From the human T2T-CHM13v2.0 reference genome, Homo sapiens: a stretch of DNA of 64,000 bases. A program made the position numbers and the translations under genes. The notes under the pieces are model-generated. The model ran no database searches, was not told the origin of the DNA, and was given only the letters and a program-made list of their open reading frames with translations. Below are positions 1-64,000 of the stretch, one piece after another (position 1 is the first letter of the stretch; each line of letters starts with the position of its first letter). The stretch lies in NCBI RefSeq assembly GCF_009914755.1, contig NC_060927.1; one strand, written 5' to 3'.

Positions 1-1381
1 TACATCGAAAAGACTGAAAGAGCACAAACTGACATTCTAAGGTCACACCTCAAGGAACTATAGAAACAAGAACAAACCAAACTCAAACCCAGCAGAAGAA
101 AGGAAATAACCAAGATCAAAGCAGAATTAAATGAAATTGAAACAAAAAATATACAAAAGATACATGAAACAAAAAGCTAATTCTTTGAAAATATAAATAA
201 AATTGATAGACCATTATCAAGATTAATCAAGAAAAGAGAGAAAATCCAAATAACCTCACTAAGAAACAAAACAGGAGATATTACAACTGACACTATGGAA
301 ATACAAAACATCATTCAGGTAACTATGAACACCTTTATGAATATAAACTAGAAAACCTAGAAGAGATGGATAAATTCCTAGAAAAATACAACCTCCTAGC
401 TTAAATCAGGAAGAATTAGTTACCCTGAACAGACCTATAACAAGCAGTGAGACTGAAATGGTAACTTAAAAATTACCAACAAAAAAAGGTCCAGGACCAG
501 AGGGATTCACAGCAGAATTCTACCACACATTCAAAGAATTGGTACCAATCCTTCTGACACTATTCCATAAGATAGAGAAAGAGGGAACCCTCCCTAATTC
601 ATTCTATGACGCCAGCATCGCCCTAATACCAAAACCAGGATAGGACATAATCAAAAAAGAAAACTATAGACTGAAATCCTTGATGAATATAGATGGTAAA
701 ATCCTTAACAAAATACTAGCTAACAAAATCCAACAATATATCAAAAAGACAGTCCACGATAATCAAGTGGATTTCATACCAGGGATACAGGGATGGTTTA
801 AAATACACAAGTCAATAAATGTGATATACCACATAAACAGAATTAAAAACTAAAATCAAATGATCATCACAATATATGCAGAAAAAGCATTCAACAAAAT
901 CCAGCATCCCTTTATGATTAAAACTCTCAGCAAAATTGGCATACAAGGGACATACCTCAATGTAATAAAAGCCATCTATGATAAACCCATAGAAAACATA
1001 ATACTGAGTGGGGAAAAGTTGAAAGCATTCTCTCTGAGAACTGGAACAAGACAAGGATGCCCACTCTCACCACTACTCTTCAACATAGTACTGGAAGTCC
1101 TAGCCAGAGCAGTCAGGCAAGAGAAGGAAATAAAGGGCATCCAAATCAGTAAAGAAGAAGTCAAACTGTCACCGTTTGCTGTCAATATGATCATTTACCT
1201 TGAAAACCCTAAAGACTCCTCCAGAAAGCTCCTAGAACTGATAAAAGCATTCAGCAAATTTTCTAGATACAAGATTAATGTACACAAATCAGCAGCTCTT
1301 CTATACACCAACAGCAACCAAGTGGAGAATCCAATCAAGAACTCAATTCTTTTCACAATAGCTGCAAAAAGTACAAATACT

Positions 1382-1729
<348 letters not shown>

Positions 1730-3091
1730 TTAGGAATATACCTAACCAAGAAGTTGAAAGACCTCTACAAGGAAAACTACAAAACACTGCTGGAAGAAAT
1801 CATAGATGACACAAACAAATGGAAACACATCCCATGCTCAGGGATGAGTAGAATCAATATTGTGAAAATGACCATACTTCCAAAAACAGTCTACAAATTC
1901 AATGCAATCCCCATCAAAATACCACCATCATTCTCACAGAATTAGAAAAAACAATTCTAAAATTCATATGCAACCAAAAAGGAGTCTGCATAGCCAAATC
2001 AAGACTAAGCAAAAAGAACAAATCTGGAGGCATCATACTACCTGATTTCAAACTATACTATAAGGCCATAGTCACCAAAACAGCATGGTACTGGTATAAA
2101 AATAGGCACATAGACCAATGGAACAGAATAGAGAACCCAGAAGTAAACCCAAATACTTACCAACCAATCTTCAACAAAGCAAACAAAAACATAAAGTGGG
2201 GAAAGGACACCCTTTTCAACAAATGGTGCTGGGATAATTGGCTAGCCACAAGTAGGAAAAGAAACTGGACCCTCATCTGTCACCCCATACAAAAATCAGC
2301 TCAAGATGGATTAAGGACTTAAACCTAAGACCTGGAACTATAAAAATTCTAGAAGATCCTAGATCTTCTAGAATTCTAGAAAAATCCTTCTAGAGATTGG
2401 CTTAGGCAAGGATTTAATGACCAAGAAACTAAAAGCAAATGCAATAAAAACAAAGATAAATAGCAGGGACCTAATTAAACTATAGAGCTTTTGCATGGCA
2501 AAAGGAACAGTCAGCAGAGTAAACAGACAACCCACAGAGTGGAAGAAAATCTTCACAATCTATAAATGTGACAAAGGACTAATATCTAGAATCTACAACA
2601 AACTCAAAAAAATCAGTAAGTAAAAAACAAACAATCCTATCAAAAAGTGGGCCAAAGATATGAATAGACAATTCTCAAAAGAAGATACTCAAATGACCAA
2701 CGAACATACGAAAAAATGTTCAGCATCACTAATGAGCAGGGAAATGCAAATCAAAACCAAAATGCGATACCACCTTACTCCTGCAAGAATGACCATAATC
2801 AAAAAATCAGAAAACAGTAGATATTGGCATGGATGCAGTGATCAGGGAACACTTCTTCACTGCTGGTGGGAATGTAACTAGTACAATCACTATGGAAAAT
2901 AGTGTGGAGATTCCTTAAAGAACTAAAAGTTCTTTAAGCCAGCAATCCCACTACTGGGTATCTACCCAGAGGAAAAGATATCATAATACAAAAAAGATAC
3001 TTGCCCATGCATGTTTGTAGCCACACAATTCACAATTGCATAATTGTGGAACCAACCCAAATGCCCATCAATCAAGGAGTGCATAAAGAAA

Positions 3092-3094
<3 letters not shown>

Positions 3095-3136
<42 letters not shown>
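3095..3136. repeat. (AT)21 microsatellite
   Basis: Perfect AT dinucleotide run within the L1. Confidence 0.97.
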
Positions 3137-3140
<4 letters not shown>

Positions 3141-3494
3141 AAATACTACTCAGCCATAAAAAAGGAATGAATTAACAGCATTTGCAGTGACCTGGATGAG
3201 ACTGGAGACTATTATTCTAAGTGAAGTAACTCAGGAATGGAAAACCAAACATTGTATCTTCTCACTGATATGTGGGAGCTAAGCTATAAGGATGCAAAGG
3301 CATGATAATGATAAAATGGACTTTGGGGACTTGGGGGGAAGAGTGGGAAAGGGGTGAGGAATAGAAGACTACAAATATGGTGCAGTGTATACTGCTCAGG
3401 TAATGGGTGCACCAAAATCTCACAAATCACCACTAAAGAATTGTACCCCAATAACTTATGGAAAGAAATTTAAAAAATTTAAAAAATTATGATG

Positions 3495-4300
3495 AATGGT
3501 CAAAATATCAACAGTAACAGGAGTTTGGAAGAAGTTGGTTCCAACTCTCATGGATGACTTTGAGGGTTTAAAACTTCAGTAGAAGAAGTAATTGCAAATG
3601 TAGTAGAAATAGCAAGAGAACTAAAATTAGAAGTAGACTGAAGATGTGACTGAATTGCTGCAGTCTCATCCAAAAGCTTGAATGGATGAGCAGTTGCTTC
3701 TTAGGGATGAGCAACAAAAGTGGTTTCTTGTGATGGAATCTACTCCTGGTAAAGATGCTATGAACATTGTTGAAATGGCAACAAATAATTTAGAATAGTC
3801 TATAAATTTAGTTCATAAAGCAGCAGTAGGTTTCAGGGGACTGACTCCAGTTTTTGTAAGAAGTTCTACTGTGAGTAAGATGCTATCAAACAGCATCGCA
3901 CGCTACAGAGAAACTTTTGTGAAAGACTGAATTGATTGAGCAAACTTCATTGTTATCTTATTTTACAAAATTGCTACAACCACCCCAATCTTTAGCAACC
4001 ACCAGCCTGATCAATCTGCAGCCACCTACATGGAGGCAAGACCCTCCACCAGCAAAATGATTATGTCTTGTTAAAAGTCTCAGATGATCTTTAGCACTTT
4101 TTAGCAACAAGGCATTTTTAATTATAGTATATATATTTTTAGACATAATATTATTGTGCACTTAATAGACTTAGTATAGTGTAAACATAACCTTTATGTG
4201 CATTGGAAAACCAAAAAATTCAGGTGACATGTTTAATTGTGATATTTGCTTTATTGCTGTTGGCCGGGACGGAACCTGCAATATCTGTGAGATACACCTA
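3495..4300 (+). mobile_element. Tigger1 DNA transposon, 3' portion
   Basis: Matches the recalled Tigger1 3' end (GGAGTTTGGAAGAAGTTG..CTCATGGATGACTTTGAGGG..., GCAAGACCCTCCACCAGCAAAA). Degenerate TIR followed by TA. Confidence 0.85.
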
Positions 4301-6780
4301 TATCTATCAAAGTTGCAATGAAGGTGCTTACAATCTGGTTGGAAAACATAGTTAATACTTCACAAATCCCAACAATGTATATAATTATATGCCAAATTAT
4401 ATAGTATAGACTAGTATCATAGAAGTTTTGACTAAAACCTGTGAGCAAATTTTTATATGATTAAAAATGCTATGCAACATAATAAAAGAAGGTATGTACT
4501 TAAAATCACTTTGGCAATTGTGAAGATGAGTTTTAAGTACTTTATGTTAATAATTAACTTGAAAGTAAACTACTAAAAGTTGTTCGTATAAGGACAACTA
4601 GAATGTTAGCTATGCTTTCTAGAATATTTGAGCAAAAAATAAAAAACATTGACAATTTGATTTAGATTTGCCTTTACTAACAAAATGGAAACATAAAAAT
4701 AGATTCATAGTCATCCAATAGGAAAACATAATTAAGGACCCAGAAATCATAAAGTGACAATTTCTATTCAAAATGCAGTGCATAAGAACCCATACATCGG
4801 TTCAGCGCCTGGGTGTCAGGTGCTGTCTAAATAAAAACCTGAGCAAGGGAGGGGAAAATGTCAGTGTTAATCCAGTCAAATTAGGCCAGATTTTTAGTTG
4901 ACATTATATTTGCACTTGAAAATTTAGGTTTGACTTACACACCCAAAAATTTACATTTGACCCACACTAATAGAATCCATAACATTATAGTATGTACTTG
5001 AAAAGAACACGTTTCCTGTGTTATATTTTTGTGTGATTTAATTTTCACAAATATATATCATTTCCCTTGTCTTGAAAGGAAACGATTATTTCTTTTTTAT
5101 ACAAGACAGACCTGAGACCTTTTTCCCCAATTCCAAATACTTGGTAATATCCAGTTGTTTGATTAACTGATTTGACTTTACAGACCACAGAATCAATCTA
5201 TTTTTAAAGAACTGGGGACACCTACACAGCCTAATTTCATTAGTAGGTATATCAGGTATGAAATAGTCCAGTAGGAAACGTATTCCTTTTACAGTTTTCT
5301 TTCTGTTGTTTATATCAAGGATTAAGTTTCAGTATCGTGCAAGTATGTTTTCATCATTTCTCAAATATTAGGTAATGTTCCTTTACAGCAAAGACAACAG
5401 ACCTCAGCATAAGCAGAAAACAATATCTACCTGGAATTTAATGTTGTCTTTCTTAGATTTGTATTTACTTTTACAATGGTTATCTACTTATGGCAAGTGA
5501 TACTATACTGGTTCTCATTTACAGAAATAATAACAACTTTCCTCTAAAAATGAATTTAAATTGAGTTAGTCGATGTAAAGAAAAATATCAGGAAAATTAT
5601 AGTACATATAGTTCTCAGACATAGGCAAATTTGTACCATGGTAATTCACTAGTGACTAAAGCTGGGAAAACAGAGCTAAAATAATTAACATGTTAAAATG
5701 TTTCTTCATTCAGTTATTCATATTAATTACTGGTAATATTTTCATTTGTATAATATATGAATTCCTAAGTTTTCTATTGGCAGGGAATTGCAATCTATTA
5801 TTTAATTGAAATAATTTGTAGAAAATAAATTATTGATACAATTTAGTAATAAAAGATAGAACAAGGGGATTTTTAATACAAGTAATGTAAAATAGTTTCA
5901 TTGTTATTTGTTCTAGAAGAGTTTGGAGGTACTGCTGTTATTACCATGACATGAACCTAGAAGTTCAGCTTTTAGGAGTACCATACAGGCAAGATCATAT
6001 TACAATATAGGCACTTGGCACTCTAAAATAATGGTTCCAACCCTGTATTCTGCCATAATACATGGGAAATAATGTTCACATACTAGATATATTCCTGGGG
6101 AAATGCCCTGATTTTGGCAAAATTCTCCCCTTTCTGCTTTTTCCGGAACATTTAGGCAATACAGGGCTGTAAATGTTGGTTATGCATAAGTTCCAACATG
6201 TTCCTTTCTATCCAAGAAAGCGAGACCAAATGTTAAGTAAATGAAAATACACTAATATAATCAGCTTATTTTTTTAAAAAAAATAAATCATTCACAAATT
6301 TAAGTGCTTTACCTATTTTTCATAACAAATGCTTAAGGTATAACTCGCTACTGACAGGACCAACAACGTCTCATGACACCTTGGTCCAAACGTACTACTT
6401 TATTGTTGGACTACCAGATTAATGTCACTTCTCTATACTTTAGTTAAGACAGAGATACCAAGGTAATGACTGGATTACAGCATGGTTTGCAGATGTGGTG
6501 ACCTAAGTGAATGGCACTGGCACCAGCTGTTTATAATTTGATAAAGCAACCAATCATCCAAATTGACTTGCAACACTTAAAAGGTATGAGTTTTATAGTT
6601 AATGGAAAAAACCTTCATATGAAGGTTGAGAAAAATAAAGTTCTCATTTTCTGACATGAAAGTAGAGTAACTCTCAGGTGGTAACCCAAATGTTCCCTGT
6701 GAATTAATGTGTTGTACAATATTAGCAAAACCTAACCACTCTTTTTATGTACAAAATCTAGCACTCACTGATAACAAAAT

Positions 6781-7076
<296 letters not shown>

Positions 7077-7930
7077 TGCTTTTGTGTATTCTGATACAAG
7101 TTTTAACAATATATGAATCAGCAGATTTTAAAGAATTAGATGATATAGCAAACTGTAGGGATAAGAAAGAAATGTATGTAAACTCTGCCATAATGTAAAT
7201 AGTTTGTTTAAAGGTCCAGAGATCTGATCAGTGCCACCGACATAAAATCAAGTCTTGCACTGAACTAAGTCAACATACTGTTTAGGAAAAAGAATTTCTA
7301 ATATGGATTACAACAGAACTGTCAATTGCTTACATATATATGTGTGTTCCATTCTTGCTGTTGGAACATCAATTAATAACAATCATCTTAATTTCATAAT
7401 TATATTTTGAACTTACCTTTTCAAAATAACAGGAGCAGAGCATGGTCAACATGATAGTTTCAGGCATCTTAATAAAACCATCATTTTTGGCATCTATGCT
7501 GACATTGTAATGGCCTCAAACTGTCAATAACTCATCCAAAGCAAATTTAATAAATGTGGAGACATGGGCTAACATTACAGTCAGTTTGCCTATATTCACT
7601 ATAAACATTAGCTCTACAAAAGAATGTGAATCAAGGAAGCTGAAGTGAAAATAGCATTAAACAATAATCCCAAATTAACCAATAGTAAAGTAGAACTCTA
7701 TGCTCAAGAGTTGTATGCTCACACATATGATAAAAGCATAATCATCAAACTTTTTTCTGAATTGTCTAGGTTTAGCTAATAATTTAAATGTTACTGATGG
7801 ACTTTGGTCCTCTTTCACAAAAATTAGAAACATTAACACATTCTTCCCAAACCTCTATTAGAAACTTTTATGTTTAAGGATCTATAATTTTTCAATTATT
7901 AGGGAAACAATGTGATATGTCATTTTAATC

Positions 7931-8286
<356 letters not shown>

Positions 8287-8617
8287 TTACAAAAATACCT
8301 ATGTAAAACATGGTTACTATTTTTTGTTTGTAGGTATGTACTTGAAGCATCAATAGGTCAACTGGTTAACATTCCCGCCACGGCAGAAATGCAAATTTTG
8401 GAAAAAACAGCCCATAATATTTCAACCAACAGTGAACACAGAAGGCATTTTGTTACCATCAAATCGCCAAACTAATAATGGTGAACAAACAAGGCAGAAT
8501 TCTCCGCTCTTTGTATTAAAATTACCACCCAAGCATCGTTCAGACATCTCAGGCCCAACTATAATTCTGCATTTGCCCATTGTGTGCTTAACATCAATGT
8601 GATCTAGTAAGTACTAC

Positions 8618-8758
8618 CATGATCTTTGAGATTTCGAAGAATCACAGCAGGAAGGCTATGGGACTGCCACCCTGTCACTAACTCAGCCTCTATTTCCTTA
8701 ATGTGGGCCCTGAGCATGTGGGGTGGCACTTTCAGAAGCAGGTCAAGAGGCAGCAAAG
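8618..8758 (-). CDS. NEK10: NEK10 exon H (141 nt): (A)LLPLDLLLKVPPHMLRAHIKEIEAELVTGWQSHSLPAVILRNLKDH(G); read-through past the weak donor ends GSTY* at 8604
   Basis: Acceptor tttcttcag|CT and weak donor ATG|GTAGTA. Overlaps ORF 8604..8798 and is in frame with exon G. Confidence 0.82.
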
Positions 8759-8857
8759 CTGAAGAAATAAAAGGGGGAAAGATATGAAACTGTAACATAA
8801 ATTACATTGAATTTTAGAGAGTTGTGTTTGATTTTATTGCTACCAACACTAAGTTAC

Positions 8858-8895
8858 CTGGTCTTGGTCTTGATCCTGTTCCTCCAGTGAAGTCC
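8858..8895 (-). CDS. NEK10: NEK10 exon G (38 nt): (R)DFTGGTGSRPRP
   Basis: Acceptor ttttcag|G and donor CAG|GTAACT. Phases 2 to 1, in frame. Confidence 0.88.
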
Positions 8896-9511
8896 CTGAA
8901 AATAGAATTACAGGCCATTAGAATGACCTGTTCAACTTGGATTTGACAAACTAAGAGCCTACATCTTGCTATGGTCTACATTATAAAGATTAATAGAGAT
9001 TATTTTCCCTCAAGATGCTCTCAAGAGTTTAATTAAGAGGGAAATAAATATATTGCAATAAACAGTACAATTGACATTCTACTGACAAATGACAGAATCG
9101 TCCCACCACAGTTTTTAGGCTCTAAGTATGACTAAGAGCCTAAATTTTAGGATCCTGAATAATTTTCTAGTTACACTTAAACTCAAAATATGATTTTGCA
9201 CTAAAAGGATATAAGATTTAAAATGTTATATACAGTATTTTCTATGATTTGTCCCTGCTCTATTAAAAAAACAAAAAAAAACCTTATACCTCCTCCTATA
9301 AAATGTTTTTTGCATTGAAAATAATTATCTTTCCTAAAGTTGCCAGTGTTATTAACATCCCTTGTTTGCCTTGCCCCAAAATTCTAGGTTATTTGATCAT
9401 TTTACGAGTTGGTCTCAGTGTCTTCTACTCTGTGGAGGTGGCCTTAGACCCCACCAGGGATATCTGTAAATCACCTTCAGCCTTGTTTTTTCCACTGTAC
9501 CCTAGAACCAA

Positions 9512-9809
9512 TTTTTCTTTTTTTTTTTGAGACGAGTCTAGCTCTGTCACCCAGGCTGGAGTGCAGTGACGCGATCTCAGCTCACTGAAACCTCCACCTC
9601 CCAGGTTCACGCCATTCTCCTGCCTCAGCCTCCCGAGTAGCTGGGACTACAGGTGCCCGCCACCACGCCCAGCTAATTTTCTTGTATTTTTAGTAGAGAC
9701 AGTGTTTCACCATGTTAGCCAGGATGGTCTCGATCTCCTGACGTCATGATCCACCTGCCTCAGCCTCCTAAAGTGCTGGGATTACAGGTGTGAGCCACCA
9801 CACCCGGCC
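9512..9809 (-). mobile_element. Alu (AluSc8/Y-like)
   Basis: Reverse-strand dimer; TSD TAGAACCAA at 9503-9511 and 9810-9818. Confidence 0.92.
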
Positions 9810-10544
9810 TAGAACCAAGTTTTTAATAGTTTTCTGGAATGAAATAAGAAACATCTGTGCCCTGACAAGTTGTAAGAATCATTCTTAAACTTAATGAAAT
9901 CCAACAAAAATATATCATACATGTACTAGGTATAAGGCACATGATAGGTTATTTGTTAAGTAGGAATAAATATAGGAATTCAAATACAAGTAAACATGGC
10001 TGATAATTCTCTTGTCCCAACCTTTTCGTTTTAATCATAGAATTTTTGATACATGCATGCAACACCTACCTAAGTTATTAAGCGTAACAAAATTGGCACT
10101 CATTTACCTACCACCCAACTTAAGCACTAGAATAATACCAAAATCTTTGCATCCACCTATGAGTTTCTTCCCTGTTCCTTTCCATTCCCTCTTGATCCTC
10201 ACCAGGCTAACACTCTCTTGATCTCATAATATATTCTGTTCCATTCTGAGCTCAAGTTTCCAGAGCCTTGAAAAGTAAATGGAACCTGCCAGCCTTTAAC
10301 AGTTTATATACTTTCCCTAACCTGAGATAAGGAGCATGTTTAAAAAAAGAAATGAAGCTGATCCTGCCCTCAGAAAGTTTGAAAAGAGGCATGATGACAG
10401 CAGTGCCCATGTGTAGGCAGGACAGCCCCAGGGCTGAGCTGAGGAGCAGAGCATCTGTTCCAGTTCCTTGTATGCCTGCACAAATGCCATACCCCAGCAA
10501 ATGCTTTCCGAATAACTTTGCCCCTTACCCTTCTAGATGAAGCT

Positions 10545-10825
10545 AGTACTGTCTAATGGAAACCGATTGTAAGCATCAAACATAATTTTAAGTTTTCTGG
10601 TAGCCACATTTTCAAAAAGTAAAAAGAATAAAGTGAAATAAATCTATTTTATTTAATCAAAAATATCCACAATATTATTTCAACATATACAAATTGAAAT
10701 CTTATTATTTTACATCTTAATTAATATTAAACAAAATTAAAAATTCAGTCCCTCAGTTGCACTGGCCACATTTAAGCTGCTCAAGAGTCACATGTGCCCA
10801 GTGGCCTCCATACTTAACAATGTGG
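10545..10825. mobile_element. hAT-Charlie MITE (MER33/MER3-like)
   Basis: TTTTCTGGTAGCCACATT... and CCTCAGTTGCACTGGCCACATTTAAG...CACATGTG end motifs. Confidence 0.6.
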
Positions 10826-11227
10826 TCCAGGCCCTTCCTTAAGTGTTGGTCATTGTCTTCATACATTTATTACATTCATGCCATGTAGCTGCTAAACCTG
10901 CAATACCTCCTGAATCCCACTCTCTTAAAAAGTGAATAAAAATGCAACTTGTGGCAAACTTGTATCCATCAGGTTATACATGTTCTTGAAAAGCTGATAA
11001 TCACTCACATGATGAGTTTGCAAGATGACTATTCCAGATGTCCTGAAGAATCTAACGTTTCAAACATTTTTACATATTAACAAATGTTATGCATAATGTG
11101 TGCTAGTGGGATATGTGACATAGAACACCCTGACAATGCTGAGTTGCTGCCGCTTTTGCTATTCCTTTATATAATTTTAAATTCCTCTTTAATAAACTTT
11201 AGGGAATCTTCAAAAAGAACAATTACA

Positions 11228-11345
11228 CATTCATTCATTCATTCAAGAAATATTTATTAAATGCCCACGATGTGTAGCCACCATGCTAGACACTGGAGAT
11301 GGGATGGTGAAAATAAATAGTTTCCACAGTCTTAGAATTTACAAG
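11228..11345 (-). mobile_element. L2 3'-end fragment carrying AATAAA (11253-11258) in NEK10 sense
   Basis: (CATT)n-AAGAAATATTTATTAAATGCC is the L2 terminus pattern. Confidence 0.65.
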
Positions 11346-11937
11346 ATTGCATAGAGATAGCAGAAAATAAAATGTCAATTTCTCTGGAAATTATATCACT
11401 AACCGCAAGAAAATATAGTCATCTGAAATTTCAAAATAGAACAGACTCATTGTCACCAGAAGTGACAGCTTTTAACTATGCAATTGTTGGGTTCACAGAT
11501 GGACAAATGGTTGAAATTATGCAGAGCCTGGGGGAAGTCTGCCTCTAGATTGAACCACATTGAATGTTTATGCCCAATAGAGCATTACGGCTACAGAGGG
11601 TGGTGTTCCCATCGTATCACAAGCTGGAAAATATACCAAAGTGGTTTCACACAGAGAACATTCCAGAAATAGTTTCTGGTGAAGAGGCTTAACATATTAC
11701 TGTTTGTGTTCTCTGAAAATTTTGAAATGGGCATTGACCAACAGCACTTCAGGCCAATGGAAGAATTTCAGAAAAATAGAAGGCTGAAAGAATTCTAAAA
11801 GGCCATCCCTTCCAGCTCTCTTCAGACCTAGTGTGACCTCATCTGGAATTAATAAGGCAAAAGAGAAACTGAAGTGCTGAAAATGAGTGTTAGCCTACAA
11901 TTTCCACCCCAAAACACTAACAGATAAAGTGAATAAT

Positions 11938-12097
11938 CTAGGAATTAGCATCGTAATTTTTTAAATAGACTTTTCGCTGAATTAAGTCAAGAGCACGGTG
12001 AATTATTTGGATAATAATTTTGCCAGCAGAGTCCTGGCCAAGAAGAAGATGAAGCCCTAGAATATCATCTCTCATAAGAATTCCTTGAAATATGTAT
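11938..12097 (-). CDS. Candidate alternative terminal coding exon (52 codons then TAG), in frame after exon F
   Basis: Acceptor ttttctttgttcag|A and open frame (ORF 11938..12126) matching the phase-2 donor of exon F. No transcript evidence available. Confidence 0.3.
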
Positions 12098-12535
12098 CTG
12101 AACAAAGAAAACATTTTCAAATACATTATAAGTGTATTCCATCATTTAATTCAATTGTGAAAAGTATCAATGCTATTTGATATTGATAAAAATAATTAAA
12201 CCTTATGAAATGAGAGGTTTGGCTTACAATAGTAAGGTAATGCCTTCCGAAACTACTGCAGCCACACCATGTGAGCTAATGAGCATTTTATAGCTGAAGC
12301 TCTCTTTCAGGCAGTGACATTCATAAATATGTCCTGTGTGAATAAGCAACATTATGTAGCTTTGAGCTCTCCTATTTATCTATAATGTTAATAGAGTTGG
12401 TATCATGACAACAAAGTAGTATAATGCTCCTGTGGCTATCCCCTCCTACTCCAATAACAGCTAGAAACAAATGAGCAATAAACCAGGAAAGTATAGAACT
12501 ATTACAGAAAAGAAACAAAGTGGTCTTACTATGTG

Positions 12536-12567
12536 TTTTTTTGTTTGTTTGTTTGTTTGTTTGTTTT
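12536..12567. repeat. (GTTT)n microsatellite
   Basis: Seen directly. Confidence 0.9.
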
Positions 12568-12831
12568 AAGGCTGTTGGAGTGAGACATTAGCAGATGGGC
12601 CAGGTTGATTCTAGCAAGGAGTAATCATGCAGTATTTATTCAACCAAAGTAAAACCAGATACAGATTATGAAAAAGATGGAGGGAGAAGAGCTATAAGTA
12701 AAAATAAGCAAGACTTCCGCTTTTAAGAGGCAAGATCCACAGGTCCTGAAAATACACGAGGTCTTTCCAGTCACAAATATGAAGCTGAATTGTCACAAAC
12801 ATCCACAATCATCTTCACATATAAAGACTTA

Positions 12832-13180
<349 letters not shown>

Positions 13181-16100
13181 TCAAAAAAGTTGTGAACCAC
13201 AGGCATCTCTGATACCACAAACATCCAGTGTCTCAAACCAGCCTGCCAACTATACCCTGTTGCCTTGGTGACAGAAGGCAAGCAGACGTGGAGAAATCTG
13301 GTTGCCGGAGCAACAGGATCCTTTAAAAAAAAAAAAATGTGCCTTAAGCTGTGGCTATGGCAAAGGCTGTCAGTAGGCAAGATTTCAGTCCTTGGTAATG
13401 AGATAAAGAATTTACACTGAGATAACAGTCACAGTCATTCATCTATTAATTAACAAGTATCTGTAGGTTGGTACCTATGTGCAATACACTGTGCCCTGGA
13501 GAATGCAAAGATGAATTAGGCATAGTTTGGCGCAGGCCTGGCACACAGTAATAAATATCCATCAATTAAACAAATGAATGAAGGTTCTTAAGATGGTCGT
13601 AAAACAATGACTAAATTTTACTAGGACCTGAGAATATGTGACAAAGAGGCTGAAGCCCCAGTGAGCATTATCAAGTTCCACTATACAGAGTATTTTATTT
13701 ATAAGTTGAAATAACATGCTATGACTTGCTGGATTAGAATCCTCAATGTGTATATACTAGGTCAGCCTATGAAACTCGCATAAAAACTGGTAAAAGTCAA
13801 GCCCATTCTTAATGCCTTCCTAGCAAATAGTAATAGATATAAAAGATTTCATATCAAGTTTGAAAATGATTAAAGTTGGAAATTTCAAAGAAATTGGGGC
13901 TTATTCCTCTCTTGATCTTGCCATTAACTATATTCCTTAAAAAAAGTTTTATCAACTGATGATGGCTTGGATTCCGAGGTGCCTTCCAGTTCTAATATTA
14001 TTCTCCAGCCTTGAGACTTCAAAACTTTTCTGAGCAGGCAGGGGCTATCCCTCCTAGTTCCATTTGCTCATGTTGTATCCATTTGTCTGGCTCATTTGCC
14101 CAAAAGCATATCCTAAGTTATTAGGGAGTTACGTTAGTTTTTCCGCAAGCAATTGGTTTAAATCTGGCTCCTGATATCTGATATCTGACCAAAGTTATGA
14201 GTTTATGCTTAAGCTTTCTCTTGGTACTATTAATATTTAGCCAGGGCCACGTCTGACTTCTATATTTTGGAGGCTGTGGTCAGAACAGGTATGTACTTCC
14301 CTGTGACTTCTCTCATTGGGCCTTTTTAAAGAGTCAGTAAGGGTCCCCAAGTGGGAGAGCTGCCTAGGGTCTCCTTGAAATTGTTATACCATTTTATACA
14401 TGGCACAGAATAGGAAAAAAAAAAAAGAAAAAGAAAACCCTCTACAGGCTTGATTTTCAATTTATTTTTATTCTATTATGTAGCTTTGCTATCTTCTTTT
14501 ATATTCAAACTTCTTATTTAGCTTCTAAATATTTTGCAGGATGGGTTCACATTTCACATTAATAAACAAAGAAACCCAGGAAAATCCTAAACAAATTAGA
14601 CTGCAAATAACTTTAGCTCTATTTAACGTTCTTTAAAGAATTATAAATACATTTTGGGATTGTCTCCTTTTAATTCAGAGAAGCCCCAGGGATTACCTGG
14701 GAGGGAGTCAAAAGTTATTAATTTTCTCTCCTCTTATTTGGCATAAATCAAAGGCTGTCTTTTATCATTTATTTTCTTCTGAAGTCGGCCCTTGTCTTCC
14801 CATTTTGCTGTGAGCTCCCTGAAGGAAGACAGCTTGTCTTAAACAAACCTGTGTTCCCTGGTGGCATGTCACGCTGTATTACCACATTTCATGGCACAAT
14901 TTTACAAATGTTGCTTTAGGTCAGGTCCTGTTCACCTTGGAACATACTTTCCAAAACATCAACTTCAATGTATGGGCCACTTTCCATATCCATCTGTTGA
15001 CTTGGTCATAACCCCAAGTTAAAGCTTGTTCTATACCCCTGTTTCAATGATCTTCAGATTAAACCTTGCCTTTCTGCTGATTCTAGCTTATCCAATTTGT
15101 TATAAAGTATTTAGTTAATGACTAGCTTTTTAAAAGCCATCTCAAGCTCTAAAAGATATAGACCATATGGGGTTTTTGTTTGGTTTTGAAGGGGTGGACA
15201 TCAACCGGATTTGTGCAAATAAGACAATTTTCCATGGATCCTTTAAAAAAATAGTAGAATTATTTTTGACAGGGCCAAGATACCTACATTCATCTGATTG
15301 GAAATTGTCATTTTAACATAAAACTCACTTAATTGGGAGTACATCATATATCATAATTTACTTTTGAACTAAAATACTTGCTTTGTTAGCAATAGAAAGT
15401 CAGTAAGTGAGGAATGAGGAATGTTGGGTACTAGCAAGCCCTAAAGATCCTTTGGAATATCTTCTAACTCAGATCTCCAGTCCCCACAAACACCCACTGT
15501 GGTTCTCTTTGGCATTTTGGAGTACTTTTCTTTCCCCTGCCCTCCCCATTACTTCTGACCATGACTCCTCTGCACTTTGGCCCACTAAAGAACGTCATGA
15601 GGTCTTACAGGGTTTTATCGAATATCTTTCTGATAGATCATACACCCTGTTGATAAGTTTTCCTTGGGTTTTTATTCCCAGAAACACTGGAAAAAAAGTT
15701 AGGAAATTAAAAGGCTCCACCCTAACTCCTCCTGATCTTCATTTGAAGATAAATGTATCAGTGATGCATCTTTGACTAAACAAGAAAAGGATTTGTCTAT
15801 AGAAACCTTCGTTTGTCACCTAACTGAATCCCCCAGGAATTTGCTGAGCAGGTTCTTCTGAACTTCATTTATGTTATGTGATTCCCAGCACCCTCAAACC
15901 CAGAGGTAGATCCAGGTGGTTCCATTGAGGCTGCCCAGCACTAACACCTGCTCCCTTCAGCAAGCACCCCTGATGGACTAGTCAAGGATCTCAGCTCTCC
16001 TCAAGGCAGTAAACAGGAACCTGATCCCAGCCAGGCCAATCTGGCTCTCTCTCTCTCAGGATTTTGAATCCTAAGAAAGGTGACATGAGAATGGAATAAA

Positions 16101-16594
16101 CAAGCTGGGAGTTCATTTATCCCAGAGTTCCTGTGCCCTTATAAGCCTCCCAAAAATGTCTCCTTTATAGACTTCAGGGACTGAACTGGCTCCTATGCCT
16201 TCCCAAGCTTGATCCTCCAGAGTCTAAATTACACAAGCCCCACAATGACGTCTAAAGAACCCCCTGTCACATAAGTTAGCTAAAGTCAGGCTCCTTTGCT
16301 TGTATCCAAAAAGCCCTGCCTGCTATAGCACATCGCAGCCTTAGCCTTTTGTTACACAGATGCTGCCACCTCCTGAGTGGGGGTCATCCCACAGCTCTGA
16401 AGAGCCCTGCCTGGCATCACCACTTATATGTGGCCCAACCTCAACAGGTGCCCCAGCCTCAGAGCAGTCTGGCAGTCCTTCCACCATTCTCTGCCCAGTT
16501 CTCATCTCAACATTGGCTGCTCCTAGCTGAATATACTCCACAAATCTAGACAGTCCTCTCAGCTGTCTAGAATATTGGCCTAGAATATCAACTA

Positions 16595-16957
<363 letters not shown>

Positions 16958-17369
16958 TTAATTTTATCTTCACCTCCCTTTCTCCAGACACAAAGAAGGC
17001 GTTGCCACTCATCTTTTCCAGGCCCACTCCTCTGGCTCTGGTCTATGATGCAACTGTATACTGTCAGTTATCTCTTTTCCTCTCTCATTTCTCCTCTCCA
17101 TTGGTCTCTTCTCCTTCCTCTGTCCCAAATGCCCTGAGTTCATCCTGATTCTAGGAGGTCCTTTTCCATCAAACATTCCCCACCAGCTCATTCTCCCAGC
17201 TCATTTCTCAACTTCTTAAATGCCTCCTATCTCTGCCTCTGGAACATTGTAATCAAGGTTCTGCTCCCTCTAATCTCACCCAGTGCCAGTGAAGGTCAGG
17301 AGAACTTGCAGAAGGCTCAATCTAATAGTTTTGTTTCAGTCCCTACTCTAAGAAACAACTGTCACTGAC

Positions 17370-17715
17370 ACAGCTAGCTGTCCCAAAATAACAATTTTGC
17401 TTTGCCTTTAAAAGACAGTCTCTCAAACATATTTCACCATCCCTTGCAACTAGCTGTGGTCATATGAGGAAGTTCTGGCCAATGGTATGTGAACAGAAGT
17501 GATGAGCATAACATCTCGGTCATATCCTTAAAAGGAAGAGGGGTGTCTCTACTTCCCCTTTCTTCTTCTTGCTGGCTTGGAGGTAGGATGCGGTCTCATA
17601 AGTCATATTGGTCAAAAAGATGAAACCTATACCCTGGGGATATGGAAGAACAAGATATAAGACCAGGGCTCCAGATGACCTCATGGAGCACAGCTGCCCT
17701 ACCCCGCCGGCCCAC
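17370..17715 (+). mobile_element. Old MaLR LTR (MLT1-type), followed by a MIR fragment at about 17725-17810
   Basis: CCCTTGCAACTAGCTGTGGTCATATGAGGAAGTTCTGGCCAATGG...GAAGTGA is the MLT1 core motif. Confidence 0.55.
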
Positions 17716-17976
17716 CCTTGAGCTCAGAGAGGCTAACTGATTTGCTCAAGGTCACAAAGCTAGAAAAAGGCAGAGCTAGACTAAGACCCAGGTCCAAGAT
17801 CAGTACCTGTTTCAGTATGCTACTTGGTGAACTATAAACAGTTCTGGGCAAGTAAGCTCTAACTCCTATTTCCGCAGGCACATGGAAACTTCTGGCTATC
17901 AGGTTTCAATTCAGCTGAGTTATTACTCAGCTCTGCAAAATCAAAAAATATTTCTAGGAGTTCAATTTGCACCTAC

Positions 17977-18031
17977 CTTGTTTGGGATTGTCTTTCTCCT
18001 CCTGAAGCACTAAAACTTCTCTTTAAAATGT
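17977..18031 (-). CDS. NEK10: NEK10 exon F (55 nt): (N)ILKRSFSASGGERQSQT(R)
   Basis: Acceptor ttttctcgtctcag|AC and donor AAG|GTAGGT. Phases 1 to 2. Confidence 0.88.
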
Positions 18032-18104
18032 CTGAGACGAGAAAATAGAAATAACTTTACATTATTTCCTCTGCAAATCTTTTATTTTTTATGTTTTAAT
18101 AAAA

Positions 18105-18960
<856 letters not shown>

Positions 18961-19019
18961 TAAAGAATATATATATTCCATGAATGGCTTTGTCTATAAA
19001 CACTCTCATATTGTTCTAA

Positions 19020-19160
19020 AGTCAAACTTATCTCTGTAAATGGTAGGTAGGAAATATTCTAGGCTTTGCAAGCCATACTATGTCTGTCACAGCTGAATTC
19101 TGCTGCCATTGTAGCATGAAAGCAGTCAAACAACATTCAAGAAACAAACATGGCTTTATT
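19020..19160. mobile_element. MER58-like hAT-Charlie fragment
   Basis: AAATATTCTAGGCTTTGCAAGCCATAC...TGCCATTGTAGCATGAAAGCAG. Confidence 0.55.
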
Positions 19161-20596
19161 CATGGTAAACCACAATAACAACAACAAAAAACAATACTGA
19201 ATTTCGGTTACCTGAGCAATTGTACATACTGTAAAAATTGTCTTTGATTATGAAAGCATGAACTAAAATATGTTACAAATTGTTATTTATTTGTCAGGTT
19301 TGTTTAAGGGCTTTTTCTCTAAAGCAAATGTGCTAAACAAACAAAAACAACCCTGTTATTAATATCTAACAAAACACAATAAAATGTCATGCAATAAAAT
19401 GTCATAACCATCCTTGCCAAGTTACCATATGCAAATTTAAGGGTCAAGCATCTCTTTCCTACCTCCCCACTAACCCTCCCACCATTGCTGCCAGGTATAT
19501 AGAACACTGAACTTATCTCAAAACAGTCAGTAATAAACTTCTTCTGGAATTTGTTATACATGTTTATATGCATAAATATTTTTTCCCATATGAGCTTCAT
19601 GTTTTCCCAATCACAAATTAATACACCTAGAAGGCAGGGATCTACGGAGAAAATAGGACAGAATATTGAAAACTGGGGTTGTCCCAGAAAATATGGAACA
19701 TCTAATCATCATTTCGATGGACCAATTAAGTTTGGAAAGGACAAAGAATGTAGCTAAATCCTTAGGGTTCTACTTTGATCCTTAGAGAAGCTATTTTAAA
19801 TGTTCTTTTATGAGATTTTCATAGTATAGTCACTGAGGAGAGAGAATTATTTTCACTTAATTTATTTCAGAATATTTCTATCTATGGTTTTTAATATTTT
19901 ATCAACTTACTCTTTTTTAAAAAAATTGTTTCCCTTCATTTTCTATTTTAACTTCTCTTTAAGTTTCAGGTTTGTTCCATGTATTTTATTCTATCTCTCT
20001 TTATAATCTTTAAACTTTATCTAAATATACCTTTTCCTTTTCTTTCCCATATCCCAGTATGACTATTTTCTTTACTGTTTTAAATTAAGAGTCAAGATTA
20101 ACATTATGGACGGAATTTATATGTCATATTTTTAATAACTCTAAAAAAATTTCTTTTATTTTATTGTTTTAAATGTAACACATCCCTTTAGATTTATATA
20201 AATAAAATTGCACAAAAATTAGTCTATACCAGGACCAATTTCTTCTACAGGCTTTGAATTCATCTAACCAACAGGCTCATAAAAGGTCATGTCCATTACT
20301 CCTGTGGTTATTTGGCTGTCTCCAAGTTAGATATCTTGACTCTCTAGTTAGAACCTGCAATTGCTGGTAGAAATAGTAAAACTATTCATTTGACAGCTGA
20401 GAAAATATAAAACCACTGTGCTGGCTAACCTTTGGGCTCTGTCAGAGAGACAGACACATCTGTCCTAATTAGCACTGCACCTGAAAAACAAACCACTGGG
20501 TTATGTATATGGTGATATTTGCTTGACTCAAGTATGATTTCCAAACCACTGTCTTCCGGAATCCCACAAACAGCAAATTGATAACAGAAAGCTTAC

Positions 20597-20683
20597 TGAA
20601 TGTAGATTCTTTCAGAGGGCTTGAACTGGAGCTGCTGGAGTTATCCGAAATGTCCAATTCATCATCTACCTCTGAATATGTAT
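20597..20683 (-). CDS. NEK10: NEK10 exon E (87 nt): (D)TYSEVDDELDISDNSSSSSSSPLKESTF
   Basis: Acceptor tgtgcag|AT and donor TCA|GTAAGC. Symmetric phase 1-1 exon, in frame. Confidence 0.92.
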
Positions 20684-20751
20684 CTGCACATTAATAAAAA
20701 CAATAAAAAAGCAAATGAGTCTTGAAACAGGAAGGAGTCCAGAATACATTC

Positions 20752-20809
20752 ATGTTGACACACTGCCACTAGCAGTACCTACGTTGACACACTGCCACTA
20801 GCAGTACCT
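20752..20809. repeat. 29-bp tandem duplication (2 copies, 1 mismatch) spanning the exon D splice donor
   Basis: A(T/C)GTTGACACACTGCCACTAGCAGTACCT at 20752-20780 and 20781-20809. Confidence 0.97.
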
Positions 20810-20991
20810 TTCTCAGCATTTTCCAGGTTGAAGTTATCATCTGACAGGATTTCGTCACAGGCCCTGTCTTCGTCTTTACCATAGGAGGCCTGGAAGCCTT
20901 CAGGGGGCAGGTCTGCGCTTTCTGAAAGTTCACTTTTCAGGCTGGCTGCTCCACTGCTGCTGCTACTCAAACTTGCCTTCTCAAAGGTCTC
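20808..20991 (-). CDS. NEK10: NEK10 exon D (184 nt): ETFEKASLSSSSSGAASLKSELSESADLPPEG...NLENAEK
   Basis: Acceptor tttccag|GAG and donor AAG|GTACTG. Phases 0 to 1 fit the neighbours. Overlaps ORF 20779..21084. Confidence 0.92.
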
Positions 20992-23419
20992 CTGGAAAGA
21001 GAAATTCAGTTTTTCATAGCCTCTTTCTCTATCCTTCCTTCTATAGGACCTAAATCTTGTTAGAACATATATTAACTGCTTCAAATATCAATATAAATGT
21101 TTGATGCAGAAGACGCATCAGTAGTTCCACCTATACACCTGTTACAGAATCTATTCAGTCCATAAATACAAAAAGATGCAGGTCTATAAGCTACATTGGA
21201 TCAAAAAGGATGGAAGTGGCAAGAGTGTTCAGTAGAAAAGGCCCATATAACCCAGTAGCGGGGGGAAATATGTACTTCTAGAAATAGACTATATTAATTT
21301 AGGAGAAATTTCTCTCCCTTAAGTTTTTTCAAAAACATTTGCTATCAAATCCTCTCAGTACCACAGCAAATAAGTAAGGCTTATTCTCTTCAAAACTCCA
21401 GGAAAATTAGTAGCAGACAAAGCCAGGCCATGGAGAGTGAGAGGCAAGGTTTTCCAAAAAAAGGAGCTACAGAGAACAGAACTTACAAACCACTTGGGAC
21501 TCTACACTACTGCCTGGCTTGAACACTCTCTGCAGAACTAGCCACAGGGTCCTCCTGAATCCTCCAAAACGGATGGATGCATTTCCATTATGATAGCACT
21601 ACAAAGTCATCAATCTGGTTGTGTAATTCCATATTTCCCTAAATAATAGTATTAGAAACTGCAAAAATTATGTCTCAAGGGTCAATAAAAATTAATTAAT
21701 TAATGCCACTGATGCTGGAAGTTTTCATTTTTCTAAGAGAAAGACCGTGCGGAAGGAATGACTATGAATCAGTAAAAAAGTACCACTTGTTTCTTTACCC
21801 AAGCAACTCCTAAGATGTTCATTGTATGGGACTATTCGCAGCAAGCGTGAAGAGCCTTTTTAGGCCGTGGGGCTAAACAGTGCTGGCAAAGTAAAGCTAC
21901 AGATCAGGTAGACAAAAAGACAAAGAAAGGCTGTGATGGAGGAAAGGATAACAGGCAGAGAGTGTGAGAAGAAAGAAAAAGGTGCATTTATTGAAGGGGA
22001 AAGAATTCCCTCTATGAATTGTGTCCAAGATGATTTAGTCACAAATTACCTAGCACTTCTTGACTAAAAAGGCTCCAATGATGCTCATTTCAGAGACAGC
22101 CTTATTTATTTCAGATTTATGTGTTTTTTATTTTTTTCCTACAGTAAAATGACACAGCTCCAAGGCACAGGTTTCTAAAAACTCCATAATAATAGAATTT
22201 GCAGATGAAGAAAACCTAAGATCTTAGGGATAACTAGAATCAGAAATAAACCTCTAAAAGCTTTCATATATTTATGTTCTATAGGTAAGATGAAAAGATT
22301 TTTAAAATACAAAAAACATTTGTGCATTGCAAACTGTCTGATCAATTGCTGTTTATTTCTTTTCCCTGAGATTCTTTTCAGTGATTCTTCAAAGTTTCAC
22401 CAAGCTCCTTGTTTTGTTGAAGTTAATTTGCAGGTGAAGAAGTATTTTAACTTTGATTTTCCATAATTAGTACATCCAATGTTCAAAGGCTGTTTTATGA
22501 CTCTGAGTTGTTAATTTCTGCTTCTGAGGTCCACCCTGGTTGGCTAACTTACAACCTGAGACAGGAAATGCTTTGGCCGCTCTCTGGCAAAAGATATATG
22601 CTACTCAGAAATTTTTCCAATGCCTAAGGCTAGTATCGGGCTTCTAAGTCCAGCCTCAGCTCTGCCACACTCAACCCCTGATACCAAATCCAGGAGCTCT
22701 TTCTAAGGCTCAAAACTTTATTGCAAAACCAACTCAACTTCTTCCATGCCTACCTCTTTTCTTCGTCCCAAACCACAAAACCCTTCTTCCTCTAACTATC
22801 CTCAACTGAAGTCATTAGAAATTTACACAGAAGTAAAAACCCAATTCAAGGCCTTTTCCTTCTTATGACCTTTTTTATTCTAAGTAAATCATCTTCTACC
22901 CTATCCTGAAGACCACAGCTGGCATCTGCAACCTTTTCAGGACTTTACACCCAAGATGTGTCAACATTACCAAGGTTGAAAAAAGATGAAGGAGAATTTT
23001 TGAATTGAGAAAACTTTTTATTCTGTCGATGCAATTAAGATGCTGGAATTCAAATATCCCTAAAACTAGTAAAACTTTAACAAAGGCTTTGTGTCTCTTA
23101 AGAACAGGCATGGATAAAACATCAGAGGAAAACATTTTTCTTTGAACAAATGAAGAGTCAGGAGAAGCTGGAGTCCCCGCTGAAAAAGGCAATTCGAGAC
23201 TTAAGGACGCTGGACTTGCAATCAAAACCCAAGAACCAATTGGGTCATAAATCAATAGTCACTTGTAACTGCCAAAATTTCATCCACGGGTAATTGACTG
23301 TTTGCATAAATTCTGATAAAGGGGAATTTACAATCTGAGAGAGATGCTTTTTCAGACTCTGTATGCATAAAAATATGATAATATAGATGGATAGTTTGGG
23401 TTTAAAATTTGTATTTCTA

Positions 23420-23816
<397 letters not shown>

Positions 23817-25092
23817 CTACTGTGATTTCTGGAGTTTTTCACTGTGAGTATTTGAGTATCCAACTCTTTATAAAATTGTTCCTTGAAGAACTGGGGGCAC
23901 TTTAGTCCATTTTAAATCCTTTAGTGCTTTGCACAATGCCTTACACATAGCAAAGGCTCAATAAATAGTTGAGCCATTAAGTTGTCCTCAGAAGACACAT
24001 CCAGCAAGTACATTAACCTATTAAAGGGATTTAGGCAAGAAAAAAGGCAAAGTTTTTGGAGACAGAATTTGGCTGCTATAATCTTTTTCACTTTCTAATT
24101 ACTAAGATTTTTCAAGGAGTAGGAGAGGGAGTTAACTAGTTTTTTTGGCATCTGCATGCATCTATCCTAGGAATGGATAGACACATTCCGGATATCAATA
24201 CGGCGGCAAGGAGAATACAACGCAAATCACACAATAAAATTATCACTGATATGGAAATCAGCACCATTATAGAAGATGCTTCCTGTCACCACGCTAGTAT
24301 TGGCACAATTATGTTTAGCTCGGTTTTGCGCATTATAATGTAATATTTTTATGTGTGCAGCAGATCATAATACATTTTCAGTTGAATAGCAATTCTAACA
24401 GTAACAGACTGACATTACCCAAATTAACTGCTACAGTAGGAAAATTAAGGGCATCTATTTTATTAAAATCAGTGCAATTTTTAAAATTGCCAGAAAGTTT
24501 TAGGAGAGAAAGAAAATCAAGAAATAAATATAAAGCATAACAACAGCTATATCCTATAGATGCTTTACTTTAGAACTCTAAAAAATGCACTATTTCTTTG
24601 TGTTCTGAAATATTCATATTCTATTAGGTATATTTTTACCCAGTTTCTTCCATCTGTTTTGTTAATAAACTGTACCCTTAAATATCTCAATTTAGTGCTA
24701 CCAGGTGCTAGAAATTCATCCAGCTGAGGTGATCTTTTATCAGTGGCACCGCATTCTATGCTTTTCATGGATGATTGCACAAAGAAAATTCAAACTAGGA
24801 GACAGGCCATTGACTGCATACTATTGTAAATAAACTTAGTCCCTACATTTTAAGGTATATTTTTAAAAATCAGCCAGTGTGGTCAGATGATTAAGGAACC
24901 TTGTGGACTAGACCATAGCTGAGTGAACTGCTCACTGTAGTGGTGAGATAGGAACCTTTTCTCCAGGCCTCCCTATGGAAGACTTGGCTTTGCCACATCA
25001 GAGAGGTGGGCTGATGGAATAAGCCTGGAGCCTGGTCCCACCCCCTACCCAGTGGTAGATGGAAATCTTTAATCTTTGATCCTGAAAGTTAG

Positions 25093-25224
25093 TTTTTGTT
25101 TGTTTTTTAGAAATAGGTTCTCACTATGTTGCCCAGGCTGTTCTTGAACCTCCGGGTTTAAGGGATCATCCTGCCTCGGTCTTCTGAGTAGCTGGAAATA
25201 CAGAGGCACACCACTGTGTCCAGC
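25093..25224 (-). mobile_element. Free Alu monomer (FLAM-like)
   Basis: Single monomer of about 130 bp with a T-rich tail. Confidence 0.75.
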
Positions 25225-25956
25225 TTTCCCAAAATGGTTTGGATGGTAACATCGTCTATTTTCATCAGGGAATCTTGAAGAATTTCCCTTCTCCCATTCT
25301 CTACATACAGTTAAGAGAGCAATAGTTAAATCTAAACCAGAAAAACTGGTGTTTTGGGGCCCTAAAAATAACTAATTTATATGGATTATATAATAAAGAA
25401 AATATTCTCTTTAGGTTGGATCTTATTTATTTTGAACTTATTAAATATTTACACAAAGCTAAAAATTTTACTGTCATGACATAGTTATTATCTCATTATT
25501 ATACTATCTTAATTAGAACGTCTTAAAAGCACTATTACATATTAATGAGCTGTGATTAAATTAAATAAATTAGGGAATAAATTGGTCATTACAATTCAAT
25601 CTAAAACTCCAGTATCAAATTTATTATGGTTAAAAATGTTTCACTGTTATCCCATAACTAACCTAGTACTGTATCAGAAATGAGTGGATTTTCTATCACT
25701 TTTAACTCAAATACAGGTTTTCTAGAAGGAATAATACTAACAAAGAGGAGAAGGAAAACAATGTCATAATCTGAAATTATCATTTGTTAAGAATACAGAA
25801 GATCTGGTCCATCACAACAATACTGACCACCATGTTTTTCCAAGACAGCAGACTAACATGCCAATAGAACTAAATGTATATACCAATATATTTAAAAGCA
25901 TTTCAAATGAGGCCAGGATCAGGTAATTCTATTTAACATTTAAAAGAAACAATGGG

Positions 25957-26644
<688 letters not shown>

Positions 26645-27275
26645 TCAAGTGGGCAAGTTTTAAGAAATTTTTTGTTTCTCAAAAAAACAATGTCATTGAA
26701 ATTTACCAATGCTTAAGGAATTAAAGAGTATGGAATTAGAAATGAGTGGTTATCAACAGGAATGAAACACCAAATTAGAACCTCATTGACTGTTTCATTT
26801 TTAACACAGAGTTACATAAGGAAAGGTCTAGTTCTTGTTAAACTGCACATTTTGCACATGTTGTCAAAATTCCAAACTGATTAATTGCCAGTAGAGAAAG
26901 AATTAAAAGTCAAGAAAAAGAGTCACCATTGTCTTTTGCTTGGCCCACTGCAATCTCTTCTTAACCAATTTCCCTGATTTCATTCTTGGCTCTCAGTGGT
27001 TTATTCCTACTCAGCGGCCACCTATATCATTTTAAAGCCTAGTGGTGCCACCTTGGCTTGCTCAGAACTCATATTACTCAAGTGCATGCCAGGGACTATG
27101 GCACCTGCATGTCCAACTGTCTCTCCCTGCTTCACCGCACGCTGGACACACAGGCCTCCTTGCTGTTCCCCGAGCTTGGCAGGCTCACTCCTACCTCAGG
27201 ATCTTTGGTCATGCTACTCCTTCTGCTACCAATGTTGTGCCTTCAGATATTTGCAGAGGTTATCCCTTTAATGTA

Positions 27276-27727
27276 CAGTTGACCCTTGAACAACATGGGA
27301 GTGAGGGGCACCAATACTCCATGCAGTCAAAAATCTATGTATAACTTTTAACTTTCTAAAAACTTATCTACTAATAGCCTACTGCTTACTAGAAGCTTAC
27401 CAATAACATAAACAATTAATACATACTTGATATGTCATATGGTAAATATAGTTTATCTTCCTTGTGATTTTCTTAATAACATTTTCTTTCCTCTAGCTTG
27501 TTATTAAGAAAATCACAAAGAAGAGAAACTATATTTACTATTCATTAAGTGGAAGTGGATCATCATAAAGGTCTTCATCTTTGTCATCTTCACATTGGGT
27601 AGGCTGAAGACGAGGAAGAGGAAGAGGAGGGGTTGGTTTTGCTGCCTCAGGAGTGGCAAAGGCAGAAGAAAATTCATGTATAAGTGGATTCATGCAGTTC
27701 AAACCCACATTGTTTAAAGGTCAACTG
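27276..27727 (+). mobile_element. Tigger2a-type MITE with TIRs and TA TSD, inserted in an L2 remnant (about 26920-28000)
   Basis: TA|CAGTTGACCCTTGAACAAC ... TTGTTTAAAGGTCAACTG|TA. Confidence 0.88.
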
Positions 27728-28084
27728 TATTCAGGTCTCTGCCCAAATGTCATGTAATTATAAAGCCCTTCACTGACATCCCTATTTAAAATAGCCTGTC
27801 TCCCTGTGTCTACAATCACTTTCTATTACCTTGCCTTCTTTTATTTTTGTTCATAGCACTTAAATATAGTTTTATTTATCTATTATTTGTCTTCTCTCAC
27901 TATGAAGGAGGGAGTCTGTGGCTGTTTGGTTCACTACTGTATCAGGAGAATACTAGAATAGGTCCCAGGAAAGAATAAATGCTTACTAAATTTTGTTGAA
28001 TACGTAAAATAAAAGACTGATTTTTTAAAATGTTGCCAAGATTCTCCATGTTAAAACAAGGGGTAAAAATAAAAATTGTAGGTA

Positions 28085-30727
28085 TGATTTTTTGAAGAAA
28101 TTAGACAAACTTATTCTAAAATTAATAAGGAAATACAACAGACCTAGAACACCCAAATCAAATTTGACAAAGAACAACAAAGTTGGAGGACTTACAGGGC
28201 TTGTTTTGAGACTTATTAAAAAGCTACAATATCAAAAGATACAGAGTTTCGGTGAGATGGGAGGATAAGTTCAAGAGATCTATTGCACAGCATGATGATT
28301 ATACTTAATAACAATATACTGTATTCTTGAAAAATACTGAGATTGGATTTTAAGTGTTCTCACCACAAAAATTATACTGTGTGGTAATGCATATGTTATG
28401 TGGTAAAGCATATGTGTGGTAATGCATATGTTAATTAACTCCGTTAAGCCATTCCACAATGTATATATATTCAAAACATCATGTTGTATACAATATATAT
28501 AATTTTTTGCCAATTAAAATTAAAACATTTTTTAAAAGCTACAAAAATCAAAACGGTGTGGTATTGGTCTAAGAAGAGACATATAATCCATGGAACAGAA
28601 TAGAGTTCAGAAATAGACCTGCAAGAAAGGGGAACCCTTGCAGACTGTTGGTGGGAATGTAAATTAGTACAGCCACTATAATGAATAGTATGGAGTTTCC
28701 TTTAAAAACTAAAAATGGAAATACCATATGATCCAGCAATCCCATTGCTAGGTATTTATACACAAGAAAAGAAATAAGTATGTTGAAGAGATATCTGCAT
28801 GCTCATTTTTATTATAGCACTATTCACAATGGCCAAGATTTGGAATCAACCTAAGTACCCATCAAAAGATGAATTGATAAAGAAATGGGAAAATTTTCAG
28901 TCATAAAAAAGAATGAACTCTTGTCATTTTCAACAACATGGGTGGAACTGAAAGACATTATGTTAAGTGAAATAAGCCAGGCACAGAAAGAGAAATACAA
29001 AATGTTCCTACTTATACGTGGGAGCTAAAAAGTATCGAATTCATGGAGATAAAGAGTGGAATAATGGTTACCAGAGGCTGGGAAGAGGAGAGGAGAGGGG
29101 GGATAAAAAAGGAACGGTTGGGTACAAAAATACAGTAAGATAAAAGGAATAAGATTTAGTGTTTGGTAGCAAAATAGGGTGGCTATAGCTAACAATAATT
29201 TATTGTATATTTAAAATAACTAAATGAATGCAATTGGAATGTTTCTAACACAAACAAATGATAAATGTTGGAGGTGGCTGATACCCCAATTACCCTGATT
29301 TGATCATTAAACATTTTATTCTTGTATCAAAATTTCACATGTACACCATAAATATGTACAATTATTATGTACTCAAAATAATTAAAACTTTAAAATTTAA
29401 AATTTAAAAATATTTATAAACAAAAAAGAAAAAAGTAAGTAGATCTACATATATATTGTCAGGCAATTTTCAATAAAGATGCTTAGCAAAATCCATGGGA
29501 AAAGACTAGACATTTAAAGAAGTGATGCTGGAAAAACTGGATACCCAAATGACCAAAAAAAAAAACCAAAAAGTCAATCTCCTCATTATTCTATACACAA
29601 AATTAAATCAAAAGGGATCATAGGTCTAAAACATTTACAAAAATATAAAGAATCTTATTTTTGCAACCTTAGGGTAGGCAACAATTTCATTACAAAGAGG
29701 CAAAAAACACTGACCACCACAAACAATTACATGAATAAGTCTTCATCAAAATTAAAATTTTCTGTTTATCCAAAAAATGTCATTAATTTAAAAAAACAGG
29801 CAAGCCATAGACTATACAAAATGTTTGCAATACATATGTTTGACAATAGGCTCATTATCTGGCATATATAAAGAACTCCTACAAATCAACAAAAACAGAC
29901 AAGTAATCCAATAAAATCACAGGCGAAAGATTTGAACAGATATTTAACACATACACATACACAAAGATATATAAATAGCTAAAATCAAACATAAATGTGC
30001 TCAACCTCATTGATCATCAGGAAAATGCAAACTAAAACCAGAAAGAAGTATCATTACACCTCAAAGGCTAAAATCGGAAAGACTGACAATACCAAATAGT
30101 GGCAAGGATGTGGAACGTCTAGAACTCTCATATACTGCTTCTGAAAGTGTTAAACAGTACAATTTTGAAGAACTATTTGGTGCTTTCTTTAACAGTTAAA
30201 CATACAACTACCTATAACCCTGAAACTCTATTTCTAGGTCTTTATCTAAGAGAAAAAAGTTATAAACATTTTTGTATGGGTCTTTTTGTAAATAGGTTTT
30301 CAACAGTGTTAAGAAATTCCAAATCTGGAGAAAACGTAAGTGTTCATCAACAGGACAGATAAACAAATTACGGTGTAGTCATATAATTTAACACTGCCTA
30401 GCAATATGAACAAATTACTAATACACACCACGTGGGTGAATCTCATAGATATTTTGTCATGGAAAAAAAGCCAGCCACTAAAGAGAACATGTGTTTGATT
30501 TAAATGAAGTCAAACAACAGGCAAAGTAATTTATAGTGACAGAAATCACCAGTCTACGTCCTGGGGCAGAGAATTGTATAGAAAGAGGCTTAAGGGAACA
30601 TTCTGAGGTGAGATAAATGTTCTAACTCTTGTTTGGGGTGGAGGTTACACATGTGCCAAAAGCCACTGAACTAGGCACCTAAAGATGTGTACATTTTACT
30701 ACATGTAAATTATATGTCAATAAAAAA
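28085..30727 (+). mobile_element. Ancient L1M fragment with two nested L1MA-type 3' ends (about 28238-28533 and 28621-29436)
   Basis: The host ORF2 sequence resumes after each insert. TSD-like repeats AAAAGCTACAA..ATCAAAA and AA(A/G)TAGA(C/T)CT. Confidence 0.75.
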
Positions 30728-31579
30728 GAGAGAATTGTAGTGTGGATGTGAGAATTGTGTCTGTATTTGTGAGGAAGCCTATAAGGCATTGCTTTATTTT
30801 CATATAACATAATGAGCATAGAACATTTCCAAAACAAGTCATGGTTTTTCCTGATATTTCTCTTCCTACATCATTACTTGTAGCATTTTCACAGCCTTGG
30901 GAGAAATTCAGTCAACAATTAACCAGACAATAAAAGCAAAGATGTTCACAAAAATATTGTCCTTTAAAAATACATCATTTTCTACATGGCTTAATTTAAT
31001 CTCCTAGCAGAGGATTGCAGACACATGACTTTAGTGGTGTGCTCAGCAATTGTAAATGACATATGGTATAATAAAAATAAAGCAACCCAGATAAATAAAT
31101 AGCACATTTTTTAATTTGCATTAAAAAAATGAGAATCTAGATGCTTACATATCTGTTCAATTCTTATATGCTCAACTTTAAAGACATCTGAGAATTTATG
31201 AAAAATATCAGTATCTGTCAATGTCTGCTAAAAATCATAGATTAGAAAACTACAATAAGAATTTTATAACAAAGAAGTGAAGTTATGAACAGTTTGTGAA
31301 TTTAAAAAATAATATTTGCTAATAATTGCTCTACCAGCCTGCTCCTCCAAAGTAGATGGAATTTAAGATGACACTTATGTATGCCATATTTTGACTCTGG
31401 CAATATCAAATTATCATAGGAATCTTTTTTTAGATTCACCAAAAGCTTAGAGAAAATTTTTAGGACTCACTACATGAGCATTTACTTATTGTCATAAGCA
31501 TGAAACAATTTACCAAGATCAGATATTTTTTTTGGAAAATAGTTTGGGTAGGAATGTGGAAGATGGCTAAGGGAGGGAG

Positions 31580-31835
31580 ATGATCCCTGATAATCTGGAT
31601 GGAACTGATTTAATCAGGTGGCAGGTCTCCAAAGTGGAGCTGAGGCATCTCTGAGATGAGGAAGAGATTCAGCCTGTGGAAAACAGCTTCAGCCCATGAC
31701 CAAGATTTCCAGCCTGTTCCTCCTGCCAACCATCCCTATGGATTTTGCACTTGCCTCGTCAGTCCCCACAATCATGTAAGCCAGTTCCTTGCAATAAATA
31801 TCTGAATATGTATCTACTGCTCGTTCTGTTTCTCA
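31580..31835 (+). mobile_element. MLT2-type (ERVL) LTR fragment
   Basis: CCCCACAATCATGTAAGCCAGTTCCTTGCAATAAAT...TCTGTTTCTC. Confidence 0.6.
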
Positions 31836-33845
31836 CATTTTGTGCAGGACTGTCAATGTATATGACATATCAGCATCCCTGGCTGCTAACAGTGATAAAC
31901 AACAATTATACCACCCCACCCCCAGTACACACATTCCTTAATGGCCCCTAGTGGACAGTGCAGAGGTGATATACTGACTGAATCACTTGGTAGAAGTAAG
32001 GAAAAAACTAGAGACAAGAAAGTTGGATCTTGCAATGATATAATGCAAGATACTGAGAATGAGAACTGAAAGGATAAGATGGATTTGCCAGACATTTCAA
32101 AGACAGAATTAGTAGAGCTTGCTAACAAAATGAATACAGGATTTCAGAGAGAGTGAATTGAAGATGTCAAGGTTACAATTAAGGTGATATGAGGAGACAG
32201 AACATGGCTGATCAAGGGAGGAGAATCCATTCACTGTGGACTTGCCGAGCATAAGTACCTGTTAGACATGCAGGTGAATGTTCGGTTCAAAATATAGGTC
32301 TGGCACACAGAGAGACTGAGATCAGACAGGCAGCTTTGGTGATCTCCAGCAAATGGGTGTGGAAATTATGTTGCGAAACACATCCCAACATATTTTGCCT
32401 TCGCAGAAAATTTTGTGCACTTCTCCAGAGCTCTTTTCTTCTACTGTTAAGACCAGTTTATGAGGCTGAGATTTATAGACCCAGGAGAAGACAGGGGAAA
32501 AGAATACCTGGAGAAAAAGAAGGATATAATAGATGCAAGGGTAGCTTCTGGCAGAAAGGTGCGAACTGGAAATTTCTTCTGGAGCTCAAAATAAGAGCCT
32601 GCCAGAAGGAAGAGAAAATGAAAGAGCAAGTGCAAGCCTCCTTGTTTTTCCTTCTCACATCCACTCCAGCAGATGCGAACCTTGGGATTAGAGTTGGGCT
32701 GTTGATGGAGATACACGGAGAGTTTGAGGGGGAAACTGGGGCACAGACAGAAAAGACCGGGAGCTTTGAAGAAGCTTCATGATCATCATAACACTATATA
32801 CATAAGGCCCATGAGAGCAGAGGCCTTGTCTATTTTGCTAACTGTGGTATACTTTGTACACATAGTGCCTGACACCTATTAGGCACTCAGTAAATACTTG
32901 TTGAATGAATAATTGAATTGTAGGCACCTGGGACAGAAGAATAGAAAAGGATGAAGAAGGCACTGGAGCTGATGGGGCTGAGATAGGGTCCCCTAGTGCC
33001 AGTGAGTTCCCCATGGGCTGTGTGTGGTGTGGATGGGAATCCAAAGCCCCCATGTGTCTTGTGCCAATGTAGAAGACAGCTCTGGGGCTGGCAGGTGAGT
33101 TCACTTGGCCATCACTGCACTGAGGACCACAGAGTAGGCTGCTTAAACTAAGAATGCCAAGAAAGTCACAATCAAGACTCAGAGGATCAAAAATAGTAAC
33201 CCCAAGGGGAGAGTTGGGGCATCATGGGTAATTCTTTGGGTTTAAGCCATGATGATAAAAGAGGCCATGAGTTACAGATGCCATAAACATTTAATAAGGA
33301 CAGAGGTCAGCATCCAAAAATCACAGGGTTCATGTCATCTAAGTTCAGCAGGGGCCAATAGAAGAAGTCCAGAGCCCCTGCCCCTCTCTCATCGACATGG
33401 GGATGCTTAAGCTTTCTCCTGTACTCTGTTGCCATCTTCGGAAGAGGACACGGAGAAGAGAACCCTTGGGATGGCAAAGAAACTTTTAGACCAAAAGAGA
33501 ACGACATAATTGATCCTGACTACTACTACCATTTTCTGCTACCAGCACAAACAGGGGTTCAAAACAAAATGATATATAATTATAGAAAATAAAGTTTCCA
33601 TCTTGCACACCAATTTTTACCCAAATTCATATGAAATGAAATACCATGGGACTAGATGGAAACCAAGGGAAGCGTAAGAGAGGCAGAACCTTTAAAGTTA
33701 AAAGGCCAGGGATGGAAGAGAAAATGAGGAAGAGTATTCAAAGAGAGAAGACAGAAACCAGGACAGAGGAGTGTAATGGAAAACACTGGGGGGTAAAAAA
33801 CATTAAAAAGCGGGTATGTACAATAAGAAATAATTAGCCCATAGT

Positions 33846-33933
33846 GAGGCAGAGCTTGCAGTGAGCTGAGATTGTGCCACTGCACTCCAGCCTGGGCGAC
33901 AGAGTGAGACTCCATCTCAAAAAAAAAAAAAAA
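33846..33933 (+). mobile_element. Severely 5'-truncated AluY-type insertion
   Basis: Only the last ~70 nt plus poly(A); TSD AATTAG(CC/TT)CATAGT on both sides. Confidence 0.88.
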
Positions 33934-36900
33934 GAAAGAATTAGTTCATAGTCTGTCAATTTGCTTGTTAGGTATTTTGGAGAAATTCAACGTTTTAGTC
34001 CACGTTACCCACAGGATTTAATTCAAACAGCTTAATGAGGTATTCACAAACATCCATCATCTAGCTCCAGCCTACTTCCCCAGGCTTTTCAAACTACACA
34101 TATAAAAATATGCATTGTCAATCAGCAGACCCAATTTTTGGTCCTGGGGCTGTCCCTAACTAGCTGGATGAACTTGGACAAGTCTTTTAACTTCTCCTGA
34201 TTTCCCTTTCCTTGTGCAATTAAAACATAAAACAATTCCATTTCTAAGTTTGATTCTTAGTATTAAGTGAGCTGAGCTGGAGTTTCTGCACTTAACGTTA
34301 TTCTTTTCCATCCAGGAGTGACTTCCTTATTTAGTTATCAAGACCCTATCTTTGTTTGGCTCTGAGATCCTCCCTAGGCCTCATTAATTCATTTCCCTCA
34401 TCTCATTTATTTACCCAAAATGTTCGGAATCATTAGAAAGTTCCTCCTGCATATGCACATCTATCTTGTCTTTCCAAGTAGATTATCAGTTACTTCATGA
34501 ATGGGGTCATTGTTTATAATTTTTTATAAGCTTCACTATACCAAGCATAATGCCTTACATTCAGAAGACATCCAACAAATCCCTGTTCCTTCATTATTAA
34601 TTATATACCACAGGCATTTTCAATCTTTCTCTCTTTCTGTTATAGATGTGAAAGCAGTTCTCCAAACTGAACAAACTTATTAAACTAGTAAAAAGAAATC
34701 ATCATTCAGCCTTTAAATAGGGGTGGTGAAGATAAACTTCCTGTCAAATATCACTGGAAAAGTAGTTGTGATTCCTGCAAGTCTCACACTGACAGCATGC
34801 TTCTCTCATTAATTCTCTTCAGTCTCCCTGGAACACTCAATTCTGCTCCATTTGTACACATAGAAATATGCTTTTTTCACCCATTTAAATGTTAGCCTAA
34901 AGCTGTCTCTATAAAATCCCAATAATTCTAATGGAATTGAAGTTTTCCATTGATTCTCCAGGTTTTGTCAGGCTGAATTTCTTTAATACACACTATTGTA
35001 TTTGTTGGAAAAGATATAAGCAGTAGACTCTTCAGAAATGTCTTTAATTGATTTTTCTGCCAGGGATATAAGATCGAAAGGGTAATGATTCTCTGTGTTC
35101 ACTACACTGTGAACAGTGCCAAAACATGGATAACGATTTTCACTATTATGATGCCACAATACCCTCTACATGACAATATTCTAATTATTACACATTTAAG
35201 TTAAAATTTTATTTCCTTTTACTCTACATGATTCTTATCATTCTCAACTCTATACTCTCCTTATGATCTCTTATTTTAAGTTATAAGAATCAGAAAACAT
35301 TCTTCAAAAGGAAAGGTTTGGTTCACTTTCATAGTGGGTAAACCACAGTACATAGAGTGAACTTTTTAGTGAAGACTTCTCTGTTCTTCTAAAATATATA
35401 TTAGTACTTACGTTTACTAGGCCACTATAAAAATTGCCATAATTAAGAATAGACTAAAATATGAAAGTAAATAGAATACTTCCCCATGAAATAGAAACCT
35501 TTAATGTTTCTTATCAATTGTTTGCTTACCCACTAATTTGCAAAATTTCAGTAATTCACAGTGGATCCCCTTATTGATATTGGGAATTCATAAAGTTCTA
35601 CTGAACCCACTAATTTCTCTTTCCCTTGACTATAATTTATCACTGGATTGTGTAACTGCATTATTGATAATAACTGCTCTGGGAGAACTTTCCAGTATAT
35701 CTGAAATGAGATAATCATAATACTGCTTAAGAAAAAAAGAGTCATAAAATTTTACACCTATAATTTTTCTTCAGCAATGGTGTAGATGTAAGTTTTTAAA
35801 AATAATAATTGGTCCCCACTGAGAAAAATGCCAATTAACTGCATACTGTCTTTTGATGAAATGCAATCTTCCTTCTTGCTTCTTTAATAAAGCTGCATTT
35901 TTTCCTTTTAGTTAACATTTGGTTAACCTTGAAATGAAAATGTATCAGTAGACTTAAAATAGTGCGAAAGGAGAAAGTACTGTATGACTATTTAAAGCAG
36001 GAATATAAACTTTGCTTTGAAGTAAAGCATTTCTCTATGGTCCATAAAAACCTGAATGCTCAATGAGGGCACTGAGGCTGGCTAGCAGCAGGTGCTAATA
36101 TATATGCATTAACTGTATGCCTGACATAAGGATTTAATGTAGAGACTACTTGGACAAGTCAGCACTAGATTAACAAGTTCCATCAACAAACTATTCTTCT
36201 AACAAAAGCTATGCTCATTTATATGACTGATGCTATCTTACAATTTATGCCACTTTTAAAGTCATACAATATATTCAAACACATTAACTCATTTATCCTA
36301 GTACTCTCTGAGGTAGATAATATCCTCTACCCCTTAATTTACGGATGAGTATACAACCTCTGGAACATTAAAATCCCTCCCTTGGTTTCAGAGCTTTCCC
36401 TTTATTTTACCTGGCGATAGCCTGAAATCTATATTTCTAAAGCTAAAATGACTCTCCAAACACATATGGAAATACTGATAGAGGAAATTATATGGTATCT
36501 GGGATTTACTTCAAAATAATCTGGGGAAGGAAGGAAGTAGGTGGGAATAGAGATGATACAGGATTAGCCCTTAATAGCTAACTGTTGAAGCTGGGATGGG
36601 TACAGGAAGTAATCTTTGCATTTATAAACGTTTGAAGTTTTCCATAATAAAGAATTTTTTAAGCTGAGAAGTGTAAATAAATAGATAAGTAATGGTCCTT
36701 CTCAAGGTGTTTTGCTAAAGATAACAGACTTTCTGCTGTTAGATTGTAAACTAATGCCACTCAGCCCCAAATCAGCCACATGAATCTAATATGAAATGAC
36801 TCTTTCACATACAACTGGAAATAAGCTAAGTAACTCTGCAGTGCAGAACTTAATAATAGAAGGCCCCAAATACCTAAGATATATAGAAATAGCTAAATCT

Positions 36901-38186
36901 CTTGCATTTTAGTCTACTAGGAATACTCTATTTAGAATGCAACATGACATACATAGAATGATGCATTGTTGCCTAGTTATTATGAAGTCAGGTAGTAAAA
37001 TAAAAAGCAAAGTGAGCTCTAACTCCCCTTCTGAGATTTAACTGTGTTCAGTAAGGGCTATAACTCCAAGTTATATGCTCCTTTACATAAACATATAACT
37101 TAAATAATCATCATGGAATGTTCTGCAAAATTACATCTAGGCTCAGCATTTAAGGCAATGAAGATGAAAGAGTTTCCTTCCCAAATGAAAACTAGATTCA
37201 GTCTTCAACTTCTGGATTCCAAATACCTTAAGACAAACCCACTAAACAGTAGTACTTTCCTTCTTTTCAGAAAGCAGTTCACTGGAAACACTGTTATTCA
37301 AGAAATCAGAACTGCCTCTTTGAGACCAACTTCATACATAATTTTACCAGCTGAGATGGAGCAGGTCCTTAGGATCCTGGGAAGGAATTTAATGACCAGG
37401 TACCCTAAGAAAGAGTTTTATGATCCAATTGCCTTGGGCCCACCCCCAGAACAGGAAAAAAAAAAAAAGGATGAAAGTCCCCTTACCAGGTCGCCACTGG
37501 GTGGAGGCCCAAAGCATGAGCAAACAACAGAACACTGATTGTGATTGCAACAAAGACACAGAAGAAAGAAAATAAGAGACAGCAACAAGAGCATCACTGG
37601 CACCATTGCTTGCACATGTGGATATTTGTAGCTTTGGCATCTCTTTTCCAAGCAATGTTCAGAAATATACTTAAATATCAAAACAATCTAAAGGTTCTTG
37701 GCAAGAAAAATAAGACATATTCTGATTTGAAGCATGGCAACATTATTAATACCACAAATGGCAATGAAAGAGATTGCAAAGTACAATACGAAAAATTTTA
37801 AAGGCAAATGTTATTTCCTTCTCTGAATTAACTCACATATTCATACATATTCCCAAAAGTTGCAGTCAGATTGCTGAAGAAATTAAATATAAGCATTCAC
37901 TGCTAATTTTACAGTCTGTAACTTAAACTTCGCTAAGAGAACTTTGTGATACCTCGATTTTTGCAAAAATAAAATAAATTATGGATTCATTCTTAGGAAG
38001 GTCAGTTATATTTATTTTAATTTGTATATAAGATACAGAAATGGATATAAATATGTAACTATACTACTGCAATATTGCATGTAACTATTTTTCTAACTTT
38101 TGATGAATGTTCCTTAAAACAAGCATGAACAACTTCAGACAGCCCATTAGAGTGCATCATGAACCGATTGAAATATTTGCACTTAC

Positions 38187-38400
38187 GTGAGATAGAACAG
38201 CCAGCTCATGGTGACATGTGACGGTGTTCCGGTTGGCTTCCATAAAATACCTTTGTGTGCGTCTTCGTTCCCGTTCTAGCTTCTTTTCCAAGGACAACTG
38301 GGATGTAGATAAGTTGTCTAAATATTTCATCATGACATCTGATATCATCGAACTGACTTCTACAATATCTGGACGAGCTTCCGCATCAGGAGTGAGGCAC
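38187..38400 (-). CDS. NEK10: NEK10 exon C (214 nt): (R)CLTPDAEARPDIVEV...SLEKKLERERRRTQRYF...ELAVLSH; kinase subdomain XI plus coiled-coil-like segment
   Basis: Acceptor tcttag|G and donor CAC|GTAAGT. CLxPDxxxRP is the subdomain XI motif. Overlaps ORF 38157..38558. Confidence 0.95.
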
Positions 38401-39049
38401 CTAAGATAACATGAGATAATTATAACACTCTGGTCAATGTTGGGAGCAGGCCACAGAGTGTAAAGGGTCAAGGTTAAACTCCACTGTGTGTCCACTATGG
38501 TATTTTCACCTAAGATAACCTGGGATAAGATGGATATCAAGCACAGCTTTGAGTCCAAGACTTCTCAAAAGGCATTTGGAAAGCTAAGGAAGGAAAAGGA
38601 GTCAGCGTTATTCTCTTTGCACTTGGGCTGGAAGGTAAGGGTTCCAGGCTGAGCATGAAGATGCTCTTCGGGTCTCAGGATGGGCAGATGGGACCATCTT
38701 CTCCTGCATGGGTTGGCTGCTTTCTGAAATCACTGCCAACTCACTGGCAGGTGGAAAAAAAAAAAAAAAAAGCCCAGTGTCTAAACCTTTCATTAGTGTG
38801 GATATTCTAAATTCTTAGACTGCAGATGTTTAAGCTGCTTCAAGGTAATATTAGCAGCTGAACTATCAGCTGAACTTTTTTAAAAATAAAAAAAAAGCAA
38901 CGTAAACTAGTTTTATAAATTATATAGCTACATATTATGGTACATGGGAATGGAAATGACCTTCGTTCTCCTAGCATATAGTCATCTCCTTGCCCAAGGT
39001 TACTCTCCTGGTCCTGTATTTGCCATCACTGGAAAAGGCACCACAAAGA

Positions 39050-40120
39050 AGATGCAGTTTAGCATCATAACTCAGCATGCAGGCTCTGGATCATTTTGCT
39101 GGGGTTTAAAACCTCATTTACCATTTATTAGTCAGATCCTGGGCAAGTTACATAGCTTCTAAGACTCAGATAGCCCACCTGTAAAATGGGATAATTATAG
39201 TACCTACCTCATTAAACTGGTATGGTGTTTGAACGAGGTAATCTCTGTGAAGTGCACATGCATTGTAAAATTTCAATAAATTGAAAAGAAAATCCACACT
39301 TTTATGTATCCTCCATCCCTTCCTACATTTAACAAACACCAAGTCCTGTGACTTCTACTTTCTAAATATTTCTTGAATCCACATCCTTCCCCTGTAATCC
39401 CACAGCTATTTGGCTATTACAACGTCACTTACTTGGACTACTGAAAGAGTCTCCTAAATAACACACTCATTTCTTGCCTACCTCTGGTCTGTACTGTAAA
39501 CTGCTAACCAGAATACTATTCCTAAATCTGACTATATTATTTCTCTACTCAAAATTCTTCAATAGTTCTCATGGTCCAATAGGATAAAATTAAAATTCCC
39601 AGAATGCTATACAAGGTCTCTCTTGAACTGGCCCTTAACTTCCTCCACTCTTTCCCCTCCTCCAGCAACACATCCAATGCGGCTACCTGCACTTCCCCAA
39701 ATAGCACCTGTCTCTCCTATACCCCCATTTCTTTGCTTATTTTATTCCATATGCTTGATTTTTTTTTTTTTTTTTTTTTTTTTGCCCATGGTATCTTATC
39801 TTTCCCAGCCATCATCTCAGCCATCATCTCTTATATACTTGCCAAAATCCCACTATTTTTCCAGGCTCCATTAGGAATACTTTTGGACTGCCTTCAGACA
39901 GATATCCTGAGCCCCTTTTGTACATTCTTTTTGCACCATTTGCACTTAAGTACTTAAAACTATTGTAATTATTTTACTATAATGGTCTGTTTCACCACTA
40001 GACTGGAAACTTCTAGAGAAGAGGGACATGTGTCCTCTTCACTATGATCTCCCAGCATATACAATGGAATCTGAGTCCTGATAGGTATTCAGCAAATGAA
40101 CGAATGAATCAATGAATAAA
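39050..40120 (+). mobile_element. MIR (about 39050-39280) and degenerate L2 (about 39310-40120)
   Basis: MIR core CTGGGCAAGTTAC...CACCTGTAAAATGGGATAAT; L2 end ...AATGAACGAATGAATCAATGAATAAA. Confidence 0.55.
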
Positions 40121-40284
40121 TCCACAAACAAACTCAGCGTAACATCTAAAAAGTTTACCTACCCATAACCCAAAATATTTGGCCATAGACTTTTGGATTC
40201 CCAGGAACATTTCCTACCAGAAGTTCCAGGATAGTCTCGTTGCTCTGAAATGACTCCCTGCTTAGGCATTTCAGAGAAATTCTT

Positions 40285-40571
40285 TTTTTTTTTTTTTTTT
40301 GAGACGGAGTCTCGCTCTGTCGCCCAGTCTGGAGTGCAGTGGCGCAGTCTCGGCTAACTGCAAGCTCCGCCTCCCGGGTTCAGGCCATTCTCCTGCCTCA
40401 GCCTCTCCTAGCAGCTGGGACTACAGGCGCCCGCCACCACGCCCGGCTAATTTTTTTGTATTTTTAGTAGAGACGGGGTTTCATCGTGGTCTCAATCTCC
40501 TGACCTTGTGATCCACCCACCTCGGCCTCCCAAAGTGCTGGGATTACAAGGGTGAGTCACCGCGCCCGGCC
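40285..40571 (-). mobile_element. AluY with a 12-bp left-arm deletion (AluYd-type)
   Basis: GAGACCA^CGATGAAACCCC lacks TCCTGGCTAACA. Perfect TSD TCAGAGAAATTCTT at 40271-40284 and 40572-40585. Confidence 0.88.
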
Positions 40572-42138
40572 TCAGAGAAATTCTTAACAGCAACTGAATC
40601 AGAGTCATAATACATGCTAAAGATTGTCTACCAATGATTCTGTAAACAAATAAGCATAAAATCTGGTCCTAAAAAAATTGAGGATATTCTCACCTCATCC
40701 ACTTTGTCCCCACTCCACTCTGAAAGGCCAGATGGAAAGAATTAGAAGGATACCTTATTCAATTACATTCATGTCATGTTTTAAGATACAAAGAATTGAA
40801 AGGGGTGAAAAATATAAAGATCCATTTGTCCTTGGAGCTAGCTGAAAGTATTAACTTTGTTAGTCCTCATGACTGCTTCTGAAGCAAAGCACCAGGCAGC
40901 TTATGCAACCAGGCACAGAGAAAGAAAAATAAGGCAATGATTTTAATAGAATATTTTATGCATAAAAGGAAATGTTCTTCCTTTTTAAAAAGTAAACAGA
41001 CAATATTCTCTTAATAGTACACTAGTAGGTAAAAATAGTAATCCTAGTACCGAGCAGAACAAAAAAATATATTTATTTTCTTCCCCAAACTCCTCAGGGT
41101 TGCTAAGTTATTCTCCCAATTTGAAGGCCTGCTAGGAAAGACAAGTTTCAATAACAAATGTGCTTGTATACCACATGAGCAAACAGGAAAAAGGAAAGAT
41201 GCTGCACATTAGAAATGCAAACTGTGTGAGCTCTACTTGACAAGGATGTGAAAAATAATGAGAAGATAGTAAAATAGAGGAAAGAAGATATATATGATTA
41301 GAAACAATATAATTTTTAGGAATGATTATAATAAACATTTCTGTCAAGAGCTGTCTTCTATTTCAAAGGCTCTATCAAATTACTAAAGATTGGCTGTGAG
41401 CCTGATCTTTTGCTGAGTCATAAATGATCATTAAGAATACTTGCCTTTATGTGTCCCTTGCATTGTTGCTTTAAGAAAATACAAAATTTGAGTTTGTTCC
41501 CTAATTCTTTCAGAACTCAATTTTTTAATACTGAAAATCCAAAGCAAATTAAATATGCAATTGCATATAATTCATGATTGATTTCAGTTTTAAGTCAAAT
41601 TTTCTAAAGATAAAACTTTATTTGGAATGTAAACCCAGACAATGAGGAGTCTTAACTTTAAATGAAAATAAATTTATTACAGAATGCACCCTGCAATCTT
41701 AATTTATTATCAGATATAAAGTTGAATTGTCAGTTCTAACTTATTGTGGCATCTTAGTATTTTGAACCAAAAGCAACCTCAAATTGAGAAGCTCTTTCCC
41801 TCAGCAAAGCCTTCACAGATACTGGTCTGCGAAATGCTGCTTACTATTTGAGAGTTAATGAATGTTCCAGGTCTCAGATTACACGTCCTTTTTTCAGAGA
41901 AACTTTTCGCCAATTCCCAGAGTAAGACAGGTCCTTCTGTAATCTCTCATTGCCCCCTTTACCATTTTTCATCACATTTATCACAATTTGCTTTATAAAC
42001 TTCATTCTGTACATAATACAATATCATTATTAATACTAATAATACCTAATTTTATAGAGTGCCTACCACTTGCTGGGTACTGCGTTAAGTGGGTCAGAAG
42101 CACTATCTTATTTAAGCTTTAAAACAAGCCCATGAAGT

Positions 42139-42598
42139 TAAGGGAGGAGACCACCCTCATATTGTCTTATGCCCGATTTCTGCCTCCAAAGAAAGAAGTA
42201 AAAACTAAAAGGTAGAAATGGAATCCACAGGCAAATAGCCCAGCACTGTGCCCTGGACCTGTTAGTTAAAAATCAACCCCTGACCTAACTGCTTGTGTTA
42301 TCTATAAATTTCAGACATTGCATGGAAAAGCATCATGAAAATCCCTGTCCTGTTCTGCTCTGTTCTGATTACCAGTGGATGCAGCCCCCAGTCAAGTACC
42401 CCCTGCCTGCTCAATTGATCACGATCCTTTCACACAGACCCCCTTAGAGTTGTAAGCCCTTAAAAGGGACAGGAACTGCTCACTCAGGGAGCTCAGTTTT
42501 TGGAGACGTGAGTCTGCCGGTGCTCCCAGCTGAATAAAGCCCTTTCCTTCTACAACTCAGCATCTGAGGGGTTCTTGCCTGTGGCTCGTCCTGCTACA
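42139..42598 (+). mobile_element. Solo LTR2-family (HERV-E/Harlequin) LTR, inserted in a MIR
   Basis: TAAGGGAGGAGACCACCC...GGCTCGTCCTGCTACA with 4-bp TSD AAGT and an internal AATAAA. Confidence 0.88.
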
Positions 42599-43315
42599 AA
42601 GTAATTACTACTGCTACCCACACATCATAGATGAGAAAATTGGGCCTCAGGGAAATTAAATTGAGTGGAAGAGGGGGCATTAGAATCTAGTTGACTCCAG
42701 AACTTGGTGACGCTCTAAACCTTTACACTCCAATGTTGCTATCTGACTCCCCTACTAGTATGTTAACCCCAAGAGTCCTGGGTAGCCATAGCCAGGGTCT
42801 ATTAGTTTCAGAAGAGATTTACAGTCTATTTGCCCAGATTCACAAAATCAAAGCAACGTCTCTGAACCTTGTTATTTGCGCTACCTTTCCCTCGCCCTTT
42901 GTGGCACTCAAATACCTATTAAAAGGAGAAATTAAATGAGCAAATATGGTACTTTTGTCTTGACACCTCTGACGACTCTGTCAATTTTTAATGTACTTTC
43001 CAAAAAACAACAGACAACAGGAACAAATCACAGAGATGAGCAGTTTAAATATATTTGGATTCATTAGCAACAAGGCATGATCCAGTGTTTGTGGAATCAA
43101 ATGATTTAAAGACAGGTTCGTCTCATTTCCCATAATACTAACCATGATGATTGCCAAAATTGCTCAAGTATTTACCATTCTGCAAGCCCTATCCTAAGTG
43201 ATTTGCATATGTTACTTTGTGTAATCATCACATCAGCCTAATGAGACTGGTACTATTATGATTCTCATTCTACTAGATCAGAAAACAGGGACGCAGAAAT
43301 AATGGTCAAATCACT

Positions 43316-43645
<330 letters not shown>

Positions 43646-43945
43646 TAGAGTTTGCAACTGTTTACATGACTTAGCCCCAGGTAGGCCTGTCTTCAGAGCC
43701 TGAGGCCTTAAGACTGTAGATTTCGGCTTCACTGTTGTTATATAGAAATGCTAGTGATTTTTGCACATTGGTTTTGTATCCTGCAACTTCGCTGAAGTTG
43801 TTTATAAGCTTAAGGAGTTTTTGAGCCAATACTATTGGGTTTTCTAGATACAGGATAATGTCATCTGCAAACAGGGATAGTTTGACTTCTTCTCTTCCTA
43901 TATGGATGCCCTTTCTTTCCCTTGCCTGACTGCTCTGACCAGTAC

Positions 43946-44064
43946 TTTCTTTCTTTTTTTTTTTTTATTATACTTCAAGTTTTAGGGTACATGTGCACAA
44001 CGTGCAGGTTAGTTACATACGTATACATGTGCCATATTGGTGTGCTGCACCCATTAACTCGTCA
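43946..44064 (-). mobile_element. Short young L1PA 3'-terminal insertion nested in the inverted L1 segment
   Basis: poly(T)-ATTATACTTCAAGTTTTAGGGTACATGTGCACAACGTGCAGG...CCCATTAACTCGTCA. Confidence 0.8.
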
Positions 44065-44946
44065 ATACTATGTTGAAGTATTGTCTTGTGCTGATTTTCA
44101 AGAGAAATGCTTCCAGCTCTTGCCCATTCAGTATAACATCGGCTGTGGGTCAAGCCAAGAGCCAGATCAGGCATGCAATCCCATTTACAATTGCCAAAAA
44201 AAGAATAAAATACCTAGGAATACAGCTAACCAGTAAAAGAGCTTTACAGAGAGAACTAGAAAACACTGCTCAAAGAAATCAGAGATGACACAAACAAATG
44301 GAAAAATACCCCATGCTCACAGATAGAAAGAATCAATACCATTAAAATGACAATACTGCCCAAAGCAACTTGTAGATTCAATGCTATTCTTATCAAACTA
44401 CCAGTGACATTCTTCACACCACTAAAAAAAGGATTTTAAATTTACATGGAACCAAAAGAGCAACTGAATAGCCAAGACAATCCTAAGCAAAAAAAAAAAA
44501 AAACAAAGCTTGAGTCATCATGCTACCTGACTTCAAACTATACTACAGGGCTACAGTAACCAAAACAGCATGGTATTGATACAAAAACAGACACATAGAC
44601 CAATGGAACAGAAAAGAGAACCCAGAAATAAGGCTGCACACGTACAACCACCATCTGATCTTCAACAAACCTGACAAAAACAAGCAATGGGGGAAAGATT
44701 CCCTATGTAACAAATGGTGCTGGGATAACTGGCTAGCCAGTTGCAGAAAACTGAAAATGAACTCCTTTACAAAAATCTGAACTGAACCCCATATACAAAA
44801 ATCAACTCAAGACAGATTAAAGACTTAAATGTGAAACCCAAAACTATAAAAACCCTGGAAGACAACCTAGGCAATACCATTCAGAACATAGGCACAGGCA
44901 AAGATTTCATGACAAAGATACCAAAAGCAAAAATTGACAAGTTGGG

Positions 44947-45277
<331 letters not shown>

Positions 45278-46674
45278 TTAAACTAAAGAGCTTCTGCACA
45301 GCAAAGGATACTATCAACAGAGTAAACAGACAATCTACAGAACAGAAGAAAATTTTTGCAAACTATGCACCTGACAAAGGTCTAATATGCAGTTTCTATA
45401 AGGAACTTAAGCAAATTTACAAGAGAAAAACAACCCCATTAAAAAGTGGGCAAAGAACATGAACAGACACTTCACAAAAGAAGGCATACATGTAGCCAAC
45501 AAGCATGAAATAAAGCTCAACATTACTGATCATTACATAAATGCAAATCAAAATCACAATGAGATACCATCTTATACCAGTCAGAATGGCTATTATTAAA
45601 AAGTCAAAAAATAACAGATGCTGGAAAGGTTCAGCGAAAAAGGAACACTTATGCACTGTTGGTGGGAGTGTAAATTAGTTCTACCATTGTGGAAAACAAT
45701 GTGTAGTGATTCCCCAAAGACATAAAAACAGAACTACCATTCAACCCAGCAATCCCATTACTGGCTCTATACCTAAAGGAATACGAATCATTCTATCATA
45801 AAAACACATGCACACATATGTTCATTGCAGCACTATTCACAATAGCAAAGACATGGAATCAACATAAATGCCCATAAATTCTAGGCTGGATAAAGAAAAT
45901 ATGGTATATACACACCATGGAATACTATGTAGCCATAAAAAGCAACAACATCATGTCTTTTGTAGGAACATGGCTGGAGCTGGAGGCCATTATCCTTAGC
46001 AAACTAATGCAGGAACAGAAAACCAAATACTACATGTTTTCACTTGTAAGTGGGAGCTAAATGATGAGAACACCTGGATCCATAAAGGGGAACAGCAGAC
46101 ACTGGGAGTTATTGGATGGTGGAGGGCAGGAGGAAGGAGAGCATCAGGAAAAATAGCTATTGGGCACTAGGCTTAATAGCTGGGTGATGAAACAATCTAT
46201 ACAACAAACCCCCATGACACAAGTTTACCTTGTATAACAAACCTGCACATGTACCTCTGAACTTAAAAATTTTAAAAAAATCAATTAAAAAAATAAGACT
46301 GTAGATTAGTATTGTGCCAAAGAAAGAAAGGTTTAGATATCATCCTACAAAAACAGGTGAGGAGTAATATTAGCACAAACAATGGGCTAGAAGGATAAAT
46401 CAAAGGGAAAGGGGTACAGCCACAATAATACATCTATTATAGTTCATCAGAGATGGGGCTAAGTGCTAGTATAGATACCAACCCAAGTTTTAAAAGACTC
46501 AGAAGGCAGATGAAAAAAGATTCTATCTGGGGTGACTCTAGAATTTCTACAATCCAAAATACTCAGTTTGATGGGATGGAGAAATCCCATCAACTTAAGT
46601 ACCCAACTTAAGTACTCAAGATGCAACTTAAGTACCCAAGATGGTACAGAAATAGCAATCAGCCAGATACACGA

Positions 46675-47130
46675 GTCATTTATTCATACAAGCAATATTT
46701 ATTAAGGGTCTACTCTGTGCCAGCCACTGCTTTGGGCAATAAAAGCTACAAATTAACTGACTAAGTCCCTGCTCTTGAGTTTCCATTTTGGTGGGGAAGA
46801 GACAGACGATAAACAAAACTCATGTATGCACATGTATAATATGTCAGGGATGATGAGTGCTGTGAGCTTTTTAAAGCAGGCAAGGAGGTTAGAGAGTACT
46901 GTGAGGTAGTGGGGCCATCAGGGTGGGGAACATTTTAGCAGAGACCCAGAGGAAGTGAGGGCCTGTGTCACACATATATCTGAGGAAAGAGAGTTCTAGG
47001 AAACCATGAAAGCAAGGGCAAAAGTCTAGAAGGAGGGTGCATGCCAGGACTAGTGGGAAGCACCATGTGGCTGGAGCAGAGAAAACAGAAGGGGAAGTGG
47101 GAGGGAGCATGGGTGACAGGCCAGCAGGGA
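46675..47130 (-). mobile_element. L2 3' fragment
   Basis: TCATTTATTCA...AATATTTATTAAGGGTCTACTCTGTGCCAG is the L2 terminus pattern. Confidence 0.65.
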
Positions 47131-47666
47131 TTGGCCAAAACTTTGGAAGTACAACTAAATAATGACTTTCATTAAACTCCTGCTATAGTGATAGCTGGAG
47201 CTCCTGATTCTCTATGAAAAATTATGATAAATCACATTATCAGTTTAAAAATGGAAATTAAAAAGTACCTGCAACTTTATCATCTAACATGGCTTTTTGT
47301 TTCATGTGTTCTTGTCTGGCCTTTTTCCAATTTTTTGCATATTTTTATGAGGTTTGTCATGGTTACAAACAGCTTTACATCATATTTGTCTTACCCACAT
47401 ATCATAATGTGTTTTACAGGTTGTTACAAACCCTTCCAAATAATCGTTCTAGTGGTTGCATAATAAGTGAACGCTCTACTTCCTCTTGGACACTTAAGTA
47501 GCATCCAAATAGTCACTGTTACTGATGATGCACAAACATCTTTCTAGATTTGGATTATGTAGGGACTCTTTCTCTTCATGACCTTTTATCCATAAATAGT
47601 GATTTATTATAGAAATGAGGTATTTCTTGATTGTCCCTACATGTCTGAAGCCGCAAGACTAATTAC

Positions 47667-47737
47667 CTGCTGATGGTGTCTGTTACTTTTTCAGAGTAGA
47701 TACCTTCTGGGACTGGTTCATATACCGCCTCCACTAT
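47667..47737 (-). CDS. NEK10: NEK10 exon B (71 nt): IVEAVYEPVPEGIYSEKVTDTIS(R)
   Basis: Acceptor tttgcag|ATA and donor CAG|GTAATT. In frame with the flanking exons (phases 0 to 2). Too short for the ORF track. Confidence 0.93.
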
Positions 47738-48020
47738 CTGCAAAACAAACAGACTAGAGTGATGGAAGTAAAGGGGCCACGGATGTCTTTGAATAGTTAA
47801 TACTTGACCATAACCTGAGAGTTACTAATTAAGCAGGATAACTTCACACATAAATTTTAGTCAGAAATCCCGACCAAATAAAACATTTGCATCAATTAAA
47901 CAGCTCTTGAACTGGAATTATATTATCCAAGCTGAGTTAAAAATTAACCTTAGATTCATAATAAAATGGTGTATGGGATAATATAAGGTGCTGGATTGTG
48001 AGTAGTCCAGACTGCAATTA

Positions 48021-48337
<317 letters not shown>

Positions 48338-48584
48338 AGAAGACCAAACGTCTTTTTAAAAATAATTTTGTATTATAAATAAAGACAATTATAGAGGGAA
48401 ATAAGCCATTACATGAGATATATATTTAGAAGAAAGCGGAAAAAATAAACTGGATCATGCAGTTAATAAAAACAATTCTTGCTTTTAATGGGCAGTTATA
48501 TACAAATCACAAAGATCTGTTTAATAAGAAAAAGAATTGCATTTTTAGCTACACGAGACCCTTCTGTCTCCCAGCGTTGCTTAC

Positions 48585-48714
48585 TTTTGTAGCCAAGGAC
48601 AGCATGTTAGTGCTGTAGAAGGGGGGACTCAAAGTCGCCATCTGATAAAGGATGCAGCCTACTGCCCAGACATCAGCCTTCTCCCCATACGGCTCACTCT
48701 TCAGTACCTCGGGG
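48585..48714 (-). CDS. NEK10: NEK10 internal coding exon A (130 nt): (C)PEVLKSEPYGEKADVWAVGCILYQMATLSPPFYSTNMLSLATK; kinase subdomains VIII(end)-X
   Basis: Acceptor cttcag|C at 48715-48716 and donor AAA|GTAAGC at 48583-48584. DVWAVG is the subdomain IX motif. The translation is recognised as NEK10. Phases 2 to 0 match the next exon. Confidence 0.95.
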
Positions 48715-48994
48715 CTGAAGTAAAATAAGGACATTAATACATGCTAAGGAAGGGAGAATCCGCTCAGAAAGATCCAATTTTCAAGCTTTATTGGAGTTAT
48801 TTTTTAAGTATCTGAAATGTTTAACTTAATCACTATTTCAGGAAAGGATATCAAAAAGTCTGTTTGAAATTTCCCAGCCTTAGATGAACCAGGAAGCATA
48901 TCAATTCCAGCTTAAGCACTAAATACCAGTAACTCATATAAGTATCACCTAGTATGCATCCAAGGGTGTTTATTTCCAGAAAGAGCAAGCCCAC

Positions 48995-49420
48995 TGTGGT
49001 AGATGGAGTTGCTGGCCCCAGTTCTTTGCTGCTCTGGGAGCTTCTGTACATCCCATCCTTGTGGTAGCCTCTTCTGGGCAGTGCTCATCATCCATTCCTG
49101 CTTTTGGCTTTGACTGTGTTTTCTTCCTTTGACCACCAATGGAATGTGGAAGTGACAATAACCTGATTAGAGCCTCAGTCTGAACAGGTACTGAGGGCTT
49201 CCATTTATCCTTCTAGGAGCTTCGGTCCACTACCAGAGGAAGAATGTGTAACAGGTAGCTTCCACCCTTGCAGCCTGGGCCCAGCATAAGACACACAGAA
49301 CCAGTCTGCCCCCAGACAACCCATATACCAACAGGGTGCAGGAGAACTAGCCTAGCAGGCTCACATACCTGTGACTCTGAAGTTGAATGCCACTGAGACT
49401 TTGTGGTGACTAATGATAAG
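48995..49420 (+). mobile_element. Old MaLR LTR (MLT1-type)
   Basis: TGTGGTAGATGG start, CCAATGGAATGTGGAAGTGAC core and CCACTGAGACTTTGTGGTG end. Confidence 0.5.
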
Positions 49421-50432
49421 GTGTTAATTTGGAAAAAAACTGACTGATAGAGCCTTTCCCTTTGCTATTCAGCTCTAGCATATAAAGTAGGGGGAAGACC
49501 ATATTTAAATATGTTGCGGGAAATGACAATATCTACCATGTTCACTGCTTCTGAAATTGCCACACAATTTAAACAACATTTAAATAATTTGCAACGGTTC
49601 ATGAATCTATTTTTTAATTTAATTAGATTTAATTTTTGTGAAGGCGAGTGTAGTTCCCTTGAACATTTTGTACTAATAGAAGCTTCCTCTAACATATATG
49701 TACACTAAAAAACAGAGTACTAAAAGTACTCAACACACACACACCCTAAATTAAGTAGCTTGCTAATTCAGTTCCATAATAAGTACTTGGGTCTGGCCTC
49801 AGTACTCTAATGGAGTAAAGATTAATATAGTTAGCTTTGACAATGGCTAAGGTATAAAGAAATTTATAAATTGGCATCAAAACAATCAAGACAGGTATAC
49901 ATCAGTATTGACTTAAAAATAATCAACAAATTACTGTTCTTGAGAGGAAGAAGAATTCCTAGTTTAAGATTTATAGTATGTATTTGCAAAGAAAAGTATG
50001 ATTTCTAGGTCTATCAGTTAAGCATTTTCATATTTAGTGTTTTTCAGTTCAATAATACGGAAATGGGGGAATTGGGGCTGAGACTTCCGCAGGGCTCTGC
50101 GGTTCTAAATGTACAAAAAGTATTCCCTGCCATCCCTTTATCAACTGCTCATGTTAAAAAAAAAATGCTTTAACAAGAAGAAAACATGCTCAACACAGAA
50201 AATGTCTTTGGCTCCCCACAGACAAATTTCTCATATTCTCATCTACTGAGATCTCAGAAGATTTGCTTCATATTTCCAAAAGATCACAAAGCACAAGCTG
50301 TGAGTGTTCCACCCATATCCCCTCAAATCCCTTTTGCATTTCCTATCTTTGGTGTGCTTTCACTCCCCACAGCCAGCACCTGCACTTGTTTGGAGGACAG
50401 CTTTCCATTTTCTCCTCAAAAGATAAATTTTC

Positions 50433-52177
<1,745 letters not shown>

Positions 52178-52186
52178 TAAATTTTC

Positions 52187-52343
52187 AATGTCTCTTTTAT
52201 AAGGGCACTAATCCCATTGGTGAGGGCAGAGCCCTCATGACCTAATCACCTACCACAGGCCACATTTTCTAATACCATCACGTTGCAGATTAGGATTTCA
52301 GTATAAGAATTTTAGAGAGACACAAGCATTCAGTTTGTAGCAG
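52187..52343 (-). mobile_element. MaLR LTR fragment (MLT1A/MST-like), probable host of the L1 insertion
   Basis: TATAAGGGCACTAATCCCATTGGTGAGGGCAGAGCCCTCATGACCTAATCACC. Confidence 0.65.
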
Positions 52344-54159
52344 ACTTTCCTCTTGAAACACTGCTATGTTTTTCACTCAGCCAGTAAACATGACTAAGCA
52401 CTAGTGACTAGTAGAAGTACTAGTCACTCTTCTACCTGCTTGGAATCTGTTCTCATGGGGCTCACTTTCTAGTAAGGGACAGGAGGCAGAGAAGATATAA
52501 AATAAAACACAAGAAAATAACTTAAAAGTAAATGATGTTGTATTTTAATAAGTGAAAAATGCTATAGGAAAATAAACTCGACTAGAATAAAGGAGGTCTG
52601 GAGAGGAGGTAAGGTGGCAAGTTGCAATATTAGAAAAAATGGTTCCTTCCTCCCTCTCAGATACCATATAATGACCCTTCAGTGGCTTCCTCCTTCATTC
52701 ACTCATTCATCTTCTCTTCATACTTTACTCTCTCCTTGGATAATTTCATTCACATCCAAGTCTTCCATTGAAACCATATGCTGGTAACTCGCAGACCTAA
52801 TTTCCATTCTTCAAGCCCCTCAAGTGCGCACAGAGATGAAGGCTCTGTTACAAACCACTGACGAAAATAGGGTTAAAGCAGTGGACTCTAAACAATTTGC
52901 CTATTTTATAAATTAGAGTGGAGAACTCATCCCAAGTCAACAATGTTTATTTTCTTGAATTTCAAGCACTGTTTCTGAGGTGTACAAAACAACCCTGCAG
53001 GACAAAGGCCTGAGCATCTGCAACAGGAAGATAGCTCCCTGGGAGATATCTTAAAGCCCTGGGCCTGTGACTGTCTTTGCCCCCACATGACTTCCTGGGA
53101 AACATTTCTATTTATTTTTCTACTTCCACTTCTGCTGCCATTTGCACTTCAAACCTAGTCACTTCAAGCAATCCTTTTAAATATGTGTGTGTGCTATGGG
53201 AGCTTTTTCTTAATCTGCAAGACTCCAGGGTGACTACTCTGCATCCCAGGGAACCTTTCTGATGTCAAGAGCTAATGTTTCCAGGACATCTGCTGGCTTC
53301 AGATTTGCCCCTAATTCCTGGTGTGTCCAGCATTACCACATTAGCAGTTAAATTTATCCTCTAAATGCTAGTTCTTTCCTCAAAAGATAAGATGATAATA
53401 TTTGACAACTAAGGGTTTATAAGAACTAGCTTATTTTCACCACTAATGAGCTGAAAGAAATACTAGGGCACAGGTATGAGAAATTGAAGAAGAAATTAAA
53501 ACCTTAAGAGAAATTGAAAAACTATCATTGAAGAAGTAACTCATTGACAATATAATGATATAGCATCTTGGAAACAATGACATTTAGAGATGTCATAAAA
53601 GAAAATGTTCCCTTAATAAGTGTTAGAAAATATTAATAAAAGAATCTCAAGGAGTTTGGGACACAGTGAGGGCTAAATTGTTTGAAGACTATTACGAAGT
53701 CTATTTTAGAAATAAATAAAAATAGACTTACTACTGTAAGTCTATCTTATTGAAGTTATTTATCCAATAATATTTGCTTCACTAGGTAAAGAGAGAAAAG
53801 GGATTTCTGCATCCCACTGCAATGTGTTAATTCTGAGTCTATTAAAAAGTACATTTAGTTCTCAGGTATTGGCTATCACACCTTCATCTCCCGGGAGTAC
53901 CTTAAATACAAAGGAGAAAGAGAACTAACTTATCACTGTTACTGAAAAAAGAACATAAACCTTCTGTCTGAAGGTTTAAGATCCACTATTTGTGCACTCA
54001 AGGAGGCAAAACTCTATCTAAACTCATGAGGATAAAATTCTGACCTGAGGTGACATAATTAAGTCTGTGTGCCAGTAAGTACCATTTATTTAGACTGAAA
54101 ATCAAATGATGCTCTAATTATAATTCATTGTACAGCATGTAGCAATATAGGATGAATAA

Positions 54160-54245
54160 AATGTGTGTGTGTGTATTTTTGTGTGTATGCATGTATTGTG
54201 GATGTCTGTGTGTTTGTATGTGTATGTGAATGTTTGTGTGCATGT
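54160..54245. repeat. Degenerate (TG)n low-complexity tract
   Basis: Seen directly. Confidence 0.8.
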
Positions 54246-55261
54246 CCATGGATATTTATGGTTGCTGAAGGTTGGTAAACCGTTGCCGAGAAATGGCTCA
54301 AAAAACCATCACTATGGTACGATAGGAGTTAATGAGAACTAATGAGGGTGCGGAAACTTGGAAAAACCATGGGGATATAAATCTCGGTGCATTTTCTGGA
54401 AAAAGTGAGCAACATAATATTCAGATATATGGTGAGATAAGCATAGCTTAGCAGAGAAGACACTAGGCAGAATCATGAATGTAGAGAGATCCATCCATGC
54501 CTTGATCTTCTTCTATGAGGTCCTACTTATTATAAGCACTTAATAGCATTGATAAAATATAACCTCGTCCCACAAGGGCCATAAAAATTAAAGAGCACCC
54601 TGATCGGCCTTATGGCATTCTCCACTATGGAGGAGTAAAGGGATTGAGCCAGAAAAGAGACTGGAAGCCTGGACAAGCCCACTAATGTGGTGATCAGGGA
54701 AATGAGAAGATGAAAGCCACAGGACTTCAGAATTGATTGGATGTGGGGAAGAGAAAAAGAGAAGGGAAAGATGATCCCCTCCTTCTCTAGGATCCCAAGT
54801 ATTTGGTTCTGGTGACTAAATGGGTATAAGAGTCATTAACACAGATACAGGGGGAGCAGATGTGCAGGAAGAAATGACATCAATTTGGAATATATTAATT
54901 CATGTATGTCTGCAAGATCCACAATTGGGGATATTCAATGGGCAACATCATTCCAGATGTGAAGAGTCTCTCAAAACCTTATCCTCAGAGCATGTGCTGT
55001 CTATAAGCCTGGCATCACGGAAATGTTCTCAGCTCACAGATGACTACTGCCGTTACGCAGTTAGTTAAAAAGATTTGATACCTAAACAGCTCTAACTTTT
55101 CTGAACACAAACCTCTTACAGAGAGACAAGAGAATTAGATGACACATTCAAGAGCTGTGGAATAATATACTATGCCACTAAAAGAAATTGGCACACCTTT
55201 AACACAAATTTGAGAGCCTGCCTGCTTTTGGACGGCATCCAGCATTGACAGCTTTATCCAC

Positions 55262-55424
55262 TAAAAAATAGGACAGCCAGTTAAATTTGAATTACTTTTA
55301 AAAATGCAATAGTTGAAAAATATGCTAAAAAATACAGTAAACGGGACATAAACTAAAATGTTCATTGGTGTTTATTCAAAATTCAAATTTCATTGGCCAC
55401 CCTGTATTTCATCTGGCAATCCTA
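55262..55424. mobile_element. MER53-like palindromic hAT MITE
   Basis: CCAGTTAAATTTGAATT ... AATTCAAATTTCATTGG..CCTGTATTTCATCTGGCAATCCTA. Confidence 0.6.
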
Positions 55425-55927
55425 AATTGCAGTATTATTCATGTACCCTTCTTTGTTAGTGTTTAAGTCATCTTTATTCTAGAAAGGCACAAAAAGAGCT
55501 ATTTAAACACTATCTATGGTTTTCTGCACTTACTTTACAAAAATAGCAAAGCAGGATGTTTATATTGGGCATTTGGGACACTTCTCTAAATGCTTTCTAT
55601 TTCTCTCATGTTGCATGAAGCTATGCATTAACATGCCTTAACCACCAATGAAATCAATGATTTAAAAGCTCTTTAAAATATAAGCAGCAGCTTAAAGTAC
55701 AAAACACATTTGAAGATATGAAATGTTAAATTCAGGCCTAGTTTTTATAAACATTTTTACCAAATGTCTCTGTAAATGTTAAGTTAAATAATAAACAAAC
55801 TGGAGTAGAAGCCATCAGAATAGCCTCCTTAGTCCCACAGCAAAGGTGGGCCACGACTGGTTTCTAGATGCCAAACCCTCTTATTAGGTCATCTAGCTCC
55901 TGTGGATTGTGTTTAGGGACATGCATG

Positions 55928-56966
55928 TGAACAAAACCAGAATATCTCACCCCCAAAAAACACTTCTTTGGCATATTTCCATATAGCTATTCAAAGGAAC
56001 TGCAAACCACAGAAATCTTCTTGAAAATCTGTCTTTTGTGGAGAATATTTGCATCTGTAGAGAAAATCTACATTCATGAAATAAACAGCTAGGGTTTCTC
56101 TGAGCCCACCCCCACCCCACTCCTATCCGAATCCAGGAAAGATTAACTCACATGAATGAGAGGGAGAGTATGACACCTTTGAAAGTCTGATAAGAGACAT
56201 TTTACCACAGGCCACCATCTATTTTTTCTGAGAACTGCTACCTGTGAAATTTCATGTGTCTTAGTCTGTTTTCCGTTTCTGTTCCTTATAACAGAATACC
56301 TGAAACTAGACAATTTATAAAGAAAAGGAACTTGTTTCTTACAATTCTGGAGGCTGAAAATCCAAGGATGAGGGGCTGCATCTGGTGAGGGCCCTCTTGC
56401 TGGTGCAGACTTTCTGCAGAGTCCCGAGGCACCATGAGGCATCACACGGCAAAGGGGCTGAGGGTGCTCACTTGGATCTCCCTCTAGTCCCATTCTCATA
56501 ATAACTCATGAATTCCTTAATCCATGAATGGATCCTCATGATGCACTAGATCATAAGGGCTCTTCTCTCATGATCTAGCGATCTCTTAAAGGTCCCATCT
56601 CCTAATACTGCCACATGGGGAATTAAGTTTCAACCTAAGTTTTGGATGGAACAAACTTTCAAACCATAGCACTCTGTATAACGAGACCACCTTCACTAGC
56701 CAGGCCTTTTCTTGTCCCTCCCTCCCATAACCTGTCTTGCACAATCCAAGCCCCTATTCCTTCTGCGACTTCTGGATGGTATAAAACTTCAGTCATCTGG
56801 CCTTTCCTGAGTTTTCATATTTCATATTGTTCTTATGTACACATGTGCAAGTAATAATTTCTATACCTTTCTCCTATCAATCTGTCTATTATGCATTTGT
56901 TTTATAGACTCAAATTATCAAACCTTCAGAAGGGTGAGGAAGGAGGAAGTTATCTTCACCCCTACA
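55928..56966 (+). mobile_element. ERV1 solo LTR (MER34-like), interrupted by an MST element
   Basis: TG...CA ends with 4-bp TSD CATG; CAGAATATCTCACCCCCAAAA..CTTTGGCATA start motif. Confidence 0.7.
56257..56671 (-). mobile_element. MaLR MST-type LTR nested in the MER34-like LTR
   Basis: TGTCTTAGTC...AATTTATAAAGAAAAGG...CAAACCATAGCA. Confidence 0.75.
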
Positions 56967-59025
56967 CATGATTCAGACCTCTAAATAACATTTTATGAAC
57001 CAGAGTGACAAGATACTCCACCTGGAAGAGTTGTCAATGTCCTTTTTATGAAAGAGTGGTAGATAACTGCTACAACTAAAACCAATCCATTATTTGATAG
57101 ATTAATGCAATACTTCTTCAAGTTAGGGAAACATTTTATATCTAATATACATAAATTTCATAACAGTAAAAAGCAGAAGAGACTGACACTGCATTATGCA
57201 AACCAGGACCTGTGATTACCAGTGTAGCTGTTGATCTGCCTTTAATTAGTTTCTTGTTTTTACTGCAAAATGATGAGTCAAATCAGACTCAATTTTCATT
57301 TCTCCACTAGGATCAGTGGACATTGACAGAATGACACAATTGATTTCAGATCATTTCATGCGACATTCCAATTTATGTAGAATCTGTTCATGAGATAATA
57401 AATGTGCAAGTGCCATGAAAAATACTAAGTACTATACAAATGCAAAGTGGCATTATTATTACATAGAGAGATCTGTCACATTTCATAGGGACTGTGACAA
57501 TAAGTGAGCTAGAAAAAAACAGGCAGCAGAATAAATATGGTAGTGAAGAACGGACTGTCATATTCCTGAATTCTGAGGAGTTCTGAGTGGACAACCAAAT
57601 AGTTGACCCTCAGTCTATTAAAGTCAAAGTCAGATAGACCAAGAACCTTTACTATTATAGGTAAAAATGTTGGTAGTGGTGACAGGGGTGTCAGTTGTCC
57701 TTTCCATTAGGTCCAGTTTGGTAAAAGCATGTATGATCTCAAAACACGAGTGGCAGCCTACTCTCACCCTGTCCCACCCATGTTAGCCTCCCTCCTGATC
57801 TTTGCCCCTAGTTCATGGAAACCCATATCTGGCATGTTTATTCGTTCATCTCCAAGCAATACTATGTGCCAGGAGCACGTAGTAGAATACAGGAGCAAAC
57901 AAACACACACAAAATACCTGGCCTCATGAAGTTTACATTCCAGTAAAGGAGACAACTAATATACTAATTAATTGATTGATTGATTGATTGAAAATTTATT
58001 AGATGCCATGAAGAAAACAGACTATTTTTTAAAATAACATTTCTCATGAATTGACTTTTAAACTGTTCTGTGGCCTTAATAGGCTGTTTGACTTTGGAGG
58101 TGAGGTTGGGTAGATATTAATTTCCTCACATCTGTAAGACAGAGAGATAATTTGTAATATCTATTCCTGTTCCAAATGCTATGTCCATCGATTAAAGACT
58201 AAAAATACCTTTGTGACAGATATGCACAGTTTTAAGATAAAGATTACATTTGTTTTTCAGTGTGGTTTAATCGCTGAGGACAGAGTCAACAATATTTTCC
58301 AAATTAAAATTTGTTCTATCAAAACAAATTCATGAACATGTAAATAATTTTTGATTATTGCTTTGGTACAGTATTAAAATCTGTGTTTTAAGATTTTTAA
58401 GCAAAATAAGGTATTTTTATTTTAACAGATAGCTAACGCATATTTCAAAGTGACTTTTAAGAATTATAGATGTCTTAACCTGAATCATCACCATATTTGC
58501 TCAAAAAATGCTGCACAAACTAGATCCTAAATCTGTAATCTTATGTGGCTGAAGAACAAAAGAAATGTATTCCTCTTTCATCTGTGAAGCAGAAGTTCCC
58601 TCACTGAATATGCGAAAACCAATGGCCATGGCCTTCGACAGCTTCCTCACAACCAATTTCACTCTGTCTCCCTATTCCCATTTGCTGAGCAGATACAAAG
58701 ACATCTGTCAACAGAAAACACAGATTTGATGACATTTGAGGACCAAGGAATGTCCTTTACCCAAAATATCTTCTCTGAGGCCAATGTGTGAGTTCTCACA
58801 ATTAGTGATTTATTCTTCTATGTTATATAGTAGTTATTTCCGGGAAGTAGATAAGGAGAAAATGAGGAAGAGGGGTGAAAACATGGGGAACCCAGGGCTT
58901 GAGTATGTTTGACAGTGACTGTTGGTTGGTGGTGGACTAAAAGATAATAGCTTGATAAGATACTGAGGCCAGGGCCACACAGGGAGTAACTTTATCGTAA
59001 TTTCCCTCAAACTAGAGTGTGAGAC

Positions 59026-59426
59026 GGAGGCAGGAGAATAGAGTGTGGAGGCAGGGAACATAAGGCCAATTCATGCTGACTTCCTAGAACTAAATTAAAT
59101 GGAAACACTTTAGCTATGACAGGAAATATCCTCTCCATTTACATTGGGCATACCCCAAGTAAATGACTGTAACTTTACTTCATCCTCTTCATTTACATAG
59201 GGGATACACCAAGTAACCAATGGAAACCTCTAGAGGGTATTTAAACCCCAGAAAATCCTGTAACAGGGCTCTTGAGCCCCTATGCTCAACCCACTCCCAC
59301 CTGTGAAGCATACTTTCATTTTAAATAAATCTCTGTTTTTGTTGCTTCATTCTTTCCTTGCTTTGTGCGTTCTGTCCAATTCTTTGTTCAAGATGCCAAG
59401 AACCTGGACTCCCTCCACTGGTAACA
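59026..59426 (+). mobile_element. ERV1 solo LTR (MER61-like)
   Basis: GAGGCAGGAGAATAGAGTGTGGAGGCAGGGAACATAAGGCC...CCTCCACTGGTAACA; TSD AGA(C/T). Confidence 0.7.
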
Positions 59427-59669
59427 AGATAAAAGACAGAGTAGGGGGAATAAAGAAAGAAGGGGTTTCAGAGAGAGGAACTTTAAGTCACATTTTATTA
59501 AAACTGATCTTTGCTGTCTGTACCTCTGACATGACAACAAGCCGTTTTCCTTGGTATTTTGCTTTGTTGACATTCTGGTTTGCCATAATTGGTCATCGTT
59601 TCTACTAACGTGACCAAAAATTAAGGTTTGAAAAAATGAGCAATTGTCCAATATATGACTCCTAGGTTT

Positions 59670-60536
59670 TATAAACCAAAACTAAAATTTTAAGCCCCTC
59701 GACCGAATCCATGGACCCATCCTGTAGGCCAAGGGAATTCCAAAGAAACCTGAAAAACTAGTTCAGGCCGTGATAGGTAAGGGTGCTCAAACATGCCTCA
59801 TTATAATCTCCTCTTTTTGGAATTCAGGCACAGCTGATCAGCATTAACATTACAACAGAGGTCTTAGGACTGATCTTTGTAGGAATAAGATACCAAATTC
59901 CAACCTGACTCTGGTGTAGCATCACACGACAGATAGCAGGCCCTGAAAAAAATCAAAGTATTTTACCCCAAAATATATTCCTTTGACATATTTTTAAAGG
60001 CCCTGCAAAGCTGTCTCTTGTGGGGGAAATGCATTTTGCAGAGAATCTCCTTCCCTTTCCAGGTCTTTTTCTGATCCTGAAGAGATTAACTGAGAGTCTA
60101 GAACCTTTTAAAGGTAGGAATAGAAAGCATTTGCCATCTATTGCCTCTAAGGGCAGCCACCTATGCAACTTCATCTACATGATAAGAACCTTGGTCTCCA
60201 CAATCCCATATCTTAACCCAGACACTTGTTTCCACTGATTCCAGGTCTTAGATAATATCAGTTTTAACTAATCATCAATCAGAAAATCTATGAATCCCAC
60301 CCACGCCACTTGCTTCAAGTTGTCCTACCTTTCTGGACCAAATCAATGTATACCTTACGTATGTTGATTGATGTCTTAGGTCTCCCTAAAACATGTAAAA
60401 CCAAGCTGTAACCCAACCACCCCTAGGCATATGTTATCAGGACCTCCTGAGGCAGTGTGACGGGTCACGGTCCTCACATGTGGCTCAGAACAAATCTCTT
60501 CAAGTATTTTACGGAGCTTGGCTTTTTTCATCAATA
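59670..60536 (+). mobile_element. ERV1 solo LTR (MER4-group, MER4D-like)
   Basis: TAAACCAAAA..AAATTTTAAGCCCC start and GGTCCTCACATGTGGCTCAGAA..AAATCTCTTC end. Confidence 0.7.
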
Positions 60537-60690
60537 ATTTCTAGGTAAAAGTTAAAAAGTGAGAGTCCATATTTACTCCCATTTTACCTGCACTAAATCG
60601 CTAGTTTCCCTCCTCCTGTAAGCAAGAAGCTGAATGGCCTACCTCAGCTTCCCTTTACTTATTCAAGTCACTCAAATGCAATGCAGGCAG

Positions 60691-61246
60691 CTTTTACTTT
60701 CTTTCTTTTTTTTGTTTTTCCTATTTTTGTTTAATTTATTTAAGACCACCTCCTCACCATTTCCAGAGAGAAAATACAAAACAAGAAACAGACTTGGTTT
60801 CGAATACATAACCAGGTGCTGGAGTTTAAAGCATTACTGATAACATTGTTACAGAAGAATGGCAGCTTACTTCACGGCACTTCAGTATTCCTGAGGAATA
60901 AACATAATTTCTCTTGTCCTCCCACTGGGATGTTCTCAGGTGAAGTCACTGCTCCTGCTCTTTGACATATTTTCCGTGTAGAAGATATGGAGCCTGGAAA
61001 TCATGTGACAGTTGGAGTAAGCCATTCCTAATCCCATGCCAGAACGGAAGGCTAATGGCCACATTCTTCTTTTAAAGAAGGTGAGAAGACAATTCCTAAT
61101 CCAAAACCAGTGCCTATCTTCACGACCACATCCGCCAGGCACCGGTCCCACTTCCGGCCAAGCTCCAACTCCGACCTGTTCCCCACCGGCGCCTCCAGCT
61201 TTCCTCTTGGCCGGCTTCCCGCTCCAACCCCTGCAAGTCTCGCGAG
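60691..61246 (-). pseudogene. MICOS10P: Processed pseudogene of MICOS10 (MIC10/MINOS1); CDS remnant 60946-61177
   Basis: Intronless remnant reading (R)SELELGRKWDRCLADVVVKIGTGFGLGIVFS/TFFKRRMWPLAFRSGMGLGMAYSNC/HDFQAPYLLHGKYVKEQEQ*. Start ATG is mutated to AGG (61175-61177) and there are two frameshifts. AATAAA at 60735-60740 and an A-rich tail at about 60691-60719. Confidence 0.92.
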
Positions 61247-61805
61247 CTATTTTCTTTAAAAGCATTACCCTTGAAAACTTCCATAGTTTCGGCTCTTAAC
61301 ACCATCAAAATTAGTCTTAATCTCTGAACACATAAAGATAATCCTTTCTTCTCTCTTTCTGCACAATATAGATTTTCAAAACAGAGGGAAATAAAGCACT
61401 TTATTTAGTTCCAGATTTATTGTGTTCCATTTAGGAATGAACTACTATCTGGGTAACCCATGGGATGCCAACTCTATATGGAGAGAATAAACTATTTTAG
61501 CAATGGACCTGGTGTGGCTGAATGAAATGACACTTCAAAATTGTAGGACTGTGGAAAACAAGATATTTGCTTTGTGCCTTAACTTCCTTTCTTATACAAT
61601 ATGAAAATGACCTGTTCAGTGTGTTATAAGAATTGCCAAATGCAATACATTTTTAAAATATAAGGCATAGAATATCTTTATATTTACTCAGATGAGTTTT
61701 GACTCTTCTTTCCTTGGATGTTGGCAGTTTAAATGAGAGAAAGGCAAAAGGTAAACAAAGCTGAAATAAGGATTGTACTTTATTTTGTTTATCACATTTA
61801 AAGAG

Positions 61806-62199
61806 TGTATGAATCCGTTCTTGCACTACTACAAAGAAATACCTGAGACTAGGTAATTTAGAAAGAAGAGAGGTTTAATTGGCTCACGGTTCTGCAGGCT
61901 GTACAGGAACCATGATGGCATTTGCTTCTTGGGAGGCATCAGGAAGCTTCCAATGATAGCAGAAGGCAAAGGAGGAGCCAGCACGTTTTATGTGGCCAGA
62001 GCAGGAGCAGGAGAGCGAAGGTAGAGGTGCTGCACACTTTAAACAACCAGATCACACGAAAACTCACCATCATGAGAACAGCACCAAGGGAGAAATTCGC
62101 CCCCATAATACAATCACCTCCCACCAGGCTCCACCTCTAACATACGGGATTAAAATTCAACATGAAATTTAGGTGGGGACAAAGATCCAAACCATATCA
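61806..62199 (-). mobile_element. MaLR MST-type solo LTR, co-oriented with NEK10
   Basis: Minus strand starts TGATATGGTTTGGATCTTTGTCCCCACC and ends ...CGGATTCATACA; contains GGTTGTTTAAAGTGTG and CCTGCAGAACC|GTGAGCC. Confidence 0.88.
61888..61913 (-). CDS. NEK10: Putative LTR-derived alternative first coding exon segment of NEK10 (MVPVQPAE(P))
   Basis: gccatcATGG strong Kozak at 61913, then ATG GTT CCT GTA CAG CCT GCA GAA CC|GTGAGC. The phase-2 donor matches the phase-2 acceptor of exon A. Confidence 0.65.
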
Positions 62200-62589
62200 G
62201 AAAGTATACCTTGATTGTACCAACACTAAAGTTTCACTGATTTTAAATTGACATACACATTAATTTAAAATTTTTCTCTACTGTCTCAAATTTATGAAAA
62301 GTATAAACTAACCAGCTTTGTGAATGGGGTCATTGAGAAAGAAAAGAAACAGAAAGAAAAGAACCCCTGCCCAAGAGAAGGGTCCTTAATAGTCAAAGAA
62401 AAGACAAATAATTCTAGACAGTATCATTACAAATTCAATACAGTAAATATAGTTGGATAAATATATATTGAGTACTGCAGTCTAAAAACAAAACACATTA
62501 TCTTCAAGGAATTCATAAAACTTACATAAACTTTTCTATATATCAGGTGTGGCAAATTCTTTGGTGATCTATTGAGAAAACACTTTTAC

Positions 62590-63040
62590 TAGTATATATG
62601 CCCTTGTATAGTCCCTCCATACATTATTTCTGGTTTTGGCCATGTGACTGGCTTTAGCCAATGGAACATTAGCAATTGTGATGCATGCCTGTACATGCAG
62701 GCTATATTTTCAGAACTCTACCTCTTGGAACATTCCCTCTCAGATTCCAACCACGATACTGAAAAAACCAAAGCCCAGTCTAGCCATTTAAAGAGAACAC
62801 ATGGAAGTAAACCAAGAACCCAGCCAATATCCCCAGGTAAGCTCCCAGCCAAAAGCCAGTACCAATATCCTCCTTAAAAGAGATTCCTCCCATTCCAGTT
62901 AAGTTGCCCTAGTTAATGCCTCACGGAGCAGAGATAAGCTGTTATTAATAAGCCCTGTTCAAACTGCAGAATTTGAGCAAATAAATTATTATTATTGTAT
63001 TAAACCAATAAGTTGGGGATAAATGCTATGCAATGATTAT
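62590..63040 (+). mobile_element. Old MaLR LTR (MLT1-type)
   Basis: GGCCATGTGACTGGCTTTAGCCAATGGAAC core; GCAGAATTTGAGCAAATAAAT end. Confidence 0.55.
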
Positions 63041-63410
63041 CTGAATCATCAGAGTATGAACAATTTATCAATTTATTCTAAACTATAATTGTACAAGCTG
63101 TATTCTGACATAGTAAAGCCAAATAAAATATAAGCTTTGAATAAAGAGAAAAAACCAAAAACTTTGAAATAAAAAACATTTTATAAATTACTTATGAGTG
63201 ATAAAGATAAAAAAATTTTACTGACAGGCTTCTTAGAAAATAAGGACAATGAAAATGATGACTAACCTCTGATTTTTTTATCTTGCCCAAATTCCTATCT
63301 AAGGCATCTGGTGAGTCATGGCCTCAGATGGGTTTTATTTAACCCTACATATCATGATTTACTTTCCAACCCAACTCTAGCATAACATTACAAAACAAAG
63401 AAGAAAATCC

Positions 63411-63786
63411 TGTATTCGTCCACTCTCGCATTGCTATAAAGAAATCCCTGAGACTGGGTAATTTATAAAGAAAAAAGTTTTAAGTGGCGCACAGGCTATA
63501 GAAGAGGCATGACTGTGGAGGCCTTAGGGAACTTTGACTCATGGCAGAAGGTAAAGTGGGAGCAGGCATCTTCGCATGGCCAGAGCAGGAGGAAGAGAGA
63601 GAGTAGGGAGGTGTCACACACTTTTAAACAATGAGATCTTGTGAGAACTCTATCACAAAAACAGCACCACCAAAGTGGGACATCCGCCCCCATGACCCAA
63701 TCACCTCCTACCAGGCCCCACCTCAAACACTGGGAATTACAATCCAACATGAGATTTGGGTGGGGACACAAATCCAAATCATGTCA
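63411..63786 (-). mobile_element. MaLR MST/THE1-type solo LTR, preceded by a MER4-group fragment (about 63255-63410)
   Basis: GCTATAAAGAAATCCCTGAGACTGGGTAATTTATAAAG...GAGATTTGGGTGGGGACACAAATCCAAATCATGTCA. Confidence 0.85.
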
Positions 63787-63947
63787 CTTCCCAACTCATT
63801 CTGTGAGGTCAGTATTAACCTGCTACAAAACCCAGGCAAGTAAAATCACAAGAAAGAAAACAGACCAATATCCCTTATAAATATAGACACAAAAATATTC
63901 AATAAAATACTAGTAAACTGAACCCAGCAACATATAAAAAGAATTAC

Positions 63948-64000
63948 AGTAGTACCCCCTTATCCAGGGAAAATATGTTCTAAGACCCCCAGTGGATGCC
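63948..64000 (+). mobile_element. Start of a TcMar-Tigger family element (truncated by the window end), after a short L1 fragment (63787-63945)
   Basis: TA|CAGTAGTACCCCCTTATCC...AAGACCCCCAGTGGATGCC. Confidence 0.6.

What the first reader, a model, noticed from the sequence alone, without database searches (positions are those of the whole stretch)
61806..62199. Intronic MST LTR encodes a complete alternative start (Kozak ATG plus in-phase donor) for a kinase-dead NEK10 isoform
Seen: on the NEK10 strand the LTR has GGTTGTTTAAAGTG (about 62037-62050, TATA-like), then gccatcATGG (61913) and ATG GTT CCT GTA CAG CCT GCA GAA CC|GTGAGC (donor at 61887). The donor is phase 2, exactly what the exon A acceptor 13.2 kb downstream needs. 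The join gives MVPVQPAEP-PEVLKSEPYGEKADVW..., open through all eight exons. A weak-context out-of-frame ATG at 61921 would be leaky. Known: MaLR (MST/THE1) LTRs often act as promoters and first exons via a donor at this position. Inference: the product starts at the APE-equivalent motif, so it lacks the N-terminal region, N-lobe, catalytic loop and DFG but keeps the C-lobe end, coiled coil and tail. It could act as a scaffold or dominant negative. I recall, unverified, that a short NEK10 isoform starting in this intron is annotated; the LTR origin is the point to check.
Basis: partly seen in the sequence, partly recalled or inferred. Interest (0 to 1): 0.85.

Follow-up and report, generated by a model that had tools for sequence, protein, structure and literature searches.

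The report
Exonised LTR splits NEK10 transcripts
An old retrotransposon LTR inside a NEK10 intron supplies the start codon and splice donor of an already catalogued short, kinase-dead NEK10 isoform, but it looks like a spliced-in exon rather than a promoter, so this is an ordinary case of a known kind.

Summary
The sequence observation holds. A 394-bp solo MaLR-type LTR lies at 62199-61806 (minus strand). It carries gccatcATGG at 61913 and a GT donor at 61887. That donor joins in frame to the exon at 48714.

The predicted product already exists in a database. UniProt "Isoform 7 of NEK10" (427 aa) starts MVPVQPAEP-PEVLK. Gelada and squirrel-monkey gene models start MLPVQPEEP and MLPVHPAEP. The product begins at Pkinase profile position 166 of 263, so it cannot be an active kinase.

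The promoter reading is not supported:
- The annotated exon start 62036 sits directly after an AG, only 7 nt from the start of the TATA-like TTTAAAG.
- An orangutan NEK10 model ends ...ILYSC-VQHLSLHSPAPALAT. That tail is the upstream coding exon spliced into this same LTR exon, so 62036 is a splice acceptor.
- RefSeq also lists a terminal version (61762-62036) and a separate first exon (62526-62679) outside the LTR.
- A 115-sample RAMPAGE atlas lists no minus-strand transposon-derived start site in the LTR.

The ATG-plus-donor module is generic to the family: 12 of 29 sister copies keep it.

Verdict: an exonised LTR, not shown to be a promoter. Interest is low.

The parts
61806..62199 (-). Solo MaLR-type LTR (394 bp), in the same orientation as NEK10. 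It begins TGATATGG and ends ATACA.
   Evidence: 10,583 first-look candidates in the own genome; 39 other scored copies at 77-81% identity, most covering query positions 1-394; median identity 0.806 to 29 copies; the flanks match none of the 29 other loci, so no shared internal element sequence.
61888..62036 (-). The 149-nt exon inside the LTR (RefSeq exon of non-selected NEK10 transcripts).
   Evidence: Hub annotation table. Boundaries read...gtttaaAG|TGTGCAG at the 5' side and GAACC|GTGAGC at the 3' side.
62037..62043 (-). TATA-like TTTAAAG of the LTR. Its last two bases (62038-62037) are the AG of the splice acceptor.
   Evidence: AG at this column in 21 of 29 sister copies; 11 of the 18 bases upstream are pyrimidines, against a median of 9 and a maximum of 10 in the 29 others.
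61988..61990 (-). TAA that ends the reading frame arriving from the upstream coding exon, after the LTR-encoded tail VQHLYLRSPAPALAT.
   Evidence: translation; the upstream exon ends TG|gt; the orangutan model P0124 ends ILYSCVQHLSLHSPAPALAT.
61911..61913 (-). Start codon of the short isoform, gccatcATGG. The +4 G is private to this copy.
   Evidence: at +4 the 29 sister copies have C in 28, T in 1 and G in 0. P0002 starts MVPVQPAEP; the monkey models start ML...
61919..61939 (-). Two out-of-frame upstream ATGs (61939-61937 and 61921-61919) sharing one frame. Their uORF overlaps the main ATG.
   Evidence: the first occurs in 2 of 29 sister copies, the second in 5 of 29.
61886..61887 (-). GT of the LTR's own splice donor (GTGAGC), phase 2.
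   Evidence: GT in 17 of 29 copies and GTGAGC in 13 of 29; loss is mostly by CpG decay to AT.
61762..61887 (-). Extension that makes the terminal-exon version (61762-62036). AATAAA lies at 61786-61781, just outside the LTR. The LTR's own ATTAAA lies at 61879-61874.
   Evidence: Hub annotation table. The annotated exon end lies about 19 nt after the AATAAA.
62526..62679 (-). Alternative first exon outside the LTR. No AG precedes it. It has TATA at -27 to -24, a CA at the start, and the donor TTTAT|gtaagt.
   Evidence: Hub annotation table; positions 62588-62688 are an old low-copy repeat; the exon holds four short uORFs that all close within it.
48585..48714 (-). Exon A, the acceptor partner. 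It encodes PEVLKSEPYGEKADVW..., starting at the PE of the APE motif.
   Evidence: Pkinase E 2.2e-10, profile positions 166-201 of 263. NEK1, NEK2 and NEK7 chains align at their residues about 185-240.

Best explanation
A solo MaLR LTR inserted in the 53.7-kb intron that cuts the NEK10 kinase domain just before the APE motif has become an alternative exon. I do not think it is a promoter.

Its 5' boundary is an AG acceptor made by the LTR's TATA-box remnant. Its 3' boundary is either the LTR's native splice donor or a poly(A) site just past the LTR.

Two outcomes follow:
1. Transcripts coming from the upstream coding exon read 15 LTR codons and stop at TAA 61990-61988. This predicts a protein of about 712 aa, truncated at its C-terminal end and lacking the kinase C-lobe. 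If the donor is used instead, the result is a transcript with a premature stop.
2. Transcripts that begin at a separate intronic first exon (62679-62526) splice into the LTR exon. There the LTR's ATG in a strong Kozak context opens the reading frame. It runs through the phase-2 donor into exon A and yields UniProt isoform 7: 427 aa, with the end of the kinase C-lobe, the coiled-coil region and the tail. This product is kinase-dead.

Shown here: the sequence features, the frames, the database isoform, and acceptor use in an orangutan model.

Inferred: that 62679 is the promoter of the isoform-7 mRNA, and that either protein is actually made.
For: Start codon, donor and frame:
- Searches show the ATG, donor and in-frame join.
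- P0002, named by UniRef 'Isoform 7 of Serine/threonine-protein kinase Nek10, Homo sapiens', is 427 aa and starts MVPVQPAEPPEVLK.
- The gelada model P0020 and the squirrel-monkey model P0083 start MLPVQPEEP and MLPVHPAEP.

Acceptor at 62036:
- An AG lies directly before 62036.
- The upstream exon ends ...ATC CTG TAT TCT TG|gtaagg.
- The human LTR exon in that frame gives VQHLYLRSPAPALAT and a stop. The orangutan model P0124 ends ILYSCVQHLSLHSPAPALAT, 13 of 15 tail residues identical.
- RefSeq's 61762-62036 version ends about 19 nt after an AATAAA, so it is a terminal exon and needs an upstream exon.

Promoter outside the LTR:
- RefSeq exon 62526-62679 has no AG before it and carries a GTAAGT donor.
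- It has TATA at -27 to -24 and CA at the start.

No start site seen in the LTR:
- In Supplementary Data 3 of PMC12963367 (115 RAMPAGE biosamples including two testes), the consecutive chr3 rows are 27194197(-), 27216585(+) and 27367765(+).
- No minus-strand site therefore falls in the LTR, whatever the exact hg38-to-CHM13 offset.
- The same paper reports that MST elements have broad start-site distributions and weak reporter output (passages).
Against: - No expression data could be examined directly. Which upstream exon precedes the LTR exon in the isoform-7 mRNA is inferred from a list of exons, not from transcript rows.
- The orangutan, gelada and squirrel-monkey proteins are gene models. 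They may be projections of human annotation.
- The acceptor is weak by consensus: A at -3, T at +1, and 11 of 18 pyrimidines upstream.
- Franke et al. 2017 (PMC5538554, passages) state that ERVL LTRs carry a promoter, start site, donor and sometimes an AUG, but no acceptor. The family's default use is therefore as promoter plus first exon.
- The RAMPAGE atlas contains no oocyte or early-embryo samples. It also lists no minus-strand site at 62679, which lies in an old repeat and might have been expected to appear.
- The TATA and initiator match at 62679 is a weak motif in AT-rich DNA.
Confidence: 0.6

Rival explanations
1. The LTR's own promoter (TATA-like TTTAAAG at 62043-62037) fires about 25-30 nt downstream. 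The LTR is then promoter, first exon, start codon and donor of the short isoform, as in oocyte and germline LTR-initiated transcripts.
For: - MaLR LTRs are documented to supply a promoter, first exon, donor and even a functional AUG (PMC5538554, abstract and passages).
- The TATA-like motif is retained here and in most sister copies: TTTAAAAG or TTTAAAG in 15 of 29.
- Oocyte and embryo samples are absent from the RAMPAGE atlas I could check.
Against: - The annotated exon starts at 62036, about 20 nt upstream of where a TATA-directed start would fall, and directly after an AG.
- That same boundary is an acceptor in the orangutan model.
- No minus-strand transposon-derived start site lies in the LTR in 115 RAMPAGE biosamples, including testis.
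- NEK10 is absent from the supplementary tables I could search: PMC6102241, 4 files, and PMC5538554, 10 of 11 files. This is a weak negative, because those tables may not list human genes by name.
Confidence: 0.2
2. The LTR exon is essentially non-productive. It acts as a poison or terminal exon that truncates NEK10 messages or sends them to nonsense-mediated decay. 'Isoform 7' is then only the longest ORF called on a partial or low-abundance cDNA and is not made as a protein.
For: - Entered from the coding exon, the frame stops at TAA 61990-61988. With the donor used, that stop lies far upstream of later junctions.
- Two uATGs inside the LTR exon open a uORF that overlaps the main ATG. Four more uATGs lie in exon 62526-62679.
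- The N-terminal peptide differs at 2 of 9 positions in each monkey model, so I see no sign of constraint on it.
- No paper in the library mentions the peptide or the isoform.
Against: - The main ATG has A at -3 and G at +4. The G is private to this copy, present in 0 of 29 sister copies.
- The uATG contexts are weak, so leaky scanning is plausible.
- The ATG, frame and donor are intact in human, gelada and squirrel-monkey models.
- UniProt and RefSeq both carry the isoform or its exon.
Confidence: 0.25

Closest known systems
MaLR LTR co-option as promoter plus first exon with donor and AUG in mammalian oocytes and zygotes (Franke et al. 2017, PMC5538554). [quoted passage not shown]
   Same: - An intronic MaLR LTR in sense orientation.
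- The native donor near the LTR's 3' end is spliced to a host exon.
- An LTR ATG opens an N-terminally truncated host protein.
   Different: - Here the annotated LTR exon is entered through an acceptor inside the LTR, a feature that paper says these LTRs lack.
- No start site in the LTR is documented.
- The same exon also ends a C-terminally truncated isoform.
Retrotransposon-driven, N-terminally truncated Dicer isoform in mouse oocytes (Flemr et al. 2013). I saw it only as an entry in reference lists; the details are recalled.
   Same: An intronic MaLR-class LTR produces a shortened isoform of a multidomain enzyme.
   Different: - In Dicer the LTR is the demonstrated promoter and the product is more active.
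- Here the promoter role is unsupported and the product lacks catalytic residues.
Transposon exonisation giving alternative internal or terminal exons, with premature stop and polyadenylation. This is general, established knowledge recalled by me; no specific paper was read here.
   Same: - A cryptic AG and pyrimidine tract inside a repeat is used as an acceptor.
- The frame hits a stop within the repeat.
- A poly(A) signal follows.
   Different: The same exon also carries an in-phase ATG and donor, so it can both close the upstream half and open the downstream half of the gene.

Membership tests
ERVL-MaLR LTR (MST/THE1 type) | TG...CA termini and a length of about 350-430 bp | tested here: met
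   starts TGATATGG at 62199 and ends ATACA at 61806, 394 bp.
ERVL-MaLR LTR (MST/THE1 type) | Dispersed high-copy family whose copies match over the full length | tested here: met
   10,583 first-look candidates; 39 other scored copies at 77-81% identity, most spanning query positions 1-394.
ERVL-MaLR LTR (MST/THE1 type) | TATA-like box, poly(A) signal, and a splice donor near the 3' end | tested here: met
   TTTAAA(A)G, ATTAAA and GTGAGC sit at conserved columns. The donor position agrees with PMC5538554 (passage).
ERVL-MaLR LTR (MST/THE1 type) | Assignment to the MST subfamily by match to a curated consensus (Dfam or RepeatMasker) | not testable with these tools
No repeat library is available and the hub table gives no family names.
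ERVL-MaLR LTR (MST/THE1 type) | 5-bp target-site duplication | tested here: inconclusive
   the flanks are CTTTC and CTCTT, 3 of 5 identical.
LTR-initiated transcript (LTR as alternative promoter and first exon) | Transcription start inside the LTR, about 25-30 nt downstream of its TATA box | tested here: not met
   The annotated exon start 62036 is 7 nt after the first T of TTTAAAG and follows an AG. No minus-strand transposon-derived start site lies in the LTR in the RAMPAGE atlas. Raw 5'-end data were not available.
LTR-initiated transcript (LTR as alternative promoter and first exon) | LTR donor spliced to a host exon, with an in-frame LTR AUG | tested here: met
   plus the RefSeq exon 61888-62036.
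Exonised transposon (internal or terminal alternative exon) | A splice acceptor inside the element, used from an upstream host exon | tested here: met
   the upstream exon ends TG|gt, and the LTR frame gives the tail seen in the orangutan model P0124. This evidence is a gene model, not reads.
Active protein kinase (Pfam PF00069) | Presence of the N-lobe, catalytic loop and DFG (profile positions before about 166) | tested here: not met
   the isoform's first conserved residues align to profile positions 166-201 of 263. P0002 has nothing upstream except nine LTR-derived residues.

The most novel reading that the evidence does not exclude
One LTR exon acts as a gene splitter. It closes a roughly 712-aa N-terminal NEK10 (armadillo repeats plus a kinase domain cut before APE) and opens the complementary 427/484-aa C-terminal NEK10. 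Both would be made in testis or ciliated cells as regulators of the full-length kinase. The reported 80-kDa NEK10 species (PMC7189645, passages) could be the LTR-terminated form. In addition, the LTR's own promoter might fire in oocytes or embryos, which no data set I could reach covers.
Probability: 0.15. Interest if true: 0.5.

Novelty: new member of a known kind. Interest (0 to 1): 0.25.

Why it matters
NEK10 is a ciliopathy and breast-cancer-locus gene whose smaller protein species are unexplained. If the LTR exon is used appreciably, one primate-specific insertion creates both a C-terminally truncated and an N-terminally truncated kinase-dead product.

That would bear on three practical points:
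- How antibodies and blots are interpreted.
- How variants are numbered.
- Which transcripts a truncating mutation spares.

As it stands, the isoform is already catalogued, and the mechanism (transposon exonisation that donates a start codon) is well known. The main value here is correcting the promoter reading.

Tried and rejected
- **Literature linking NEK10 to repeats.** I searched NEK10 with LTR, transposable element, MaLR (the hits were 'malrotation') and retrotransposon. None gave a paper on this LTR. The one retrotransposon preprint concerns a polymorphic intronic Alu elsewhere (passages).
- **Peptide and accession search.** Searching the peptide, an isoform identifier and one transcript accession found no mention of the peptide.
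- **A wrong recollection.** I had recalled NM_152534 as the short transcript. PMC7229615 uses NM_152534.4 for p.Tyr1134*, which contradicts that. I therefore give no accession for the short form.
- **NEK10 isoform passages.** PMC7189645 and PMC10969439 mention 133- and 80-kDa species without exon structure. The bioRxiv kinesin preprint says nothing on NEK10 isoforms.
- **Supplement searching.** Phrase searches across table cells returned nothing even for a row known to exist, so I searched by number prefixes instead.
- **A 5'/3' LTR pair.** I considered the second LTR at 63786-63411 as the partner LTR of one element and rejected it. It is 71% identical to the exon LTR, less than unrelated copies are (77-83%). 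The part of the intervening DNA I tested, 62500-62800, is not a high-copy internal sequence.
- **Acceptor strengthening.** The pyrimidine count is highest of the 30 copies, but only 11 against a maximum of 10. That is too small a difference to claim adaptation.
- **Not possible here.** I had no repeat consensus library, no primate genomes, and no CAGE, RNA-seq, Ribo-seq or mass-spectrometry data.
- **Coordinate offset.** The hg38-to-CHM13 offset (about +2.1 to +2.4 kb) is my estimate from recalled coordinates and from the position of an Alu. Only statements that do not depend on it are used as evidence.

Full report
**What is there**

On the NEK10 (minus) strand, a 394-bp element runs from TGATATGG at 62199 to ATACA at 61806. 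Searched against the window's own genome, it gave 10,583 first-look candidates. The 39 other scored copies were 77-81% identical, and most covered the whole query. Its flanks match none of the 29 fetched sister loci. I read it as a solo LTR of a high-copy MaLR-type family. The subfamily name 'MST' could not be tested because no repeat library was available.

The details check out:
- gccatcATGG has its A at 61913.
- The frame ATG GTT CCT GTA CAG CCT GCA GAA CC ends at 61888 and is followed by GTGAGC.
- The exon at 48714 begins with the third base of a codon.
- The join reads MVPVQPAEP|PEVLKSEPYGEK and stays open through the seven canonical coding exons in the window.
- The donor coincides with the end of RefSeq exon 61888-62036.

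Two corrections are needed. The TATA-like string lies at 62048-62035. There are also two upstream out-of-frame ATGs, at 61939 and 61921, not one. Both are in weak context and share a frame. They open a uORF of 21 or 15 codons that overlaps the main ATG.

**How special the module is**

I aligned 29 sister copies and compared the homologous columns:

| Feature | Sister copies with it (of 29) |
|---|---|
| ATG | 24 |
| GT donor | 17 |
| ATG + GT + phase 2 + open frame | 12 |
| G at +4 (C in 28, T in 1) | 0 |
| First uATG | 2 |
| AG before the exon start | 21 |

The start-plus-donor module is therefore an inherited family feature. Many losses of the donor are by CpG decay (GT to AT in 9 copies). 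Fitting the host acceptor's phase is about a 1-in-3 event. The pyrimidine tract before the AG is the richest of the 30 copies, but only by 11 of 18 against a maximum of 10.

**The product is already catalogued**

I searched the protein database with the 71-residue exon 38187-38399. It returned 489 proteins at E of 1e-10 or better among 563 candidates. One is P0002, named by UniRef 'Isoform 7 of Serine/threonine-protein kinase Nek10, Homo sapiens'. It is 427 aa and begins MVPVQPAEPPEVLKSEPYGEK.

A gelada model (P0020, 484 aa) begins MLPVQPEEPPEVLK. A squirrel-monkey model (P0083, 484 aa) begins MLPVHPAEPPEVLK. Three things follow:
- The insertion predates the split of Old and New World monkeys.
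- All three lineages keep the ATG, frame and donor.
- The human +4 G (Val for Leu) is derived.

These are gene models and may be projections of human annotation.

Exon A aligns to Pkinase profile positions 166-201 of 263 (E 2.2e-10). It also aligns to residues about 185-240 of NEK1, NEK2 and NEK7 chains. The product therefore lacks the N-lobe, catalytic loop and DFG, so 'kinase-dead' is correct.

**Promoter or exon?**

1. *Position of the exon start.* The annotated start 62036 lies directly after an AG (gtttaaAG|TGTG). It is only 7 nt from the first T of the TATA-like TTTAAAG. A TATA-directed start would fall about 20 nt further downstream.
2. *A terminal-exon version.* RefSeq also lists 61762-62036. 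It ends about 19 nt after an AATAAA (61786-61781). That makes it a terminal exon, which needs an exon before it.
3. *Acceptor use from the coding exon.*
   - I located the upstream coding exon at window 102,458 and above. It ends ...ATC CTG TAT TCT TG|gtaagg.
   - TG plus the T at 62036 gives Cys. The LTR then reads VQHLYLRSPAPALAT and a stop at 61990-61988.
   - A second database search returned 642 proteins at E of 1e-60 or better. Among them is an orangutan model, P0124, of 713 aa. It ends ...GTILYSCVQHLSLHSPAPALAT, the same junction and tail with 13 of 15 residues identical.
   - So 62036 is a splice acceptor in annotated models.
4. *A separate first exon.* RefSeq lists exon 62526-62679, about 490 bp upstream of the LTR. 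No AG precedes it. It has TATA at -27 to -24, CA at its start and a GTAAGT donor. It lies partly in an old low-copy repeat.
5. *No start site recorded in the LTR.*
   - Supplementary Data 3 of a RAMPAGE atlas (PMC12963367) covers 115 biosamples including two testes.
   - It lists peaks linked to annotated or assembled exons (methods passages).
   - The consecutive chr3 rows are 27194197(-), 27216585(+) and 27367765(+).
   - No minus-strand transposon-derived start site therefore lies in the LTR, whatever the exact coordinate offset.
   - The same paper reports broad start-site placement and weak reporter activity for MST compared with THE1 (passage).

Against my reading:
- Franke et al. (PMC5538554, passages) describe MaLR LTRs as promoter plus first-exon platforms with a donor and sometimes an AUG, but no acceptor.
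- The atlas has no oocyte or embryo samples.
- The atlas also lacks a minus-strand site at 62679.
- I saw no reads.

**Mechanism proposed**

The LTR is an exonised element with two fates.
- *Entered from the upstream coding exon,* it adds 15 residues and a stop. With polyadenylation near 61762, this predicts a protein of about 712 aa that lacks the kinase C-lobe. With the donor used, it gives a transcript carrying a premature stop.
- *Entered from the intronic first exon 62679-62526,* its ATG is the first long ORF. It runs through the phase-2 donor into exon A and yields isoform 7.

The leader of that second transcript holds six upstream ATGs. Four close within the first exon. The two in the LTR overlap the main start. 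Translation is therefore probably inefficient and depends on leaky scanning. I put 0.6 on this overall picture, 0.2 on the LTR-promoter model, and 0.25 on the view that the exon is mainly non-productive and isoform 7 is not made.

**Comparison with the known**

The case works like published MaLR co-options that give N-terminally truncated host proteins (PMC5538554). It fails the defining test for an LTR-initiated transcript, because no start site inside the LTR is supported. It does meet the tests for transposon exonisation.

Four NEK10-plus-repeat searches and one peptide and accession search found no paper describing the LTR origin of this isoform. NEK10 was also absent from the searchable supplements of two oocyte LTR papers (one file of the latter was not searched). 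Supplements I could not open may hold relevant rows.

**Verdict**

The one mildly unusual feature is that a single LTR exon can both terminate the upstream half and initiate the downstream half of NEK10.

Noticed in passing
window 63411-63786 (-): A second full-length MaLR-type LTR in the same orientation, 71% identical to the exon LTR. Its ATG is followed by an in-frame TAG, and it has an 8-bp deletion before a weaker GTGCGC donor site. It is not a usable start module.
   Followed up: partly
window 62526-62679 (-), with repeat at 62588-62688: A RefSeq alternative first exon outside the LTR, with TATA at -27 to -24, CA at its start and a GTAAGT donor. It overlaps an old low-copy repeat (34 candidates, 74-93% identity over about 40-100 bp). 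It holds four short uORFs.
   Followed up: partly
window about 62660-62970 (+); hg38 chr3:27216585: The RAMPAGE atlas (PMC12963367, Supplementary Data 3) lists a plus-strand, testis-only transposon-derived start site, antisense to NEK10, next to the alternative first exon. This may be a bidirectional testis promoter. The window position rests on my estimated coordinate offset.
   Followed up: no
window 40283-40577 (-); hg38 chr3:27194197: An AluY-like element in sense orientation with the target-site duplication AGAATTTCTCTGA. The RAMPAGE atlas lists a minus-strand, 'hominids'-category start site at about this place in NCI-H460 cells and testis. It could drive still shorter NEK10 transcripts. 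No RefSeq exon is listed there.
   Followed up: no
proteins P0034 (Talpa), P0038 (Carlito), P0092 (Vulpes), P0086 and P0114: Non-anthropoid NEK10 models also begin at or just before the PEVLK exon with unrelated short N-termini (MQSQES-, MS-, MENIYTADFGLAK-, MLGDKDK-). Internal starts around this intron are therefore predicted without the LTR.
   Followed up: no
window 48602-48714 (-): The RefSeq 'other transcript' exon 48602-48714 is followed by TG rather than GT. It looks like a transcript end rather than an alternative donor.
   Followed up: no
L043 (window about 102458) and protein P0121: Squirrel-monkey isoform X5 (700 aa) ends ILYSWSP at the same exon boundary. This is a different truncation at the same point of the kinase domain, not the LTR tail.
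   Followed up: no
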